Origin: an uncultured bacterium | Lineage (GTDB): Bacteria > Planctomycetota > UBA1135 > UBA2386 | Length of the DNA stretch: 64,000 nucleotides | Reading direction: 5' to 3' | Assembly: GCA_937906475.1 (NCBI GenBank) | Contig: CALCZA010000054.1 | Location: 29,810 to 93,809, forward strand | In this document: one piece after another, positions 1 through 64,000 of the stretch | Position numbering within the stretch: position 1 is the first letter of the stretch | Layout: each line of letters begins with the position of its first letter | Made by a program: the position numbers and the translations under genes | Notes under the pieces: model-generated | Told to the model about the DNA's origin: nothing | Databases searched by the model: none | The model's input: the letters and a program-made list of their open reading frames with translations, nothing else

Positions 1-115
1 GCCGGAAAAGCCGGTCCTCAAGGAGCTCGAAGTCAAGGCGCTGTTCGTTGGTGGCAAGAAGGATCACTCGACGAGCAAGCTGGTCACCAAGATCGCGAAG
101 CTCAAGAAGAAGTAG
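1..115 (+). CDS. 3' end of an upstream CDS (partial)
   Basis: Open frame from position 2 (PEKPVLKELEVKALFVGGKK...KLKKK) with typical codon usage, ending TAG at 113-115. Confidence 0.7.
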   Translation, partial: PEKPVLKELEVKALFVGGKKDHSTSKLVTKIAKLKKK

Positions 116-122
116 TGAGCGC

Positions 123-1502
123 ATGAACCGGCTGCACGCGACGTTCGTCTTTCTCGTGTGCAGCTCGTTCTGCTTGGCGCAGTCTGCGAACGACATCAAC
201 GTTCGCGCCTACGAGAAGAAGCTGAAGGAAGAGCTGCTCCAAACGGGGCAGCGTCACGTCGACCTCGGTTGGGGGTTACGCAAATCTGGTTTGATCCCGC
301 AGTGCACCTACCAATTGGTGCTGGCGGTTGAACTTTCCGAAGGCCAGCACGCTGGCGCCAAGATGGTGTTGAACACCGTGCGTACCTACAAGGACGCCTT
401 CTGGAAGTCGAAGCGCAAGAAACCGATGCTCGGCGCGCAGAAGAGCTACGAGAAGAAGGCCGCGGGCCTGGTTAAGAAGGACATGTTGGGCCAGGTCAAG
501 CTCGCGCGCGCCGCGAACAAGGCGAAGCTGACCGGTAAGATGACGGCGCATCTGGTCAAGGTGATGCGCTATGGGGGCAAGATCACGTTCAACAAGAGCG
601 GCGCCAAGATCGAAGGCTTCAAGGTCGAGGACGAACTCGCCAAGTGGTTGTCCGAGCAGACAGTTACCCTCAAGAACGGCGAACGCCGCTTCGAACCGGC
701 GGGCAAAGGCGCGCCGCGGCTTGAAGGGCTGGAGGAAGTCGCCGACGCACATCTGATCGTTCGCACTGACCTCGATGCCGCGGCAGCCAAAGAACTGCAC
801 GCACTGGGTAGCGCCTTGTGGTCGCCGTTACAGAAACGCCTTGCCGGCGCTCCGACGCGGGCGCTGCGACTTATCGTGTTCGCCAAGAAGGTCGACTACG
901 ACGCCTACCTCAAGGCAACCGGCTACGGCGGTGTAACGAGCAAGGGACTGTGCGACTACGGCACCTTCCAGACGTTGGTCTGCGCGGAGGGTCTCGAAAG
1001 CGGCAGCTTGAACGCGCTGGTGCTGCACGAATTGTCCCACCTGTTCTTTTTCGGCAGTTCGCCAGTTGCGATGCCAGACTGGTACTCGGAGGGATTTGCC
1101 GAGTCATTTGGCGGCCAAGGCACGTTTGCGTGGAATGGCAAGGCACTAACGGTGGGCGGACTGATTCGGAGTGACCGTCTCGACGCCATCCAGAAAGATC
1201 CCATGACTCTGGCGCAGATCCTGGCGGGCAACGCCATGAATCTTCTCAGTCAAAACCATGAGAAGGCGATGCGCTTCTATGCGATGTCGTGGGCTCTCCA
1301 GCGTTTCCTGATGACTGGGGACAACCAGTTGCGGAAGCGGTTCCTCGACTGGGAAGCCAAGTGTCGCGGGGAGTTGCTCGGTAGCCAGTCGACTTGGAAT
1401 TTTGGCTCGGCTGGTTCGGCTACGAAAGCCTTCTTGGCTGAGTTCCGTAGGGACATGCCTCTAACGGAAAAGGCGTTTCAGGCGTGGCTGGCTGATCTTT
1501 AG
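123..1502 (+). CDS. Secreted zinc metallopeptidase-like protein (DUF1570/gluzincin-like)
   Basis: ATG at 123, signal-peptide-like N-terminus, HELSH (HExxH) followed by PDWYSEGFAE. Confidence 0.75.
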   Translation: MNRLHATFVFLVCSSFCLAQSANDINVRAYEKKLKEELLQTGQRHVDLGWGLRKSGLIPQCTYQLVLAVELSEGQHAGAKMVLNTVRTYKDAFWKSKRKKPMLGAQKSYEKKAAGLVKKDMLGQVKLARAANKAKLTGKMTAHLVKVMRYGGKITFNKSGAKIEGFKVEDELAKWLSEQTVTLKNGERRFEPAGKGAPRLEGLEEVADAHLIVRTDLDAAAAKELHALGSALWSPLQKRLAGAPTRALRLIVFAKKVDYDAYLKATGYGGVTSKGLCDYGTFQTLVCAEGLESGSLNALVLHELSHLFFFGSSPVAMPDWYSEGFAESFGGQGTFAWNGKALTVGGLIRSDRLDAIQKDPMTLAQILAGNAMNLLSQNHEKAMRFYAMSWALQRFLMTGDNQLRKRFLDWEAKCRGELLGSQSTWNFGSAGSATKAFLAEFRRDMPLTEKAFQAWLADL

Positions 1503-1598
1503 AGTCTGCTTTGGTCGATCGCTGCGGGAACCGCGATCGCGAAGACTCGGCCAAGCGATGTCGAGGTGGAGCAAGCCTTAATCGTCTCAGCCTAGGCG

Positions 1599-2249
1599 CT
1601 AGGTAGGGGCGGGTTTCGCGAATGCTTGCCAGAACACGTCGGCGCCCTCGGCTCGCAGTGCCGCCGGATCGCCATAGCCAAATAGGCACGCGACCGTACG
1701 GACGCCCAAGCGTTTGCCCGAACGCACGTCTTGCAAACCATCACCGACCATCGTTGCGCCATCGCTCGAACTGCCGAGCTGCTCGAGTGCGTAGCGCAGC
1801 ATCGCCGGGTCAGGTTTTTTGGTCGGCAAGGTGTCGCCGCTAACGATGATCGACGTGAACGCATCGAGTCCGAGAAACTTCACCACTGGCACGGCGAACT
1901 GCTCGGGTTTGTTGGTGACTACCGCAATCGCATGGCCGGCTTCGCGCAGTTGCTCTAAGTGCTCGTGGGCTCCTGGAAACAGCCGCGTATGCACCGTGCA
2001 CTGCGCACGGTGGTGTTCGATGTAGGTCGCGAACGCAGCCTCGATGGCTTGCGCATCTGGCTCGTGCTCGGCTAGTGCCCGTTGTAGCAACGTTCGTGCC
2101 CCGTCGCCGATGTAGCTGCGCACCGTCGCGTCATCGACCGCGGCTAAGCCGTTCTGCTCGCGAACGTAATTGGTGCTCGCCGCCAGGTCTGGCAAGGTGT
2201 CCGCAAGGGTGCCATCGAGATCAAACAGGAATGCGGGCTTGGAAGTCAC
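1599..2249 (-). CDS. gph: HAD-family phosphatase (phosphoglycolate phosphatase-like)
   Basis: FDLDGTLADT motif I, VVTNKP, KKPDP, MVGD; GTG start at 2249 chosen to avoid overlap with the divergent gene. Confidence 0.85.
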   Translation of the reverse strand: MTSKPAFLFDLDGTLADTLPDLAASTNYVREQNGLAAVDDATVRSYIGDGARTLLQRALAEHEPDAQAIEAAFATYIEHHRAQCTVHTRLFPGAHEHLEQLREAGHAIAVVTNKPEQFAVPVVKFLGLDAFTSIIVSGDTLPTKKPDPAMLRYALEQLGSSSDGATMVGDGLQDVRSGKRLGVRTVACLFGYGDPAALRAEGADVFWQAFAKPAPT

Positions 2250-2276
2250 GGCTACCGATATACTCGCCGACCCCTC

Positions 2277-2771
2277 ATGAAGCTCGCACCCTTGTTGTTG
2301 CTGTTCTCGCTGTTCGCATCTTGCGGTTCCATCCGTCAGTGGCGCGAATTGCAAACTGAGCCGATGTCGATTGGCGAAGCTTACGGCGGCTTCGTCGCGA
2401 TCGCGACTGCGCGCGGCGGTTGGCGTGTCGACGAAAGCGCGGCCGATCGTGGCAATGGCATTTGGGAGTCGCGTTGGCGCAAGCGCGAGATGGAGCGTAA
2501 CTTCCCGATCCGTAATCGCCTCCGGATGGAGATCCTTCTCGACGAAGGTTCGCGCGCAGAAGGGTGGTGGGTGCGCTACGTGATTGAGCAAGAGAAGGTC
2601 AAGGACCTACGCCGCCACGCGCAACCTCGCGAAGAGGATTGGTCCGCCAATGGCCAGGACCAAGAAGGCGAAGCGATTCTTGGCGAGCGCTTGCTGCGAC
2701 GACTGGCGCCGAAGTCGGTGCAGATTCAGGAGCGGCGCGATCCCAAGGATCGTTGGTCCCGGAATCGCTGA
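2277..2771 (+). CDS. Lipoprotein of unknown function
   Basis: MKLAPLLLLFSLFASC lipobox. Confidence 0.75.
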   Translation: MKLAPLLLLFSLFASCGSIRQWRELQTEPMSIGEAYGGFVAIATARGGWRVDESAADRGNGIWESRWRKREMERNFPIRNRLRMEILLDEGSRAEGWWVRYVIEQEKVKDLRRHAQPREEDWSANGQDQEGEAILGERLLRRLAPKSVQIQERRDPKDRWSRNR

Positions 2772-2815
2772 CGCGAATCCGCGTTGGTCCCGGAATCGCT
2801 GACGCGAATCCGCGT
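2751..2815. repeat. Perfect 31-bp tandem duplication
   Basis: cgttggtcccggaatcgctgacgcgaatccg at 2751-2781 and 2782-2812, plus cgt. Confidence 0.95.
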
Positions 2816-3025
2816 CTCGGAAGACCGGCTGATGAGCGGCGTGCACCGATTAGGTTGTCGGGCCTGCGGGCCAGTGAATCTTGCACGGCGACCGCACAGA
2901 TCCTCTACCGATGAGATTCTGCTGCGACCCATGGCAACGAAGCTTGCCTGCAAGTTGGCAACTGCTTGAGGCTTGTGCTTTCCTTGTCGGTCGCCAAGTG
3001 TCGATTTGAGCTTGGTATCCGCGCC

Positions 3026-4252
3026 ATGCCAGAGCTGTCCGTACTCATTGTCAACTACAACTCCTGGCGCGAGTGCGTGCAGGCGATTGCGACGTTGCGC
3101 GAGTTCGGCCCGACGCGTGCCGATGGCAGTGCGATACCGTTCGAAGTCATCGTTGTCGACAACCTGTCGCCGAAGCAGCAACCGCGGCTGATCAAGGCTG
3201 TCGAGCGCGAACTGGAACTACTCTGTGAACAACAGGGCGACGACCAGGCCGGCGTGCTGATCATGCACACCGAGAACGGTGGCTACTCAAAGGGCATGAA
3301 CCTGGCGATGTCGCATAGCCGCGGCAAGCAGATCCTGGTCAGCAACCCCGACGTGCTGTTCAACGACGGCCTGGTTAGCAAGTTGCTGCAGCACCTTGAG
3401 AGCGACCCGAAAATCGGCATCGTGGTGCCGAAGGGCTTCTGGGATACCGGCCATTCGGGTCACTTGCCGCCGAACACGTTGCCGTCGATTGGTGACGCGT
3501 GGGGCGAGGTGTTTGGCAGTTACTCAAGTCTCATCCGTCGTTGGCGCGTCAACCGTCTGGTCAAGCAGTGGCAGAACGTCTGGCAGGCTGACAAGCCGAT
3601 TGCGTTGCCGATGATGTCGGGTTGTCTGTTCTTGGTCGATCGTGACTACTTCGAATCGATCGGCAAGTTCGATGAGCGCTACCCGCTCTACTACGAAGAC
3701 GCGGATCTGTCGGTGAAGATCCTCAATAGCGGCCGCACCATCACACAAGTCCCCGATGCGCATCTGGTACACTTCGTCAATCGCTCAGGCATGAGTGATA
3801 TGGAGACGATGTGGGCGCGCCATGCCAAGAGCCGCGAGAAGTACTTTCGCAAGTGGCATCCTATACTTGGCAAGCTGACGCTGTCGTTGACGGGGTGGTT
3901 GTTGAAGAGCAAGCTACTGGCGTGCTTCCGGCCGGTGCATTCGCGTAATCCCTACACCGATCTTGGCCAGTCATCGAAGCCACCGGTGCTGAAGTTGCCG
4001 CGCAATTGCGAGCGCTTTTTGGTGCTGATGTCACTCGACTTACGGTTCTTCTTGGCTGCGGGCACCTATGGCAGCGGCGATCATTGGACGCCCAGTGACA
4101 AGGCGTTCGAAGTATTCGTCAATGCGAACTTCTTCTTCTGCGTGTTCGACATCTCGAACGACAAGCACGAGTTCTTGGGCACTTGGCACTACCACTGCAT
4201 GTCGCACCTCGGCGTTCCAGTTCCGATGCCCGAGGCAGGGGGTCAGTCGTGA
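3026..4252 (+). CDS. Glycosyltransferase family 2 with a C-terminal extension
   Basis: SVLIVNYN, VVDN, NPD, GKFDERYPLYYEDADL. Confidence 0.9.
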   Translation: MPELSVLIVNYNSWRECVQAIATLREFGPTRADGSAIPFEVIVVDNLSPKQQPRLIKAVERELELLCEQQGDDQAGVLIMHTENGGYSKGMNLAMSHSRGKQILVSNPDVLFNDGLVSKLLQHLESDPKIGIVVPKGFWDTGHSGHLPPNTLPSIGDAWGEVFGSYSSLIRRWRVNRLVKQWQNVWQADKPIALPMMSGCLFLVDRDYFESIGKFDERYPLYYEDADLSVKILNSGRTITQVPDAHLVHFVNRSGMSDMETMWARHAKSREKYFRKWHPILGKLTLSLTGWLLKSKLLACFRPVHSRNPYTDLGQSSKPPVLKLPRNCERFLVLMSLDLRFFLAAGTYGSGDHWTPSDKAFEVFVNANFFFCVFDISNDKHEFLGTWHYHCMSHLGVPVPMPEAGGQS

Positions 4253-5187
4253 GTGCTACCGAAACCAACGCACCGGTGCTGTCAGTCGTCGTGCTCAGCT
4301 GGAATACTCAGCCGCTGACGCTTGCTTGCCTGACAGCGCTGTACGCCGAGATCCCTAAGCACACGCGCGAGATCATCGTCGTCGACAACGGCAGCGAAGA
4401 TGGTTCGGCCGACGCCATTGAGAAGCAGTTTCCAGAAGTGCGCGTGCTGCGCAACCAGGACAACCGTTTGTATGCCGAGGGCAACAACCAAGGCGCTGCG
4501 ATGGCTCGCGGTCAGTTTATTGTCACACTCAACTCGGATACTGAAGTACGCGAAGGCGCGCTCGATCAGTTGGTCGATTATCTGCGCGAACACGATGACT
4601 ACGGCGCCGTGGCGCCGCGTTTGAGTGATCCCGATGGCAGTGTGCAGCACGCTTGCCAACGCTTTCCGACCCTGATGACCGCGTTGTGCTTTGACTCGTG
4701 GTTCGGCTCGTTCTGGCCGGGTTCACATCTCGTCAATCGCTACAACATGCGCGACTTTGACCACCTCACATCGCGCGACGTCGACCAGCCACCCGGTGCC
4801 GTCTGCATGTTGCGCACCAAGGAGTGGCGCGAGCTCGGCGGCTTCGATGAACAACTTGCGTTGTTCTACAACGACGTCGATCTGTGCAAGCGACTCGGGC
4901 AACAGAAGCGCAAGATTCGCTACCTGGCCGAAGCCGAGGTGATGCACCATCGCGGGGCGAGTACCCGTAACTTCGCCAAGATGCTGGTCATCTGGCACAA
5001 GAATCGACTGGCCTACTACCGGAAGCACTACGGCGTGTTCGGCGGCATGTGGGTTCGCATGTGTGTGCGGCTACGGATTTGGGAAGAGTGGTGGCGCATC
5101 GGGCGGCGCAACAAGAAGGATCCGGGCCGCAAGAAGGTCGAACGTGATCACCTGCGCGCTTCGCAACGGGAGTTGTGGTCGTCGTGA
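4249..5187 (+). CDS. Glycosyltransferase family 2 (WbbL/GT2_like_c type)
   Basis: VVDNGSEDGS, LNSD, GGFDEQLALFYNDVDL; GTGA overlap with the previous stop. Confidence 0.9.
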   Translation: MSATETNAPVLSVVVLSWNTQPLTLACLTALYAEIPKHTREIIVVDNGSEDGSADAIEKQFPEVRVLRNQDNRLYAEGNNQGAAMARGQFIVTLNSDTEVREGALDQLVDYLREHDDYGAVAPRLSDPDGSVQHACQRFPTLMTALCFDSWFGSFWPGSHLVNRYNMRDFDHLTSRDVDQPPGAVCMLRTKEWRELGGFDEQLALFYNDVDLCKRLGQQKRKIRYLAEAEVMHHRGASTRNFAKMLVIWHKNRLAYYRKHYGVFGGMWVRMCVRLRIWEEWWRIGRRNKKDPGRKKVERDHLRASQRELWSS

Positions 5188-6404
5188 AGGTCTGCTTCGT
5201 GACCGCCAATTACCCGCCCGAGGCTGCTGGCGGCACCGAGCAGGTGGTGGTGGCGTTGGCGCGCGAACTGCGCGCACGCGGGGTGCAAATCGCGGCGATC
5301 AGTGGCAGTGACGTTGCCCACCGCGGTGACGATTCGTGTAGCGAGACCTTTGAAGACGTCGACGTGCTACGTGTCTTCACCAAGGCTGCTGAGTTTGGCC
5401 ACACCGAGTTCGTGCGGCCCCGATTGCTGGCCCAAGTGCGGCGGTGGTTGCTCGCGCAGCAACCGGATGTTGTGCACATCCACTCGTTCTCCGGGTTGGG
5501 GCTCGGCATCACTGGCGTCTGCCGTGAACTCGGGCTTCCAGTAGTCGTTACGTTCCACGACCTCTGGGCAACGTGCGCGCGCTTCTTTCGGCTGCCCAAG
5601 GGCTCTGTGACATGCCCGACTGATTCCGACCGAACGGCGTGTGTCACCTGCATTGCCGCGACGCTGCCGATGGACGAAGCACTGATCTTGCAAGGCTTGC
5701 TGCGACGCGATGAACTCGTAGTTGCTGAGTTGGCTGCCGCGGACGTTTGCACGGCGCCGAGCCAGGCCGCGGTGAAGGCCGTGGCAAGTTCGTTGCGGTT
5801 CTCGGGCGCGATCGAAGTTGTGCCACACGGGTTGCTGCGCGAGATTCCGACCGAGCACGCTGCCGAGCAACCTGTTGCTGGACCGCTACGCATCGGAACC
5901 TTCGGCGGTCTAGTGCCCGAGAAGGGACTGCGCGAATTGGTTGACGCTTGTATCGCGGTGGTCACCGCCGGTCACGCCTGCGAACTGCACCTCTCTGGGC
6001 CTTGGTATGACCTCGAGTTCGCCGAGCAGTTGCGCCAGCTTGCCAAGAACGGCGGCCTCGATCTGGTCGAACACGGTCGCTATGGTCGAGAAGACCGCCA
6101 TCCAGCGCGCGATCTGCACTTGGCGGTGTTCCCGTCGAAGTGCCAAGAGACCTACGGCTTGGTCGTCGAAGAAGCGCTTGCGCACGGTGTGCCGGTCGTC
6201 GTTTCCAACGTCGGTGCACTCGCCGAACGCTCGGTGACACAGGGTGTTGTCGTGACGGAACTCGATGTATTGGCGAACGTGCTGGGTGAACTGGTAGCTT
6301 CTCCGGAGCGCTTGTCGGCATTGCGCGAAGCGATTCCTCAGCGACTGTCGACGATGGCTGTCTCTGCCCAACGTCACCTCGACATCTACCAATCGCTGCG
6401 ATGA
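5184..6404 (+). CDS. Glycosyltransferase family 4 (GT-B)
   Basis: YPPEAAGGTE, PDVVHIH, TFHD, ETYGLVVEEALAHGVPVV (EX7E). Confidence 0.9.
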   Translation: MKVCFVTANYPPEAAGGTEQVVVALARELRARGVQIAAISGSDVAHRGDDSCSETFEDVDVLRVFTKAAEFGHTEFVRPRLLAQVRRWLLAQQPDVVHIHSFSGLGLGITGVCRELGLPVVVTFHDLWATCARFFRLPKGSVTCPTDSDRTACVTCIAATLPMDEALILQGLLRRDELVVAELAAADVCTAPSQAAVKAVASSLRFSGAIEVVPHGLLREIPTEHAAEQPVAGPLRIGTFGGLVPEKGLRELVDACIAVVTAGHACELHLSGPWYDLEFAEQLRQLAKNGGLDLVEHGRYGREDRHPARDLHLAVFPSKCQETYGLVVEEALAHGVPVVVSNVGALAERSVTQGVVVTELDVLANVLGELVASPERLSALREAIPQRLSTMAVSAQRHLDIYQSLR

Positions 6405-7159
6405 ATCACCTATTCTCTCCCCTGTTGCCGCGCGATCCCCTTGAGGGGCCAGTGTTGGTCTTGGCTGCGCATCCGGATGACGAAGTGATCGGGGCCGGGA
6501 GCATGCTTGCTTACCACGCGAGTCGCGGCCACGCCGTCACCGTGGTGCACGCGACCGATGGTGCCGCCGGGGATCCCAACAACCGTGAGGCTGGCGACAT
6601 TCGCGATGTGCGGCGCGCCGAGGGCATTGAAGCCTTGCGGCGGCTAGGGGTCGAACCGGCCCGCCACTGGGATTTGCCGGACGGGCAATTGCCGGAAAGC
6701 CTCGCCGACGTGACCCCGCGCATCGAGGCGGTGATCCGCGAGATCCAACCTCGTACGCTGTATTCGTTCCACGCTGGCGAAGCGCACCGAGATCACCGCG
6801 CGCTTGCCAAGGCGACCGCCGACGCCGCGCACGCCTTGCCCGAAGCGTGCCGCTGCTTGCTCTACGGAGTCAACTTCGTGCCGTCCGGCGGCACGCTGTT
6901 CGACACCACGGACATGTATCCCAAGCTCTACGAGGCGCTGAAGGCCTACGGTAGCCAAAACGCGTACATCGATTTGCCTGGCATGAGCGAGCACCGCAAC
7001 CGTGCCGCGACCGTCAATCTTGATATTGGTGGCGTGCTCTACGGCGAGATGTTCTTGGATGTGTTGCCACACGAGATTGCGGAACTGCATGCGCTGCACG
7101 ATCGGCTGCATCGGTTTGTGCAGCGGGATCCGACTTTGAACGACGGAGCGGGCACGTGA
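6401..7159 (+). CDS. PIG-L/LmbE family deacetylase
   Basis: AAHPDDE and HRDH metal-binding motifs, RRAEG. Confidence 0.9.
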   Translation: MNHLFSPLLPRDPLEGPVLVLAAHPDDEVIGAGSMLAYHASRGHAVTVVHATDGAAGDPNNREAGDIRDVRRAEGIEALRRLGVEPARHWDLPDGQLPESLADVTPRIEAVIREIQPRTLYSFHAGEAHRDHRALAKATADAAHALPEACRCLLYGVNFVPSGGTLFDTTDMYPKLYEALKAYGSQNAYIDLPGMSEHRNRAATVNLDIGGVLYGEMFLDVLPHEIAELHALHDRLHRFVQRDPTLNDGAGT

Positions 7160-8118
7160 CGGATGCGAGCAACGAAACCCCGAGAGTGAACGTGAGCGGC
7201 AAGAAGACCGTCAGCCTCGTCATCTCCGTGTGGAACCGCAAGGACGACCTGCGCGAGAACTTGGCCACGATTCGTCAGCAGACAGTGCCGGCCGATCAGG
7301 TCATCGTCGTCGACAACAACAGTTCGGACGGCACGCCCGAGATGGTGATCGCCGAGTTCCCCGAGGTGCAGTTGATCCGCATGCCGCACTCGGACTATGG
7401 TGCCTGCGAGACCTTCAATGTCGGTTTCTCTAGCGCCAAGGGCGACTTTGTCGGCATCCTCGATGACGATGTGATCTTGCCGGTGACGTTCGTCGAACAC
7501 ATGGTCAACAAGTTCGCCGAAGAGCCCGACTCGACGGCGATTCTGTCGCCGAAGGTCGTCGAACCAGAGATGCCCGAATGGTATCTGACTTCGGAGACGA
7601 TCAATCGCGAGCGCTACCTGTCGACGTTCCGCGGCTGCGGTTCGATGGCGCGCGCCGACGCGATTCGCAAGGCCAACTGGTACGATATCCGGTTCTTCAT
7701 CTTCGGCAACGAACGCGATCTGACGACACGGCTGCTCAATCTTGGCTTCCGGGTGAAGATGTTCCCGACGGTGGAGGTCTTCCACAAGGCGCCGTTCGGC
7801 ATGCGGCACGGCAAGCGCAGCCTCTACTACCACGTCCGCAACTTCTGGCTCTACGCGTTCAAGTATCTGCCGTGGAGCCAGGTGCTGATGTTCCCGTTCC
7901 GCTTCCTTAAGAAGGGACTCGGCGGCAAGAACAAGTCGGATGGTGGTGAGATCGCCGATGCGGTTGGCACGATCGGCCTGTTCGACAACATCAAGGGCGT
8001 CAAGATGGGGTGGTGGATCTGCATCAAGGCGACTATCGCCGCGGTCTGGAACCTGCCCTACTGCATCCGCCACCGCGAAGTCTGCAAGCACCCGGACTTC
8101 GAACCGCCGCTCAAGTAG
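7156..8118 (+). CDS. Glycosyltransferase family 2
   Basis: VVDNNSSDGT, LDDD; start may be the GTG at 7192. Confidence 0.9.
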   Translation: MTDASNETPRVNVSGKKTVSLVISVWNRKDDLRENLATIRQQTVPADQVIVVDNNSSDGTPEMVIAEFPEVQLIRMPHSDYGACETFNVGFSSAKGDFVGILDDDVILPVTFVEHMVNKFAEEPDSTAILSPKVVEPEMPEWYLTSETINRERYLSTFRGCGSMARADAIRKANWYDIRFFIFGNERDLTTRLLNLGFRVKMFPTVEVFHKAPFGMRHGKRSLYYHVRNFWLYAFKYLPWSQVLMFPFRFLKKGLGGKNKSDGGEIADAVGTIGLFDNIKGVKMGWWICIKATIAAVWNLPYCIRHREVCKHPDFEPPLK

Positions 8119-8427
8119 GCGAAATCTCCGCCTGGCAGGCAAGAAGTGCCGCTGTGATCGCCCCGCCGGATTTTTTCTCCGATTGTTCCGGCCATCGGTT
8201 CCGAACCGTCGCCTGTGCTTTTGTTCAGGTGACGCGAGTCGCCCAGTAGTGGCGCATCGATCTGTTTGACCGACCAGTTGCCTCGGGACGGTGCGTCTGA
8301 AACGTCAAGCAGGGGTGGGTGGGCGTCTCTTAACCGGGCGGCCATGCCGATTTTTTGGGCACCCTTGGTGCGCAGGGGATCCTTGGGTTCACTTGCACTG
8401 CGGACATCGGTAGTTCCCGTCGCTACC

Positions 8428-9498
8428 ATGCCAGCCTCTCTCGTGGTCAGCGCAGTCGTCATCAATTGGAACGGGCAGGACTATCTGCCCGAGTGCATCG
8501 ACGCACTTCTGGCCCAGGATCCGCCGCCAGCGGAGGTTGTCGTGGTCGACAACCACTCGGATGACGAGTCGCGTGCGGTCGTCTCGGAGCGCTATCCCCA
8601 GGTGAGGCTGATCGATACCGGCTTCAATGGCGGACCGTGCCACGCCCGCAACGTCGGGGCGAAAGCCGCCAACTGCGAGCGGGTGTTGTTCCTCGACAAC
8701 GATGTCGTGCTTGAGCCAGGCGGCTTGGCGAAGCTTGGCTCGTGCATGGACGAGGACGACTCGATCGCGATGGTGCAGGCGCGTTCGGTGTGTGGTGACG
8801 ACCACAGCATTGTGCATTACGACGGCGGCGAACTGCACTTCCTCGGCACCTTGGTGTTGCGCAACTGGTATCGCGCTCGCAGTGAGGCCGACGATGCACC
8901 CGGGCCGATTGGCGCCGCCATCGCGCTGTGCTTCTTGGCCAAGAAGAGCGTCTACCAAGAGGTCGGTGGGTTCGACGAGAACCTATTCATCCTCTACGAG
9001 GACAACGAGTTCTCCTACAAACTGCGCATGCGTGGCCACACGATCCGGTTGTGTGCGCAAGCGGTGTGCGTTCATAAGGCTGGCACCGTGGGCCTGAGTG
9101 TGCGCGGTGAAGCTAGATACCCAGGCAAGCGCACCTACCTGCACAGCAAGAACCGTTGGTATGTGCTGTTCACCTGCATGCGGTGGCGAACGTTGTTGCT
9201 GACGGTGCCGGCGCAACTTGTCTACGGAATTGTTTACGCGGCGTTCGGCGTTGGTCGTGGCCATCTCGGCTCGTGGCTCAAGGGCAAATGGGAACTTCTG
9301 TGTCTGCTGCCCCAGGCGATTCGCGCGCGTGGTCCGGCACAGAAGGGACGCACGGTTCCCGATCGCGACCTGCTGGTCGCGTTGCCGATGACGTTGAACC
9401 CGGGGCTCGCGGACAAGGGCGCAGGTGCCGCATTGCGCCGCACCATGGACCGTTTCTTCTCGGTATATTGGCGCTTGGTGCGAGGCCTGTGTGGCTGA
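8428..9498 (+). CDS. Glycosyltransferase family 2
   Basis: VVINWNG, VVDNHSDD, LDND, GGFDENLFILYED. Confidence 0.9.
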   Translation: MPASLVVSAVVINWNGQDYLPECIDALLAQDPPPAEVVVVDNHSDDESRAVVSERYPQVRLIDTGFNGGPCHARNVGAKAANCERVLFLDNDVVLEPGGLAKLGSCMDEDDSIAMVQARSVCGDDHSIVHYDGGELHFLGTLVLRNWYRARSEADDAPGPIGAAIALCFLAKKSVYQEVGGFDENLFILYEDNEFSYKLRMRGHTIRLCAQAVCVHKAGTVGLSVRGEARYPGKRTYLHSKNRWYVLFTCMRWRTLLLTVPAQLVYGIVYAAFGVGRGHLGSWLKGKWELLCLLPQAIRARGPAQKGRTVPDRDLLVALPMTLNPGLADKGAGAALRRTMDRFFSVYWRLVRGLCG

Positions 9499-10468
9499 CG
9501 CATCGCCGGCAGCAGCAGGAAGTTCTTCAAGCTCTGCCGGCCGGCCGGTTGTCGCGGCGCTGCTGCTGAACTACCGCGGTGCTGATATGACGCTGCAGTG
9601 TGCGCGCGACTTGTTGGCCATTACGGATGTAATGCTCAGCATCGTCGTGCTCGACAACAACTCAGGCGCCGGCGAGGTTGCTCAATTGCAGCAGGGCATC
9701 GCTGACATGCCGCGCGGCCAGCACGAATTACATGTGCTGCCGTTTGCCGAGAACTTTGGCTTCGCCGGTGGCATGAATCGCGGCATTGAGTTCGCGGCGC
9801 GCGAGAAGATCCCGTTCGTGCTCGTGCTCAACAACGACATGCGGTTGCCGAGTGACTTTGTGCTGCCGCTGCTCGACGTGTTGCGCAATGACCCGGCCGT
9901 GGGCGCTGTCGGCCCGACGGTAGTGCATCCAGATGGCACGGTGTGGGCCGAAGGTGGCGAGCTTGGGTTTGTGCCCAATGGTCTGCGGTTGATTCGCCAC
10001 GGCCAAAAGCCGAGCGACGTCACCGATGGCCCAGCAGAGGTCGGCTTCTTGACTGGGGCCTGCATGATGATGCGCACCGAGGTGGCGGGGGGCGTAGGCG
10101 GCTTTGATCGCAACTACTTCATGTATTGGGAAGACGTCGCGATTAGCAGCAAGTTGCGGCGGCGCGGTCTGCGCATCGTTTGGTTGCCGTGGGTGCGCGT
10201 CGAGCACCTCGGTGGTCAATCGTCAGGTGGCGGCCGCTCGCCGCTGCGCAAATTCTTGATGGCGTGCAACGCCGTGCGTTACTTGAAGGCGCACGGTTCG
10301 GTCAAGGCGTGGGCCGGTTGGTTGCTGTTCGATGTGCTGCTATGGCCGATCACTTTCGTGATGGGGCCCGCAGCGGCGTGGGCGAAGATGCGCGGCACGA
10401 TGGCCGGATTGTCGGGGCACACTGCGAACGCCAACGATGTTGCGCGCTTTCTCGGCGAGAAGGCCTGA
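9491..10468 (+). CDS. Glycosyltransferase family 2
   Basis: LLNY, NFGFAGGMN, LNND, GGFDRNYFMYWED. Confidence 0.9.
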   Translation: MADASPAAAGSSSSSAGRPVVAALLLNYRGADMTLQCARDLLAITDVMLSIVVLDNNSGAGEVAQLQQGIADMPRGQHELHVLPFAENFGFAGGMNRGIEFAAREKIPFVLVLNNDMRLPSDFVLPLLDVLRNDPAVGAVGPTVVHPDGTVWAEGGELGFVPNGLRLIRHGQKPSDVTDGPAEVGFLTGACMMMRTEVAGGVGGFDRNYFMYWEDVAISSKLRRRGLRIVWLPWVRVEHLGGQSSGGGRSPLRKFLMACNAVRYLKAHGSVKAWAGWLLFDVLLWPITFVMGPAAAWAKMRGTMAGLSGHTANANDVARFLGEKA

Positions 10469-10472
10469 CGCC

Positions 10473-11726
10473 TTACTTTGAGTCGCTCATCGCTGCGACC
10501 CAATGTGCCGCGCGATCGTGATGCGGCAGTGCCGCCAGGTCGGTGCGAAGTTGGCGTAGCTTTTCGGCTAGCACTGCCAGCGCTGGGTTGTGCTCGTCTC
10601 GGGTCTGTGTTGCGGAGACGTCGAAGCAGAGTCCCTGGCACGTTGTGGCGGTTGCATCGATTACGACATCGCTATTGGTTAGCGCTACGAACTCACGTTC
10701 GATGGCCTCGTCGATGGTGCCGGTCTCGCTAGTCGTCACGGTCGCGATCACCGTCAACGAACCTCCGTGTTCGCATTCTATCGTGCTGGCGAGCACGTTT
10801 TTGGCGAGCAGGATGGCCTTCGCGTCGAGTCCTGGTTGGATCCACGATCCCGAAGGAGCGCTCGAACGGCTCCGCGCCCGCGTCAATGCGGTTAGCGAAT
10901 CGATTAGCAGGATGACGTCGTGGCCTTGCTCGACCTGACGCATGCAGCGTTGCCACGCGAGTTCCGCCACTATGACGTGGCGTTCTGGTGGCGCTGCGAA
11001 GGCTGTGCTGACCAGGCACGTGCCCGAAGCGGTGAGGCCCGAAGCGATCATGTCCCGAGCGGTGACGATGTCTTCCGGCCTCTGGTCTAGCAAGCAAACA
11101 GTGATGTCTGCATCTGCGTGCTGCTCCTGCAAAGAGCAGGCTAGCGTCGTAAGAAAACGTGCGCGCGGCCACCTCGCTGGAGCATGCACCAGCATGCGGC
11201 TGCCGAATGACATTGGTGCGAGCGTCTGCATCGCGTGCAACATGAGTTGCGTGTCATCATTGGCTGTCGGTTGGACGTCGGTGAACAGCAGCGGCCGGCT
11301 GGTCGCGATCGCCGTGCGACTTCTGAATCCCGTCACGCTCATCAATTGCTCGGGTGGCGTGTCTTGCACGAGGTCGACATGCACCAGGGCAAGCGTGTGT
11401 TCGTTACTGCGCGGGATACAAAGTTCGCCGCGGATGCGATGACCCGATTGCAGGTTGAGGCTGCGCACCTGGTTGGCGCTGACGTAGGCGTCTACGGCTG
11501 TGATTTGGAAATCGAGCGCCACTATGCGGATGAATCCAAAGCCATCTGGCAGAACATCTAGCACACCATCCGCGGTGACCGTCTCGCCGTTCTCCATCAT
11601 GTTGGTGGCGATGGCTTGCACCAGTTCGTCGTGCTGCAAGTGGGGTCGCAAGCCGATGCTGCGCTCGGTTGCCGTGGTCAGCAATTGCTCACGGGTGAGA
11701 TCAAGCAGGTCGGTGAGCGAGGTCAT
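10473..11726 (-). CDS. Rho transcription-termination factor homologue with degenerate ATPase motifs
   Basis: Colinear with Rho: DGVLDVLPDGFGFIR, DAYVSANQVR, LLDQRPED, DVILLIDSLT, GGSLTVIAT; Walker A is replaced by APARWPRA. Confidence 0.88.
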   Translation of the reverse strand: MTSLTDLLDLTREQLLTTATERSIGLRPHLQHDELVQAIATNMMENGETVTADGVLDVLPDGFGFIRIVALDFQITAVDAYVSANQVRSLNLQSGHRIRGELCIPRSNEHTLALVHVDLVQDTPPEQLMSVTGFRSRTAIATSRPLLFTDVQPTANDDTQLMLHAMQTLAPMSFGSRMLVHAPARWPRARFLTTLACSLQEQHADADITVCLLDQRPEDIVTARDMIASGLTASGTCLVSTAFAAPPERHVIVAELAWQRCMRQVEQGHDVILLIDSLTALTRARSRSSAPSGSWIQPGLDAKAILLAKNVLASTIECEHGGSLTVIATVTTSETGTIDEAIEREFVALTNSDVVIDATATTCQGLCFDVSATQTRDEHNPALAVLAEKLRQLRTDLAALPHHDRAAHWVAAMSDSK

Positions 11727-12367
11727 GCGCTGGGGTCTAGTTGCAGAAGAAGGTCGTCGACTGCTTGTTCGGTTGCCGACAGGTCGCCGTTGTTGTCGAT
11801 TATGTACTGCGAGCGGGCTCGCTTGTCAGCGAGCGGAAGTTGGTTCTGTTCTCGTCGTATCAGTTCGTCGTCGGCCCAGCCGCGGCTGCGAGCACGCTCG
11901 GCGCGGGCTTCGTCGCTGGCCTCGACGAACACGACCGTGTCGCAGATTTCGAATAGTCCCGCCTCGAACAGCAGTGGCACGTCGAGCAGCGCCGAGTCGC
12001 CCCGCTGCCGGGCGGAGTCTAGCGCGGTTGTGATCCGTTGGCGCACCCTCGGATGCATGATCGCCTCCAGTCGCGCCTTCGCTTCGGGCACCCGAAAAAC
12101 GTGATCTCCGAGTGCTGCCCGGTCGAGTTGGCCACCCTGGACGAACCGGTCGCCAAGCTGCGCGGCCACTTCCGCGAGCGCCTGAGGGTCCTCGGCGACC
12201 GCTTTCGCATGGAAATCCGCATCTACATGAAGGAATCCGCGGGCGCCAAATAGGCCCGCGACCTTCGATTTTCCGGCCGCGATGCCGCCCACCAGTCCGA
12301 CGACTAGAGGGGGTTGGGGTCGAAAAGGGCCATTTGGGCCCGGATTCCCGGTAGGGGGTGCCGGCAT
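11723..12367 (-). CDS. coaE: Dephospho-CoA kinase
   Basis: VGLVGGIAAGKS, DAD, LEAIMHPRV, DVPLLFE, IDNNG. Confidence 0.95.
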   Translation of the reverse strand: MPAPPTGNPGPNGPFRPQPPLVVGLVGGIAAGKSKVAGLFGARGFLHVDADFHAKAVAEDPQALAEVAAQLGDRFVQGGQLDRAALGDHVFRVPEAKARLEAIMHPRVRQRITTALDSARQRGDSALLDVPLLFEAGLFEICDTVVFVEASDEARAERARSRGWADDELIRREQNQLPLADKRARSQYIIDNNGDLSATEQAVDDLLLQLDPSA

Positions 12368-12421
12368 GGGGTCATCGTGGCGGAGAGTTCTCGGCTAGGC
12401 AAGTCAGCCGTATACGCGACC

Positions 12422-12449
12422 TTGACCGGGGCCGTCCGAAACCTAAGAT
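12422..12449 (+). promoter_or_regulatory. Candidate sigma70 promoter for the 12620 gene
   Basis: TTGACC-N16-TAAGAT in the divergent intergenic region. Confidence 0.4.
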
Positions 12450-12619
12450 CTGCGGACCCCCTGTGGTGGCTCGTGCCCTCGTGTCACTAGCCCTACGCTT
12501 TCGAGTCCGACTTAGAAAGCCCCTCATCCTCCCCGACGCTTCGTCCCTGCGGTTTCTGTTCGCCTTCCCAGGCCTAGCAGAACAGCGCACACAGCACAGA
12601 CCCCTTGGAGTTGGTTCAG

Positions 12620-13891
12620 ATGCACAATCGCCAGACCGGTGCCGCCCACGTCCCGATCATGTTCTTCCTTATCCTCCTGGTCATGTTCCTGGGGGCCCTC
12701 GGGTTTGCCTATGTGCAACAGACCGAGAATGCAGAAGTCGTGAAGGCTAAGCGCGTGGCCGTTGAAGAAGCCCGCCTGCTGAAGCAGAAGGAACTGCTGA
12801 TCACGCACTACATCGAAGACTGGGGCAAGGTCATCAACAAGCCCGGCAAGTATGTCGGTCGCCCCGGTTCGGCCAAGCTCTACGGCGATGCCACGCTGCA
12901 ATACGACGGCTTGATGAACCCAGACGAGATCAAGGAAGTCATCGACCAGGCCGTCACCAACGCTCAGGTGTCAGTTGCCAGTTCGTTGGAGGGCTTGCTT
13001 GGTTCGTTGATCACGAAACTCAACACGCAAAGCCAGCGCATCGCGGACGTCACGCTCGAGAAGGACAAGGCGCTTTCGGACAAGGAGTCCGGCGACAGCC
13101 GCTTTACGACCGTCTCGAACGATGCCCAGAAGACCGCCGCCGAAACGTCGACCAACCTCGGCCAAGCGGTTGCGGACTTCGATTCGGCCAAGTCCGATCG
13201 TGACCGCCGCATCACCGCGCTTCAGGAAAACCTGAAGTCGAAGGACGATGAGTTGACCACCTACAAGGAAGACGCACTTGTCCGCGAGAAGGCGTTCAAC
13301 GGCCGCATCGGCCTGCTGCAAACCCAGCTCTCGGCCATGTCCGAGAAGATGGCGATGCGTCAGCCGCCGAACGTTGCCGACGGCAAGGTTCTGGTTGCCA
13401 AGAACGGCATCCCGACCGCGTTCATCAACTTGGGCCGCAAGGACATGTTGCAGCCGGGCACCGTGTTCCGCATGAGGGCCGCCAGCGGTGGTCCGGTGAA
13501 GGGTTACTGCGAAGTCACCCGCATCGAAGACGAGCGCGCCGAAGTGCGCCTCTACAACTTCAGCGATCCGGTCGCGAACTACGCGACCGAAGGCGACCTG
13601 CTGTTCAACGACCTCTACACGCCGCGCGTCACCCGCACGATGTTCTTGATGGGTCGCTTCAGCGCCCCATACCAAAAGGATCAGGTCACGAACCTGCTCC
13701 GTCGTCTCGGCAACCGCGTCGTGACCAAGATGGGCCCCGGTGTTGACACCGTGCTACTCGGCAACAACCCGGTCAACGAAGCTGGTGACGGCTTCGCTTC
13801 GGTCCAGGACAGCCCCGCGTTCAAGCTGGCCAACGAACTGCGGGTCGAGTTCACCTACCTGTCGAAGATTGCGGACCTGATCAAGCTGTAG
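12620..13891 (+). CDS. Membrane-anchored coiled-coil protein with a C-terminal BRCT-like domain
   Basis: N-terminal TM, long coiled coil, AFINLGRKDMLQPGTVF beta domain, then FLMGRF...LLRRLGNRVVTKMGPGVDTVLLG; codon bias typical of highly expressed genes. Confidence 0.75.
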   Translation: MHNRQTGAAHVPIMFFLILLVMFLGALGFAYVQQTENAEVVKAKRVAVEEARLLKQKELLITHYIEDWGKVINKPGKYVGRPGSAKLYGDATLQYDGLMNPDEIKEVIDQAVTNAQVSVASSLEGLLGSLITKLNTQSQRIADVTLEKDKALSDKESGDSRFTTVSNDAQKTAAETSTNLGQAVADFDSAKSDRDRRITALQENLKSKDDELTTYKEDALVREKAFNGRIGLLQTQLSAMSEKMAMRQPPNVADGKVLVAKNGIPTAFINLGRKDMLQPGTVFRMRAASGGPVKGYCEVTRIEDERAEVRLYNFSDPVANYATEGDLLFNDLYTPRVTRTMFLMGRFSAPYQKDQVTNLLRRLGNRVVTKMGPGVDTVLLGNNPVNEAGDGFASVQDSPAFKLANELRVEFTYLSKIADLIKL

Positions 13892-13978
13892 AACTGCGCT
13901 CTCCAGCCTCGTCTTGGTTGTTTGCTGAAGTCAGCGGGCGCTAGGACGGGATAACTGGCAGCTACGACAACCAAGATT

Positions 13979-14003
13979 GGCGACCCTTTGGGTCGCCGTT
14001 TTT
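13979..14003 (+). terminator. Intrinsic terminator
   Basis: ggcgaccc-ttt-gggtcgcc followed by gttttt. Confidence 0.75.
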
Positions 14004-14126
14004 GGTTTTGGGGCGGTAGTACGGTGCCAGGACCAGAGGCAACCTCTTCGCGGTGTGGCGGTGACAGAGTTCTTCTCGGAAGAAAGGAAAACGTGGGGGA
14101 CTGAGCGTCGTTAGACTGCCGATCCG

Positions 14127-15089
14127 ATGGTGCAGCTAGACGACCCGATGATTGGCGAGGCGCTCGACGACGGTGCTCCGTTGCCGCGGATGTCGTTTGG
14201 TGATCACCTTGATGAACTGCGTAAGCGCGTCATCAGGTCCCTGATTGCGATCGTGGTCGCGGTGTGCGCGGTGTTCCCGTTCAAGACCCAAGTGCAGGGC
14301 ATTGTGATCGAGCCATACCGGACGCAGTGGCGCATCGGGTTTACGGAATACGTCACCAATCTGCAGGCAGAGAAAGATTCTGGAGCTCTGGAGGGCGATG
14401 AACTCGGGCTGAAGTATCTGGAGTTCTGCGTCACCGAGAAGGACAAGATCTTCGAAGGCGGCTTCCGTTGGTCGTACTCGATGAAGCAACACACCGGCTA
14501 CCCGGTGCCATACAACCTGTATGCGACGGGCGGGCTTGAAGACTTCCTGTCGTTCATGTGGGTGGCGTTCACGTTTGCGCTGATTCTCGCGAGCCCCGTG
14601 GTGATCTGGCAGATTTGGTCCTTCATTGCGGCAGGGCTCTACAAACATGAGCGCAAGGTATTCCTGCGCTACTTCCCGTTCATGATCCTGCTGGTGGCGG
14701 CAGGGGTGGGGTTTGGCTATCGCTTTGCGTTGCCCTACAGCCTCGGGTTCTTGATCGGCATGATGGATCCGACCATGGTTGGCGCGCTGTTCAGCGTCAG
14801 CCAGTTCTTGTCGCTGTTGTTCATGACGACGGCGGCGATGGGCGTGGTCTTTCAAGTGCCACTCGTAATGCTCGCCTTGCAGAAGGTCGGCTTGGTGCGG
14901 CATAAGGCATTCATCAAGCACTGGCGCATGACGATCCTGATCATGTTCATGGTCTCAGCGATCTTTACGCCGCCCGAGCCTGTCTCGATGTTGATGATGT
15001 CGACGCCGATGATGCTGCTCTACGGCCTCGGGCTGGTTCTGACTGGTATGGGCCAGAAGAACGAAGCACCGCTGCCGGAGGTCAAGTGA
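14127..15089 (+). CDS. tatC: Twin-arginine translocase subunit TatC
   Basis: MSFGDHLDELRKR, QIWSFIAAGLYKHER, FQVP, TPPE. Confidence 0.95.
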   Translation: MVQLDDPMIGEALDDGAPLPRMSFGDHLDELRKRVIRSLIAIVVAVCAVFPFKTQVQGIVIEPYRTQWRIGFTEYVTNLQAEKDSGALEGDELGLKYLEFCVTEKDKIFEGGFRWSYSMKQHTGYPVPYNLYATGGLEDFLSFMWVAFTFALILASPVVIWQIWSFIAAGLYKHERKVFLRYFPFMILLVAAGVGFGYRFALPYSLGFLIGMMDPTMVGALFSVSQFLSLLFMTTAAMGVVFQVPLVMLALQKVGLVRHKAFIKHWRMTILIMFMVSAIFTPPEPVSMLMMSTPMMLLYGLGLVLTGMGQKNEAPLPEVK

Positions 15090-16342
15090 CCAGGGGCACG
15101 CTCCGCGCCGAGATCATTTCGATTGGCGATGAGCTTGTGCATGCCGGCTTGGTCGACACCAATAGTTCCTACATCTCCCAGCAACTCGGGGCACTTGGAG
15201 TGGCGGTGCAGCGCTTCACTGTGGTCGGGGATGGTCCCGACGATCTGCAAGATGCGATCGCTGGCGCCTGCCGCCGCGCCGATGTTGTGATCGCTAGCGG
15301 CGGCCTTGGCCCGACGCTGGATGACCGCACGCGCGAAGTAGTGGCGAAGGTGCTGCAAGAACCGCTGCGCTTCGACGATGACAGTTGGCAGCAGGTTCTC
15401 GCCTGGTTTGCCCGTCACATTCGCACGGTGCCCGATAGCAACCGCCGCCAGGCTGAATTGCCGCAGTCGGCGACTGCGTTGGCGAACTCCGTCGGCACGG
15501 CGCCAGGGTTTCGGGTGACAGTGCACGGCGCGGAACTGTTTGTATTGCCGGGAGTGCCGCGAGAGATGAAGGTCCTGCTCGCCGATCACGTGCTTCCTGC
15601 ACTCCAGCATCTCGGTGCTTTGCAGCCGACGGCGCAGGCATGCTTGCGTGTAATGGGGCCGTCCGAAGCGTTGCTCGGCGAACGTTTGGGCGAGTTCATG
15701 TTGCCCGGCCGGAACCCGGCCGTTGGCATTACCGCATCCGGCGGCATGTTGTCGGTGCGCTTGGTGGGCACCGCCGATAGCGAAGCAGCTGCCGCTACCT
15801 TGTGTGAACAGACCGCCGCCGAGTTGCGCCCCATGCTAGGCGAGTGGTTGTTCGCCGAAGGTCTCAAGGAAGTTCCCGAACTGGTGCTTGAGCGGTTGGT
15901 CGGGCAGCAACGCACGATTGCGTTTGCCGAGTCCTGCACCGGCGGACTGTGTGCGGCTCGCCTGACAGATCTACCAGGTTCTTCGCAGGCTTTTCAGGGT
16001 GGCGTGGTCGCCTACAGCAACGCCGCCAAACTGGAACTTCTGGGCGTGCCCAAGGCCCTGCTCGAAGAGCATGGTGCCGTTAGTGAGCCGGTCGCAGCAG
16101 CGATGGCTGCGGGCGCCAGAGAGCGCTTCTCTGCGGACTGTGCCATTGCGACCACCGGGATCGCTGGCCCGGCGGGCGGCACGGACGATAAACCAGTCGG
16201 AACCGTTTGCTTCGCGCTCGCGACTGCGGATGACTCCGGTTCTACCGATAGCAAGGCTTGGACGGTGCGCATTCCGGATCTCGGTCGCCTGTCCGTTCGC
16301 AATCGAGCCGTTTACGAAGTGTGGCGAACTCTGCTTCTGTGA
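15086..16342 (+). CDS. cinA: CinA (MoCF-biosynthesis-like domain plus PncC NMN deamidase)
   Basis: IGDEL..DTN, GGLGPTLDDRT, GTAPG, LPGVPREM, AESCTGG, TGIAGP. Confidence 0.95.
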   Translation: MTRGTLRAEIISIGDELVHAGLVDTNSSYISQQLGALGVAVQRFTVVGDGPDDLQDAIAGACRRADVVIASGGLGPTLDDRTREVVAKVLQEPLRFDDDSWQQVLAWFARHIRTVPDSNRRQAELPQSATALANSVGTAPGFRVTVHGAELFVLPGVPREMKVLLADHVLPALQHLGALQPTAQACLRVMGPSEALLGERLGEFMLPGRNPAVGITASGGMLSVRLVGTADSEAAAATLCEQTAAELRPMLGEWLFAEGLKEVPELVLERLVGQQRTIAFAESCTGGLCAARLTDLPGSSQAFQGGVVAYSNAAKLELLGVPKALLEEHGAVSEPVAAAMAAGARERFSADCAIATTGIAGPAGGTDDKPVGTVCFALATADDSGSTDSKAWTVRIPDLGRLSVRNRAVYEVWRTLLL

Positions 16343-16406
16343 GAGCTTGCCCGGGATCCGCGTATGATGTTACTACCGCGGCTAGTCCTGGCTCGCGATC
16401 GAACAC

Positions 16407-19400
16407 GTGAAGATCTGCCTGTCATGTGAGGGTGTGACCGATACGCAAGCCCACCGTTGTGGGTATTGCGATGCGCCGCTGCTGTCTACCGATTCGGTGC
16501 ACTACCCCGCGCGTCGTGGCGAGCTGGATGCTGGCAATCCGCTGCTTGGCACCGTCATCGATGGCAAATATCGACTGCAGTCCGTTCTCGGTCGTGGCGG
16601 CCTGGGCACGGTGTTTCGTGCCCAGCACATTGGTTCGCTGGTGACGGTCGCCTTGAAGCTGCTGCACCCACGATTCTCCGAGAAGCCCGAATACCGTCGC
16701 TCGTTGCTACCGGAGGCCAGGCGAGCGGCCACCGTCGTGCACGAACACTGCGCGCGTTTGCTCGATGTTGGCGAGGGGGATGAGGGCGTTACATACTTGG
16801 CGATGGAACTGGTCGAGGGCCAGACGCTTGATGAAGTGCTGCAGCAAGGCGCGCTTGCACCTTCGCACGTGGTGGATCTGCTGCTGCAGGTGACGGCCGC
16901 ACTCAGTGCGGTTCACGAAGTTGGCCTGGTGCACTGTGATCTATCCCCGCGCAATGTGATGGTTTCTTCGCGGTCGGGACGCCTTGAAGCCAAGGTGCTC
17001 GACTTCGGTATCGCGCGCAGCATGACCCTCGCTGGCCGCCAGCATGCTCAAGGAGAATTGTGGGGCTTCGCGAACCCGGCCTTTTCCGCGCCGGAACTCT
17101 TGGTTGGAGGCGAGGTCGATCCCCGCGCTGACCTCTACTCGTTGGGCACGCTCGGCTGGCTGATGCTGACCGGCACCATGCCCGTCGATGACACCGATGC
17201 CGAACGTGCTGCAACGGCTGTTCGCGAGGGGTCGTTGTCGTCGTGGCCTTCGGGCACTCGCGTGCCGAAACGTCTGGCGAACTTGGTGCAGCGCTGTCTG
17301 CGATATGAGCCAGAGGAGCGGCCGGCATCCGCCGAGGATGTGCACCGTCAGTTGCAGGCCGTGCGCGCGAAGCGCGGTCCTGGATTCGCTCGACTCGCGG
17401 CGTTCGTCGGAGGCGTTGCATTGATTGTGACGTTGGCAGTCAGCGATGCACCTTCGCCATCGTTCTCGGGGCTGCCTTCCGCACCGTTGCAGCTAACGGA
17501 TCAAGAACTGACCGAGAACATTCGGACCCAGCACCTGCGTCCGCAGGATCTGACCAACATCGTTTGTTACTACTCTGGCTTCGCGAGGCATCGCTTGCGC
17601 GCGGCGCTCGCCCGCAGCGGCACGGTGCTGGCGTCCTTCGATCTGCAGCCGCCGGTTGGCAAGTCGGCGGGAACGCTATTGTTGACCGACGCGCAGCCTG
17701 GCTGGCACAACGTCGTCGAGAGCCTGTTGCGCGCCAGCAAGAAGGGGCCTGTTGAGCTCGTGCTCGTTGTGCCGGGAACGTCGTTGGTTCGTGCTGCACG
17801 CGTGCGAGTCGATGAGCAGCCGCCGACGGTCAGTGGCCAGCTTGGCACGCCCGATCGTGGTTTGTGCGCCGATACGCAGCTCGAGTTCGATTTGGCGGAT
17901 GACATCGCGGTCACGAGGGCGGAGTTGCTCGTTACGTTTGATAGCGGCGACGAGCATCGTTTGCAGTTGCCGACCAGGTCGGGTTCGTTCGCGCTTGGTG
18001 CGGCGCTGGCTCCGGTTGTGTCGAGTGGTGAGCAGTTGCAGGGTGGTTCGTTGGTGATTACCGCATCCGATGCCGCGGGCAACGTGCGCCAATCCCAACG
18101 GCTGACGTTTGCGTCGGCGGATGTGCGCGTTCCGCATGTCTTGGACATCACTGGTCCGGATGGGCAGCGCAGTCTGGCTCGTCACGGCGATCGATTGCGC
18201 CTGCGGGTGCAGTTGTCGAGTGGCGAGCCAGACTGCTCGTTGCGGTGCTGGACAACGGATCCCGAGCAGGCCGTCATCAAACAGTTGCCGGAGGAGTCTA
18301 GTAGTTCGCCAGTTTGGTATACGTTAGACATGCCCGTCGGCTCGCTGGTCGGCACCTCGAACGATATTTCCCTGCACTTGGCCGTGGTCGATGCAGTTGG
18401 CAATCTCGAAGAGCGCGAGTTTGCGACGACGGTCATCAACCGCAGCCCGGAAATCGAGATTCAGACCGTGGCACGCCCAGGCGCAGGCCCAAGTCTGTGG
18501 ACCGGCACTGAGTTGGTGATTGGCCCGACCGGTGGCGTTGTCAGTGTTCTAGCACCGTTTCCTTATGGCGTCGTTGCGACGCGCCTGAAGCGATCTGGGC
18601 AGCCGATCGATCCGTCGTCGATCATCGTCATCAAGCGACCGCTCCATGCGGAATTGCAGATCGCGGCCTTGTCAGAAGGATCTTACGAGTTGTTCGTGGA
18701 TCTTGCCGAAGCGGCCGACGAACAGCTCGAGCCGCTCGTGCGGTCGATTGCGCTGCGAGTGTTGCCTACGCAAATCCAGGTAGGCCTGCCATCGAGTTCG
18801 GGTCGCTACCTGAAGCAGGTCGTTGAAGATGGCGTTCTCGAGAAGAGCGGCGATGGCTACCGCGAAGGGCGCGGTTGGCGAATAGATAGCAGCCTACGCA
18901 GGTATGTCGCTGGGGACGTGTGGATCGGCGAGTTCGCGTCAGAGATTCCGCTCGCAAGTGGTGGCTTGTTGCCAGATGTGGTGCCGGTGCGTGGCCGCAA
19001 CGTTCTGGCGGTGCGTCTTCATGACGTGCTCGGCAGACCGGTAAGTCTCGTCGATGAGTCCGGTGCCGAAGTCGCGAGTCGTCGAGGCCGGCAGATCGTT
19101 GCGGACTTCTGGTGGAGTGACGCAGATCCCCAACTGATCCGTGAGTTGCTGTTGGAGCATGGCCAGCGTGCGCGCGTGAGCTTGCGCATGCCGTTGCCGT
19201 TCTTGGCAGAGGAGCAGGACGCGATGCTCTTGATCCTGCCCAACGGCGTCGAGGTTCAGGGCAAGGTGAAACCCGATGCCTCGCGCTCGGTTGTGTCGTT
19301 CGATTTGCAGTTTTCTGATTGGAGTGCGGCGGCACGACTATCTGGTGAGTCGCGCGAGGCCTTTGCGGTGGGACTGACCAGCACTATCCGAGCGCTGCTG

Positions 19401-20537
19401 ACGACGCCAGCGACCTCGGAGCGCAAGTTCTCGTTGGACTTGCAGACGACCCGAAGCACATTGCGGCCGATGCGGTTGGGTGATGTTGTGGAGGTGCCGG
19501 AAGGCCTCGCGGATCTGCTGTTGTTGCCGGTGTTGGCGCCGGCTGGCCTGTTTGTCGAGCCGTTCTCTAAGCTGTTCCCACCTCGCTATACCTTCCGGCC
19601 GCAAGCGCCAATCAACGTGCGCAGCATGCCCGATATCATGTTGCAGAATCGCGAGATCAATTGGCGGGAAGCGCGTGCGTTGCAAGATTTCGCGACGGCC
19701 ATTAGCGATCCGTTGGTTCAGGCTACGTGCGTGCACTTCTTTGATCCTTTGGGCAACGAGCGACTGCAACCGCGCAACCTCTTGCCGCAGGTCGAGGCGG
19801 GCGATCGAACCGCACCGCCGGATGACGCGGTGCTTGCTGGAGCCGACTTCTTTCAGGCGTGGACGTGTACCCGCTTGCTGGGGCTCGCCGTCGGCAACGA
19901 TGCAAATCTGTTCCGCTTGCCGTTCGGTTGCGAACTGGAGTTGGCAGCCTACGCCGGTAACGGCGGGACTGCGTGTCACGCGGTAAGTGCACGCGGTGGC
20001 GCGGTGCTGGCCTCTGCCTTCCGAGCCGGTGCCGCGCCGGTAGCCCCATGGACCGCCGCGCAGACCCGGTCGTTCGGTGACTACATCAAAACGTCGTACG
20101 GCCTCGGCTACGAGTTTGTAGGACTCGACTTTGGCGTTCAGGAATGGGTGTTGGATTTGCCACACATGCGCAATTCCGACTTGGTATTGATCGAGTGGAC
20201 CAGCGACCACAACAAGCACTTGGAGCGAGTGATGGGCATGTCGATTGGTAGGCAGGAGATGCTGCCTGATGCACTTGGTTTGATTCGTCAGTTTGGAGTC
20301 GTTCGCGGTCTCGCATTTGGCGAAAGCAGCGGCGCGATTGATAGTGCGGGCAAGCCACTGCAGCTGGCAGGGATTCGTGTGTTGCCGGGGACTGTGCCCG
20401 GTGTCTTGCGCACCGAGCAGCTGAGCCGCGACGGCAAGGATCTGCTCGGCAGTGGTCGTGAACCGCGCTTGCAGCGAGTTGGTTTCCGGGTTGCCGGGAA
20501 TGCGCAGGAGTTGGCGGGGAAATGGGGGTTTCGATGA
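16407..20537 (+). CDS. Membrane Ser/Thr protein kinase with a large extracytoplasmic region and an FGE-sulfatase-like C-terminus
   Basis: CxxC..CxxC, GRGGLG, VALK, HCDLSPRN, DFG, APE, DLYSLG; TM near aa 330; DAAGN/DAVGN Ig-like motifs; RLPFGCELELAA, GVQEW, VGFRVA. Confidence 0.88.
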   Translation: MKICLSCEGVTDTQAHRCGYCDAPLLSTDSVHYPARRGELDAGNPLLGTVIDGKYRLQSVLGRGGLGTVFRAQHIGSLVTVALKLLHPRFSEKPEYRRSLLPEARRAATVVHEHCARLLDVGEGDEGVTYLAMELVEGQTLDEVLQQGALAPSHVVDLLLQVTAALSAVHEVGLVHCDLSPRNVMVSSRSGRLEAKVLDFGIARSMTLAGRQHAQGELWGFANPAFSAPELLVGGEVDPRADLYSLGTLGWLMLTGTMPVDDTDAERAATAVREGSLSSWPSGTRVPKRLANLVQRCLRYEPEERPASAEDVHRQLQAVRAKRGPGFARLAAFVGGVALIVTLAVSDAPSPSFSGLPSAPLQLTDQELTENIRTQHLRPQDLTNIVCYYSGFARHRLRAALARSGTVLASFDLQPPVGKSAGTLLLTDAQPGWHNVVESLLRASKKGPVELVLVVPGTSLVRAARVRVDEQPPTVSGQLGTPDRGLCADTQLEFDLADDIAVTRAELLVTFDSGDEHRLQLPTRSGSFALGAALAPVVSSGEQLQGGSLVITASDAAGNVRQSQRLTFASADVRVPHVLDITGPDGQRSLARHGDRLRLRVQLSSGEPDCSLRCWTTDPEQAVIKQLPEESSSSPVWYTLDMPVGSLVGTSNDISLHLAVVDAVGNLEEREFATTVINRSPEIEIQTVARPGAGPSLWTGTELVIGPTGGVVSVLAPFPYGVVATRLKRSGQPIDPSSIIVIKRPLHAELQIAALSEGSYELFVDLAEAADEQLEPLVRSIALRVLPTQIQVGLPSSSGRYLKQVVEDGVLEKSGDGYREGRGWRIDSSLRRYVAGDVWIGEFASEIPLASGGLLPDVVPVRGRNVLAVRLHDVLGRPVSLVDESGAEVASRRGRQIVADFWWSDADPQLIRELLLEHGQRARVSLRMPLPFLAEEQDAMLLILPNGVEVQGKVKPDASRSVVSFDLQFSDWSAAARLSGESREAFAVGLTSTIRALLTTPATSERKFSLDLQTTRSTLRPMRLGDVVEVPEGLADLLLLPVLAPAGLFVEPFSKLFPPRYTFRPQAPINVRSMPDIMLQNREINWREARALQDFATAISDPLVQATCVHFFDPLGNERLQPRNLLPQVEAGDRTAPPDDAVLAGADFFQAWTCTRLLGLAVGNDANLFRLPFGCELELAAYAGNGGTACHAVSARGGAVLASAFRAGAAPVAPWTAAQTRSFGDYIKTSYGLGYEFVGLDFGVQEWVLDLPHMRNSDLVLIEWTSDHNKHLERVMGMSIGRQEMLPDALGLIRQFGVVRGLAFGESSGAIDSAGKPLQLAGIRVLPGTVPGVLRTEQLSRDGKDLLGSGREPRLQRVGFRVAGNAQELAGKWGFR

Positions 20538-21610
20538 AGGCATGGCTTTGCTGCATCGCGTTGCTGTTGTTGACGTCGTGCGCCGGCACGGATGACTTGC
20601 GTGGCATTGCTGCGAAGTCGCCGTTGGATCGCGCCGTGTTGGTGACTGGCGGAGCGTTCTTCTCGTCATTGGCTGGCGCCAAGGGCACGTTCGACTTGCC
20701 TGATCTTGATGCGCCCGCGCAGCTCCCTGATTCGAGCAAGGAAGCGATTCCGTTTTCGGCCATCTTGGACGTGCTTCAACGCGGCCGGGTCTTCCAGCAC
20801 GTGGTTGGCGATACGGATGCGGAACGGCGTCGGCAACTTCGCCAGCAACTGCGGCTCCGCAGCGATGAGGGCGGCTTGTCCGACTTCTTGCAGCAGGCGC
20901 GTGAGGGTGGCTTCGATCTGTTGGTGCTCGTCGAAGAGTTACGCGATGGCCCGATCGAAAATCAAGGCACCAACAACCGCTGGCCAGTCACCTTCGCAAC
21001 TTGGCTGCTGCTGGGCGTTGGCGCTCTGATCCCGGATCGCACCTTTGAGTCGCGTGCGACCTTGCGGGTGTCGTTGCGCGAATTGCAGAGTGGTCGTGAG
21101 ATCGCCAGCCTTGAGGTCGATTCCGGTCCGATTGAACTCGCGCTGACCGAGCGCACGGGTCTTCTCGGTGTGATCGCGTCGATCATCGTGCCGCCGTTCT
21201 GGGTTTCTGATGACCGTGAGGCGGTGGCGGCGTCGGTGCGCGCAACGACCGAACGACGGCTGTTGTTGTCGCTGGCAAGCAAGCTGAAGAGTGAATTGTT
21301 CCGCCGCCGCATCGCTGACCTAGCAGCAGCGGATATCCAGTTGGTGTCGTCGCCCGAAGGCACGCGGGTCGCCGTTCGATCGCTCGAGAGTCTTAGTGTC
21401 GTTCGCCTTAAAGGGCCTGGCTACCGTGATGCATCCGTGTCTGATCGCTTCGCGTCCGACCTCATAGGTTCGCGCGATCTGCAGCGCATTCACTTCCACT
21501 ACGAAGCTCTATTGCCGAAGCCGGCCGCCGGCGGTTCATTCCAAATCATGGTCGGAACGCTGCGAGGAGGCGTCGCGTCGGCGACGTTTGCCGAGGAGAG
21601 TCTTCGATGA
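20534..21610 (+). CDS. Lipoprotein of unknown function
   Basis: MKAWLCCIALLLLTSC lipobox; ATGA overlaps on both sides. Confidence 0.75.
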   Translation: MKAWLCCIALLLLTSCAGTDDLRGIAAKSPLDRAVLVTGGAFFSSLAGAKGTFDLPDLDAPAQLPDSSKEAIPFSAILDVLQRGRVFQHVVGDTDAERRRQLRQQLRLRSDEGGLSDFLQQAREGGFDLLVLVEELRDGPIENQGTNNRWPVTFATWLLLGVGALIPDRTFESRATLRVSLRELQSGREIASLEVDSGPIELALTERTGLLGVIASIIVPPFWVSDDREAVAASVRATTERRLLLSLASKLKSELFRRRIADLAAADIQLVSSPEGTRVAVRSLESLSVVRLKGPGYRDASVSDRFASDLIGSRDLQRIHFHYEALLPKPAAGGSFQIMVGTLRGGVASATFAEESLR

Positions 21611-22482
21611 AGTTGCCGGCCGGACTTGCGATTGGAGTGTGTAGTCACACCGGCCTGGTTCGCGGCGCCAACGAGGATGACTACTTACTCGCGACGCCAG
21701 TCGGTGACGAACCCTCATTCCTCGCGGCGATCGCGGATGGCATGGGGGGTACCGCTGGCGGCGCAGAAGCAAGTCGCACGGCACTACGCGCGTTGGGCAC
21801 GACCCTGCTCGATGCGAACACGCATGCGGAGGTCGGCAAGCGCATGCGCACCGGATTCCACGCCGCGAATGCACGCGTGTTCGAATCCGCCGCCGCGGTT
21901 CCGGCTCTTCGGGATATGGGCACGACGATGACTGCGTTGTGGTTGGATCCCTCCGGTGGCGTGTTCGGCCATGTCGGAGATTCGCGCCTATACCGCTTGC
22001 GTGGCGAAGTTTGCACGGCGCTAACGACCGATCACGCGGTCAAAGAAGGCGAGAGTCTGCTGACTCGGTGCATTGGTGGCGGGCAGGCCGCTTGCGATCC
22101 CGACGAGGCTCGAATTGATGTCGAAGCAGGCGACCGCTTCATTCTGTGCACAGATGGCGTCTGGAATGTGGCTCCGCCCGAGGAGTTTGCCGAGATTGTC
22201 GGTGGTCGGGATGCCCAGGAAACGGCCGAGCGGTTGATCAAATGTGCCCTCGCTGCGGGTGGCCGGGACAACGCCACGGCGCTGGTCGTCGATGTCCTGG
22301 ACCCGGTCCTGGCAGGTAGCGTCGAGATCGATTTGCCGCGCCATGAGCGCCCAGACGCCCGTTCTTTATGGCCTTCTGCGGTGTCGCTGCGGCCGGCGAT
22401 CTGGTCGGTGCTGGTGCTCGTTGGGTCTATCTGCCTACTCACTTACTCGGCGATGCGGTGGTTCGGCGCCTTGCCTGGGTGA
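21607..22482 (+). CDS. PP2C-family Ser/Thr phosphatase with a C-terminal TM
   Basis: GLVRGANED, ADGMGG, MGTT, HVGDSRLY, LCTDG, GGRDNAT. Confidence 0.93.
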   Translation: MKLPAGLAIGVCSHTGLVRGANEDDYLLATPVGDEPSFLAAIADGMGGTAGGAEASRTALRALGTTLLDANTHAEVGKRMRTGFHAANARVFESAAAVPALRDMGTTMTALWLDPSGGVFGHVGDSRLYRLRGEVCTALTTDHAVKEGESLLTRCIGGGQAACDPDEARIDVEAGDRFILCTDGVWNVAPPEEFAEIVGGRDAQETAERLIKCALAAGGRDNATALVVDVLDPVLAGSVEIDLPRHERPDARSLWPSAVSLRPAIWSVLVLVGSICLLTYSAMRWFGALPG

Positions 22483-22582
22483 GTCAAGGTTCGCGATGTC
22501 TCGCACGTAGGCCGTTGCCCAGACTGGCTGGATGCGTAACGATGGCCTCGCCCCTCTCCCTTCTCGAGCCCAGTCGTCGTCG

Positions 22583-23746
22583 ATGCCGAAGAAACTGCAG
22601 CGCCGGAGCCCCGCTCCGAAATCGTCCCCCGCCGCAGTCGCCCGACCATCCGGTAAAGCCGGTGGTGGTGGCGGCAGTTCATTCTCCTTTGGCAGAGGTC
22701 GTGTGACCGCGAAGGTCCTCGCTGAGTTCACCAGCCAATTGGCTGTGCTACTCAACGCGGGCATTCCGATTACCAAGAGCCTGCGCATTCTCGAAGGACA
22801 GATGCCGCAGGGTTCGATGAAGCGAATCGCGGCGCAGTTGGTCGAAGACGTCGAAGGCGGCACGCCGCTTTCCGAGGCGATGGCCAAACACGACATGGTG
22901 TTCGACGCGCTCTACACCAACATGGTGCGCGCTGGCGAGGCCGGTGGTGTGCAAGAGGAGATCCTCAATCGCTTGAGTGGCTTCTTGGTCACTAGTGAGG
23001 CAATCAAGTCGCGTGTCAAGGGAGCGTTGGCCTACCCCGTCGCCATCCTGGTGGTCGCGATGTTGGTGTTGCTGCTCGTGTTCGCGTTCGTGATCCCAAA
23101 GTTCAAGCAGGTGTTCGCCACGTTAGGTGAAGGTAACTTGCACTGGACGACCGAGGCGGTCATGGGCATTGGCGATCACCTCAAAGTTTGGTGGTGGGCC
23201 TACATGTTGTTTGTGGTTGTGTTGCTGACCGTGCACCGCATGTTGATGGCCAAGGCGTTTGGTTATCGTCAGGTCATGCACAGGGTCGCGCTGCATCTGC
23301 CGCTGTTCGGCGGTTTGGTGCACAAGAGCCTGGTCGCTCGTTTCGCGCGTACGTTCGGAACGTTGATCCAATCCGGTGTGCCTCACTTAGAAGCGCTCGA
23401 CATCCTGCACGCCTCGACGAACAACGTGCACATGAAGGCTGCCGTTGCCGACGTGCAGTCCTCGATTCGTGAAGGTGCCGGCTTTGCGGTGCCGATGGGT
23501 GAGAGCGGTATGTTTGATGACATCGTCATCAATATGGTCGACGTCGGCGAGCAGACCGGTGAACTCGACAACATGCTGTCGAAGGTCGCCGACCGTTACG
23601 AACTCGAGGTCGACCAAACCGTCGACACCACGTTCAAACTGATTGAGCCGATCCTGTTGGTGGTCATGGCCGTCGCTGTTGGCTTCATCGTGTTTGCCTT
23701 GTTCATGCCACTCCTGACCATGATGCAGCAGATGAGTAAGCGGTAA
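22583..23746 (+). CDS. pilC: Type IV pilus/T2SS platform protein (PilC/GspF)
   Basis: QLAVLLNAGIP, NMVRAGEAGG, ALAYP, VGEQTGELD, LIEP. Confidence 0.9.
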   Translation: MPKKLQRRSPAPKSSPAAVARPSGKAGGGGGSSFSFGRGRVTAKVLAEFTSQLAVLLNAGIPITKSLRILEGQMPQGSMKRIAAQLVEDVEGGTPLSEAMAKHDMVFDALYTNMVRAGEAGGVQEEILNRLSGFLVTSEAIKSRVKGALAYPVAILVVAMLVLLLVFAFVIPKFKQVFATLGEGNLHWTTEAVMGIGDHLKVWWWAYMLFVVVLLTVHRMLMAKAFGYRQVMHRVALHLPLFGGLVHKSLVARFARTFGTLIQSGVPHLEALDILHASTNNVHMKAAVADVQSSIREGAGFAVPMGESGMFDDIVINMVDVGEQTGELDNMLSKVADRYELEVDQTVDTTFKLIEPILLVVMAVAVGFIVFALFMPLLTMMQQMSKR

Positions 23747-23750
23747 CGCC

Positions 23751-25262
23751 ATGTCACTGGGGTGGCGCATTCTGCTGTTCGCGCTGCTGCTGAACGTTCT
23801 GACGGTCGGCAGCGTGCAGATTGTTGTGCATGAGGCGCAGCAGCAGTGGTTTGAGAAAGAGCGCGCGCTGCTGTCCCACTCGGTCGACCAGTCGTTTAAA
23901 GAACTCGAGCGCGTCTATACCCCCGAAGCGCTCTATGACGCGTCCAGCACCGGAGCTGTGGTTCGGCGGTTGCTGCGCAACCAGTCGTTGCAGGAGATCT
24001 ACAGCGACGTCATCGTCACCAGCGGTCGGCCGCCGTTCGATAACAGCGTCTATCTGAACACGCTCGGCGCTGTGCACCGCGATCCGGACACGTTCGACCT
24101 TCGCGAGATCGTCGAGGGCATCGGGCGCGCAGCGCGCACTGATGGCCCGTTCAAGGTGGGGGCTGGCTTCTGCCGCGCACTGCGTCAAAACCAGCAAGTG
24201 GTCGGCTACCTGTGGTTTGTGCCGAAGATATTCCCACAACTGCCGGCTTCCTTGCCGGTGCTGACTGCCGTGCTCGGGATCTTGGCGTCGACCATTCTGT
24301 TTGGCGCGGTGTTGTTCTGGTTGACGCGACGCACGATTGGCAGGCCGATGCAGGAGATCGGTGTGGCGGCGCAAGCGGTCGCCTCTGGCCGTTACGACGC
24401 ACGCATGCCGGAATTGCACGGTGTACCTGAGTTGCAGCAGTTCGTGCTGACGTTCAATCGCATGGCTGAGCAGGTCGAGAACCACACCACGAACTTGCAA
24501 GAAGCGGTTCAGACGGCCGTAGACGCCACCGAACAGAAAGAGCGCGCACTGGTGCAGAGCACGCGCCTCGCGACCATTGGCACCTTGGCCGCGGGCGTTG
24601 CCCACGAGATCAATAACCCGATTGGTGGCATGCAGAATGCGATCAATCGTTTGCTGAAGGCGGAAGGGCTGAGCGAGAAGCAGACGGTTTATCTCAAGCT
24701 GGTGCAGGATGGGTTGGCGCGGGTCGCCCGCACGACCCAACGCATGCTTGAGTTCGCTCCGAAGGACGCGCAGTCAGCAAGTTTCGATGTCATTACCGCA
24801 ATCGTGGGCGCGCACGCGTTGGTTGAGCATCGCTGCGAACAAGGCAATGTCGCCTTTACGATCGAGCCGCCAGAAGGTTCGTCGGAACTGCCGCTTGTGT
24901 ATGGCGATGCGCATGAGATCCAACAGGTCATGCTCAACTTGTTGCTGAACTCGCTCGACGCGATTGGGGACGGCGCCCAGCCGAACTACGGCGGCAAGAT
25001 CGCCGTAACCTGTTCGGCAGAAGGCGGCATGGTTCGGGTGGTCGTTGCTGACGATGGCCCAGGCTTAGAGAAAGAACTGCTCGCGCGCGTTTTCGATCCG
25101 TTTTTCAGTAAGAAGGACCGGCCCGACGCCAGTGGCTTGGGCATGTTTATCAGCTACTCGATCGTGCAAACCCACGGTGGCACGATGGTCGTGGATGCGG
25201 CTCCTGGCGAGGGGTTTCGCACGACGATTGAGTTGCCGGTCGCTCCGACCGATGCGCTGTAG
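23751..25262 (+). CDS. HAMP-domain sensor histidine kinase
   Basis: Two TMs, HAMP, AGVAHEINNP H-box, NLLLNSLDA, DDGPG, FDPFF, GLGM. Confidence 0.93.
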   Translation: MSLGWRILLFALLLNVLTVGSVQIVVHEAQQQWFEKERALLSHSVDQSFKELERVYTPEALYDASSTGAVVRRLLRNQSLQEIYSDVIVTSGRPPFDNSVYLNTLGAVHRDPDTFDLREIVEGIGRAARTDGPFKVGAGFCRALRQNQQVVGYLWFVPKIFPQLPASLPVLTAVLGILASTILFGAVLFWLTRRTIGRPMQEIGVAAQAVASGRYDARMPELHGVPELQQFVLTFNRMAEQVENHTTNLQEAVQTAVDATEQKERALVQSTRLATIGTLAAGVAHEINNPIGGMQNAINRLLKAEGLSEKQTVYLKLVQDGLARVARTTQRMLEFAPKDAQSASFDVITAIVGAHALVEHRCEQGNVAFTIEPPEGSSELPLVYGDAHEIQQVMLNLLLNSLDAIGDGAQPNYGGKIAVTCSAEGGMVRVVVADDGPGLEKELLARVFDPFFSKKDRPDASGLGMFISYSIVQTHGGTMVVDAAPGEGFRTTIELPVAPTDAL

Positions 25263-25313
25263 TGCCGATCGCGAGCAGCGCTCCGTGTCAGCCGCACGCG
25301 TGGCTGGGCGTGA

Positions 25314-26372
25314 CTACTCTTCCGCGGCGAGTTCGCTAGTGCCCGGGTTGGTGTCCGCGCTCGGCTGCGTGGTGATGTTCTTATTGGGCTGATCGGCATT
25401 CGAAGCGCTGCCCATCTCGGTACCGCTGTAGAGCCACACCTGATTCTTGCCGCGGCGCTTGGCCTCGTGCAGGGCTCGGTTGGCGTGGCGACGCAGGTGG
25501 TCGACGCTGCTGGCCTTGCGGCCGTCGTAGCTGTCGACACCGATGGAGACCGTTACTTGGCGCTCAAAGTTGCCGCCGCGCACCGTCATGTCGAAGATCC
25601 GCTGGCGAATGCGAAGCGCTGTCTGTACGGCTTCGGCTGGGCTCGTTTGTGGCAGCAGCACACAGAACTCATCGCCACCGAAGCGAGCTGCAAAGTCCGT
25701 CTCGCGAATGTTGCCCTTCAGCGCGTCCGCAACGCGGTGCAGGACCTCGTCACCAAAGGCATACTCGGTTGTGTCATTGACGTCCTTGAAGTTGTCGACG
25801 TCGATCAACAGCAGGGAAAGAGGGTTTTGGTGGCGTTGCGCACGCTTCCATTCGAGCCCCATGATCTTCTTCATGTAGAGCTCGCTGGTCAGCCCGGTCT
25901 TGAAGTCGACGCTGACTTGGCTTTCGAGTTGGCGGGCACGCGTTTGCAGGCCGCGAATCCGGGTGCGAGTTTGCAGCGCGAGTTCGACGCGGTGCACGCA
26001 CTCGGCCGACGAGCAAGGCTTCAGCACGAAGTCGCGGAACGGCACTTGAAGATTGCGGGCGTCGGCGAGCGCAGCCAGGTCGTCGACCAGCAGGATTACC
26101 GGGATCGGATCGTCTGCTGTCTGAATCCGTTCGAGTAGTTCTGTTTCAACGCCGTCCTCGCACAGGACCAGCGGGTTGAGCAGCACGACATCGGGGCGGT
26201 CTTCGCTGGCGATGCGGTAGCTCTGCGCCAGCGAATCACCCAGCCGGACCTCGAAGCCATTGCGGGCGAGGGCGGTTACCAACTCGTCCAGCGGGTCCTG
26301 GTTGTGGTTCATCACCAGGACGACTTGGGAAGTCGGCTGTGATGGGGTGTTGGTCTGGTGGCGACCTAGCAT
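25314..26372 (-). CDS. Receiver-like domain plus GGDEF diguanylate cyclase
   Basis: DVDNFKDVND, RETD I-site, ARFGGDEF; N-terminal REC-like fold; start uncertain (26312-26522). Confidence 0.88.
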   Translation of the reverse strand: MLGRHQTNTPSQPTSQVVLVMNHNQDPLDELVTALARNGFEVRLGDSLAQSYRIASEDRPDVVLLNPLVLCEDGVETELLERIQTADDPIPVILLVDDLAALADARNLQVPFRDFVLKPCSSAECVHRVELALQTRTRIRGLQTRARQLESQVSVDFKTGLTSELYMKKIMGLEWKRAQRHQNPLSLLLIDVDNFKDVNDTTEYAFGDEVLHRVADALKGNIRETDFAARFGGDEFCVLLPQTSPAEAVQTALRIRQRIFDMTVRGGNFERQVTVSIGVDSYDGRKASSVDHLRRHANRALHEAKRRGKNQVWLYSGTEMGSASNADQPNKNITTQPSADTNPGTSELAAEE

Positions 26373-26783
26373 GCGCTGGTTGTCTGTGCTGGACACGGGG
26401 TCTAGCGTGGGGCGCGCGCCAGAAGCGATGACGGGATCGACGAAGGTCACTGGCCGCGAGTTGGATGTCGTGTGCGATAGAATCGGAGCGGGGGGATCGT
26501 CAGTCGCGGTCTGAACTTTCATGCCGCGCCCCTCGCTGTCGCGAACGTGACGGATGCATCAGCGTTCATGACATCGGTGAGAGCGGATTTGTGCCGTGGC
26601 AAGCCACAGCGATCCATCCGACAGCGCCGTAATAGAGCCCCAAACCGCTCACAAGTCTATCAGGACTTATGGCAGGCGAAAGGGGGCGGAAGGGCTAGGG
26701 AAAGACACCTGTTGATTGGTCCTCCGTGCTTTTCGGTCGAGGGTCATATTAAAAATGGGTGTGCCTCCGGGCTAGATCGATGC

Positions 26784-26811
26784 TTGACGGCATGGCCGCT
26801 GTCCCTACAAT
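26784..26811 (+). promoter_or_regulatory. Sigma70 promoter of the rpsB operon
   Basis: TTGACG-N16-TACAAT followed by the GC-rich discriminator CCTCGCCCC. Confidence 0.65.
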
Positions 26812-26871
26812 CCTCGCCCCATACTTCCGTAACCGAAGCCACTTTTACTAAGTGCAAGGAGCCCGCCGCAC

Positions 26872-27954
26872 GTGCCGCTCGTTACTGCGCAAGAACTGAT
26901 CGACGCCGGAGTCCACTACGGCCACCAGGCCAGCCGTTGGAACCCAAAGATGAAGCCATTCATCCACGGGAAACGGCATAAGATCCACGTTATCAATCTC
27001 GAGGAGACGATCCGCGGGTTGTACCAGGCAACGCACTTTGTGCGTTCGCTGGCTGCAACCGGTGCCCAGATCATGTTCCTCGGTACCAAGAAGCAGATCC
27101 GACCGGTGGTCGAGGCCGAGGCACAGAAGTGTCAAATGCCTTCGGTTACCGAGCGTTGGATCGGCGGAACGTTGACTAACTTCTCGACCGTTCGGGAGCG
27201 CTTGACGCGCCTCGTCGAGCTTGAGGGGCTGGAAACAACCGGTGCGATCGAAAAGTACAAGAAGAAGGACCAGTCGTCGATTCGTCGCGAGATCAAGCGC
27301 ATCCGGCGCAATCTCGACGGTGTGCGCGATCTGCACGGTCTTCCCGGTGCCCTGGTCGTGATCGACCCGCGCCGCGAAGAAAACGCCATGCGCGAAGCGA
27401 AGCGCATGAACGTGCCGGTGGTCTGCATTCTCGATACCGATTGTGATCCGTCGCTCGCCGACATCATCATTCCGGCTAACGACGATGCGATGAGCTCCGT
27501 CCAGCTGATTCTTGGCAAGCTTGCTGAGGCAGTGATGGAAGGTCGAACGGGTTGTGATGCCGCAACTCTGCGCGATGCCCAAAAGGCCGCTCAGGACGAC
27601 GTCCGCAACAAGCAAGCTCCCGGCCGTCGCAACGAGCGTGATGCTCGTGGTGGCATGCGTCGTGGTGGCCCCGGCGGTCCTGGCGGTCGCGGTGGCCCAG
27701 GTGGTGGCGGTCGCTTCCAGGCCGGAGGCCATGCCACATCGGTCTCGATTGGTGGCGACAAGACGGAAGGTGGTTCGGCGGTTGCGCCGACGATCAAGCC
27801 GGTTGAGTCCGCTGCTCCAGCTGAGTCAGCTGCTCCAGTTGAGTCGGCCGCTCCAGTTGCTCCGGCTGAGTCAGCCGCGCCAGTTGCGGAAGCTGCACCT
27901 GCTGCTGCTCCTGCACCTGCACCAGAAGCGCCGAAGCCCGAGAGCGGCGAGTAG
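26872..27954 (+). CDS. rpsB: 30S ribosomal protein S2 with a long low-complexity tail
   Basis: AGVHYGHQASRWNPKM, RWIGGTLTNF, DTDCDP, IPANDD; AAGGAG RBS, GTG start. Confidence 0.97.
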   Translation: MPLVTAQELIDAGVHYGHQASRWNPKMKPFIHGKRHKIHVINLEETIRGLYQATHFVRSLAATGAQIMFLGTKKQIRPVVEAEAQKCQMPSVTERWIGGTLTNFSTVRERLTRLVELEGLETTGAIEKYKKKDQSSIRREIKRIRRNLDGVRDLHGLPGALVVIDPRREENAMREAKRMNVPVVCILDTDCDPSLADIIIPANDDAMSSVQLILGKLAEAVMEGRTGCDAATLRDAQKAAQDDVRNKQAPGRRNERDARGGMRRGGPGGPGGRGGPGGGGRFQAGGHATSVSIGGDKTEGGSAVAPTIKPVESAAPAESAAPVESAAPVAPAESAAPVAEAAPAAAPAPAPEAPKPESGE

Positions 27955-27977
27955 TAAGTAACTCGCTTGCGCCCCGT

Positions 27978-28001
27978 AGCTAGCTGGACCTCCAGCTAGC
28001 T
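27978..28001 (+). terminator. Strong hairpin after rpsB (attenuator or stabiliser)
   Basis: agctagctgg-acct-ccagctagct, perfect 10-bp stem, no U-tract. Confidence 0.5.
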
Positions 28002-28198
28002 TGGGCTGCAACCACGCAGCCGCACAGTTCTTCTCTCATCCCCCGCGCTGATCCAGTCATGGGGGGTGTGAATGCTGGCCACGGCCAGTAAGCCCGGCCG
28101 AACGCCGGTCAGCCGTCTTGCTACATGCGACGGCGACATCCCCGACTTCTACAATTCTCAATTGTGCTCGCCTGCGCGAGCCTGCCCGAACCTGAACG

Positions 28199-28801
28199 AT
28201 GACCAAGATCGACGCGAAGACCGTTAAGCAGCTTCGAGACATGACCGGAGCCCCGATGATGGACTGCAAGTCCGCACTCCAAGAAGTCGGTGGCGACGTG
28301 GAGAAGGCGCGCGATGTGCTGCGCAAGCGCGGCCAGCAAGTCGCCGACAAGGCGTCGGATCGCACCGTTTCGGAAGGCCTCATCTACGGCTACGCCCACC
28401 ACAACGGCAAGGTCGGCGTCATGGTCGAGATCGTCTGTGAGACCGACTTCGTTGCAATGAACGAAGATTTCAAGGCTTTCTGCCACGGCGTCGCCCTGAG
28501 TGTCACCGCGTTTAATCCGGCATACCTCGATAAGACTGTGGTGCCCGCCGAAGCCGTTGAAAAGGAGCGTGCCATCGTCACCGAGATGACCCGCACCAAC
28601 ATGGAAGGCAAGCCGGAGAACGTCATCGAAAAGGCCGTCGCCGGTCGCATGGAAAAGTGGTTCGGCGAGCAGACCCTGATGGACAAGCCGTACGTCCCCG
28701 ACGACAGCAAGACCGTCGAGCAGAAGCGCACCGAGTTGGTCGGCAAGATTGGCGAGAACATTCAAGTGCGCCGTTTCATGCGTATGGAACTCGGTGGCTA
28801 G
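28199..28801 (+). CDS. tsf: Elongation factor Ts (short type)
   Basis: LRDMTGAPMMDCKSAL, CETDFVA, GENIQVRRF. Confidence 0.97.
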   Translation: MTKIDAKTVKQLRDMTGAPMMDCKSALQEVGGDVEKARDVLRKRGQQVADKASDRTVSEGLIYGYAHHNGKVGVMVEIVCETDFVAMNEDFKAFCHGVALSVTAFNPAYLDKTVVPAEAVEKERAIVTEMTRTNMEGKPENVIEKAVAGRMEKWFGEQTLMDKPYVPDDSKTVEQKRTELVGKIGENIQVRRFMRMELGG

Positions 28802-28816
28802 GTTAGTCTGCCCGGC

Positions 28817-29575
28817 ATGAGTAAAACTGATCCAGCCGGCGGCGCGAAGTCGGCCGGTGGTGCTGAGCCGCCGCGCCAGATCAAGCGCATCCTGCTGAAG
28901 ATAAGTGGTGAGAGTCTCGGAGAAGGCGGGTCTGGCGTCTCGCCTCATACCGTCGCAGCGGTCGCTGAGCAGATCGCGGCCGTTCACCGCCTTGGTGTCG
29001 AGATAGCCATCGTTTGTGGTGGCGGCAATCTGATGCGCGGTGCCGCGTTCGCCAAGATGGGCACCAACCGGACCACTGCGGACCAGATGGGCATGCTCGG
29101 TACGGCGATCAACGCGCTTGCGTTGCAGGACGGCCTCGAGCGAGCCGGCGTCGAAACCCGCGCTGCCTGCGCCGTCGAAATGAAGACGGTGATGGAACCC
29201 TACATCCGTCGCCGCGTGATTCGCCACCTCGAGAAGGGGCGGGCCGTCGTGCTCGCCGGCGGCACCGGCAATCCCTATTTCACGACTGATACCGCGGCCG
29301 CTCTGCGCGCCACGGAGTTGGGCGTTGATGCGATCTTCAAGGCAACCAAGGTCGACGGCATTTACACAGCGGACCCAGCCAAGTATCCGGACGCGAAGCG
29401 TTACGATCGCTTGGGCTTCCGCGAAGCGCTCGATCGCGACCTTGCGGTCATGGATCGCACGGCGTTCACGCTGTGCATGGAAAACACTATGCCGATCATG
29501 GTCTTCGACATGTTCCAAGAGGGGAACATGGAACGCGCGGTTCGTGGCGAAGCCATTGGCACGTGGGTGACCTGA
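28817..29575 (+). CDS. pyrH: UMP kinase
   Basis: LLKISGE, GGGN, GTGNPYFTTD, KATKVDGIY. Confidence 0.97.
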   Translation: MSKTDPAGGAKSAGGAEPPRQIKRILLKISGESLGEGGSGVSPHTVAAVAEQIAAVHRLGVEIAIVCGGGNLMRGAAFAKMGTNRTTADQMGMLGTAINALALQDGLERAGVETRAACAVEMKTVMEPYIRRRVIRHLEKGRAVVLAGGTGNPYFTTDTAAALRATELGVDAIFKATKVDGIYTADPAKYPDAKRYDRLGFREALDRDLAVMDRTAFTLCMENTMPIMVFDMFQEGNMERAVRGEAIGTWVT

Positions 29576-29632
29576 TTGGTGACCAGTTTGGGGCAGACCG
29601 CTCCGGACGCGCACCCATGCGGAGCTACCTGC

Positions 29633-29707
29633 CCCGCTGAAGAAGTTTCCGCCGAAGTAGTTCCCGCCGAAGAAGTTCCCGCCGAAGTAGTCCCCGCCGA
29701 AGTAGTT
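29633..29707. repeat. Five-copy 15-bp tandem repeat (consensus cccgccgaagWagtt)
   Basis: Units start at 29633, 29648, 29663, 29678 and 29693. Confidence 0.93.
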
Positions 29708-29795
29708 CGAATGGCTGCCGCCGCGATGGATGCCTTAAAAAAAATGGCCTGAATGTGCGCCGTCGAAGCGACTGGCGCAACAATAGGAGACAGAT

Positions 29796-30365
29796 ATGGA
29801 AACCTACGACTTGATCATCGAAGAGCTGAAAGAGAAGACCGAGAAGACGGTCAGGCACCTGCGCGATCAGCTCGCCAGCATCCGCACGGGGCGCGCCGCG
29901 CCGGCCCTCGTCGACACGATTCGGGCCGACTACTATGGCTCGCCGACTCCGCTCAATCAGATCGCGCACATCTCGGTGCCCGAAGCGCGTCAGCTTCTAA
30001 TCAAGCCGTTCGATGGGTCGCCAGACGTCATCAAGGAGATTGAGAAGGCGATCCAGAAATCGAATCTCGGCCTCAACCCGATGTCCGACGGCAAGGCGCT
30101 GCGCCTCAACCTGCCGCCGCTATCCGGTGAGCAACGCCAAAATCTGGTCGCCAAGGTCAAAGATCTCGTCGAGCAGAACCGCGTGGCTCTGCGCAACGAG
30201 CGCCGGGATGCGAATAGGGCCGCTGACAGCATGAAGAAGGACGGCGACCTCACCGAAGACCAGTGCAAGCGCGCTCATGACCTCATTGACAAGGAACTCA
30301 AGGCGCTGGAAGGCAAGCTCGACGAGTGCCTGAAAATCAAGTCGAAGGAGATCATGGAGGACTAG
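29796..30365 (+). CDS. frr: Ribosome recycling factor
   Basis: IRTGRA, YYGSPTPLNQIA, LGLNP, RNERRD; AGGAG RBS. Confidence 0.97.
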   Translation: METYDLIIEELKEKTEKTVRHLRDQLASIRTGRAAPALVDTIRADYYGSPTPLNQIAHISVPEARQLLIKPFDGSPDVIKEIEKAIQKSNLGLNPMSDGKALRLNLPPLSGEQRQNLVAKVKDLVEQNRVALRNERRDANRAADSMKKDGDLTEDQCKRAHDLIDKELKALEGKLDECLKIKSKEIMED

Positions 30366-30560
30366 ATCCTCCGGCCCGATCTGCCGGATTGGGGGCGCAC
30401 CGAGGCGCTCGCAGGCAGTTCCGGAGCAATATGACACCTCTCCCCGGAGAAATCTGGGGCAGGTTCCGGGTCGACAAGCCCTGCGGATCCTTGCACAGAA
30501 GACGGTCAGGCGGTTTCATCGCTGCCCCGCTTTGTGGCTTGAAGACGCCGGGAAGCATAT

Positions 30561-30636
30561 GGGGGCGTAGCTCAGTCGGTAGAGCAGCGGCCTTTTAAGC
30601 CGGTGGTCGCAGGTTCGAGCCCTGCCGCCCCTACCA
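30561..30636 (+). tRNA. tRNA-Lys (anticodon UUU)
   Basis: 76-nt cloverleaf, anticodon loop cttttaa, GTTCGAGCC T-arm, encoded CCA. Confidence 0.95.
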
Positions 30637-30734
30637 TTCTTGTCGGCCACCTTGGTGGCGCTTTCTTCTGTGGCCGATGGCCACGGGCCCAAATCCTTCC
30701 TTGGGGTCCTATTCTGGGCTCCTGGGCCTTCTTC

Positions 30735-30986
30735 ATGATCGATCCTGAGTTCCTGGCGATGCTCGTCTGCCCGACGTCCCGGCAGCCTCTGCGTGAGGCC
30801 ACGGCACCGGAAATTGAGCAGGCGAATACTGCCATCGAGCAGGGATCCGCTCGGAATCGTGGCGGTAGCCCGGTTTCTGCTTCGTTGTCTGCTGCGTTGG
30901 CAACGACGGATGGGGCCTGGCTCTATCCGGTTCAGGAAGGCATCCCCATCTTGCTCTCCGGCGAGGCCATTCCGGTTTCGGCGTAG
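30735..30986 (+). CDS. Trm112/YcaR-like small protein
   Basis: MIDPEFLAMLVCP...YPVQEGIPILL. Confidence 0.85.
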   Translation: MIDPEFLAMLVCPTSRQPLREATAPEIEQANTAIEQGSARNRGGSPVSASLSAALATTDGAWLYPVQEGIPILLSGEAIPVSA

Positions 30987-31157
30987 TTCGTCCGCCCAAG
31001 TTCTGTCCTTCGATCCTCAGCCCGCAGATCTTCTGATCTTCTAGGTCACCGGGCCGCAATTCAGCCCCGGTCAGACCTTTAGATTGCCGATAGAGCCAAA
31101 TCTGCCTTCGTGGCCCTCGCGGCAAACGTCTGACCCAGTAATCTCCTTCGCTCTGCA

Positions 31158-33548
31158 ATGTCGACCACTCCCGAAGAGTCGCAGGACACTCCTGCTCCCG
31201 AACCCGATTTCGATGAACTGACTGGTGTCTACGGCTTCTTCCGCCGTCACCAGATGAAGCTGCTCTACACGGCTGGCTTGTTCACCTTGCTGACGTTCTC
31301 GATCGGCGGATCTATCCAAGGTCTAGTCGGAGGAATCTTCAACAAGGACCGTGAGCGGGCGACGATCAGCGTCAACGGCGAGCGCGTCAAGTTGACGGAT
31401 GAGGACTACACCTACGGCAGTCGGCTGTCCCGCAACGCGCGTGCGCTTCCATACGGAGTGATGCTGCAGGTGTTGCCTGGCGAAGGTGGCAGCAGCGAAC
31501 TCAGCGAAGTGTTGGCGATCATGCGTCGCGCGGCCATCGCCGAAGGCATTGAGCCGTCGCTGAAGGAAGTCGATCGCGCCATCGAGGCAACGCGCGAGGA
31601 ATACAAGTCGGAGTCGGCTGCGCAGTTGGCCGTCAACGGCGGCTTTGGCTCGCTCGCTGATTACCGACAAGTCGTTTTGGAAGCGATGCGCGTTGGCATG
31701 TTTACGCGTCTGCAGTTGCTGGCGCTCGATACCAGCGATGCGGAAGCTATGCGTCAGGGCCTTCTCCATAAGGAGAAGGTTTCGTTCAAGGTCGCGACCT
31801 ACGATGAGAAGGCGCGCCAGGAAGAGATGAAGGAGAAGTCGGAATTGACCGACGACGACCTCAAGAAATGGCTCGACGATCAGACGGTCATTGAGAAAGG
31901 GCGTATGAGCGCCTTCGATCTGCCGACCGTGAAGCTGCGCTTCGCTGGTCTTCTGTGGGGCGAAGGACAGTTCAACCCGGAAGAGTGGGCCGAAGGCGTG
32001 CTCGCCGCCTACCCGATCACCGACGACCAGCTGAAGACCTACTACGACGCCGACAAGGAGTTCTTCAAAATTGAAGACAAGGACGAGTACCGTCTGTTCG
32101 AAGACGAGACTGTCAAGGCGGAGTTGACGCGCATGGTGCAAGCCGAGCGTGTCATGCTCGACCTCAACACCAAGTTGAAGGCCGCGCAACTCGCCGTTGT
32201 GCAGCCGCTGAGCGACACCGTCGCCACCAATCAAAACGACTACAACACCGCGCAGCAGACCAAGCGCACGGCGATGCAGGCGCAGGCTTTGAAGGATCGC
32301 GACCTGAACATTAAGGAAGCCGAGCTCGCGAAGGATGTAGAGAACGCCGACCTGAAGGCCTCGGTTGAGGCTCTGAAGGCCGAATTGGCGCCTCTGAAGG
32401 TTGCCTTTACGGGGGCAGAAGCGGCCGAGACAGCCATGAAGACGGCGTTGGAAGTTGCTCGGGCGGCTGAAGAAGCGGCTCGCGTAGGCTTCGATTTCGT
32501 CGCCGAGTTCAACAAGCTCGTCGAAGGCAAGAGCGGCTTCGTGCACAAGGCGCTCGACAAGCAGGTCACCGCGGAAGAGCTTAAAGACCTCGACGCACTC
32601 GGACTCGAACTTGGTTACTGGGAACGTTCGATGGTTGCCACCAGCCTTCGCAGCGTCGGCGGTATTGGCAATGGCCCAGGCCGCACCTACAAGGCCTCGA
32701 TCATCTATCAAGCGCTCGAGATGGAAGCCCAGCCGCTCAAGGCCTGGGAAGATCTCAAGCCACTGTGTGAGGATGTCTACTACACCGAGAAGGCTGTTGC
32801 CGAAGGTCGCGAGAAGACCACGGCGATGGCCGACGCGCTGCTGCGCCTCGCGAAGGAGAAGATCCCTGAGTTCCTCGCCGAGCGTGAAGCGGAGCGCCAA
32901 GGGCGCATCGACACGATGGTCACCGAATGGGAGGCCGGAGTGACGGATGACGTTGCCAAGTCGAAGGAGATGCTGAAGACTCCGAACCTTGGCACCAAGG
33001 CCACGCAGGCCTGGCAAACGAAGCTCGAACGAAAGCAGCGCGAACTCGAAGGCAAGGCACAGCGAGTCGACATGATCGGCATGCAGGTCGAGCGTGAGAT
33101 CAAGGGCGAGATCAAGGAAGAGGCAACCAAGTTCTTCGCCGAGGTGCTCGACGCCGCAGCTGCGGAAGTTGGCTACACGGTGACCGAGTTCGGTCCGTTC
33201 CCGCGCTTCCTGGTCCAGCGTCCGCGCTTTGATGAGGACTACGACGAGACGGTTGTCTACACGTTCACGAACCACAGCGAGATGCAGGCCGGTGACGCCA
33301 TTGGTCCGGTCGCGGACGGTGCCGAGCGTCGCTCGCACGTCATCACGTGCAAGAGTGTTGTGCCGCTGACCGCCGACGACTTGACTCGTCGCGAGTTCGA
33401 ATCCATCCGCAAGCGCTTCGTGGGCCGGCAGAGTGGCAACGGCCAAAGCTTCGCCTTCACCAAGGAAGCGCTTGAGGCTCGTTATCAGCTTGAGCGCCCC
33501 GCGGTAGAGCAGCCGGAAGCGGGCAGTAAGGGCAGCCAAGACGAGTAA
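31158..33548 (+). CDS. Large membrane-anchored periplasmic protein, SurA_N/PpiD-like, with coiled-coil inserts
   Basis: FFRRHQ followed by a TM, SVNGE, GIEPSLKEVDRAI; strong codon bias. Confidence 0.6.
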   Translation: MSTTPEESQDTPAPEPDFDELTGVYGFFRRHQMKLLYTAGLFTLLTFSIGGSIQGLVGGIFNKDRERATISVNGERVKLTDEDYTYGSRLSRNARALPYGVMLQVLPGEGGSSELSEVLAIMRRAAIAEGIEPSLKEVDRAIEATREEYKSESAAQLAVNGGFGSLADYRQVVLEAMRVGMFTRLQLLALDTSDAEAMRQGLLHKEKVSFKVATYDEKARQEEMKEKSELTDDDLKKWLDDQTVIEKGRMSAFDLPTVKLRFAGLLWGEGQFNPEEWAEGVLAAYPITDDQLKTYYDADKEFFKIEDKDEYRLFEDETVKAELTRMVQAERVMLDLNTKLKAAQLAVVQPLSDTVATNQNDYNTAQQTKRTAMQAQALKDRDLNIKEAELAKDVENADLKASVEALKAELAPLKVAFTGAEAAETAMKTALEVARAAEEAARVGFDFVAEFNKLVEGKSGFVHKALDKQVTAEELKDLDALGLELGYWERSMVATSLRSVGGIGNGPGRTYKASIIYQALEMEAQPLKAWEDLKPLCEDVYYTEKAVAEGREKTTAMADALLRLAKEKIPEFLAEREAERQGRIDTMVTEWEAGVTDDVAKSKEMLKTPNLGTKATQAWQTKLERKQRELEGKAQRVDMIGMQVEREIKGEIKEEATKFFAEVLDAAAAEVGYTVTEFGPFPRFLVQRPRFDEDYDETVVYTFTNHSEMQAGDAIGPVADGAERRSHVITCKSVVPLTADDLTRREFESIRKRFVGRQSGNGQSFAFTKEALEARYQLERPAVEQPEAGSKGSQDE

Positions 33549-33788
33549 GGAGGCGGTGCCGAGCACCCCAGACGCCCGCTGACGGCGTTGCACGGTTGCC
33601 TGGCGACCGCCGGCTGCGCAACGCGAATCCTCAGCGGGGCGACGCCCCGCTTCCGAGCGGCTTGCTTGTGCGCCTTGCCAGCGTGCGCCTGGAGCGCCCA
33701 TCGTTTTGCGCCGCGGCCGTGACGGAGGCGGGCCGTGTGAACTGCTGGCCGATTTACTGTGGCCTAGTGGGCGGGCTTGGTTCCTGGC

Positions 33789-34730
33789 CTACTTCGGTTC
33801 CGCGATGACGATGATTTCGTCGTGGGGGTTGATGTAGAGGTTGCAGGCTTTGAGGAGGCCTAGGGGTTTGGCTAGGAGTCCTGGGATCTTGCCTAGGCGG
33901 CCAGCTCGTTCGGCTAGGAAGGCGAACGAGACGTACTTGCCGGCGTAGGCGGAGCCGCAGGTTAGGACCTTGTAGCCACAGTCGGAGAGCAGCCGGTCGA
34001 TGGTCTGAGGGTTGAAGTGATAGAGATGCTCGTCGTGCTTGTAGTGGTGCCAGCGCTTGCCGAGTTTGTTGGCTAGGCGGGACTCGACGTTTTGGGTCTC
34101 TAGCAGCAGTTTGCCGCCTGGCTTGATCAGCTTGAGGATGCTGCTGAGCAGAGCTTGGGGGTCTGGGACGTGCTCGATGACGTCCCAGATTGTGATCAGG
34201 TCGAACGAGTGGGGCTGCCAGCCGCGGGCTTCTACGGCGTCGTCGAGGAAGCCGTTGTAGACGCGGTCACTGCCGAGGGACTGGATCGCTGCTTGCGAGA
34301 TGGCTTCGGAGAGTTCGACGCCGTGCACGTCGTGGCCGTGCTGTTGGGCGACGCGCAGGAAGTAGCCGGCGGCGCAGCCAACGTCGAGGATGCGGCCCGG
34401 TTGGGGCAACCACTTCGACACCAACTTCATGCGCTTCTTGTAGGTCTTGAGGTAGAGCGCCGACTCCTTGGCGTAGTCGGCGTAGCCGCGCTCCTTGGGG
34501 TTGTCGCTCTTCCAGTAGGTCTCGTTGTAGACGTCGAGTAGCGCTTGGCCGGTGAGGCGCGGCGTGACGTAGACGAACGTGCAACTACTACAGGTGTAGA
34601 TTTGGTAGGGGCCGTCCTCGAACTTAAGCGAACGTTCCGAACTGCCACATACCTGACAACTCGTGATCTCTTCGGACTCAGAGTCCTGGGGCTCGCTCGG
34701 GTTTGCGTTCTGGTTAGCGGCGGCGGTCAT
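33789..34730 (-). CDS. Class I SAM-dependent methyltransferase with an N-terminal Cys cluster
   Basis: CQVC..CSSC, ILDVGCAAG, FDLITIWDVIEHVPDP, KPGG. Confidence 0.9.
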   Translation of the reverse strand: MTAAANQNANPSEPQDSESEEITSCQVCGSSERSLKFEDGPYQIYTCSSCTFVYVTPRLTGQALLDVYNETYWKSDNPKERGYADYAKESALYLKTYKKRMKLVSKWLPQPGRILDVGCAAGYFLRVAQQHGHDVHGVELSEAISQAAIQSLGSDRVYNGFLDDAVEARGWQPHSFDLITIWDVIEHVPDPQALLSSILKLIKPGGKLLLETQNVESRLANKLGKRWHHYKHDEHLYHFNPQTIDRLLSDCGYKVLTCGSAYAGKYVSFAFLAERAGRLGKIPGLLAKPLGLLKACNLYINPHDEIIVIAEPK

Positions 34731-35485
34731 ATCGATTGTTGGGACTCGCTGCGCACGACCTTCTTGCCGCGCTCCAGGAAGCGCTTGCGACAGATTGTGC
34801 GGAACATCTTGATCGCGAGTTTGGCCTGCCGACTGAAGGTGTCGCTGTGCTTGCTCTCGCCGCCCATTCGCCGCGCGTAGGTGACCGGCACCTCGATCAC
34901 GCGGCAGCGTTCTTGCAGCGCGGCGCACATCATCTCGGGAGAGAACGCCGGGCCTTGTTCGCGCGTGCGTTCGCGGATCTGCTGCCACGTCGGCTTGGTC
35001 AGCGCTCGGAACGTGCAGCCAACATCGGTGAAGCGTGGTTCCGCAGGCCGCATCCAGCAGACCTGCAGGAACTTGGCCATGAACACGTTGCCCCAGCGCA
35101 GCATGAAGCGCATGTTTGCACCCTGCTCAACCATTTGTCGCGTTGTGCGCGTGCCCATGACCATGCCGGCGTCATCGAGATAGCTCAGCAGTTTGACGAC
35201 ATCGCGAGCGCGGAAGCTGCCGTCGGCTTCGACCAGCACCATCATGTCGCCAGTGGCGGCGTTCATGCCGGTGGTCAGTGCCGCGCCGTAGCCAGGCTTC
35301 TGTTCGCTGACGACGCGCGCGCCGGCGGCAGTTGCGATTTCGGCAGTCCGATCCTTGCAGTTGTTGTCGACGACAACAATCTCATCTAGGTGAGGTTCTT
35401 GAAGAAACTCTTCGACCACCTGGCCGATCGTCTCTTCCTCGTTGTAGGCAGGAATGACGAGGGAAACTGTCCGATCGCGGAACAT
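34727..35485 (-). CDS. GT2 of the polyprenol-phosphate (DPM synthase-like) type
   Basis: IPAYNEE, VVDNNCKD, GYGAAL, EADGS, TDVGC, EVPVTYARRMGGESK. Confidence 0.88.
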   Translation of the reverse strand: MFRDRTVSLVIPAYNEEETIGQVVEEFLQEPHLDEIVVVDNNCKDRTAEIATAAGARVVSEQKPGYGAALTTGMNAATGDMMVLVEADGSFRARDVVKLLSYLDDAGMVMGTRTTRQMVEQGANMRFMLRWGNVFMAKFLQVCWMRPAEPRFTDVGCTFRALTKPTWQQIRERTREQGPAFSPEMMCAALQERCRVIEVPVTYARRMGGESKHSDTFSRQAKLAIKMFRTICRKRFLERGKKVVRSESQQSI

Positions 35486-35904
35486 GGCAGTAGAGCAGGA
35501 TACCGCGACCGGCCGCCGTTGGCTGAGTGCAATCCACATTGGTCCCACGTTGCGACGACGCCGACCTGGGCGTTGGTCAGCGCCGGGATCGTGAACTTGC
35601 TGGCGTGATCGCTGCACGCTGCCAGCCCGTCGACGGTCGGCCAGTGGCGACCGAGCGCCAGATGTGGCGCTGGCGGCCAGCGCTCGCACCTTGGTCTTTT
35701 GCCCAACAGGGCCCAATAACGGCAACTACAGCCAGTAAGGCGTGCACAAGTCGACCAGCATGTGGCGGTGGACGGCAATGGGTGGCAACTTACTCCACGG
35801 GTCCAGACTGGCGATGCCCGGATTCGCCCTGATGAGACTCGGTTCGTGTGAACCTGAGGCAGCCTTTTGTCGTTGCCGGCATCGACCCCTATCCTGCATA
35901 CGCA

Positions 35905-37713
35905 ATGTTCAGAGTCTTTCCCGTCGTTCTTAGCACGTTCCTGCTGGCCCCTGTCACGCTCGCCCAACACGGTTCCGATGGCGGGACTCAGCATCGCCAG
36001 ACTGGCGCCATCTACAAGCGCGAGGTCGATGGCATGATCGCCGCCATTAGGCAGACTGCGCGCCAGAACGTTGGCAATCCCGCTGGGCCGGGGGTGCTCG
36101 GAAGTGATGTGCTTTCGACAGCGAAGATCCTGACCGCGATGGGCTACAGCCATCGTCGCTACCACGTCAGCGATGGCCCGATCGTGCGACCTTCACTCGA
36201 CTACCTGATGCAGAGCCGCAAGGCAGATGGCAGCTTTGGCGATGTTGATGCGACCTGTTGGGTTCTCGCCGCGATGGATGTGTTGAACAAGGACGGCTAC
36301 GACGAGGAAATCCGAGTTGGCCGCAAGTGGCTGGGCCGTCGGGTCGACGGCGTGGTCACGTTCAGTGTCTTGGTCCGGCAACTGTTGGAATCGGTGGGCG
36401 CGGACAAGTTCCCCGAGCACATGGCGTCGGACGCAGCGCGGTTGCCGCGCAAGTGGCAAGCCACTAACACCATGGATCGCAACGAAGCCGCGACGGCCTT
36501 GGTGAAGCTGGTCGCATGCCAGCAAGCGAACCTCAAGCTAGACCAGATGGCGGCGAAGCAGATCCCGTTGGACACCTGGTCTGCCACGCAAGAGCGGGCA
36601 TTCGCATGGCTGTTCTCGCAGCAGAAGCAGGGCGTGTTCTCGGTGACGATGCCGTTGAAGAATGAGCAGGGTGAGATGGTGATGCGGTCGTTCCCCGATC
36701 CGGCGCTGACGGGTTTCGGTTTGCTAGCGATGCAGAGCAAGTCGATCAAGAGGCGGAATGCCAAGGAACAACAGGCGATCCTCGCTGGCCTCAACTGGCT
36801 GGTGAAGCAACAGAACCCCGACGGTACATTCGGCCGCGAAGTCCTCAATTACACGACGTGCGTCGTGGTGGGGGCGCTGGCTCGATGGGGGGATCCGGTG
36901 ACCGTGCCGGTGCTCGCGCGCGCCCAGAAGGCCATCCTGATGTTCCAGAATGCGGAAGCGGGTGGCTATGAGCGCAGCGATCGCGACTTCGGTTCGATCG
37001 GCTATGGCGGCAGCCAGCGTGGCGACCTCAGCAACACACACTTCTCGATGGAAGCACTGCGCGCGTCGGGCTTGCCCGAGAACCACGAAGCGATGCAGAA
37101 GGCGTTGGTGTTCTTGCAACGCACCCAAAACTTGAAGTCGAGCAATGACTTTAAGGGCAAGATCCCGCACCCGAACAAGCAAGGCGAGTCGATCGAAGTC
37201 GCTTCTGGTGACGATGGCGGCGCCGCTTACTACCCCGGTAACAGCGCGGCTGGCTACATCGTGCAGCCCGACGGCAAGGCCGTGGCGCGCAGTTATGGTT
37301 CGATGACCTATGCGCTGTTGAAATCCTACACGCTCGCCGGCATCAAGGGCGATGACCCGCGCGTGCAGGCGGCGGTGAAGTGGATCCAGAACAACTGGAC
37401 GTTGGCGATCAACCCCGGCTCGGATCCGGCGCTTGGTGAGAAGGTCAAGTATCAGGGCCTCTACTATTACTACATGGTGTTGGCGCAGGCGCTCAACGCC
37501 GCCGAGGTCGAGACCGTGATGGTGCCGCAGCAAACGACCGGCGGCGTGTTGCCCAAGAAGGCCATCAACTGGCGCGAAGCGCTGCGCAGCCACTTGGCGA
37601 AGACGCAGCAAGGCGACGGTACCTGGATCAACGGCAAGAACGGTCGTTGGATGGAGAGTCTGCCGCTCTTGTGCACGTGCTACTCGATGATCGCGCTGGA
37701 GAGCTGCAAGTGA
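35905..37713 (+). CDS. Secreted prenyltransferase/squalene-cyclase-repeat (alpha-alpha barrel) protein
   Basis: Signal peptide; QW-like repeats SRKADGSF, QQNPDGTF, QQGDGTW; no DxDD. Confidence 0.75.
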   Translation: MFRVFPVVLSTFLLAPVTLAQHGSDGGTQHRQTGAIYKREVDGMIAAIRQTARQNVGNPAGPGVLGSDVLSTAKILTAMGYSHRRYHVSDGPIVRPSLDYLMQSRKADGSFGDVDATCWVLAAMDVLNKDGYDEEIRVGRKWLGRRVDGVVTFSVLVRQLLESVGADKFPEHMASDAARLPRKWQATNTMDRNEAATALVKLVACQQANLKLDQMAAKQIPLDTWSATQERAFAWLFSQQKQGVFSVTMPLKNEQGEMVMRSFPDPALTGFGLLAMQSKSIKRRNAKEQQAILAGLNWLVKQQNPDGTFGREVLNYTTCVVVGALARWGDPVTVPVLARAQKAILMFQNAEAGGYERSDRDFGSIGYGGSQRGDLSNTHFSMEALRASGLPENHEAMQKALVFLQRTQNLKSSNDFKGKIPHPNKQGESIEVASGDDGGAAYYPGNSAAGYIVQPDGKAVARSYGSMTYALLKSYTLAGIKGDDPRVQAAVKWIQNNWTLAINPGSDPALGEKVKYQGLYYYYMVLAQALNAAEVETVMVPQQTTGGVLPKKAINWREALRSHLAKTQQGDGTWINGKNGRWMESLPLLCTCYSMIALESCK

Positions 37714-38597
37714 GTGACCCGAGCCTGCCGGCTAGTCCGGCTTGGTTCCGGTTTGCGCGAGAAGGGGCGGCTGCGCTCGGTGCGGTCGATGCGAGTGGCG
37801 ACGAGGTTCGCTGGTTCGATCTTGGACCACTCGATGTGGTTGCATTGCTGCACACCGGCGCGCTCAATCAGCAGGACCTGTCGGATCGCATCGCACGCGC
37901 TTCGGTGATGCCTCGGCCAGCGCGGTTCCTGTCGCCGGTGCCACGCGGTGGCAAGATCCTGTGTCTCGCCAAGAACTACGTGAAGCATGCGCGTGAGTTC
38001 GGTGCCGAGGCGCCGAGCGAACCGATCTTCTTCGCCAAGCTCCCCGACACGTTGGTGGCGCACGGTGACGATGTGGTCATTCCGCATTGGTTAGAAACAC
38101 GCGTCGACCACGAAGCCGAATTAGGGCTCGTGCTCGGCTTTGCCGACCCCGAACAACGCGGCCGCAAGAACCTGACCGAGGCGCAAGCGCCGGCGGTTGT
38201 CGCTGGCTACACGCTGATTAACGATGTCACCGCTCGCAAACTGCAGGGCCAAGATCGAGACCAGAAATACCCGTGGCTTCGCGCCAAGGCACTCGACACG
38301 TTCTGCCCGGCTGGCCCGTTCGTGGTGCCTGCCGACGCGATCGACGCTTCGGATCTGCGCCTGATCATGCGCGTTAACGGCGAGGTCCGTCAGGATGCGC
38401 GCACCAGCGCGATGGTGTTCGCGATTCCGCAGGCGCTGCAGGCGATGGCGCGCTGCACGACGCTGCGGCCCGGCGACCTTATTGCGATGGGGACGCCCGA
38501 GGGCGTGTCGCCGGTCGTGCCGGGGGATCAAATGGAGGTCGAGATCGAAGGCCTCGGTATTCTCCGCAACCCGGTCGTCAAGGAACTCGCCCCGTAA
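37710..38597 (+). CDS. Fumarylacetoacetate hydrolase family protein
   Basis: KILCLAKNY, DHEAEL, NDVTAR, RAKALDTFCPAGP, PGDLIAMGTPEG. Confidence 0.92.
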   Translation: MSDPSLPASPAWFRFAREGAAALGAVDASGDEVRWFDLGPLDVVALLHTGALNQQDLSDRIARASVMPRPARFLSPVPRGGKILCLAKNYVKHAREFGAEAPSEPIFFAKLPDTLVAHGDDVVIPHWLETRVDHEAELGLVLGFADPEQRGRKNLTEAQAPAVVAGYTLINDVTARKLQGQDRDQKYPWLRAKALDTFCPAGPFVVPADAIDASDLRLIMRVNGEVRQDARTSAMVFAIPQALQAMARCTTLRPGDLIAMGTPEGVSPVVPGDQMEVEIEGLGILRNPVVKELAP

Positions 38598-38649
38598 CGG
38601 AGCGACGGTCGTTGCGCGCCTAGAACTGCGCGGCCCGAACGCCGCGCTT

Positions 38650-40227
38650 CTAGAAGCGCAGCGTTTCGATGGTCGTCAGCGACGTCGTCGCACCCTGGCC
38701 ACCAAACAGCACCAACGTGCCGTCCGACATCAGGTTGGCGGTGTGACTGGCGCGCGCGCCGGTCAGCGCTGGAGCGCTGCTCCAGGTGTTGGTGCTTGGG
38801 TTGAACACGTCGACGTTGGCAACCGAAATGGGCACCAACAGCGTTCCTTGGGCTCCGCCGCAGGCGACGACCCGTCCGTCTGCCAGAACCGTGGCACTAT
38901 GCAGGGCGCGCACGGTCGGCATGTTGACCGTTTGCCAACTGTTGGTGGCTGGGTTGTAAACCTCAGCACCGCTGATCGGTGCTGCGCTCGTGGCGCCAAG
39001 CAGGTTGGGAACGTTCAGTCCGCCCGTCATCAGCACACGCCCGTCGTTGAGCGTTACCTGGTTGTATTGGTGACCTGCGCGGCCTTGCGACATGCTCGCA
39101 GCACTCGACCAACTGCTGTTTGCAGGGTTCCAACGCTGCACCGCAGTGGTGCTGATGGCGGCAATCGGGAAGCCGAAGAAGATCGTGACGGCGACGCCGC
39201 CACTGACCATGACCTGCCCGTTCGATAGCAGCGTCAGCGCTGGCCCCAATCGTCGGCCGCCAATGTTTTGGGTGCTCGACCAGGAGCCGGAAGCTGGGTT
39301 GAAGATCTCGGCCGACCGCAGCGTGCCAGTAATCGCGGCGGTGACGTTGGGAGCAAGTGTCGACGTGCCGCCTGCGACCATGACGCGGCCATCGGCGAGG
39401 ATGCTGGCGCCGTGCAGGATGCGCGGCGTGCCCATGCTGCCGGTCGCGGTGAAGCTGTCGGTCGCCGGGTCGTAGATCTCGCAATTGGACAGCACGGTGC
39501 CGAATTGATCAGCGCCACCGATCAGGAGCACGCGGCCGTCGTTGAGGCGCACAGTCGAGTGCAGAGCCCGAGCAGCCGTCATGTTCGGGCCGGCGGTCAC
39601 TGCCATGCGGCGGAAGTCCCAGCGTTCGGTTGATGCGAGTCCAGATGCCGCGGTCAACGTGCCGGCACCGCCACCAGTGATGAGCACATCGCTCGCACTG
39701 TTGTTGTTGTTGACGTTGACGAGGCTCGCCGACAGCGCGCGCGCGAACTGCAAGCCGTTCGGGGCGACGACTCCGGTATTGGTAGCGCCGGTCAGTGTGA
39801 CGACGTCGTTGGAGAGTTCGCCGATCAGCGTGGCGCCAAACAACAGCGAAGCCGTTTGCCAGTGCAGTTCGTAGCCGCTGATGCTCGGATTGTTCGGCAG
39901 TGGCAGCGAGTAGCTTGCATCGCCGTTCCCGTCGGTAACCAGGATACTCATGAGATCGATGAAATCGACGCCGACGGCGAGTGAGCGCGTGTCGACCGGA
40001 TCGATCAGAGCTAGTGGCGTTGGGCCACTTGTTGCGGACGGGATGACGAGCACGAAGGACGTCGCCGGACCGTTGACGACGTCGAGGACAAGGTCTTGTC
40101 CTAGGCGCGCCGAAGTCCGCTTCTCGAGGTCGTAATCGAATTGTGCGGCGAGAGGCGCAACGGTGAGGAAGGCGACCAGAAGGCCGGCTGCCTGCAAGTT
40201 GCGGGAGGGCAGGTGGTGGTTGAACAT
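38650..40227 (-). CDS. Secreted Kelch-repeat beta-propeller protein
   Basis: Signal peptide; repeated R..H...L.DGRVL..GG....E.Y.P....W units; GAGGAG RBS. Confidence 0.9.
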   Translation of the reverse strand: MFNHHLPSRNLQAAGLLVAFLTVAPLAAQFDYDLEKRTSARLGQDLVLDVVNGPATSFVLVIPSATSGPTPLALIDPVDTRSLAVGVDFIDLMSILVTDGNGDASYSLPLPNNPSISGYELHWQTASLLFGATLIGELSNDVVTLTGATNTGVVAPNGLQFARALSASLVNVNNNNSASDVLITGGGAGTLTAASGLASTERWDFRRMAVTAGPNMTAARALHSTVRLNDGRVLLIGGADQFGTVLSNCEIYDPATDSFTATGSMGTPRILHGASILADGRVMVAGGTSTLAPNVTAAITGTLRSAEIFNPASGSWSSTQNIGGRRLGPALTLLSNGQVMVSGGVAVTIFFGFPIAAISTTAVQRWNPANSSWSSAASMSQGRAGHQYNQVTLNDGRVLMTGGLNVPNLLGATSAAPISGAEVYNPATNSWQTVNMPTVRALHSATVLADGRVVACGGAQGTLLVPISVANVDVFNPSTNTWSSAPALTGARASHTANLMSDGTLVLFGGQGATTSLTTIETLRF

Positions 40228-40592
40228 GGTGTTGTGCTCCTCGCAGGGACGAGAGTGCGGGGGTGTGCGCAGGGGGAATACTATCCGACCTAGCGCACCG
40301 CGTGATTAGTGCTCGAGTTTGTGATGATCTGTCCGGAGATGAGAATAGGCGGCCAACACGCATGGCCGACGCGCGGAATAACGCTGGTCCGATCCGTCAC
40401 ATCGGAGGATTCGCCACGCGGACGCCGCCAAACATGGACGCCCGGAAGAGTCCTGGTCAGGCGCCGGACGAAGAGACTGGGTCGAGGGAGCCTGGCGGCG
40501 ATGGTGTCGATCTGCACGGTGGAGCGTTATTGGCGCGCCGGGTGTGCGGTTGAGGCGGACGTGTTGGCGGAGTACGGCCGGCGACTGGCTAA

Positions 40593-41771
40593 CTAGCCTC
40601 CGTCAACGTGATCCGGATCCTCGATCACCAGATCATCATCATCCGCTGCCAAGAACCCTTCCGGCAGCGACACCGTCTGCGTCTTGGCATGCTTACAACG
40701 GCGCGCCCGCAACCCTGCGATTGGGTACGGAATGTCACGCGGCAAGTCGGCCAACAGTTCGCGTAGTTCGTCCAGCGTGTTGACCATGTGCAGCTTTGGT
40801 AGTTTGCGTTTGGTGCCGGCGAACCCCTTCAAATACCAACCGGTGAACTTCCGGATCTGTGTCAGGCCGTGCTTCTCGCCGAAGAAGTCGGCGAGTAACG
40901 CGGCGTGGTTGAGGATTGTATCAACGACACCGCCTAGGTCTGGCGGCGCCGGCGGTTCTTCACCAGTCAACGCGGCACACAACTCAGCAAACAACCACGG
41001 CCGGCCGAGGCAGCCACGCCCGACGACGACGCCGTCGCACCCGGTCTCGCGGATCATGCGCAACGCGTCCCACGGTTCGAAGATGTCGCCGTTGCCTAGT
41101 ACTGGGATCGTCTTAACGTGTTCTTTGAGCTTCGTGATTGCGGACCAATCAGCTTCGCCTGAGTAAAGCTGTGCCGCAGTGCGCGCATGCAGAGCGACAG
41201 CACGGGCACCTTCGCCTTCGCCGATCTGGCCTGCGTCGAGGTAGGTCAGTAGCGAGTCGTCGATGCCTTTGCGGAACTTAATGGTGACCGGAATATCACC
41301 AGCGCTAGCAACGACGCTGCGCACGATCTTCTGCAGGAGGCGCGGTTTGACCGGAATCGCGGCACCACCGCCGGACGCCGTAACCTTGCGCACCGGACAC
41401 CCGAAGTTCATGTCGATGTGGTGCACACCCCATTCTTCGACCAACGTCTTAGTTGCCTCGGCGAGCGTCTCCGGGTTGGTGCCGTAGAGTTGGATGCTGC
41501 GGCGGTTGGTCTCGTCTTTGCCGAACGACGCCAATTGCAGTGTGCGCTCGTGGCGCTCGACGAAGGCGCGCGCCGTGATCATCTCGCTGACGTAGAGGCA
41601 GCGGTCGTCGGAGAACTTGCGGCACAGTGACCGGAACGGCGCGTTGGTGATGCCGGCCATTGGCGCGAGTACGACCGGAGGGAAGATCTCCATCGGACCG
41701 ATCGTCAGCGGCTTGATCTCGCCCGGTTGGGGGAGTGCAACGTTGGCGTTCTCTTCGCTACGCAGAGTCAT
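40593..41771 (-). CDS. dusB: tRNA-dihydrouridine synthase B
   Basis: LAPMAGIT, IDMNFGCP, VTIKFR, HARTAAQLYSG, GNGDI, GRGCLGRPWLF. Confidence 0.93.
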   Translation of the reverse strand: MTLRSEENANVALPQPGEIKPLTIGPMEIFPPVVLAPMAGITNAPFRSLCRKFSDDRCLYVSEMITARAFVERHERTLQLASFGKDETNRRSIQLYGTNPETLAEATKTLVEEWGVHHIDMNFGCPVRKVTASGGGAAIPVKPRLLQKIVRSVVASAGDIPVTIKFRKGIDDSLLTYLDAGQIGEGEGARAVALHARTAAQLYSGEADWSAITKLKEHVKTIPVLGNGDIFEPWDALRMIRETGCDGVVVGRGCLGRPWLFAELCAALTGEEPPAPPDLGGVVDTILNHAALLADFFGEKHGLTQIRKFTGWYLKGFAGTKRKLPKLHMVNTLDELRELLADLPRDIPYPIAGLRARRCKHAKTQTVSLPEGFLAADDDDLVIEDPDHVDGG

Positions 41772-41902
41772 CGGAGCTACGCAGGGACCTCGATCGGGGC
41801 GACAAGTGGGGGCGCACTGCTGATCAGCGCGCGAGTGGATAAGACCATGCTTTGCTCCCTATTACATCGCGGCGAAGGGTTCTTCGCGGCAAGGGGGAAA
41901 GA

Positions 41903-41991
41903 TGGTGCCCAGGAGAGGACTTGAACCTCCATGGGATTTTACTCCCGCTAGGACCTGAACCTAGTGCGTCTGCCAATTCCGCCACCTGGGC
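41903..41991 (-). tRNA. tRNA-Leu (anticodon CAG)
   Basis: Reverse complement GCCCAGGTGGCGGAATTGGCAGACGCACTAGGTTCAGGTCCTAG...GTTCAAGTCC...CCA with a long variable arm. Confidence 0.95.
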
Positions 41992-42120
41992 ATCCAGTGG
42001 GGACGAAGGAAGCTAGCGGGCAGGGGCCATGATGCAAGAGCCTAGCAGCCCGTTTCCGCGTCTGGTCAGAACGACGAGCTTGCGCGTTCGCGCCAGATGC
42101 CGTACCTGGAGGGGGTCGAA

Positions 42121-42603
42121 ATGGCAAAGTCATCGAGTAGCAAGAACGGCCAGAAGCTCAAGACGAAGGAAGTCTTGGTTGGCGAGAACCGCAAAGCCCG
42201 TCATGAGTACGAAATCACCGACTCGTTTGAGGCCGGAATGGTGCTCCGGGGCACGGAAGTGAAGGTGCTGCGGCAGGGCCAAATCAGCCTTGCCGAGGCA
42301 TATGCGCGCTTCAAGGATGATCAGCTCTACTTGATCAACGCGAACATCCCGGAATACAGTCACGGCAACCAGCAGAACCACGAGCCGAAGCGCTGGCGCA
42401 AGCTGCTGCTGAAGCGCAAGGAACTCGAGAAGCTCAAAGAACAGACCCAGATGAAGGGACTGACCTTGGTGCCGCTGCGCGTTTTCTTCGGTGCGAAGGG
42501 CTACGCCAAATGCTTGATCGGGGTTGGCCGTGGTCGCAAGACCCACGACAAGCGCAGTCATCTCAAAGAGAAGGACCTCAAGCGCGAGATGCGCGGCGAC
42601 TGA
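42121..42603 (+). CDS. smpB: SsrA-binding protein
   Basis: NRKARHEY, EAGMVLRGTEVK, RKLLL, GLTLVPL, HDKR. Confidence 0.97.
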   Translation: MAKSSSSKNGQKLKTKEVLVGENRKARHEYEITDSFEAGMVLRGTEVKVLRQGQISLAEAYARFKDDQLYLINANIPEYSHGNQQNHEPKRWRKLLLKRKELEKLKEQTQMKGLTLVPLRVFFGAKGYAKCLIGVGRGRKTHDKRSHLKEKDLKREMRGD

Positions 42604-42750
42604 TCGCAGCCCGGCTTGCCTTGCCCACTCGGTCTACCGGCGCTTGGTCTTGTCCGCTAGGAAGCGGTAGAAGCGATTGCTCCTGCTCGACGCCGTCGCG
42701 ATATCGGTAGTTGATGATTCGAAAGGGCATCGGTAGTTATCACCTGTGAT

Positions 42751-43020
42751 ATGCCCAAGACTCTTGCTGTCGCCTTTGTCCTTAGCTTCGCTGCCTGCCA
42801 GCAAAACACCGCTGGATCTCGTCTAGAGCAGGGCCCGTACACTGTGAAATACACGATTCGTACAAGTGACAGCAGCACGAGCGGCAGCGGTCCTAAGGGG
42901 GTCGATGTCGAGCGGATCAGGTTCCACGAACAGTATGTGGTGCTCGAGACTAAGGAAGGTCGTAGCCAGCTGCTTCCAGTTGACCGTCTGGTTGACTTCC
43001 GCTGGAGCAAGCGGAAATGA
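42751..43020 (+). CDS. Small lipoprotein of unknown function
   Basis: MPKTLAVAFVLSFAAC lipobox, 89 aa. Confidence 0.65.
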   Translation: MPKTLAVAFVLSFAACQQNTAGSRLEQGPYTVKYTIRTSDSSTSGSGPKGVDVERIRFHEQYVVLETKEGRSQLLPVDRLVDFRWSKRK

Positions 43021-43022
43021 TG

Positions 43023-43055
43023 CGCGGCGTTGCGCCAATGATGCGCAACGCCGCG
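43023..43055. terminator. Hairpin between the convergent lipoprotein gene and tmRNA
   Basis: cgcggcgttgcgc-N7-gcgcaacgccgcg, 13-bp stem. Confidence 0.65.
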
Positions 43056-43057
43056 AA

Positions 43058-43409
43058 TGGTGGAGGCGGCGGGAATCGAACCCGCGTCCCAGAATGCCTC
43101 GACCTGAGCTTCTACGCGCGTAGTTCGTTATTTGGTGTCATCCGCACAGCTCCAACGAACAGGATCAGCGCGGACCAACTCGACTGTTTCTCGTTGCGAC
43201 TGGGCCGAGTAGCCAGCCAGCAACCAGCCTGCTGTGTAGCGCCTTGGCCCCCCGCAGACAAAGGGACCTCAGCGTCGCGCTTAGTTATTAAGCAGCGAGG
43301 GAGTAGTGCGTGTTGGCACTTAAGTTTTTCCAGTCGGATTTACGAGGTGCCTGGCCCTCGGCGCGCCACATCAGGACGGATCAACATTCGGTCGAAGCCG
43401 ATCGCCCCC
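43058..43409 (-). ncRNA. ssrA: tmRNA; resume tag ANTHYSLAA
   Basis: 5' GGGGGCGA..TTCGAC, 3' GGTTCGATTCCCGCCGCCTCCACCA; tag frame at 43317-43288 ending in tandem TAA. Confidence 0.95.
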
Positions 43410-43523
43410 AGATTTGACGCTGACGTTATCGGTCATGCTCGGGTCTAGCACAAGAGCCGCACAAGATCCCCGTTTGTGGCTACACTCGTGGTGCCCCCTC
43501 TCCGGGAGTCCTAACGGAGTCCG

Positions 43524-45284
43524 ATGTCCCGAAGCTTGCCCCCTAGAATCGTGTTCTGCAGAGCCGTTCTGCCATTGGCTGCGATTCTATCCACCCAGAT
43601 CGCACTCGTTGGGCAGCGAGGCAAAGACCTCGCCGAAGTCCAGAAGCACACGGCCGCCGCAATCCAGCAGTGGATAGATGACTTCACCAGTGGCCGCCTT
43701 GGTCCGCGCGGCGCGTTGCGATCCGGTGCGCAGCTACAACCGCGCTACATGGGGCATGCGAAGCGTGCTGGCCACCTGCAGTCGAAGGATCTGGATCGCC
43801 TCAACCATTTGGATGCGTTGCAGAAGCTGTTGTTCTTCGCCGAAAAGAACCCTTCGCCTGAGTTGGGGGACGCGGTGCTGGGGGTCGCGTCGGCGGGGCT
43901 CGACCGATCGTTCTTGGATCGCGATGCGTTCGAGTTGCGTGAGCTTGGGCACTGGACGTTGATGCGCATGGAGAACCAGGGCATCTGGTTCCAGATTTTG
44001 CGTGCGGCAGCAGGCGATCGCTTGCCGGTGTTCGATGAGTTGCGGCCGCGCGTCCGGAAAGAAGAAGACGTGTCGGTTGGCCCGGCGCGTCGGGTGGCTG
44101 CGTTGCGGTTACTTGGCCAGCGCAACTTGCCGGTGTTTCGTAGCACGTTGGAGGCGGCGTTGATCGATCCGGATCCAAGGGTGCGATTGGCTTCGGCCGA
44201 GTCGATTCGACGGCCTTGGAAGGCTGCGACGGTGAAGCGCGTCGGATTGGCCATGCAACGCGAACGGCATCCGGTGGTGTCGCAGGCGTTGGTGCGGTTG
44301 CTGCTTCAGATGTTGAAGCGGTCACCCAAGAATCTGACGCCTGCTGATCGGCAGTCGCTCGTGTCGGGAGCGTTCTCACAGATGGGGCTCGCCGGTTGGC
44401 GAACGGACATGGATCTGCTGGATCTGGTCGAGGCCTACCCGCACAGATCGGCGATCCCGAGCTTGATCGAAGCGTTGGATCTAACGATCAAGTCGCCGGA
44501 CGCGTTGGTGTCGGCGGTCAACAATAAGGCGTCGCCTTTGTTGCGGCAGCGTGCCGGCCAGTTGTTGCGCGCAATGACCGGTGCGTTGGTGCCGATTGAA
44601 GATCCGAATGCGTGGCGTGAGTTCTGGGCGAAGGAACAGGACAACATCGTCGTGCCCGATCGTTTGGCGAAGGCCGACCCCAATGGCACGAGTGTTAAGT
44701 TCTTTGGCGTGCCAGTTACCGGCACGTCGATTGCGTTCTTGATTGATACTAGTGGCAGCATGGACAGCGCGCCTGCCGGCAAGGGACCGATCACTGGCTT
44801 GCGGCGCACACGCGTGGCGCGTACGAGATTGGCCGCCGCGAAGGAACAGTTGGTGCTGGCGGCGCAGGTGATGGCACCAGAGTCGCAGTACTACTTGTTG
44901 ACGTTCGCCGAACAGGCGAAGACGTGGACGCGTCAGCCGATTCGACCTGATCGCCGTTCGACCCGTTCGTTGACTGGCTTGTTGAGCCGGTTGAACGCGC
45001 GCGGTGGTACCAACCTGTATGCGGGGTTGGTGGCTGCACTCGAGACCGAGGGGCGGACCTATGGCGACAAGGCGCTGCCGAAGATCGATGAGTTGTTCAT
45101 TCTCAGTGATGGCGACCCAACTTCCGGTGACGTTCGCGATACGGAGACGATCTGCGAACTGGTCAAGTTGGCCAATCGCTACGCGAAGATCCGGATCAAC
45201 TCAGTGTTCACCGGCACCGGCAAGGGGGCTGAGTTATTGCGGCGTTTGGCCGAAGAGAACGGCGGCGTGTTCGTGCAGCGCTGA
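43524..45284 (+). CDS. HEAT-repeat plus VWA (MIDAS) domain protein
   Basis: DPDPRVRLASA HEAT repeat, FFGVP, IDTSGSM, GGTNL, LSDGDP, LRRLAEENGG. Confidence 0.85.
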   Translation: MSRSLPPRIVFCRAVLPLAAILSTQIALVGQRGKDLAEVQKHTAAAIQQWIDDFTSGRLGPRGALRSGAQLQPRYMGHAKRAGHLQSKDLDRLNHLDALQKLLFFAEKNPSPELGDAVLGVASAGLDRSFLDRDAFELRELGHWTLMRMENQGIWFQILRAAAGDRLPVFDELRPRVRKEEDVSVGPARRVAALRLLGQRNLPVFRSTLEAALIDPDPRVRLASAESIRRPWKAATVKRVGLAMQRERHPVVSQALVRLLLQMLKRSPKNLTPADRQSLVSGAFSQMGLAGWRTDMDLLDLVEAYPHRSAIPSLIEALDLTIKSPDALVSAVNNKASPLLRQRAGQLLRAMTGALVPIEDPNAWREFWAKEQDNIVVPDRLAKADPNGTSVKFFGVPVTGTSIAFLIDTSGSMDSAPAGKGPITGLRRTRVARTRLAAAKEQLVLAAQVMAPESQYYLLTFAEQAKTWTRQPIRPDRRSTRSLTGLLSRLNARGGTNLYAGLVAALETEGRTYGDKALPKIDELFILSDGDPTSGDVRDTETICELVKLANRYAKIRINSVFTGTGKGAELLRRLAEENGGVFVQR

Positions 45285-45320
45285 GCTGCGAGCACGTTCT
45301 CGATGCTTGGCTCAGTACGC

Positions 45321-45351
45321 AAATGCGGCCGCCGTGAAGGCGGCCGCATTT
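45321..45351. terminator. Bidirectional intrinsic terminator
   Basis: aaatgcggccgcc-gtgaa-ggcggccgcattt between convergent genes. Confidence 0.8.
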
Positions 45352-45409
45352 GTTCTAGGTTGTTGCTGGCGACTAAGCGGCAGCAACAGGGACTAGAAGT
45401 TCAACTGGA

Positions 45410-47149
45410 CTAGAACCCCAACGTGCCTTCGATGCCGTTCGAGCCCAGCAGGTTGGCCGGGTTCTGGATCGTCAGGCAGATCGACTGGCCTGTCAGCATC
45501 GAGCCGGCGAGGGCCACGTTGTTTGGAATCGGGATTGACACCGTGGTGCTGTTGCCGACGGCGAAGCCGGTCATGCTGGCGAGGACCGTGTTGATCCAGA
45601 TCGAGCAACCGGGGGCATTGATACCGATGGCCGAAAACGGCAGGCCGGAGCCTTGGCTGTCGCCAAAGAACGTGATCGCGATCGGGGAAGCGGCGTCGAT
45701 GTTCGTCGTGGTCAGGTCCCAGTTGGTGCCGAGCACCGGTCGGTTGCTGTTCAGGCCGAGCGATAGGACTTCCATGTCACCAAAGGTGATCGTCTGGCCT
45801 AGGTCGACCGAAAGGTCGTAGCCGCCGTTGTCTGATTGGGCGCCACCAGCGGTGAAGCCGGTGATGTAGGCATTGCCAACGTTGTTGGTGACCGTGTCGT
45901 AGACGATCGTGATGTTGCCCGAGGTCAGGTCGAACTGAACTTGGAACGTCTCACCGGTCGTTAGGCTCCAGTTGAAGACGTTGTTCCAGCTGACGATGGC
46001 GACCCCAGCAACCTCTTCGAAGCTGATCGTGCCACTGCCGGTGGCGTTCGGTTGGAAGTCGTGCCACATCGGACTGATCATCGGCAGTGCCGAGGCGAGC
46101 CAAGTCGGTACGTCCGGCGTCCAGCCAGCACCATTGCCAGTAGCACCGAGTGTGATCTGACCGTTCGACGAAACCGTTAGGTTCATCGTGGAGCCACCCG
46201 GGATCGGCATCGCGACCGACAGGGCGACAGTCTCTTCGATGTCGTCACCGAGAGCCACTACGGCGGCGGTGGCCGACGGTGCGATGAAGACGCCGGGGAT
46301 CGAATCGAGAGCTGTGTAGCCAGCACCGCTGCGCAGCAGGGTGATCGTCGAGCCGTTGAGGTCGAACATGCCGACGTCCATGAACTCGTACATGTTGGCG
46401 TCCGTGCCACCACAGCCAGTGCCGTAGGCGGTTGCCGAAGAGCACTGCGAGGCGCCGCCGAGCGGTATGACCACGAAGCCCGGGCTGACCGGGATCATGT
46501 TGAAGCCATCAGCCGCCAGGTCAAAGGTCATCGCTGCGAGGAACTCTTCGAAGGTCGTGTCGTCGAGCGTGATCGGGCCAGTGCTGAAGTCGCTGCTCAG
46601 CGGGATGGTCGCACCGTTGCCGGGGCTGGCGCCGATGACGCCGTTAGCCGAGATACCGCCGAAGGTGGAGTTGTTAGTCGCGTTGGCGTCGTAGACGCAC
46701 TTGATCTCGCCGGCGAGCCCCAGGGTCATTTGGAACGAGAAGGTCTGCGTTCCGCCATAGCTGATCATGTCCTGCCACGTAATCGTGAACTGGCTCGCGG
46801 TGCCGCCAACGTAGACGTCGCCGATTGCGCCGGGGACTGTGTCCGTCCATAGCGGGCAAATGACTGGACCGTTGGTCGCTAGGTCCGCTGAGTTCGGCGA
46901 GTAGACGAGCGGCACGGCGACGGGCGTTGCCGGCACAGCGCCGTTTGACAGGAAGCAGATACCGTGATCCGAGATCGAGATGTCGGTGTAGGTCATTCCC
47001 GCGAACGGGAAGGCGAAGCCGATGGGCTGCGGTGCCGAGATCGAGTCGGTGGTAATGCCAATTGGGGAGCCCGCAGGCTCGAAACAGGCTTGCGCCATTG
47101 CCGACGTGGCGAGCAGGCCTGCGGCCAGGGTGGATGCGAGCTTTGTCAT
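45410..47149 (-). CDS. Secreted acidic protein with two nidogen(NIDO)-like repeats and an unnamed C-terminal domain
   Basis: Signal peptide ending AMA/Q; GFAFPF..ISDHG..ICPLWTD..SFQ repeated as VSSNG..ISPMWHD..TFQ. Confidence 0.72.
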   Translation of the reverse strand: MTKLASTLAAGLLATSAMAQACFEPAGSPIGITTDSISAPQPIGFAFPFAGMTYTDISISDHGICFLSNGAVPATPVAVPLVYSPNSADLATNGPVICPLWTDTVPGAIGDVYVGGTASQFTITWQDMISYGGTQTFSFQMTLGLAGEIKCVYDANATNNSTFGGISANGVIGASPGNGATIPLSSDFSTGPITLDDTTFEEFLAAMTFDLAADGFNMIPVSPGFVVIPLGGASQCSSATAYGTGCGGTDANMYEFMDVGMFDLNGSTITLLRSGAGYTALDSIPGVFIAPSATAAVVALGDDIEETVALSVAMPIPGGSTMNLTVSSNGQITLGATGNGAGWTPDVPTWLASALPMISPMWHDFQPNATGSGTISFEEVAGVAIVSWNNVFNWSLTTGETFQVQFDLTSGNITIVYDTVTNNVGNAYITGFTAGGAQSDNGGYDLSVDLGQTITFGDMEVLSLGLNSNRPVLGTNWDLTTTNIDAASPIAITFFGDSQGSGLPFSAIGINAPGCSIWINTVLASMTGFAVGNSTTVSIPIPNNVALAGSMLTGQSICLTIQNPANLLGSNGIEGTLGF

Positions 47150-47388
47150 GATTGTAGTGGACTTGGAACGGCAGGAATAAACGCGTGGCGTCCGAGGGCG
47201 CGTCAGGCAGTATTGCACAGTAGCATAGAGGCTCCTCGACGTTGACACGGTGCGACCCCGAAATCTGCCAGAGCTTTGTTCGCGTCGTCGTAAATGAACA
47301 GCCTAATCATTTCGCCTTGGCACCTGGCCGTGGCTTCCGGCAGCCAACCACTAGACGTCGCAACGATCCGTTTGGACCACCCGTCGCC

Positions 47389-48552
47389 ATGAAGGGCATC
47401 GCCGATGCTGCGGTGGCCCGATGTTGGCTCGGCTTTGCCGGGTTCTACACGTGCAGTTTTGCGGTGCTGGGGATCTACATGCAGTTTTTGCCCGTGTGGC
47501 TGCATGAAGTGCAAGGCTTCGAGGCGGACGATATCGCCGTCATCCTCGCGGCGCAGACGATCTCACGCACGGTGGCGGGCCCATATTGGTCGAACTGCGT
47601 CGACCGTACTGGCAATGCGCGGCGCGTCTTGATCTGGCTGTCAGCTGGCGGTGCTGGAGCGTTTGCGTTGTTTGGCTGGGCACCGACGTTGGCGACGGCT
47701 TGGTGCGTGGCGTTCGTATTCGGATGTCTCTATCCACCGATGCATCCCATTGCCGACGCGGCTGCGATACGCGCTGCTGGTCGGCTCGGATTCTCGTTTG
47801 GTCGGTTGCGAATGATGGGCTCTGGCGCCTTCCTGGTCGTCATTTTGCTCGCCGGCAGTTACCTCGAACGCAACGGTACCGGTCACGTGTATGGCATGTT
47901 GCTGGTTGCGTTGGTGATGACTGCGCTTGCGGCGTGGAGTGTGCCACGTGACCGTTTGCATGTCCCGCCGGCCGCGAGCGAGCGCACGCCGTGGTGGCAT
48001 CTGTTCCGGTCGCGGTCGTTCGTGATTCTGATGATCAGCGCGGCGCTCATTCAAGGTAGCCACGCGACGTTCTATCAGCAGTCGACTGTGTATTGGAACG
48101 CGCACGGCATCGACAAATCGACCGCTGCGATGTTGTGGGGTGAAGGCGTGCTCGCCGAGATCGTGTTGCTGTTCTTCGCCAAGCACACGCTCGAGAAACT
48201 ACGTCCGACGACTTTGTTGTTGCTCGGTGGTAGCGGTGCGATTGTGCGTTGGCTGGTGATCGGATCGACGACGTCGCTGCCGTGGTTGTTCGCGACCAGT
48301 TGGTTGCACGCGCTCAGCTTCGGGGCGACCTATCTAGGTGCGATTCGCGCCGTCGAGCGGCGCGTGCCGGCAGAACAGCGGGCGACGGCGCAGGGAATAC
48401 TCGGGGCCGCGCAGGCAGGTGGCGGCATGGTGTTCTGTGGCTTGATCGGTGGCTTCACGTTCAAGCACTATCAAGGCCACGCGTTCTACTTCATGGCAGG
48501 CTTCGCCGCGGTTGGCGTGATGCTGGCGATGTGGTTGCGTCGCTCCCGCTGA
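47389..48552 (+). CDS. MFS transporter (HcaT/MFS_1_like)
   Basis: About 12 TMs, FGRLRMMGS, GVLAEI, LHALSFG, RATAQG. Confidence 0.88.
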   Translation: MKGIADAAVARCWLGFAGFYTCSFAVLGIYMQFLPVWLHEVQGFEADDIAVILAAQTISRTVAGPYWSNCVDRTGNARRVLIWLSAGGAGAFALFGWAPTLATAWCVAFVFGCLYPPMHPIADAAAIRAAGRLGFSFGRLRMMGSGAFLVVILLAGSYLERNGTGHVYGMLLVALVMTALAAWSVPRDRLHVPPAASERTPWWHLFRSRSFVILMISAALIQGSHATFYQQSTVYWNAHGIDKSTAAMLWGEGVLAEIVLLFFAKHTLEKLRPTTLLLLGGSGAIVRWLVIGSTTSLPWLFATSWLHALSFGATYLGAIRAVERRVPAEQRATAQGILGAAQAGGGMVFCGLIGGFTFKHYQGHAFYFMAGFAAVGVMLAMWLRRSR

Positions 48553-48608
48553 GCGTCGTGCTCGCCGCCGTTGCGCATGGAGCAATCCCACCGATCGGTG
48601 CGAATTGC

Positions 48609-49913
48609 TCAGTTCGTCGACTTGGACCAGAGCGCCAGCCAGATGGAGAACATCGCGCCAGCCAGGACCGCTAAGGTCAGACCGGTATAGTGCCAGCACG
48701 GTTGCGACAGCAGTTGCTCGGCGACGCGTTGCCACGAGCGAACGGCGGTTTCGCCGATCGGCGAGGCCAGCGCGCGTTCGGGGCGCGTTTGCAGGATCAC
48801 CGGAATGGCGAACGCGGCGAGCGCTGCTGTCGACAATCCGTTCTTGAAGCGCAATACACCGAGGCGGCGCCAGCAGGTGGTGACTACGGCGACGAGGCCG
48901 AACGTGCCCAGCACGGTAGCTAGATGGATTGGGTCGATTGATGCGCAAGCGAGCGGCAGTGCCGGTGCCACGAACAGGGTCGCGAGCAATAACCACAGAT
49001 GGGCGCCGCGGCGGCGTTGTGGTTGGTCGAGCCAATCGTCGAGGCCGGCTGTACCCATGACGGTGATTGCGAGCACGCTGAGCCACAACGACATCGCGGC
49101 TACGCCCCATACCGTGAACACCGCCGGCATCGAGGCCGACATGCCGGGTATGGTCAGCAAGATGGTTGGCATGGCCCCAACCACGGCGAGTGTCAGCCAC
49201 AGCGACGTCATCACGTGGCGTTGTCGACGCAAGATCCCGAGCAGCGCGAACCAGACCAAGAACGGACCGACGACGCGCACGAGGACCATTGGCGTGGTTT
49301 CGCCGGACAGCACGTTCTGTGGATCGATGGCTTGTTGGTCGCCGAGCCAGCCGGCCAGCGGGTCGAGCCAGACCAGGTTAGTCAGTGCCAATGTGCCGAT
49401 GAGCACGGTTAGACCGATGGCGCGCAGCGGCACGCGGTCGATGCCTTGGCCACTGCGGATGATCGTGATCGCGAGTGTTCCGGCAGCCAGCATGGCCGCG
49501 AGCGTGGCGATGACGGTGACGCCGAGCACGAACGGCGCGGCGATGCAGAGGCCGGCCCATGGCAGCCAGATGCGCCGCGTCGATGGCAGGGTGCAGTGGT
49601 AAGCGGCTTCGAGTGCGAGCGGCACGAGCGCGGCGGCGAGTTGTTCGCGCGGCGAGTCGATCAGGCCGGCAAACAACGGCGACATGCCGTAGGCGACGCC
49701 GCCGACGAAACCCGCATAGCGACTGCGTCCCTGCACCCGCAAGAAGCGGTAGGTCAGCATGCCACCAACCGCGCCGGCAATCATCGTGACGTAGGCGGAT
49801 TCACCAAGCGGTCCGTGGCGCAATGCCGCGGCGAGGTGCGTTACGGCGGTCAGCAACCCGATCAAGCACACGGCGATGATGCCTTCTCGGCGACCCGTTC
49901 CGAACAGGCTCAT
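48609..49913 (-). CDS. Polytopic membrane protein, shortened YfhO/GT-C-like paralogue
   Basis: YRFLRVQGRSRYAGFVGGVAY and MGTAGLDDWL resemble segments of the two neighbouring genes. Confidence 0.6.
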   Translation of the reverse strand: MSLFGTGRREGIIAVCLIGLLTAVTHLAAALRHGPLGESAYVTMIAGAVGGMLTYRFLRVQGRSRYAGFVGGVAYGMSPLFAGLIDSPREQLAAALVPLALEAAYHCTLPSTRRIWLPWAGLCIAAPFVLGVTVIATLAAMLAAGTLAITIIRSGQGIDRVPLRAIGLTVLIGTLALTNLVWLDPLAGWLGDQQAIDPQNVLSGETTPMVLVRVVGPFLVWFALLGILRRQRHVMTSLWLTLAVVGAMPTILLTIPGMSASMPAVFTVWGVAAMSLWLSVLAITVMGTAGLDDWLDQPQRRRGAHLWLLLATLFVAPALPLACASIDPIHLATVLGTFGLVAVVTTCWRRLGVLRFKNGLSTAALAAFAIPVILQTRPERALASPIGETAVRSWQRVAEQLLSQPCWHYTGLTLAVLAGAMFSIWLALWSKSTN

Positions 49914-49988
49914 CGGAGCATCTCCCGGAGGGGCACCTGGTATGCGCGGGCGTTTGCTGGCACGCGCAATCTTCGACGTTTGTCGTTC

Positions 49989-52640
49989 TTACTCTTGAGC
50001 TTGCGTCAACGCTTGTGCGGGGCGCTGCTGCCTTTTGAGCAGCAGCCATGTTGCGGAAGCGGTCACTGTTGCGATGAGCATCAGCCAGAAGCCCAGTTTG
50101 AGGCCCGGCGCTTCGTAGGTGAACACGACGTGGCAGGCGGTCTCAGGCAGCACGAGCAGGCGCTGCGAGTGGTTGCAGCGGATGATCGTGGTCTCTTTGC
50201 CGTCGATGGTTGCGTGCCATCCCGGCAGGAAGGTGTCGGCGACGACGAGGTGCTTGGTCTGGCCGGCTGCGACTTCGACTTCGATGTGGCTCGGGTCGTT
50301 GCGGGTCACGTTGACGGCGCGGATCTCTTCGAGCACTGCCGTGTTTTCGACATCCTTGGGCAGATCGGCATCGGTGACGAACGCTTGTTGGCGCGGTTGC
50401 AGTGTCTCGGCGGTGATCGCTTGCAGCACGGCGGCATCGTTTGGCAAGTTCGCGATGCTCTGTGCGACGTAGATGCGATCCAAAGCCTGCAGCCGTTCGA
50501 TCACGAACAAGGCTCCGCGCTTGCTCCGTAATTTGGGGCCGACGACCTTGCCGACGCGGTCGGCAGCTTGCGCAATCCTCGGGTCGGTGGTCAGCGCATA
50601 GCGCACCGCCATCAGGTCGAGCAAGGGGTGCTGCAGCAAGCTGGCTGGCAGCGACTGGGTCAGGAAGCCCTTGCCTGCAATGCGATCCCCATCGGCCTTA
50701 GTCAGTTCGCGTTCGAGCAACCTGCGCACCGGCACGAGCGTGCGGGCATCCGCATGGCTATAGAAGTTGAGATCGTGCACGCCTGTATGCATCACCTGAC
50801 CCGGGGGCAGTTGCTTGGGCTGGCCTGGCGTCACGTCGGTTCGCACGATCTGGAAACCGCCACCACTCTTCCGAGCCTCTGCTTGCTCGCGCAGGAACGC
50901 GTGCACCACGGAGTCCTTGCCCTTGAGGTTGGAGGCACCTCGCGTGAGCGGCGCGCCGTGAAGTGCCAGTTGCACGATGGACACGAGCGCTGTGACCACC
51001 AGAATCCCTTGCCGCGCGCGCGCTTGCTTCAGTATCGCGAATGCAATCATCAGGATGCCGATGCCAAGCAACCACGCGGCATACTCGGCGCCGTTCTGGG
51101 CGAACTGTTCGAAGCCCTTCTCGAAGCGGTCAAAGTCGACCGGCGGGACTCCTTGCACGTGATTGACGACACCTTCGCGTTTGGTGTCGAAGTGTTCCAT
51201 GAGTGACTCGGTTGCCCACTCAGGGTTCTCTGCGTGATGTTCCAGCGGGGAGGCGCTCAGCCACCAAAGCATTCCGGCTGCAACGACGCTGGCGATGCCG
51301 GCAATCAAAGGCGTGCGCTTGGCTGAGGTGGCCACTCGTTCGAAGCCGCACGCCGCGAGCCAAGTCACGAACAAAGTGCCAGCGGCCGGCCAACGGAACG
51401 GCCAGACGTTCTGCACGACCGGCAGATGGAACAGCAGCTGCAATCCGGGCCAGAACAGTCCGAGGCCGAGTGCCAAGAGCAGTGCGATGCGGGCGAACCC
51501 GGCACGGCGGCTGCGCGCGCAGATTGCGCCGATCATGGCGAGCACAATGCCGAAGCTCGATACGAAGACCGAATATTCGGTGAAGTTGTAGTTGGGCAGC
51601 GCGGCGTTGCCGTCTTCGAGCATGCGCGTGTTCAGCAGTAGCTGCATCGGCGAGTTCGCGTAGGGCAACATGCGAGTCATCGTCGGATCGCCAAATGCGT
51701 TCGGCATCAAGTAACCGAGCAAGCCATACGGTTCGAATGCCTGGCCAGAGATGTCGGTCCACAACGGCGTTGGCAGCCGCGCACTCTCCGGGAAGAACGC
51801 GAGCGAGGGCAGCACCTGCGGCAATGCCCAACACGCACCGAGAACCAATCCCACGAGCAAACACCCGGCGAGTCGCATCGCGTGTTCGCGGCCATGCGCG
51901 ACTAGACATTCGCACGTCAGCCAAGCGAATAAGCAGCCGGCGAAGATCGTGGTGGTGGCGGCGAACGGTGGGAAGCCAGCGAGCCAGGTCATCGCGAACG
52001 CAAACGCGAGTGCTAGGGTCGCTAGCGGCTTGAAGCGTTTTGCTTGCGCTATGCGCAGCATTGGCCACAGCACGCCGGGTAGCCAGATGAAGCTCGCAAG
52101 CCGCATCCAGAAGAAGCTGTTCGCGGCGACGGGGCCAGACAACTGGAATAGTACCGCGCCAAACCAAGCAGCCGGCAAGCCGAAGCCCAGTTGTCGGAAC
52201 AGGCCAAACGCTAACAGTCCTGCCAGCGCCAGGTTGCACCACGCCACGAGGCCGAGTTTGCTCGCTGGTTCGTCGGCAAACAGTGCGAGCCAGTTCGGTG
52301 GGTAGCACAGGCCGATCAGACCGTGCGCATGTAGCGGCGCGCCGCCGCGTGCCGTTGGGTTCCACGTCGGCAGGCGGCCCTCCCGCAGTTCCTTGCCGGC
52401 AAGTTCGAGTTCGGGAACGAACCACACTGGCACTTCGGTGACGTCAAAATTGGCGCCTTCGCGGGCGAGTGCCAGTTCACTGTCGGTCGCGGTGATGCTG
52501 CTCGGCGGGAACTGATTGACGTCGTAGGAGACGAACGTGCGATCGCCGAAGACGCATGGGCCAAGCCACACCAGCGGCAGCAATACGAGCGAGAGCAGCG
52601 CGAGCAGTGCGTTGCGCGTCCACATACGTTGCTCGCTCAT
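49989..52640 (-). CDS. YfhO-family (GT-C fold) membrane protein
   Basis: GRLPTWNP..GGAP, YPPN, ESAR, C-terminal DTFLPGWHATIDG...VVFTY. Confidence 0.82.
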   Translation of the reverse strand: MSEQRMWTRNALLALLSLVLLPLVWLGPCVFGDRTFVSYDVNQFPPSSITATDSELALAREGANFDVTEVPVWFVPELELAGKELREGRLPTWNPTARGGAPLHAHGLIGLCYPPNWLALFADEPASKLGLVAWCNLALAGLLAFGLFRQLGFGLPAAWFGAVLFQLSGPVAANSFFWMRLASFIWLPGVLWPMLRIAQAKRFKPLATLALAFAFAMTWLAGFPPFAATTTIFAGCLFAWLTCECLVAHGREHAMRLAGCLLVGLVLGACWALPQVLPSLAFFPESARLPTPLWTDISGQAFEPYGLLGYLMPNAFGDPTMTRMLPYANSPMQLLLNTRMLEDGNAALPNYNFTEYSVFVSSFGIVLAMIGAICARSRRAGFARIALLLALGLGLFWPGLQLLFHLPVVQNVWPFRWPAAGTLFVTWLAACGFERVATSAKRTPLIAGIASVVAAGMLWWLSASPLEHHAENPEWATESLMEHFDTKREGVVNHVQGVPPVDFDRFEKGFEQFAQNGAEYAAWLLGIGILMIAFAILKQARARQGILVVTALVSIVQLALHGAPLTRGASNLKGKDSVVHAFLREQAEARKSGGGFQIVRTDVTPGQPKQLPPGQVMHTGVHDLNFYSHADARTLVPVRRLLERELTKADGDRIAGKGFLTQSLPASLLQHPLLDLMAVRYALTTDPRIAQAADRVGKVVGPKLRSKRGALFVIERLQALDRIYVAQSIANLPNDAAVLQAITAETLQPRQQAFVTDADLPKDVENTAVLEEIRAVNVTRNDPSHIEVEVAAGQTKHLVVADTFLPGWHATIDGKETTIIRCNHSQRLLVLPETACHVVFTYEAPGLKLGFWLMLIATVTASATWLLLKRQQRPAQALTQAQE

Positions 52641-55384
52641 ACCGTGCCCTTGATGGAACCAGTTAGTTTGCGGCGGCCGGTGACGAAGCATCCGAGCACG
52701 CAAAGCCACGCCAACAACGTCAATCGCAACGGCCAAACGACCCGGGCGCCGTCGTAGGTGAAGACGATCTGGTGTTCTCCTGGTCCGACGTAGACGGCGC
52801 GCAGGTAGTGGTCGGCGATCAGGATCTCGGTCGGCTCACCGTCAACGGTTGCGCACCAGCCCTTGTCGAACGGGTCCGCGAGTCGCACGTAGCCATCGTG
52901 CGAGCACGTGACTTCGAGTTCGACTACTTCGTCGGTGTGCAGCTTGATCCGCACGTCGGCCTTGACGTTGTCGGCGACGGTTGGGCGAACCGCATCTTCG
53001 CGCTCGAGCACGATGCGGTTGCGAACATCGCGGTCACGCTTGCCAAGGGCGTCGAGGCGCGCTTGTTCCGGGCGCGGTTGCTTATCGGTCGCGACTTCGG
53101 GCAGTGGTGCCGTGTCAGCAATCACGTCGACGGAGCGCACAAACGTCGCGCGCGGCATCGCGGTCGTGCGTTCGAGCAACCGGAAACTGCCGGTGCCTGC
53201 CGGCGTGCGATCGATCAGCGTCGCCGTTGGCTTGACACTAGTGTTAGTCACGATGTAGCGAATGCCGTAGAGGTCGCTCAGTGGGTGCGTCAGCGACTTG
53301 GCATCGTGGAACGATCCAACGCCGGCGCCGCCGTAGCCCATGTTGGCTTCGATGCTCTCGAAGTACTGTTCAAAGCGCGCGGGTGGCAGTGGGTTGTAGG
53401 CGTTCGCATCGGCGAGTCCCAAGAACCCCGGCACGTTGCCGGGTAAGCCGTTGCTCGCCATGCCAGGTAGCGCGAGGCGTTGCAGGCGCGGTCGCGGTTG
53501 CTGGTCTTGGTGGTCGGCAAGAATCGGTGCCATCACCTTCGGCACTGCGGTCACTCGTTCTGCCGGCACCGTCTGCATCGGGCCGAGACCCATGAGGATC
53601 AATTCGATCATCGTGGCGGCGAGCAGCGCGATCACCGTGAACGGGCGGCTGTTGGCAAACACGAGCGACCAGCGCTTTGAGAGCGCGCCGAACCCGGCAA
53701 GGCTCATCAGCAGTGCCCACATCGCGGTGGTTAGCACGCGTTGGCTATTCACTCCTGGTTCGCCTTCCAAGGCGGCTGCTTTGGCAAATTGTGCGAGTCG
53801 CACGGGATCGCCCTGCGCCAATAGGACCTGTGGGGCGTCTGTATCTAGCGCATACAGGTTGGCGTAGGCCTGCACGAACTCGTTCTCTCCGGTGTTACTG
53901 ACGGTCCAGTAAACCACGATCGCGGAGATCACCGCAATCACGGCCAGCACCGCCCGGCCCGGCTTGCGCAAGCCGTCTCGCAGCCAGGCGTCACAGCCGA
54001 GTCCAGCTAATACGACGAGCGGCATGGCGACCGAGAACAGCAGGCGGCGCACGTCGCCAGCGGTCATGCCGGGCAGGATGCGCGCCAGTGAGAAGAACGG
54101 TTGGTCGCCAGTCGAAATGCCGAATGCGAGGAACCCGAAGGCGGCGAAGAACACCACCATCACGCGGTGGCGCTTGCTGAACAGCGCGGTTACCGCAGCG
54201 GCGAGTGGAATGACACCAATGGCGAATGAGGTCTCGACCCAGTTGTGGATCGCGGCGCCGTCCTCTGGCCGCGTTGGGTTCTCCAACAACACCAACTGAC
54301 TCCAGGGCATCTTGGTCTGGTAGGCGAGCGAGTCACCACCTTGCGGATAGAAATGATCCGCTGGCCAACTCAGCAAGTTGGGCCATGGCAACGACAAGAG
54401 GTGGTCCCAGTCGAGGCCAAGCAATTGCAGTCGCGCAGCATCGAACTGCCCAACGCGTGCCGACTCCGCTGATGCCATCAAGATTGGCAGCATGTTGGCG
54501 AGCGACAACACGCCGCCGATACCAAGCGCGATCGCGAACGGCCACAGTCGGCGCAGGCGGTCGCCACGTTCTGCTTGGAACGCGCACAGCATCGCAAACG
54601 CGCCGGTCATGTAGCTGGCTTGTAGCGCGATGACGACAAAGCCAGTCGACCACGACAAGCCGGTCCACATCGCGAGCCAGCCAACTGCACGCCGTCGCGC
54701 GCCATCGCGTACACCGACAGCAACCAGTTCGTGCGTTGCTGACAGCATCGGCCACAGCGACAGGGCCGCGGTCAGAATCACGTTGTGGTGCAGCTTGCAC
54801 TGGGTCCACATGCCGAGCGTCGCCGCCACTAAGCCAAGCAGCGCCGCGCCGTGTCCGCAGCCGATCCGTCGCAAGAACAGGTAGGCGAACCAACCGAACA
54901 GCACGAGGTGTACGAGATACCACCAGCCGTACCATTCGACACTCGGCATCAACAGCAGCAGCACATTGATCGGCTGGTAGGGCTGCGCCATCTGCGGCAC
55001 GAACGGCGCACCGCCACCAATGTCGCGAGTCCAGCGCGGCACCTCACCATCCCGGAATCGGTCCTGCATGACGCGATCCCAACACAGGGACTGCAGATAC
55101 TTGTCGGTCATGCCGACGTTGCCACGGAACGCGTCCTCCGCATCGAACGTGCCGTTGGCCTTGGCCTCGGCCATGTGCACGTCGAACAATTCCGGCGGGT
55201 GCGGCATCAGCGCGTTGCCTGGTAGCAAGCTCTCGCGCAGGAACAACACGGCGCAAACCAACGCCAGCAGCACAGCTTGCAGGTTCTCCCGGCGGCTCGT
55301 GCCGGAGCTGAGGCTAGAGTTTTGGCGCAAGTTCGGACCGGCGGTCGGGGTTGCGTCTACTTGGCCCTGGTCGGATTGGGACAT
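52637..55384 (-). CDS. YfhO-family (GT-C fold) membrane protein
   Basis: GEVPRWT..GGAPF, YQPIN, ESAR, C-terminal DPFDKGWCATVDG..ADHYLRAV..GEHQIVFTY. Confidence 0.82.
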   Translation of the reverse strand: MSQSDQGQVDATPTAGPNLRQNSSLSSGTSRRENLQAVLLALVCAVLFLRESLLPGNALMPHPPELFDVHMAEAKANGTFDAEDAFRGNVGMTDKYLQSLCWDRVMQDRFRDGEVPRWTRDIGGGAPFVPQMAQPYQPINVLLLLMPSVEWYGWWYLVHLVLFGWFAYLFLRRIGCGHGAALLGLVAATLGMWTQCKLHHNVILTAALSLWPMLSATHELVAVGVRDGARRRAVGWLAMWTGLSWSTGFVVIALQASYMTGAFAMLCAFQAERGDRLRRLWPFAIALGIGGVLSLANMLPILMASAESARVGQFDAARLQLLGLDWDHLLSLPWPNLLSWPADHFYPQGGDSLAYQTKMPWSQLVLLENPTRPEDGAAIHNWVETSFAIGVIPLAAAVTALFSKRHRVMVVFFAAFGFLAFGISTGDQPFFSLARILPGMTAGDVRRLLFSVAMPLVVLAGLGCDAWLRDGLRKPGRAVLAVIAVISAIVVYWTVSNTGENEFVQAYANLYALDTDAPQVLLAQGDPVRLAQFAKAAALEGEPGVNSQRVLTTAMWALLMSLAGFGALSKRWSLVFANSRPFTVIALLAATMIELILMGLGPMQTVPAERVTAVPKVMAPILADHQDQQPRPRLQRLALPGMASNGLPGNVPGFLGLADANAYNPLPPARFEQYFESIEANMGYGGAGVGSFHDAKSLTHPLSDLYGIRYIVTNTSVKPTATLIDRTPAGTGSFRLLERTTAMPRATFVRSVDVIADTAPLPEVATDKQPRPEQARLDALGKRDRDVRNRIVLEREDAVRPTVADNVKADVRIKLHTDEVVELEVTCSHDGYVRLADPFDKGWCATVDGEPTEILIADHYLRAVYVGPGEHQIVFTYDGARVVWPLRLTLLAWLCVLGCFVTGRRKLTGSIKGTV

Positions 55385-55507
55385 GTTGTTGGCCGCGCGG
55401 GCCGCCGCGCGACCCATGACGATGCAGCAGCACTGCAGTTGACGCAACGGGGATCGTATGTGTGTCGTTGTCGCACGCAGATCCTCCCGTATGGTGCGCA
55501 GCCGGCA

Positions 55508-57004
55508 ATGCCCGACGCCAAGGAAGAATTTGATCGCGGACCAACGCATGCGCCGCTCCCGAGCGAGCGTTGGAACGTCGCGGACACACTGCTGTTGGCG
55601 GTGCTTTCGTTGCTCGCGCTCGGCTTGCGCTTGCTTGCCATTGAGCAGTGGTCGTTCGGTGTGGTCGAAGCCGAGACGTTCCGGGCGTTGACCCAGCCGC
55701 TGTTTGGTGGGCCCGATGGCTTGATGGCCAGCGACCAGAGCAGCTACCCCGTCGTGTTCTGGTTGTTGCGTTGGTTGTTGGAAATCGGCGCGTTGCCGGG
55801 CTTCACCGAAGGCTGGATCCGGTTGCCATTTGCGTTTGTCGGTTGCCTCTTAGTGCCGAGCATCGCGCTGTTTGCACAACCGATGTTTGGCCGCGGCGTC
55901 GCCTGCTTGGCGGCGCTGCTGATTGCCGTGCACCCCGGCCATATCGCCGCGAGCCAAACGGCGGATCCGATCGTGTTTGCAATGACCATCGCGGTCATTG
56001 CTGGCGCCGTGCGCCTGAGCGGCATGCGTTGGTTGAGCATATTGCTCTGCGTGCTGGCGGGAGCTTGTCATCCGATTGGCTGGCTGTGTGGCCTCGGCAT
56101 GCTGTGCGCAGGAGGCACGGATCGCATGCTTCGCAAGACCCCAGCATTGGTCTGGTGGTTGTTGTTGGCGCACGTGGTGGTGGTGGTGCCTTGCTTGCTG
56201 GATCAGGTTGGCTTGTCGTTGCCAATCCTCGCGGTGATCGCAGTCCTGATCCGACCACCAGCCAATGGCATTGCCGACCCGGACGCTGCCAGTGCATCTG
56301 CTCCAAATACACTCGCTCCAAATACACTGGGCTTGGGGCTAGCCACACTCGCTCCGTTGGTCGCCGGCGGCGTCTGGTGGTGGGTGGCCGGAACCTGCGC
56401 CGAGAGTGCCTGTATCGCCGCTTTGCCGCCGTTGGTTGTGCTCGGCAGTTGTTCGGTCGTGCGCTTCTCCAGCTGCCTGCGCGGGCAGTTACGTGCGAAC
56501 GGGGAGCGGCGGAAGTGGCTGACGCGCCTGTTGGTTACGGCGCCGACTATCATGTTGCTCGGCGAACTGGCCACCGCCGTATTCTTATACTTTGCGATCT
56601 TTGCCGGGGGCCGACCGCCGTGGCGCGAGGTCCGTGATGCGGTGCTCGCGGCGACGACCAGCGGGCACCGCATCGAAGTCATTGCCGCACGTGGCTGTGA
56701 TGTCATGCGCGTCTACTTACGACCGCGTCACTGGCTCGAACTGGACGTTGGCAACCGCGCCAATCGCGATCCGCATCCAGGCGTGCGGGTCTCGGCCTGG
56801 CCGGCAGACGCGGCAGCGGCGCAATCGCTGCTGTCGATGCCTGACGCGATGCTGGTGTTGCAACACAATGAGTGGCGGGCGTTGCTGGGATCGCCAGAAG
56901 GCCGCGCGCTGGTTCAGGACTTCGTTCCGATCGATTTGTGGCCAAGTCAGCAACTGCTCGGCGATCAGTCGCTCTACTTGCTACAGCGTCGGCGCCAGGA
57001 CTGA
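55508..57004 (+). CDS. GT-C (PMT_2/ArnT-like) membrane glycosyltransferase
   Basis: LGLRL, WSFGVVEAE, EGWIRLP, AALLIAVHPGHIAASQ; divergent from the YfhO genes. Confidence 0.65.
   Translation: MPDAKEEFDRGPTHAPLPSERWNVADTLLLAVLSLLALGLRLLAIEQWSFGVVEAETFRALTQPLFGGPDGLMASDQSSYPVVFWLLRWLLEIGALPGFTEGWIRLPFAFVGCLLVPSIALFAQPMFGRGVACLAALLIAVHPGHIAASQTADPIVFAMTIAVIAGAVRLSGMRWLSILLCVLAGACHPIGWLCGLGMLCAGGTDRMLRKTPALVWWLLLAHVVVVVPCLLDQVGLSLPILAVIAVLIRPPANGIADPDAASASAPNTLAPNTLGLGLATLAPLVAGGVWWWVAGTCAESACIAALPPLVVLGSCSVVRFSSCLRGQLRANGERRKWLTRLLVTAPTIMLLGELATAVFLYFAIFAGGRPPWREVRDAVLAATTSGHRIEVIAARGCDVMRVYLRPRHWLELDVGNRANRDPHPGVRVSAWPADAAAAQSLLSMPDAMLVLQHNEWRALLGSPEGRALVQDFVPIDLWPSQQLLGDQSLYLLQRRRQD
56300..56329. 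repeat. In-frame 15-bp duplication (APNTL x2)
   Basis: gctccaaatacactc gctccaaatacactg. Confidence 0.85.
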
Positions 57005-57030
57005 TGTGCAGGGCGGATCAGTCGAACTGA

Positions 57031-57915
57031 TTACCCGCGCGGGTGCAGCTTCTGGTGCATCGAGCGCAGTCGTTCGTGATCGACGTGCGTGTAGACCTGC
57101 GTAGTCTGCAGTGACGCATGCCCGAGCATCTCTTGCACCGACCGCAGATCGGCGCCGCCCGCAACCAGATGCGTAGCGAATGAATGGCGTAGCGCGTGCG
57201 GCGAGCAGGCCATCGTCAGGCCAGCCTCGTTGGCGGCCTGCTTGACGATCTGGTAGATGCGAACCCGGTCGAGCGGCCGGCCGGTGCGTGACAAGAACAG
57301 CACGTCGCCCGGATCCCGCAGGGCGCGGGTGCGCAGTTTTGGGCGCACCGCGGTGCGGTAGCGTTCTACCCAGGCGAGCGCGCTGTCGGCGATCGGCACC
57401 AAGCGCTCCTTGTTGCCCTTGCCGAATGCTCGCACCAGCCGGTGCTCCTCAATGATGCTGGTCGTGCGCAGGCCCAAAACCTCGCTGACGCGGCAGCCTG
57501 TGGCATAAAGAACATGCAGAATCGCCAGGTCGCGCACACTCAGGTCGGTGCTCGGCTCCCGGTCGAGAAGTTTGGCGATATTCCGCCGGGTGAGGGCCTT
57601 GGGCAGCTTCTGTTCGAGCTTGGGGCCGAGCAGCCCCTCGGTGACGTCGCCGTCGACTTCGCCCTCGGCGTGCAAGAACCGGTAGAAGCCGCGGATCGCC
57701 GCGGCGGCGCGGGCCACCGAGGCTGGGGCGTGGCTGTGCAAAAGTTTCCCCAGGTGGCGGTCGATCTGTTCGCGGCCTGGCAGGGACTTTTCGGCCCGCA
57801 GCAACCGCTCAAGGTCATTGCGGTAGGCAGCTACCGTGTGCCGCGAGACCTGCAATTCGGCGCCGAGGTGGACCAGGAAGTCCGCCATCGCCTGTTGTGG
57901 CGATCCGGCTGACAT
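57031..57915 (-). CDS. xerD: Tyrosine recombinase XerD
   Basis: HTVAAYRNDL, LYATGCRVSE, GKGNKERLVP, SPHALRHSFATHL, VQEMLGHAS..TQVYTHV; start uncertain (57888-57942). Confidence 0.9.
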   Translation of the reverse strand: MSAGSPQQAMADFLVHLGAELQVSRHTVAAYRNDLERLLRAEKSLPGREQIDRHLGKLLHSHAPASVARAAAAIRGFYRFLHAEGEVDGDVTEGLLGPKLEQKLPKALTRRNIAKLLDREPSTDLSVRDLAILHVLYATGCRVSEVLGLRTTSIIEEHRLVRAFGKGNKERLVPIADSALAWVERYRTAVRPKLRTRALRDPGDVLFLSRTGRPLDRVRIYQIVKQAANEAGLTMACSPHALRHSFATHLVAGGADLRSVQEMLGHASLQTTQVYTHVDHERLRSMHQKLHPRG

Positions 57916-58006
57916 TCCTTGGCTTACCGCGTCCGTTTGCATGGCCTCATTCTCCGGGTAATCCCGAGTTATCGCAAAGGAAGAAGAAGTAGGGGGCGCG
58001 GTTGCC

Positions 58007-58035
58007 TTGACGGCTTCCCAAGTGCTCCGTATCGT
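58007..58035 (+). promoter_or_regulatory. Candidate sigma70 promoter of the dksA operon
   Basis: TTGACG-N17-TATCGT followed by CCTCGCCCC. Confidence 0.55.
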
Positions 58036-58122
58036 CCTCGCCCCTTCACCGTGGGGTGGTCCTACGGAGGAGAAGTAGTCCTTTGTTCCAACGGCTGACC
58101 GAACTGCGGTAGCCACAGCATC

Positions 58123-58563
58123 ATGCCAAAGCCGACGAAGCCCGACCTGGCCAAATACCGGAAAGTCCTGAAGCAGCAACTCGCAACCTTGAAGGGCGAT
58201 GTTGGCTCAATGCGTGACGAGGCGCTGCGCGCGTCCGATCAGGATGCCTCAGTCGACCACTTGGCCGACCAGGGCACCGACAACTACGACCAAGGCTTTA
58301 TGCTCGGGTTGATCGAGAACGAGGAAGAAACGATCAAACTCATCGAGGAAGCCGTCGACCGCATCGATGGTGAGGGCGACTGGGAATACGGTCAGTGCCC
58401 ACTGTGCATCGAGTCGGCGCAAGAAGCGGCGGCCAAGGCTGGCAAGAAGTCGGCCAAGAAAGGCGACTCCTGGATCCTGAAGGCACGCCTCGAGTACTTG
58501 CCTTGGGCTCGATACTGCGTCAAGCATCAAGAAACCGAAGAGCGCAACCGCGAAAGCGCGTGA
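58123..58563 (+). CDS. dksA: DksA/TraR family transcription factor
   Basis: Coiled coil with HLADQGTD, AVDRI..YGQCPLC, RLEYLPWARYCVKH. Confidence 0.85.
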   Translation: MPKPTKPDLAKYRKVLKQQLATLKGDVGSMRDEALRASDQDASVDHLADQGTDNYDQGFMLGLIENEEETIKLIEEAVDRIDGEGDWEYGQCPLCIESAQEAAAKAGKKSAKKGDSWILKARLEYLPWARYCVKHQETEERNRESA

Positions 58564-59201
58564 GTGCTGCCGCCAAGACCTCGGACGGCAGGGAAGTCGG
58601 TGTCACTTCGACGCCGGTTCCCGAACCGAAGGGATTTGGCGGCAAGCTACTGTTCTGGGTGCCGTGGCCGATCCTGGTCGCAGTCGACTTGTGGAGCAAA
58701 CACGCTGTGTTTGCCTTCATGGCCGAGCGCCATCCTGCCTCCATCGAAGTGAATAGGCCTGGCTACGAGGTGTTTTCCGGCGCGGTCAGCCTTGACCTCG
58801 TGACCTGGGGGAACACCGGCACGATCTGGGGACTGTTCCAGGATGGCACAGCCGTGTTGATGGTGCTGCGTTGCATCGCGCTGATCGGCCTGTTGTGGTT
58901 CGTGCGCACGACGTCGCGCAGTGCCCGCCTGCAACTGACCGTGCTGAGCCTCGTCTTCGCCGGTGCCGTCGGCAACCTCTACGATAACTTTGTCCGGGCG
59001 GATCGCTCGGTGCGTGACTTCCTGCACTTTACGGGTTCTTGGCCGTGGGGATGGGAGTTCCCGGCCTTCAACGTGGCTGACTCGTGCATCACGGTCGGAG
59101 CCATTGGCCTGTTCGTGCTGATGTGGCGGGAGGATCATCGGCAGAAGGATCCGGACAGCCCCTCAAAAGCCACCCCTGCCAACGAAGCGAAGGTATCCTA
59201 A
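58560..59201 (+). CDS. lspA: Lipoprotein signal peptidase II
   Basis: DLWSK, NTG, GAVGNLYD, VRDF, PAFNVADSCI. Confidence 0.92.
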   Translation: MSAAAKTSDGREVGVTSTPVPEPKGFGGKLLFWVPWPILVAVDLWSKHAVFAFMAERHPASIEVNRPGYEVFSGAVSLDLVTWGNTGTIWGLFQDGTAVLMVLRCIALIGLLWFVRTTSRSARLQLTVLSLVFAGAVGNLYDNFVRADRSVRDFLHFTGSWPWGWEFPAFNVADSCITVGAIGLFVLMWREDHRQKDPDSPSKATPANEAKVS

Positions 59202-59248
59202 GAGTTCGCCCCGATCGCTCCGGTTGCGACCCTCCATTATCCGATCGA

Positions 59249-60220
59249 ATGACTGTGCTCGAAACCAACCTTGCAGGCCTCGAACTCGATAACCCGGTGC
59301 TCAGCGCCTCGGGCACGTTCGGGTCCGGCTGGGAAGGGCGGCAGTTTTCGGATCTCTCTACGGTTGGCGGCCTGGTTAGCAAGACGGTGACCCTCAAGCC
59401 GCGCCCTGGTAACCCGCCGCCACGGATTCTTGAGACGCCTTCGGGCATGCTGAACGCGATTGGGCTCGAGAATAAGGGCTCCGAAGTGTTCCTGCGCGAC
59501 TCCTTGCCGCGCATGCAAGAGTTGGCCGAGAGTGGCCAGAAAGACGGCAAGCGCGGCCCACGCGTCATCGTCAATCTCGGTGGTAGCACCGCTGAGTTGG
59601 TCGAGTTGACCAAGCGCTTCTGCGCTGCCGGTGTCGACGCCCTTGAGATCAACTTGTCGTGTCCGAACGTCGCCCACGGGACCCGTTCGTCGACGGACCC
59701 GGCTTTGACCGAAGAAGTCATCGCAGCGGTCAAGTCGGTGGCGACGGTGCCAGTGTTCGCCAAGTTGACCCCGAACATCACCGACGTCGTGCCGATCGCT
59801 GTCGCCGCGCATCGCGGTGGTGCCGACGCCGTGACGTTGATCAATACGCTGGTTGGCATGGCCGTCGATTGGCGGCGCAAGAAGCCAGTGTTGGGCAACA
59901 CCACCGGCGGCCTGTCCGGTCCGGCGATCAAGCCAGTCGCGTTGCGCATTGTCTACCAGGTTCGTGCTGCGTTGCCCGACCTGCCGATCGTCGCAGTGGG
60001 GGGCGCGCACTCGGCCGAGTGTGTTCTGGAGTTTGTTTGCGCGGGTGCCAGTGCGGTGCAGTTTGGCACGTCGCTGTTCTCCGATCCGACGTTGATGGTG
60101 CGCGTGGTCAACGATCTGCGCGATCATCTAGGTGAAGCGGACACGAGCATCCATGAACTGCGCAGCGCCATGCACGAGAGCGCAGCGCGCATCAGCACCC
60201 CCGGAGGCGCCTCCCGATGA
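59249..60220 (+). CDS. pyrD: Dihydroorotate dehydrogenase, family 1B catalytic subunit
   Basis: SASGTFG, NAIGLEN, EINLSCPN, AKLTPN, INT, GGLSGPAIKP. Confidence 0.95.
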   Translation: MTVLETNLAGLELDNPVLSASGTFGSGWEGRQFSDLSTVGGLVSKTVTLKPRPGNPPPRILETPSGMLNAIGLENKGSEVFLRDSLPRMQELAESGQKDGKRGPRVIVNLGGSTAELVELTKRFCAAGVDALEINLSCPNVAHGTRSSTDPALTEEVIAAVKSVATVPVFAKLTPNITDVVPIAVAAHRGGADAVTLINTLVGMAVDWRRKKPVLGNTTGGLSGPAIKPVALRIVYQVRAALPDLPIVAVGGAHSAECVLEFVCAGASAVQFGTSLFSDPTLMVRVVNDLRDHLGEADTSIHELRSAMHESAARISTPGGASR

Positions 60221-61098
60221 GACTGTCGGCGTTGACGGAGCAGATTGTCGACCAAGCCGTGTCGATCTATCAAGACCTGGCCTATGGCTCGGTCGTGCCA
60301 AAGAAGCGCGCGCAACCTGCTGGTGATGGTGATGGCGTGCTCGGCATGTTCCATAAGGAGCACGTCGAAACGGTGCCTGGCCACACTTGCAGTCGCTACA
60401 GCATGCGACTTGGCAACCGCAACTACCCGTTCATGAAGCTCCTGCTGCAGGAACATCTGATCGCGGGCGAGTTCTTCTTCGGAGTCGACACCCATGACCA
60501 GATGGATATCGGCCCGGGATTTCCCGACTACGAGCAGTGGCTGGCGGTGCGCAAGTTCAACGGCGAGTTGAAGCGACGCATCGAAGAGAGCTTCGAATAC
60601 GCCGGCTTGGACACCGCCGCGGTGGTGCGCCGATTGGTCGTCGAGTCGTGTGGCGACCAGGGCAAGCCATGCCGTGGGTTGGTGCTGATCGTCGATGACG
60701 AAGAAGACCTGGCCGCCGCCGTCGAAATACTGATGAAGCGCAGCGGCTTCCGCACCTGCACCGTGCACGATGGCAAGAGCGGCATCGTCGCTACCCGGGA
60801 ATTGATGCCGGATCTCGTGCTGCTCGACTACGAACTGCCAGAACTTGATGGCCTCAAGGTCATTGAGCAGTTGCGCGCCGACGAATTGACGCGCGATATC
60901 CCGATCCTGCTCAACAGCTCCGCGCGCATGAGTATGGCCAATATCCAAAAAGCGGACGGCTTCCTCAGCAAGCCGTTCCCCGAGAGCTTGCTCAACGAGA
61001 TGATCGATCGCGTGCTCAGTAAGCGCAATCGATCCCGCGATGGTCATACGGCCCCTACTTCCGCCACGAGCGGTGACGGTGGAGGGTCTGCGTTGTGA
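60217..61098 (+). CDS. Unknown N-terminal domain fused to a receiver domain
   Basis: C-terminal REC: IVDDE, PDLVLLDYELPELDG, FLSKPF. Confidence 0.88.
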   Translation: MRLSALTEQIVDQAVSIYQDLAYGSVVPKKRAQPAGDGDGVLGMFHKEHVETVPGHTCSRYSMRLGNRNYPFMKLLLQEHLIAGEFFFGVDTHDQMDIGPGFPDYEQWLAVRKFNGELKRRIEESFEYAGLDTAAVVRRLVVESCGDQGKPCRGLVLIVDDEEDLAAAVEILMKRSGFRTCTVHDGKSGIVATRELMPDLVLLDYELPELDGLKVIEQLRADELTRDIPILLNSSARMSMANIQKADGFLSKPFPESLLNEMIDRVLSKRNRSRDGHTAPTSATSGDGGGSAL

Positions 61099-61394
61099 GC
61101 GAACGCCAAAAGAACGTGTCATCCCCGCGGGCCACCGGCTTTGTGTCGGCGGTGTTGTTGGTGGTGCTACTGGCAACCAGTGGCTGGCCGTGCGGAGCGC
61201 ATGCGCTGGTCGACAACACCTACGTCACTAGTTGTGAGAGTAGTCAGACCGAAGTCGGTCGTGTGGTTGCCGGCAGCCTGCCGTGTGCTGTGCATGAAGT
61301 GGTGCGCGAGGCGGTCCAGTTGCCGCGCGTCCGATCGCGTGCGCAGCGAGTTGATAGCTGGGGCTTGCCGCCAGCGCGTGCACCGACCGCCTAG
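61095..61394 (+). CDS. Small exported protein upstream of secA; candidate translation-arrest (monitoring) peptide
   Basis: GTGA overlap with the previous stop, signal peptide ending AHA, C-terminus WGLPPARAPTA. Confidence 0.65.
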   Translation: MSERQKNVSSPRATGFVSAVLLVVLLATSGWPCGAHALVDNTYVTSCESSQTEVGRVVAGSLPCAVHEVVREAVQLPRVRSRAQRVDSWGLPPARAPTA

Positions 61395-61546
61395 CCGCAG
61401 AGTCGTGCATTCCTTCGCTCTATTTTCGGGGGCCGACCAGCGTCGGCTCTTGGGAGCGAACCCCTCTGGATCGCCGTGCTGCGCGCGATCAGGCATCGGC
61501 TTCCTAGAGACGCTGCTGCTAGCTCCCACAAACACATCCGTCTGAT

Positions 61547-64000
61547 ATGAAATTTGATTTTGGCTCTATCCCGACCCGCATTGGCAAAGCCTTGCAGGGT
61601 GTCTTTGGCTCCGCCAACAAGCGCGCGCTGACTCAATACAACTCGATCATCAAAGCAGTCAACGGTCTCACAGAGTGGGCCGAGGGCCTGTCGCAAGAAG
61701 AGATCCAAGGCGAAGTCGTCGAGATGAAGAAGTTGGTGCAGGAGGAGGCGCTGACGCTCGACGATGCGATGCCAAAGATGTTCGCTCTGACGCGTGAGGC
61801 CGCGGGCCGCGCGATGGGCATGCGTCACTTCGACGTGCAGTTGCTCGGGGGCGCCGTCTTGCACCTCGGCAAGATCGCTGAGATGTCGACTGGTGAAGGC
61901 AAAACGCTGGTCGCGACGCTGGCGGCATCGCTCAACGCACTGAGCGGTAAGGGTGTTTTCGTCGTCACGGTCAACGACTACTTGGCCAAACGTGACCGCG
62001 ACTGGATGGCGCCGGTCTACGAATACCTCGGCCTGAAGGTCGGCGCGGTGCAAGGCAACATGCCGCCGCACTCGCGCCAAGAGCAATACAACTGCGACAT
62101 CACCTACGGTACGAACAACGAGTTTGGCTTCGACTACCTGCGTGACAACATGAAGTGGAAGGCCGAGGAGCAGGTGCAGAAGGACCTGAACTTCGCCATT
62201 GTCGATGAAGTCGACTCGATCCTTGTCGATGAAGCGCGGACGCCCCTGATCATCTCCGGCGAAGGCGAGGGCACGACCGATCGTTTTGTCATGGCTGACC
62301 GCATCGCGCGTCAACTGAAGGTTGACGAGCACTTCGAAGTCAAACTCAAGGAGCAGCAGTGCGTGCTCAGCGAGGACGGCATTGCTCGCGCCGAGAAACT
62401 TGTTGGCGTCGACAGCTTCTACAGCGATCCGGCACACATGGAGTGGCCGCACCTGCTCGAGACGGCGCTGCGGGCGCACCACATCTACGAGAAGGATAAG
62501 AACTACGTCGTCGTCGAGGGCAAGAACCCGGAAGGGCAACCGCAACCGCCGGAAGTCGTCATCGTCGATGAGTTCACCGGTCGTCTGATGCCGGGACGTC
62601 GTTGGAGTGACGGCCTGCACCAGTGTGTCGAGGCTAAGGAAGGCCTGCCGCCGCGTGAGGAGAACCGCACGCTGGCTACGATCACGCTGCAGAACTACTT
62701 CCGGATGTTCGACAAGTTGGCCGGCATGACCGGCACGGCAATGACTGAAGCGGCCGAGTTCTCGCGCATCTACGACTTGGATGTCGTGCAGGTGCCGTGC
62801 AACCGTCCGAACACGCGTGTCGACATCAACGACCAGATCTTCCTCGATGAGAAGAGCAAACTCGATGCGATCGTCGATGAGATCAACGCCGAGTGTAAGG
62901 GTGGTCGTCCCGTGCTGCTCGGCACGACGTCGATCGCCAAATCGGAGAGCATCTCCGAAGCACTGAAGGCTGGCGGCATCAAGCACAACGTGCTCAACGC
63001 TAAGCAGCACGAACGCGAAGCTGAGATCATCACCCAGGCTGGCCGTAAGGGTGCCGTCACCGTGGCGACCAACATGGCTGGTCGTGGCACCGACATCGTG
63101 CTCGGCGGTAAGCCCGATGCACTGTGGGAAGCGCAGTGCAAGCAGAAGGGGCTCGAAGCCGACTCGGCCGAAGCCAAGCAGTTGCTCGAAGAACTGTTGG
63201 TTCAGTGCAAGGCGGAACAGCTTGAGGTGCTAGACCTTGGCGGCCTCTACGTGCTCGGCACCGAGCGCCACGAAGCGCGCCGTATTGACAACCAGTTGCG
63301 CGGCCGTTGTGGCCGTCAAGGCGACCCGGGTCAGACGAAGTTCTTCCTGAGCTTCGATGACGACCTGATGCGCATCTTCGCGCGCGATTGGGTTCGCACG
63401 ATGATGGAGCGCATGGGCCTGAAGTCCGGCGAAGTTATCGATAGTCCGATGGTGACGCGCGGTATCGCCAAGGCCCAGAAGAAGGTCGAAGCGCGCAACT
63501 TCGACATGCGCAAGCACCTCATCGAATACGACGAGGTGATGGATAAGCAGCGCAAGTTTATCTACACGCAGCGCCAGGACGCGCTCGAGTTCAAGGGGCT
63601 ACGCGACAAGATCCTCGGCATGTTCGAGGAGGCGCTCGAGCCAATTGTCAGCACCTATTCGGCCGACAAGGACAAGCCGATCGACTACGAGGAGATCCGC
63701 AAGTGGATCTACCACCGTGTTGACGACGGCTTGGACTTGACCGGCTTGGAAGAGGCGCCACGCGCAACGGTGTTCCAGTGGATCATGGATCGCGTCGAGA
63801 AGCTTCACGACGTGCGCGCCGAACTCTACGGCGACGATTGGGACGACGTGCAGCGCTTCTTGATCCTCGAGACCATCGACAACAAGTGGAAAGACCACCT
63901 GTATGCGATGGACGTGCTCAAGCAGGGTGTCGGCCTGCGCAGCTACGCGCAGGTTGATCCGAAGAACGAGTACAAGAAGGAAGGCTTTGAGAAGTTCGGC
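61547..64000 (+). CDS. secA: Preprotein translocase ATPase SecA (3' end outside the window)
   Basis: ATG at 61547; RHFDVQ, EMSTGEGKTL, TVNDYLA, FAIVDEVDSILVDEARTPLIISG, ATNMAGRGTDI, RRIDNQLRGR. Confidence 0.98.
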   Translation, partial: MKFDFGSIPTRIGKALQGVFGSANKRALTQYNSIIKAVNGLTEWAEGLSQEEIQGEVVEMKKLVQEEALTLDDAMPKMFALTREAAGRAMGMRHFDVQLLGGAVLHLGKIAEMSTGEGKTLVATLAASLNALSGKGVFVVTVNDYLAKRDRDWMAPVYEYLGLKVGAVQGNMPPHSRQEQYNCDITYGTNNEFGFDYLRDNMKWKAEEQVQKDLNFAIVDEVDSILVDEARTPLIISGEGEGTTDRFVMADRIARQLKVDEHFEVKLKEQQCVLSEDGIARAEKLVGVDSFYSDPAHMEWPHLLETALRAHHIYEKDKNYVVVEGKNPEGQPQPPEVVIVDEFTGRLMPGRRWSDGLHQCVEAKEGLPPREENRTLATITLQNYFRMFDKLAGMTGTAMTEAAEFSRIYDLDVVQVPCNRPNTRVDINDQIFLDEKSKLDAIVDEINAECKGGRPVLLGTTSIAKSESISEALKAGGIKHNVLNAKQHEREAEIITQAGRKGAVTVATNMAGRGTDIVLGGKPDALWEAQCKQKGLEADSAEAKQLLEELLVQCKAEQLEVLDLGGLYVLGTERHEARRIDNQLRGRCGRQGDPGQTKFFLSFDDDLMRIFARDWVRTMMERMGLKSGEVIDSPMVTRGIAKAQKKVEARNFDMRKHLIEYDEVMDKQRKFIYTQRQDALEFKGLRDKILGMFEEALEPIVSTYSADKDKPIDYEEIRKWIYHRVDDGLDLTGLEEAPRATVFQWIMDRVEKLHDVRAELYGDDWDDVQRFLILETIDNKWKDHLYAMDVLKQGVGLRSYAQVDPKNEYKKEGFEKFG

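Follow-up and report, generated by a model that had tools for sequence, protein, structure and literature searches.

Among ring helicases, Rho is a paradigm, and in bacteria it is the main terminator of the factor-dependent kind. We found that the principal, full-length Rho (Group A) of one family of marine Planctomycetota is, as far as its sequence can tell, very probably ATPase-dead and selectively maintained, and that the source genome encodes a shorter second Rho (Group B) with intact ATPase motifs. The gene of the degenerate copy, hereafter pseudo-rho, lies in the 64,000-nucleotide stretch of DNA analyzed here (the window), and intact orthologues of its product were present in 24 genomes of the family. 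The features used below are as follows, in window coordinates.

10473..11726, minus strand: pseudo-rho ORF (P0001, 417 aa), with an ATG start and no internal stops; the range includes the stop codon
11723..12367, minus strand: coaE, dephospho-CoA kinase (Pfam PF01121, 2.3e-41), the 5' partner in the conserved coaE-rho pair
11723..11726, minus strand: ATGA in which the coaE stop and the pseudo-rho start overlap
11586..11726, minus strand: helical domain at the N-terminus, residues 1-47, which aligns with the E. coli Rho N-terminus and is under the weakest constraint (dN/dS 0.36-0.68)
11343..11585, minus strand: OB-fold RNA-binding domain, residues 48-128 (Pfam Rho_RNA_bind PF07497, 3.1e-17; dN/dS 0.06-0.19)
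11526..11546, minus strand: RNP1 DGFGFIR (E. coli DGFGFLR), residues 61-67; G62, G64, F65 and R67 invariant in 22 family copies
11160..11183, minus strand: Walker A, degenerate, with APARWPRA where E. coli has APPKAGKT, residues 182-189
11070..11087, minus strand: DQRPED in place of DERPEE, residues 214-219; catalytic Glu changed to Gln, neighbouring Arg, Pro and Glu retained
10875..10901, minus strand: Walker B region DSLTALTRA in place of DSITRLARA, residues 276-284; Asp-Ser retained, Arg of DSITR gone
10830..10853, minus strand: remodelled Q-loop SGSWIQPG in place of SGKVLTGG, residues 292-299
10593..10610, minus strand: arginine-finger region TQTRDE, residues 373-378; T375 and R376 invariant in each of the 22 family copies extending this far

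An earlier note on this DNA had described an intact 417-aa ORF that overlaps coaE by an ATGA, and both were seen again. The geometry of the coaE/rho junction was identical in G009, G002, G014 and G013, and a search of genome contigs for related loci returned a single relative, which was the locus of the G009 copy. Synteny and the gene tree both agree with the genera of the family, and on these grounds we rejected horizontal transfer and assembly artefact as the origin of pseudo-rho. Contigs from RNA libraries (four runs from three studies) matched parts of the ORF, with DNA carry-over possible; one of them bridged the coaE/rho junction (11635-11789), and positions 11165-11634 lay outside their coverage. 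We take these contigs as a weak hint of expression. A scan of 10200-12800 for promoters and terminators gave one promoter-like and two terminator-like matches, which were not above shuffled sequence.

The claim that the protein is colinear with Rho over its whole length was borne out by profile and model. TIGR00767 aligned residues 4-409 with model positions 3-396 of 415, at a score of 218 bits (218.0) against a curated cut-off of 509.45; the low score is compatible with a strongly diverged ATPase half. The equivalog model NF006886 scored 217.5, below its cut-off of 315, and the NCBIfam model of Group B, NF041509 (paralog_Rho2), gave 128 bits, below its cut-off of 628. The RNA-binding domain scored 62.6 bits with PF07497 against a cut-off of 27. 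At the N-terminus, residues 3-47 could be aligned to that of E. coli Rho and were modelled with helices at 4-8, 12-21 and 32-45; Pfam Rho_N gave no match at E<=0.01. A phmmer search of the PDB aligned residues 3-357 to E. coli Rho (E ~1e-45). The AF2 monomer model (pLDDT 92, pTM 0.91) superposed on E. coli Rho chains over the full length with TM 0.83-0.87 at 27% identity. In some members of the genus (G001, G003, G007 and G012), the C-terminus is shortened.

Motif calls were read residue by residue from the phmmer alignment to E. coli Rho. They agreed with the earlier reading that the OB-fold motifs DGFGFIR and DAYVS (E. coli DIYVS) are retained, and that the Walker A, catalytic Glu, DSITR, Q-loop, R-loop and EFKGTGN motifs are replaced. 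The R-loop changes from TGSKMD to ETGTID, EFKGTGN becomes EFVALTN with replacement of the KGTG motif, and the GGSLT strand is common to pseudo-Rho and canonical Rho. The trans-acting arginine finger, which had also been claimed to survive, lies beyond the phmmer alignment and was called from MAFFT alignments with canonical Planctomycetota Rho, in which SGTRKEE aligned with TQTRDE. The equivalent of the RNA-pocket residue Tyr110 is Thr in the source genome and its three closest relatives. Domain net charge was tried as an argument and dropped, as dead and live copies could not be told apart by it in the OB domain. With the P-loop Gly-Lys-Thr lost, together with the catalytic Glu and the motifs of the Q- and R-loops, pseudo-Rho is very unlikely to bind ATP in the canonical way, to hydrolyse it or to translocate on RNA.

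The same state was found across the family. The earlier note had asked for a test of Walker A conservation in orthologues beside coaE in related genomes; GK[TS] was absent from all 23 aligned A-type copies, and GR[TS] was present in four of them. The catalytic Glu was retained in 5/22 and replaced by Gln in 15/22, while both the TR finger and G[FY]GF were present in 22/22. In A-type copies from other families, GKT and Glu were complete (15/15 each). Group B copies had GKT, Glu and the TR finger in 38/38 and G[FY]GF in only 4/37. Invariant positions amounted to 27 alignment columns, functional RNA-pocket residues among them; RNP1, the Asp of DxYVS and Glu109 were invariant across 22 family copies. 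The dead copies retained the Walker B Asp (16/17) and the Arg beside the lost Glu (14/17), and the Walker A Lys position is Arg in the window protein and in 59% of dead copies. In a phylum sample of 81 genomes, a full-length, low-scoring A-type copy was found only in the two genomes of this family (218 and 245 bits). Within the genus, alignments revealed a newly conserved Q-loop motif, SG[AS]W[IV]QPGLDA. Degenerate Rho-like proteins of another clade were also present in the global library; in these the finger is mostly gone together with Walker A and is thus dispensable for the fold.

Selection on the dead copy was assessed by dN/dS, which was 0.17-0.27 at unsaturated dS (0.54-0.94), compared with 0.04-0.10 for the other Rho of the genome. 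Constraint was strongest in the OB domain (0.06-0.19), followed by the RecA core of the dead copy (0.13-0.17), and was relaxed in the N-terminal, linker and C-terminal parts (0.2-0.7). No family match contained an internal stop, and the frame was intact across at least 12 genera. Purifying selection thus still acts on the OB face that binds pyrimidines (RNP1, with Asp and Tyr of DxYVS) and on the RecA-like core fold, and the proposal of the earlier note that this is an ATPase-dead Rho kept by selection and not a decaying pseudogene held. A slowly decaying relic, whose function went with the ATPase and which persists through weak or indirect constraint such as translational coupling to coaE, would account for branches far longer than those of Group B, a dN/dS two to four times higher, the relaxed parts and the C-terminal deletions in some relatives. 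However, the intact frame in all genomes sampled, a dN/dS well under 1 at unsaturated dS, the 27 invariant columns and the confident AF2 model all speak against it, and we disfavour it as highly improbable.

Conserved coaE-rho synteny identifies pseudo-rho as the positional orthologue of the principal Group A Rho of Planctomycetota, which bears the N-terminal domain. The coaE gene lay immediately upstream on the same strand in dead copies with enough flank and in A-type copies from other families of the order. Elsewhere in the phylum it was upstream at 29/30 of the Group A loci sampled, and among loci classed as Group B only at L118. In unrooted trees from a quick IQ-TREE run and from FastTree, the A-type copies of the family, which have long branches and deviant composition, fell across a 100* branch from Group B.

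The genome-wide search for a second, canonical rho that the note had called for found one, the Group B gene on another contig (G000:C26) with intact APPRSGKT, DERPEE and SGTRKEE. No third, intact Group A rho was found; the four TIGR00767 matches of the genome were Group B, dead A and, on C106, two weak matches to ATPases. In G001, a closed genome of the same genus on a single contig, Group B and dead A were each present exactly once. The suggestion, made conditionally, that the lineage had repurposed its only Rho is thus refuted. The view of pseudo-Rho as an ATPase-dead paralogue stood and was refined: the dead copy is the principal Group A orthologue, and the motor is the shorter Group B protein. 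Group B Rho retains all ATPase motifs and carries an Arg-/Gly-rich N-terminal tail instead of the N-terminal domain and canonical RNP1. It evolves slowly with no obvious family-specific adaptation, and termination proper must be its task. We considered whether its RNP1 degenerated at the time when A died and rejected this, since variant RNP1 occurs in Group B order-wide. The two groups are only ~30% identical, and both are complete in all other families of the order.

ATPase loss was stepwise. In basal genera, the Walker A Lys is replaced by Arg (GRT) with the other motifs intact; in crown genera, including the source genome, Glu then became Gln, the P-loop collapsed and the channel loops were remodelled. 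Lys-to-Arg P-loop mutants of RecA-type ATPases bind ATP and do not hydrolyse it. One genome (G023) has a GRT-type A copy (504 bits) and no Group B gene at 90% completeness, a hint that Rho at the GRT stage may still work without a partner. Could pseudo-Rho itself still be an NTPase or motor through a non-canonical site, for example with Arg in place of the old Lys? The Arg at this position, the retained Walker B Asp and the possible dependence of G023 on its GRT-type copy alone would agree with such activity, but the Gly and Thr of the window P-loop are Pro and Ala, the catalytic Glu is Gln, the RNA-handling residues of the Q- and R-loops are replaced and TIGR00767 gives 218 bits against a cut-off of 509; we regard it as most improbable.

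The earlier note had offered three possible roles, namely a non-catalytic subunit, an inhibitor of a mixed hexamer or a rut-binding anti-terminator. We postulated that dead A is a non-catalytic RNA-binding subunit of mixed Rho rings with Group B, a reading that we prefer tentatively and give a little less than an even chance. In such a ring, the N-terminal domain and a classical rut-binding site would come from dead A, and its retained arginine finger would be inserted into the intact ATP site of a neighbouring Group B subunit. Three observations argue indirectly for this: the trans-acting finger, dispensable for the fold, is retained although dead A's own site is gone, dead A and Group B retain complementary domains, and their genes co-occur in 22/25 family genomes (the exceptions being 69-90% complete). 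We know of no natural hetero-hexameric Rho; A/B hetero-hexamers are raised as a possibility by Moreira et al. 2024 (PMC11347177). A complex prediction for Group B with dead A scored 0.49, against 0.00 for the best of three controls, with at least 77% contact agreement between runs and a partner pLDDT of at least 84. The mark for this score was reached by 58/80 solved complexes and 2/110 mismatched pairs; at scores of 0.60 or less, the complexes that reached it were only 7 of the 80, and both passing mismatches fell there. Passes in this range are mostly wrong unless the pairing was already likely. Because Rho hexamers are solved, the pass may reflect likeness only, and the prediction lends the pairing weak support.

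Several points weigh against mixed rings. Since A and B are ~30% identical and both complete in the other families of the order, they may ancestrally be separate homo-hexamers. Group B needs no partner for complete active sites because its own finger is retained in 38/38, and the complementary loss is only partial because the RNP1 degeneracy of Group B is order-wide and not specific to the dead-A family. Retention of the finger could be structural, given that the Walker B Asp and the Arg beside the lost Glu are likewise retained in dead A. The Thr at the Tyr110 equivalent, the shortened C-terminus of some genus members and the GRT-type copy of G023, with no Group B gene found beside it, also count against this reading. 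A stronger version, in which the family runs an F1-like hetero-hexameric Rho with dead A subunits alternating with live Group B, is unlikely; dead A would then give the N-terminal domain, rut site and finger, Group B would give the P-loop and translocation loops, and the GRT genera would represent an intermediate stage that binds ATP without hydrolysis.

Two other readings place the dead protein outside a working mixed motor. It may be a stand-alone, non-motor RNA binder that forms its own oligomer, as a ring or open, and holds pyrimidine-rich single-stranded RNA on its OB crown without translocation, serving as a rut-site shield (anti-terminator), RNA chaperone or regulator independently of the Group B motor. 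We consider this rather doubtful, if less so than the alternating ring. Constraint on the protein is strongest in its OB domain, whose RNP1, DxYVS Asp and Glu109 are invariant in 22 copies, and the new channel-loop motif arose with ATPase loss, which suggests a new constraint and not mere decay; the ancient A/B divergence, with both complete in other families, favours separate assemblies, and the long-lived GRT stage resembles the Lys-to-Arg mutants described above. However, a stand-alone binder leaves unexplained why the finger is retained in 22/22 after the protein's own nucleotide site was lost, when other degenerate Rho-like proteins mostly lost it, and gives no reason other than oligomerisation for constraint on the whole RecA core. 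Alternatively, dead A may be a poison subunit that enters or caps Group B rings and blocks sequential hydrolysis, such that the A:B ratio tunes Rho-dependent termination downwards. Interface-likeness and co-occurrence are identical to the data for mixed rings, translational coupling to housekeeping coaE implies steady expression, and inhibitor proteins that lock Rho rings are known, among them Psu and Rof (review PMC12360218). An inhibitor would not need the conserved finger and RNA pocket, yet both are in 22/22 copies, and its constitutive co-expression with a housekeeping gene would be an odd regulatory design; we therefore judge it improbable, more so than the alternating ring.

Our literature search found no published description of a full-length ATPase-dead Rho, and the Planctopirus essential-gene paper contained no mention of rho. 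Compared with canonical Group A / Type 1-2 Rho (E. coli, PDB 1pv4, 3ice and 5jji), pseudo-Rho shares the colinear three-domain architecture, RNP1, the pocket Asp and Tyr, the Walker B Asp-Ser, the GGSLT strand and the Thr-Arg finger, whereas its GKT, catalytic Glu, DSITR Arg, Q-loop Lys and Thr, R-loop and KGTG are replaced; its gene occupies the coaE-rho position typical of Planctomycetota Group A rho. Databases name such proteins 'transcription termination factor Rho', and 55/151 of the representative clusters nearest to pseudo-Rho are without the P-loop lysine motif; therefore, Rho gene counts overestimate how much termination capacity such lineages have. Across at least 12 genera, the orthologue of the principal Rho is very probably a full-length, folded and maintained pseudo-ATPase with the motor on a paralogue, a natural split of the RNA-loading module from the motor module. 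The series GKT to GRT to none gives an order of steps towards a non-catalytic ring-ATPase subunit, and the pair offers a concrete system in which the long-floated hetero-hexameric Rho, as mixed or non-motor rings, is directly testable.

In the account of Moreira et al. 2024 (PMC11347177), the Rho proteins described, known second copies included, all retain catalytic residues. The shorter 'Group B' (Type 4 / 2d) Rho is placed there among the Actinomycetota and PVC bacteria (citing D'Heygere et al. 2013), with an ancient duplication behind the two rho genes of a genome, as here. In those A/B pairs, it is the short copy that diverges, with its catalytic residues conserved; in the present family, by contrast, catalysis was lost from the full-length copy, which has the N-terminal domain, and the motor is intact in the short one. 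The same source describes 'Rho-like' proteins, for example in Baekduia soli and Conexibacter woesei, with only the N-terminal and RNA-binding domains, which resemble pseudo-Rho in keeping the RNA-binding module without a working motor; however, their ATPase domain is absent, whereas pseudo-Rho retains the whole RecA-like domain, modelled as folded and under purifying selection.

If the F1-like reading were true, this Rho would show in living organisms the path from a homo-hexameric RecA-type ring to an alpha3beta3 motor of catalytic and non-catalytic subunits. F1-ATPase alpha and clamp-loader delta-prime are non-catalytic subunits of ring ATPases that contribute an arginine finger. LAP1, paired with Torsin (PMC4358337), is another such non-catalytic ring partner with an arginine finger; unlike Torsin, the Group B partner has its own finger (38/38). 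By analogy with F1 alpha, delta-prime and LAP1, pseudo-Rho, from a family of hexameric rings of the RecA/AAA type, combines a degenerate nucleotide site of its own with a strictly conserved trans-acting arginine.

The ORF read in the earlier note as an ATPase-dead, full-length Rho was confirmed to be intact, coupled to coaE by an ATGA overlap and colinear with Rho, using ORF, HMM, phmmer and AlphaFold2/Foldseek analyses. It lies among the following features.

10473..11726, (-) strand: pseudo-Rho, intact, 417 aa, with its ATG start in the ATGA overlap with the stop of the upstream ORF
Directly upstream of pseudo-Rho: dephospho-CoA kinase (coaE) ORF (PF01121, 2.3e-41; TIGR00152, 2.4e-36)
9425-10468, (+) strand: family-2 glycosyltransferase ORF (PF00535, 9.3e-13), convergent with the pseudo-rho 3' end, with only 4 nt between the stop-codon ends
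12605-13891, (+) strand: 428-aa ORF divergent from coaE, with no Pfam family at E<=0.01

Pseudo-Rho matched the Pfam domain Rho_RNA_bind at 3.1e-17; its match to the generic ATP-synt_ab nucleotide-binding domain was weak (5.5e-08). Residues 4-409 covered positions 3-396 of the 415 in the curated Rho equivalog, for a score of 218 bits where the cut-off is 509.45, and a phmmer search of PDB sequences aligned E. coli Rho to residues 3-357 (~1e-45). The protein has a Rho fold: for the AlphaFold2 model built from 22 family sequences (pLDDT 92, pTM 0.91), the top Foldseek matches were full-length E. coli Rho chains (TM 0.83-0.87, 27% identity). The printed phmmer alignment to E. coli Rho bore out each motif comparison made in the earlier note. 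RNP1 and DxYVS were retained, and the canonical nucleotide site was destroyed: Walker A APPKAGKT was replaced by APARWPRA, the catalytic Glu motif DERPEE by DQRPED, DSITRLARA by DSLTALTRA and the Q-loop SGKVLTGG by SGSWIQPG, with the R-loop and KGTG motifs both substituted. In the arginine-finger region, TQTRDE stood opposite SGTRKEE of canonical Planctomycetota Rho. At the Q-loop (window 10830-10853, (-) strand, and orthologues), the genus has gained a newly conserved motif, SG[AS]W[IV]QPGLDA, which is remodelling under constraint and not decay. The copies L012 (G001), L013 (G003), L015 (G007) and L077 (G012) lacked ~13 residues between the Asn351 equivalent and the arginine finger and ended shortly past the finger, indicating that part of the genus can do without the C-terminal helices.

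The 4.85-Mb draft genome carrying the window (G000, 94.5% complete) was searched with TIGR00767 for a second, canonical rho, and one was found on contig C26 (437 bits; gene cut by the contig end). Its ATPase motifs were intact (APPRSGKT, DERPEE, DSITRLTRA, EFKGTGN and SGTRKEE); therefore, the conditional suggestion that the lineage had repurposed its only Rho was wrong. The OB domain of this protein was unusual, with EGNGWLRK for DGFGFLR and a DDIPNG insertion. Judging from complete relatives, its N-terminus is an Arg-rich then Gly-rich low-complexity tail in place of the Rho N-terminal helical domain. Nearly all of 41 genomes of the same order contained two Rho-like genes, and both copies were extracted wherever contigs allowed. 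Group A had the N-terminal domain and classical RNP1; Group B had a variant RNP1 and no N-terminal domain. Group B proteins of relatives (L036, L037, L043, L050, L057 and L061) opened with a short conserved peptide, after which an Arg-rich run and then a long Gly-rich low-complexity stretch led up to the OB domain, and the contig break in the C26 gene (2-1204, L001) fell inside the Gly-rich stretch. Across a phylum-wide sample of 81 genomes, most had an A-type copy at 600-700 bits and many also a B-type copy at ~400-540 bits; a low-scoring full-length A-type copy occurred only in G000 (218 bits) and G082 (245 bits), both of the window's own family. Metagenome runs from seawater or marine sources, 13 in all, contained near-identical DNA that matched at least half of the sampled words.

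We compared the gene neighbourhoods of the two groups. The coaE gene was directly upstream, on the same strand, of the family's dead copies wherever the contig reached far enough (L008 and L077 lie at contig ends; L025 had no coaE within ~2 kb; in L017 coaE was ~400 nt further upstream), of intact A-type copies in other families of the order, and at 29/30 Group A loci drawn from the rest of the phylum. The ATGA junction geometry recurred in G009, G002, G014 and G013. Among loci classed as Group B, coaE was not upstream of any except L118. By position, pseudo-Rho is therefore the orthologue of the principal Rho of the phylum and not a stray extra copy. L118 (G063:C3:185500-190700; 520 bits, Group B-like), classed as Group B before synteny was examined, aligned with the curated Rho model from position 52 onwards only; it may be a copy in the A position whose N-terminus has been replaced.

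Motifs were counted in three sets; the family A-type set comprised 23 copies, two of them fragments.

Table. Motif census of Rho copies (GK[TS]; GR[TS]; catalytic Glu; TR finger; G[FY]GF).
Family A-type: 0/23; 4/23; 5/22 (Gln 15, Ala 2); 22/22; 22/22
A-type, other families: 15/15; 0/15; 15/15; 14/14; 11/15
Group B: 38/38; 0/38; 38/38; 38/38; 4/37

No family A-type copy counted had GK[TS], and the G082 copy, added after the census, also lacked GKT and had DQR and RTRP. Set against 26 live A-type copies, 17 fully dead ones retained the RNA-pocket residues, the Gly-x-Arg before the P-loop, Asp214, Arg216, Pro217, Glu218, the Walker B Asp-Ser, GGSLT, Asn351 and Thr375-Arg376. They had lost the P-loop, the catalytic Glu, the Arg of DSITR, the Q-loop Lys and Thr, the R-loop and KGTG, and had gained Gln215, Cys211 and the Trp/Gln-Pro Q-loop motif. 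G-R-T with all other motifs intact was found in the basal genera g2, g4, g6 and g10; g9 had SRRN with DERPEE still present; and the crown genera g1, g3, g5, g7, g8 and g25 had no P-loop motif, their catalytic residue being Gln or Ala. The genera came out in the same order in the A and B gene trees, indicating vertical co-inheritance. In an unrooted IQ-TREE analysis (103 rows, PMSF, quick search), the family A-type copies lay to one side of a branch that received 100% SH-aLRT support, under a long-branch and deviant-composition warning for these rows; their branches were very long and those of the family B copies very short. G023 (family f1, g10; 10.3 Mb) carried a GRT-type A copy at C270:2146-3384 (L025, 504 bits), and Group B Rho was not found in this 90% complete genome. 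If B is truly absent there, the Lys-to-Arg form may still act as the only Rho.

The gene is under purifying selection, given a Nei-Gojobori dN/dS of 0.17-0.27 (dS 0.54-0.94) among the four closest genomes and no internal stops in the Rho matches of any genome. Constraint is looser than in the motor paralogue (Group B, 0.04-0.10 in the same genomes) and falls mainly on the RNA-binding domain and on the dead ATPase fold: dN/dS was 0.06-0.19 in the OB domain and 0.13-0.17 in the RecA core (residues 166-360), against 0.36-0.68 in the N-terminal domain, 0.19-0.70 in the linker and 0.19-0.62 at the C-terminus. Across 22 family copies, 27 columns were invariant. These results supported and sharpened the reading of an ATPase-dead paralogue that is not a decaying pseudogene. 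Contigs from four RNA-library runs of three studies partly covered the ORF, which is no more than a hint of expression, as DNA carry-over is possible in such libraries.

X15: 10405-10572, 10633-10851 and 10917-11118
X14: 10635-11164
X16: 10565-10767
X17: 11635-11789, crossing the coaE/rho junction with >31 letters on either side

We then looked at breadth by scanning 1.84 billion representative proteins in full with HMMER, which gave the 150 nearest clusters. With the query (151 sequences), 96 had GK[TS], 8 had GR[TS] and 47 had neither, and all nearest representatives reaching the OB domain kept a GFGF-like RNP1. A FastTree clade of 51 rows (support 0.996), with GKT in 0 members, took in every family A-type copy and roughly half the degenerate representatives. 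A separate, mostly degenerate group of 15 rows, in which most members had also lost the arginine finger, included the Desulfovibrio litoralis protein WP_072696724.1, named transcription termination factor Rho by its sources. This second degenerate group (P0028, P0029, P0033, P0034, P0055-P0057, P0065, P0068, P0070, P0104, P0106 and P0143; degenerate Walker A, finger usually lost) stands apart from the family clade, so ATPase-degenerate Rho-like proteins seem to have arisen more than once. The named degenerate proteins are annotated simply as Rho.

We tentatively favour a role for pseudo-Rho as a non-catalytic subunit that would form mixed rings with Group B Rho, because the trans-acting arginine finger is kept (22/22) though its own ATP site is gone, because the finger is mostly lost in other degenerate Rho-like proteins, and because the N-terminal domain and classical RNP1, absent from B, are retained in A. 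Complex prediction for B with dead A scored 0.49 (best of three controls, 0.00), in a range (<=0.60) that accounts for only 7 of the 58/80 solved complexes reaching the mark and for both of the 2/110 mismatched pairs that did so. Contacts agreed by at least 77% between runs and partner pLDDT was at least 84. The prediction weakly supports mixed rings; the score may reflect likeness only, because Rho hexamers are solved.

However, identity between A and B is only ~30%, the other families all have both in complete form, and B retains its own finger with no family-specific acceleration; B's variant RNP1 is order-wide, C-termini are truncated in some genus members, and G023 combines a GRT-type A copy with no B gene found at 90% completeness. 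A stand-alone, non-motor RNA-binding oligomer is the main rival, somewhat less probable than the mixed ring. Pseudo-Rho as a poison subunit, a slowly decaying relic or a non-canonical NTPase are lesser alternatives. The proposed mechanism is directly testable.

The data support a second-Rho system whose principal copy became a conserved pseudo-ATPase. We found no description of a full-length Rho without a P-loop motif in the full-text literature, including the accessible text of Moreira et al. 2024 (PMC11347177) and a 2025 Rho review; the supplements of the former ('Rho-like' list, paired-copy alignments) could contain such cases. Groups A and B match the pairs described there among Actinomycetota and in the PVC group, where, in the text available, the shorter copy keeps its catalytic residues and hetero-hexamers are mentioned as a possibility. 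For pseudo-Rho in a mixed ring, the closest functional analogy we found is LAP1-Torsin, in which LAP1 is reported to be a partner of Torsin that lacks nucleotide-binding motifs and keeps a strictly conserved arginine (PMC4358337).

Follow-up and report, generated by a model that had tools for sequence, protein, structure and literature searches.

What is the short open reading frame that lies directly before secA in this planctomycete DNA, and which of its residues would matter for its function? The window, that is, the whole stretch of DNA analysed in this study, has a length of 64,000 nucleotides; its host is a marine planctomycete. All features described below lie on the forward (+) strand. 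The upstream gene (60217..61098) encodes an unknown N-terminal domain of about 150 amino acids followed by a response-regulator receiver domain (Response_reg, residues 156-263, 6.3e-18 in Pfam), and its N-terminal 154 amino acids have no Pfam family. The upstream open reading frame (uORF), a candidate Sec-monitoring arrest peptide, occupies 61095..61394 and consists of 99 codons, the first being GTG, and a TAG stop (61392-61394). Its GTG start and the TGA stop of the upstream gene overlap in the sequence GTGA. The translation is MSERQKNVSSPRATGFVSAVLLVVLLATSGWPCGAHALVDN...RVDSWGLPPARAPTA with WGLPPARAPTA as C-terminus, and no Pfam or NCBIfam family was found for it at E-values up to 0.1. A spacer or leader of 152 nt (61395..61546) reaches from the uORF stop to the secA ATG, and secA itself runs from 61547 to 64000 and beyond the window end, with SecA_DEAD (2.3e-120), P-loop_SecA, SecA_PP_bind and SecA_SW as Pfam matches. 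The arrangement of the locus is operon-like. The first-pass annotation had reported a 99-aa ORF ending in WGLPPARAPTA 152 nt before the ATG of secA, and both the coordinates and the identity of the downstream gene agree with our results; the end coordinate given there, 61546, is the last base of the gap between uORF and secA. Export-sensing arrest peptides are few and hard to find, as they have no overall sequence similarity.

Comparative analysis revealed that 39 distinct related Planctomycetota loci, labelled 'Planctomycetota bacterium' and in one case 'uncultured Phycisphaerales', have an ORF of the same layout between the receiver gene and secA. Of 117 database cluster representatives (clusters at 50% identity) matched by a profile search, 113 have it, and with 113 such representatives the class is broad in Planctomycetota. 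[quoted passage not shown] All 26 protein-database matches were homologues and all are unnamed or 'hypothetical'. Loci were also grouped by the type of SecA N-terminus, which is independent of the uORF. The SecA group of the window comprises 37 non-redundant loci, and 36 of these have an ORF that begins where the upstream gene stops; in 31 the longest ORF of this kind has RAP at its end, and in the remaining five the RAP ORF is present beside a longer ORF in an alternative frame. Among loci with other SecA types the uORF was found in none of 28. Receiver gene and secA are 412-667 nt apart in the group of the window, whereas 27 of the 28 other loci have 19-310 nt between them and L060 has 1,944 nt. 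Overlap of the upstream stop and the uORF start as NTGA was observed in 33 of 38 related loci. This genome has 45,259 open segments that are 60 aa or longer, and 508 of them (1.1%) have RAP within the last 15 residues. No paralogue was found in the genome, for example before secDF or yidC, and the [LWIVR]PxxRAP tail together with a hydrophobic segment occurs at the secA locus only. The GC content at the three codon positions of the uORF (0.68/0.56/0.69) is not by itself coding-like; because composition is uninformative, the case for coding rests on conservation, by which the uORF is almost certainly a translated, conserved gene.

The uORF begins with a basic n-region (residues 1-12, net charge +2), followed by a hydrophobic H-region of 19 residues, A13-W31 (ATGFVSAVLLVVLLATSGW; 61131..61187), for which a hydropathy scan gave a mean Kyte-Doolittle value of 3.1 over 12 residues. 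Hydropathy suggests that this region is a candidate Sec signal sequence or N-in/C-out anchor. All 39 uORF homologues have a hydrophobic segment, and G30 is invariant in MAFFT alignment A3. The first-pass annotation had named a basic N-region, a hydrophobic core and an AHA site, all of which are present; A35-H36-A37 is kept in the nearest relatives only (CEAHA), other members having ESQA, ETQP, VDAQH and similar. The tether (residues 32-75; 61188..61319) is conserved in length and not in sequence, with a mean pairwise identity of 0.11, and is not notably of low complexity as had been proposed. The distance from the end of the H-region to the proline of RAP is 66 residues in the window uORF (W31 to P97), has a median of 67 across the 39 loci (63-74 in 35 of them) and a median of 67 with an interquartile range of 66-68 in the 113 database representatives. 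Tether length is thus held within about two residues, and tether sequence drifts to random. Published median tether lengths are 71 for short SecM and 54 for MifM (PMC10987492), the uORF tether of about 67 residues being closer to the former.

Analysis of the C-terminus with an anchored profile and the MAFFT alignment revealed a conserved tail, L76-P97 (LPRVRSRAQRVDSWGLPPARAP; 61320..61385), with the core G90-L91-P92-P93-A94-R95-A96-P97. R95, A96 and P97 are encoded at 61377-79, 61380-82 and 61383-85, and T98-A99-TAG follows at 61386..61394; for a stall at RAP|x, T98 would be the candidate A-site codon. The tail of the family can be written as P-x-x-R-A-P followed by 0-10 residues. Arginine, alanine and proline of RAP each appear in 39 of 39 loci and are encoded by six, four and four codons, respectively, an invariance that is partly circular in this set as the ORFs were picked by the RAP pattern. 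The profile used for the 117 database representatives likewise contains RAP; the SecA-type count, the 26 protein matches and the MAFFT alignment, in which R95, A96 and P97 are the invariant tail columns, lessen this circularity without removing the bias. Proline at position -3 occurs in 37 of 39 loci and 110 of 113 representatives, leucine at -4 in 31, arginine at -13 in 29 and arginine at -17 in 27 of the 39 loci; proline at -14 is semi-conserved, like the two arginines. Mean pairwise identity falls from 0.73 in the core to 0.22 at positions -23 to -6 and to the 0.11 of the tether. Third positions vary within the motif in the nucleotide alignment. Because R, A and P are invariant and yet use six, four and four codons, selection acts on the peptide. 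Absence of tail conservation in relatives had been set beforehand as the result that would speak against an arrest peptide; the tail is conserved. The layout proposed earlier, in which a targeting signal, a tether and a RAP-type tail precede secA, is likewise present and conserved.

The kind of uORF identified here was already published in 2024; the uORF is real and is not new. [quoted passage not shown] As reported there, one homologue was assayed in B. subtilis and E. coli systems and gave an arrested fraction (fAP) of 1 in B. subtilis PURE and a translation arrest index (TAI) of 22.4 in vivo in B. subtilis, so that arrest is known from one uA_LPPP homologue with heterologous ribosomes. The mutations L110A, P111A and P111A/P113A lowered arrest, and toeprints from PURE systems without EF-P placed the P site at Pro112, the second proline of L110PPP, with proline in the A site (PMC10987492). 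The main text of that study describes the LPPP motif as unrelated to known arrest peptides (PMC10987492). The available part of a later paper on RAPP-like sequences (PMC12992588) does not mention LPPP, and the name uA_LPPP was not met beyond Fujiwara et al. in the literature searched.

The window uORF most likely belongs to this class, the identity of the two families, and with it the presence of RAP in uA_LPPP members, resting on matching phylum, gene context, signal and position of LPPP. Like the published members it is short, has no known function, stops 152 nt before the secA ATG and carries an N-terminal signal or transmembrane segment predicted by hydropathy; its 66-residue spacer lies above the published limit of >30 aa, and congeners of the window carry GLPPPRAP. 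The LPPA-bearing uORF of the window is homologous to LPPP bearers, which are syntenic and of the same genus. However, L91-P92-P93-A94 does not fit a literal LPPP/XPPP, and the published motif search would miss the window. The proline in the published A site of LPPP is alanine in the window; because the published P111A/P113A double mutant stalls less (PMC10987492), LPPA could be a weaker staller. A further difference is that the invariant of the family in our analysis is RAP, three residues past the published stall site. Of the earlier designation as a candidate new SecM analogue, the kind therefore stands, as a published arrest class, and the novelty does not, given the 2024 description of uA_LPPP (PMC10987492).

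Analysis of the positions around RAP revealed LPPP in 11 of 39 loci, 13 of 26 protein-database matches and 35 of 113 representatives, with RAP in all; among the 26 matches 13 have LPPP and 11 have LPPA. After RAP the 39 loci have threonine (19), aspartic acid (6), glycine (5), serine (3), cysteine (2), alanine (1) or a stop (3), and the 113 representatives have threonine (55), aspartic acid (27), a stop (10), serine (7), cysteine (5), glycine (5), proline (2) or alanine (2). These residues can be compared with ApcA, the actinobacterial RAPG peptide with an N-terminal TM segment, encoded by a uORF of yidC and a proposed YidC substrate (Sakiyama et al. 2021, NAR 49:1550; PMC7897499), which accepts P, C, N, T, S, G, D or A in its A site (PMC7897499). 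The residue after RAP falls within this permissive set in all 36 non-stop loci and in 103 of 103 such representatives; at the next position 22 of 36 do so, with a background of 0.50. Because RAP is invariant, LPPP is found in about one third of the family and the next residue is ApcA-permissive, the native stall may be at RAP|x. RAP is favoured further because residues C-terminal to a stall site are selectable as amino acids only if they are translated. The comparison thus gains RAP, and not LPPP, as the family invariant, with a following residue that fits the A-site tolerance of ApcA, and across the family the data agree more with the emphasis of the first-pass annotation on RAP-T than with the published motif name. 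The chance that RAP is the native stall site, or one of them, is even or slightly below.

The uORF was also compared with other known arrest peptides. In ApcA, R-A-P are likewise the last three nascent residues with a small non-proline residue at the next codon, and residues further up the tunnel count; R -13, R -17 and P -14 are semi-conserved in the uORF family. In contrast to ApcA, the family precedes secA, belongs to another phylum and has no homology to it outside RAP. ApdA and ApdP are also encoded by signal-bearing uORFs of Sec genes and have R-A-P as their C-terminal core, but they strictly require proline in the A site (PMC7897499), whereas Thr98 follows RAP in the window and proline occurs there in none of the 39 loci and two of the 113 representatives. 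In RAPP peptides P-site RAP is described as short-circuiting peptide-bond formation (PMC10951233). The RQH class is defined by a RAPP-like C-terminal motif in signal-bearing secA, secDF or yidC uORFs, with at least three uORFs of one order, and its query motifs include RAPT, RAPD, RAPS, RAPG, RAPC and RAP* (PMC10987492); the uORF family has these features, with R95-A96-P97-T98 two residues before the stop and RAP-T common to 19 of 39 loci. SecM resembles the uORF as a signal-bearing secA uORF with an R-A-x-P-like core a few codons before the stop and the logic of an export monitor. It differs in its motif (FxxxxWIxxxxGIRAGP in E. coli SecM against RVDSWGLPPARAPTA, with RAP-T instead of RAGP), and the uORF is not homologous to it, having no Pfam or NCBIfam match; no hairpin sequestering the secA start was detected at the uORF locus, and the secA leader has no Shine-Dalgarno sequence.

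The uORF is probably an arrest peptide, and the explanation of the locus as a whole as a secA uORF of the Sec-monitoring ('monitoring substrate') arrest class uA_LPPP is a likely one. Translation of the uORF would start by coupling to the stop of the receiver gene at the GTGA overlap, and residues 13-31 would emerge and engage the Sec translocon. When the ribosome reaches G-L-P-P-A-R-A-P-T, about 22 conserved residues in the exit tunnel and at the peptidyl-transferase centre would block bond formation, most plausibly while the P-site tRNA carries R95-A96-P97 and Thr98-tRNA occupies the A site, an ApcA-like state; an earlier pause at LPP|x may precede the RAP|x stall. Ongoing export would pull on the tether, fixed at about 66 residues, and release the stall, and at low export capacity the stall would persist and secA output would go up. 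We infer the stall site at RAP, the release by force and the effect on secA; that the uORF raises secA when export fails is slightly more likely than not. More tentatively, and with rather less than even confidence, the uA_LPPP family as a whole may consist of RAP-type arrest peptides, with RAP in the P site and T/D/S/G/C or a stop in the A site as in ApcA. LPP|P would then be an upstream EF-P-sensitive pause of EF-P-free heterologous systems and LPPA a fully functional natural 'P113A' form, and the family would join a RAPP-like superfamily in which the unusually fixed tether of 66-68 residues is the force ruler of a substrate of Sec and not of YidC. If confirmed, a supposedly unique motif would fold into a RAPP-like mechanism, and a search for P-x-x-RAP would find about three times more members than one for XPPP.

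Analysis of the secA leader found no Shine-Dalgarno-like sequence in the 152-nt spacer, the last ~30 nt of which are G-poor. No conserved RNA structure was found between the uORF tail and secA by RNAalifold on 18 relatives (-2.46 kcal/mol; seven pairs, all inside motif codons), and the single-sequence fold of the window does not outperform shuffles (z = -0.63). Opening the secA start is predicted to cost 3.5 kcal/mol in the window, with a median of 4.4; the start region is predicted to be already open. In constraint folding of 39 leaders a stalled-ribosome footprint shifts this opening energy by a median of -0.1 kcal/mol, and shifts above 2 kcal/mol occur in 5 of 39 loci and in 7 of 117 control placements. 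The folding predictions on 39 leaders together with RNAalifold on 18 relatives disfavour SecM-like hairpin unmasking, as thermodynamic predictions on GC-rich leaders that are weak evidence either way. These predictions argue against SecM-style hairpin control of secA, and the same question arises for most newer arrest peptides.

The published reading may also hold unchanged, with an EF-P-sensitive polyproline (LPP|P) pause as the only stall, RAP kept for a reason unrelated to stalling and the LPPA of the window weakened or inactive. The toeprint with its P site at Pro112 and the loss of arrest in L110A, P111A and P111A/P113A (PMC10987492) agree with this, as does the near invariance of proline at -3, but the full LPPP/xPPP motif is found in only 13 of 39 loci and 38 of 113 representatives, whereas the downstream RAP is invariant despite synonymous codon turnover. 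In E. coli, LPPP alone is moreover weak as a polyproline staller (PMC4176338). In PURE without EF-P, a ribosome caught at PPP could never report a later site, and the authors themselves suggest that lack of EF-P may have produced the E. coli in vitro stall as an artefact (PMC10987492). We consider this reading unlikely. In another reading the uORF is an arrest peptide whose stalled ribosome-nascent chain would either tether secA mRNA at the membrane or shield the leader from Rho or RNases, with no induction of secA translation by RNA unmasking. SecM also localises SecA synthesis. Such tethering or shielding is possible though on the doubtful side: the lack of a conserved hairpin and the predicted accessibility of the secA start speak for it, as does the median C/G ratio of 1.24 in spacers against 0.93 in secA coding sequence, and SD-sequestering hairpins were likewise not found for ApcA, ApdA and ApdP (PMC7897499). 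However, the best 78-nt C/G windows are not more extreme in spacers (median 1.52) than inside secA (1.59), no intrinsic terminator or terminator-like site was found within the spacer, and the folding predictions weigh little in either direction.

Two readings do without stalling. A small exported or membrane-anchored protein, whose C-terminus acts after release, for example as a binding or sorting motif, with no control of secA, would account for the signal or anchor segment and for gene callers giving 'hypothetical protein'. It is quite improbable, as only the last ~22 residues, a stretch as long as the exit tunnel, are conserved, against ~11% identity in the rest, and conservation peaks at RAP before a very short variable end; the place directly upstream of secA is fixed, tether length is constant, and ribosome stalling is published for a homologue of the class (PMC10987492). 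Least probable is that GC-rich DNA has produced the ORF by chance, or that an RNA or DNA element is conserved instead of a peptide, to which the atypical codon-position GC and the longer alternative-frame ORFs overlapping in five loci might point. The frame is open and the motif kept with synonymous changes in 39 loci and 113 representatives, which effectively rules this reading out; third positions vary within the motif, no conserved RNA structure was found from uORF tail to secA, and the alternative-frame ORFs are not conserved. The case shows that reading of raw sequence alone can recover an export-sensing arrest peptide.

Marine metatranscriptome contigs from four runs span junctions of the locus. 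Three bridge the receiver gene and the uORF, three extend from the uORF stop into the spacer and one from the spacer into the secA start; such RNA-library contigs cannot prove a single transcript, as the libraries may contain DNA, and they leave 61680-62050 and other parts uncovered, a contig gap being no proof either. The word GCATTCC recurs in 12 of 39 spacers, as many as in the highest count among shuffles. Among the family members one natural variant, P0024, has the tail RAPPRAPT.

The uORF is real, conserved and expressed-looking. It lies at 61095-61394 on the + strand with a GTG start, 99 codons and a TAG stop, and its translation reads MSERQKNVSSPR-ATGFVSAVLLVVLLATSGW-PCGAHA...RVDSWGLPPARAPTA. 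After a gap of 152 nt it is followed by secA (start at 61547, +; four SecA Pfam domains). Its GTG start shares bases, in the sequence GTGA, with the TGA stop of the upstream receiver gene (60217-61098, +), whose product has an N-terminal domain without family assignment (about 150 aa) followed by a receiver domain. Just upstream of that gene, on the same strand, signal peptidase II (Peptidase_A8, 6.2e-28) and dihydroorotate dehydrogenase (DHO_dh, 4.3e-72) occupy 58395-60220. All layout elements listed for the uORF in the first-pass annotation were found in the window; the AHA cleavage site among them is not kept beyond the nearest relatives, and the middle part, described there as low-complexity, is merely unconserved.

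Codon-position GC (0.68/0.56/0.69 for the uORF versus 0.63/0.35/0.80 for secA) did not show a coding signature for the uORF; hence, the case for a gene was made by comparison. One sample came from 41 related genomes queried with the N-terminus of SecA (matches in 38; 30 loci retained) and another from species-representative genomes queried with an alignment of the receiver-domain protein (80 loci; the relevant ones are titled Planctomycetota MAGs, one 'uncultured Phycisphaerales'). Once duplicates were dropped, together with L079 and L087, which had matched the pattern falsely, 39 distinct loci have an ORF ending in RAP (R95-A96-P97 of the window uORF) plus 0-10 residues between the receiver gene and secA. 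For a count independent of this feature, loci were sorted by SecA N-terminus type. Among loci of the window's type, an ORF of 50 aa or more running from the receiver-gene stop and finishing before secA occurs in 36 of 37; the longest such ORF, picked blindly, ends in RAP in 31 of these, and in the remaining five, the window among them, the RAP ORF is present beside a longer alternative-frame ORF. No RAP ORF was found in the 28 loci of other SecA types, where the receiver gene and secA are 19-310 nt apart in 27 loci (1,944 nt in L060), against 412-667 nt in the window's type. The longer ORFs of the window that overlap the uORF in other frames (134 aa at 61141-61545, +; 122 aa at 61167-61535, -) vary in length and ends among relatives and resemble GC-rich shadow ORFs.

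RAP falls within the last 15 residues of 508 of the 45,259 open segments (1.1%) of the window's genome, and the uORF locus is the only one in which a RAP-type tail goes with a hydrophobic segment. Among 5.8 billion proteins searched by similarity, 26 matched, all unnamed or 'hypothetical' and all with the RAP end (26/26). The profile of the 39 sequences matched 117 of 1.84 billion cluster representatives (E <=0.001), 113 with a RAP tail, a count that is partly dependent since the profile itself includes RAP; of the four lacking this tail, two are truncated fragments and two are long, unrelated proteins.

Conservation of the tail in relatives, to which the first-pass annotation had looked, was found, with RAP in 39/39 loci of a set picked by RAP. 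In the RAP-anchored profile R, A and P each occur in 39/39 sequences, encoded by 6, 4 and 4 different codons. Counting back from R, the predominant residues are P (23/39) and A (12/39) at position -1, P at -2 (25/39) and -3 (37/39), L at -4 (31/39), G at -5 (26/39) and R at -13 (29/39) and -17 (27/39). An independent MAFFT alignment gave M1, G30, R95, A96 and P97 as the sole invariant columns. Mean pairwise identity is 0.73 in the eight-residue core, 0.22 at -23..-6 and 0.11 in the tether between hydrophobic segment and tail. The N-terminal hydrophobic segment is present in 39/39 loci, and its end lies 66 residues from the RAP proline in the window (median 67; 63-74 in 35/39 loci); 113 database representatives have a median of 67 and an interquartile range of 66-68. 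In 33/38 loci the start of the uORF and the stop of the upstream gene overlap in an NTGA. Taken together, synonymous turnover at the invariant residues, a conserved stretch about as long as the exit tunnel and a length-fixed, sequence-free tether are the hallmark of a nascent-chain element and fit neither a folded protein nor an RNA motif.

A few tails are unusual. The proline block is one residue shorter in L014 (TGLPPRAPTA) and altered in L023 (WLAQPRAPGS), with RAP kept in both, and the database homologue P0024 ends in ...GLLPARAPPRAPTNGR, where a doubled RAP gives a true RAPP and then RAPT. In L087, whose lineage lacks the uORF, it is the receiver-domain protein that ends in VEAPPRAP-stop, 133 nt before secA; this same end in the same place is probably due to chance.

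The first-pass annotation had called the peptide a candidate new one; its kind was already published in 2024 as uA_LPPP (PMC10987492). The kind itself had been classified correctly, and the mechanism proposed, coupling of secA expression to export capacity, is the accepted one for this class. Fujiwara et al. screened >30,000 genomes for signal-bearing secA/secDF/yidC uORFs with conserved C-termini and defined uA_LPPP as a set of 52 secA uORFs whose final 15 residues include LPPP or XPPP; they come from Phycisphaerales, UBA1161 and WQYP01, orders of Planctomycetota, and a signal is present in 50 of them and LPPP in 45. For one homologue, stalling was shown with ribosomes of B. subtilis (fAP, the arrested fraction, 1; TAI, the translation arrest index in vivo, 22.4) and, weakly, with those of E. 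coli (fAP 0.51, TAI 1.59), and L110A, P111A and P111A/P113A gave less arrest product (PMC10987492). The literature searched yielded no other paper using the name. The window's family shares phylum, gene context, signal, spacer and LPPP position with the published uA_LPPP, and the window's congeners have GLPPPRAP, whereas the window itself has LPPA. Because of these matches, among which a RAP ending of the published members does not figure, the window uORF was filed under this kind and is most likely a uA_LPPP member of LPPA-RAPT form.

The published toeprint places Pro112 in the P site (PMC10987492), and RAP, three residues past that site, never varies in our sets. LPPP occurs in 11/39 loci (xPPP 13), 13/26 close database matches and 35/113 representatives (xPPP 38); LPPA is found in the window and its nearest relatives, and LPAP, LPRP, LPQP, WPPA and LPLA are among the further variants. 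Since residues beyond a terminal stall would escape amino-acid selection, this pattern argues for a functional stall at or after RAP, or for two sites. The toeprints were made in PURE systems without EF-P (PMC10987492), in which a ribosome held at PPP can show no site further on; of the polyproline stallers in E. coli, LPPP by itself is a weak one (PMC4176338). In structures of RAPP peptides, bond formation is prevented by RAP in the P site (PMC10951233). RAP is followed by T, D, G, S, C, A or a stop in 39/39 loci, and by the same set plus two P among the 113 representatives. Arrest by ApcA (RAPG; Pro in the P site, Gly in the A site) is reported to survive P, C, N, T, S, D and A in the A site and no others (Sakiyama et al. 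2021, PMC7897499). The ApcA-permissive set covers the non-stop residue after RAP in 36/36 loci and 103/103 representatives, counts inflated by kinship of the sequences; at the following position it covers 22/36 (background 0.50). We regard it as nearly an even call that the native stall site, or one such site, has RAP in the P site and the next residue in the A site. A bench test of this RAP-centred reading and of the fixed tether is worthwhile, but neither amounts to a new category.

For the peptide itself, the model to which we commit is that it is most likely a monitoring substrate. The link to secA is the weakest step of the case; the route in cis may lead through remodelling of the leader, through protection against termination or decay, or through tethering of the secA message to the membrane. 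RNAalifold on 18 relatives found no conserved structure, and the window leader (61395-61546) folds no better than shuffles. Opening of the secA start is predicted to cost little (3.5 kcal/mol in the window), and a ribosome placed at the stall is predicted to lower it no more than control placements do. In the window (61515-61546) and its near relatives (L002-L017, L035-L038), the secA ATG is preceded by 30 nt that are poor in G and contain no Shine-Dalgarno sequence (..CCCACAAACACATCCGTCTGATATG); more distant members of the family (L019-L023, L046-L050) have purine-rich stretches there (GGAAGAG, GAGGATGAG, AAGGAAGA). No terminator-like site was found in the spacer, and its C/G of 1.24 versus 0.93 in secA is too weak a bias to argue for Rho. 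Marine metatranscriptome contigs from four runs bridge receiver gene and uORF, uORF tail and spacer, and spacer and secA start, which is consistent with, and not proof of, co-transcription.

The word GCATTCC occurs in the spacers of 12/39 loci (in the window at 61408-61414), placed either directly behind the uORF stop or 9-30 nt ahead of the secA start; this count equals the maximum in shuffled spacers and may mean nothing. Spacer position 61496 is T in the window and C in contigs from three RNA-library runs, presumably strain variation. The receiver gene and the uORF are flanked by two export genes, lspA and secA, and in many Planctomycetota lineages, uORF-less ones included, the receiver gene lies directly before secA. 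Its N-terminal domain is strongly conserved, with an invariant RLGN..YPFMK...E...VD.HD (window, L001-L087), and a role of its product in the control of secA or export is possible.
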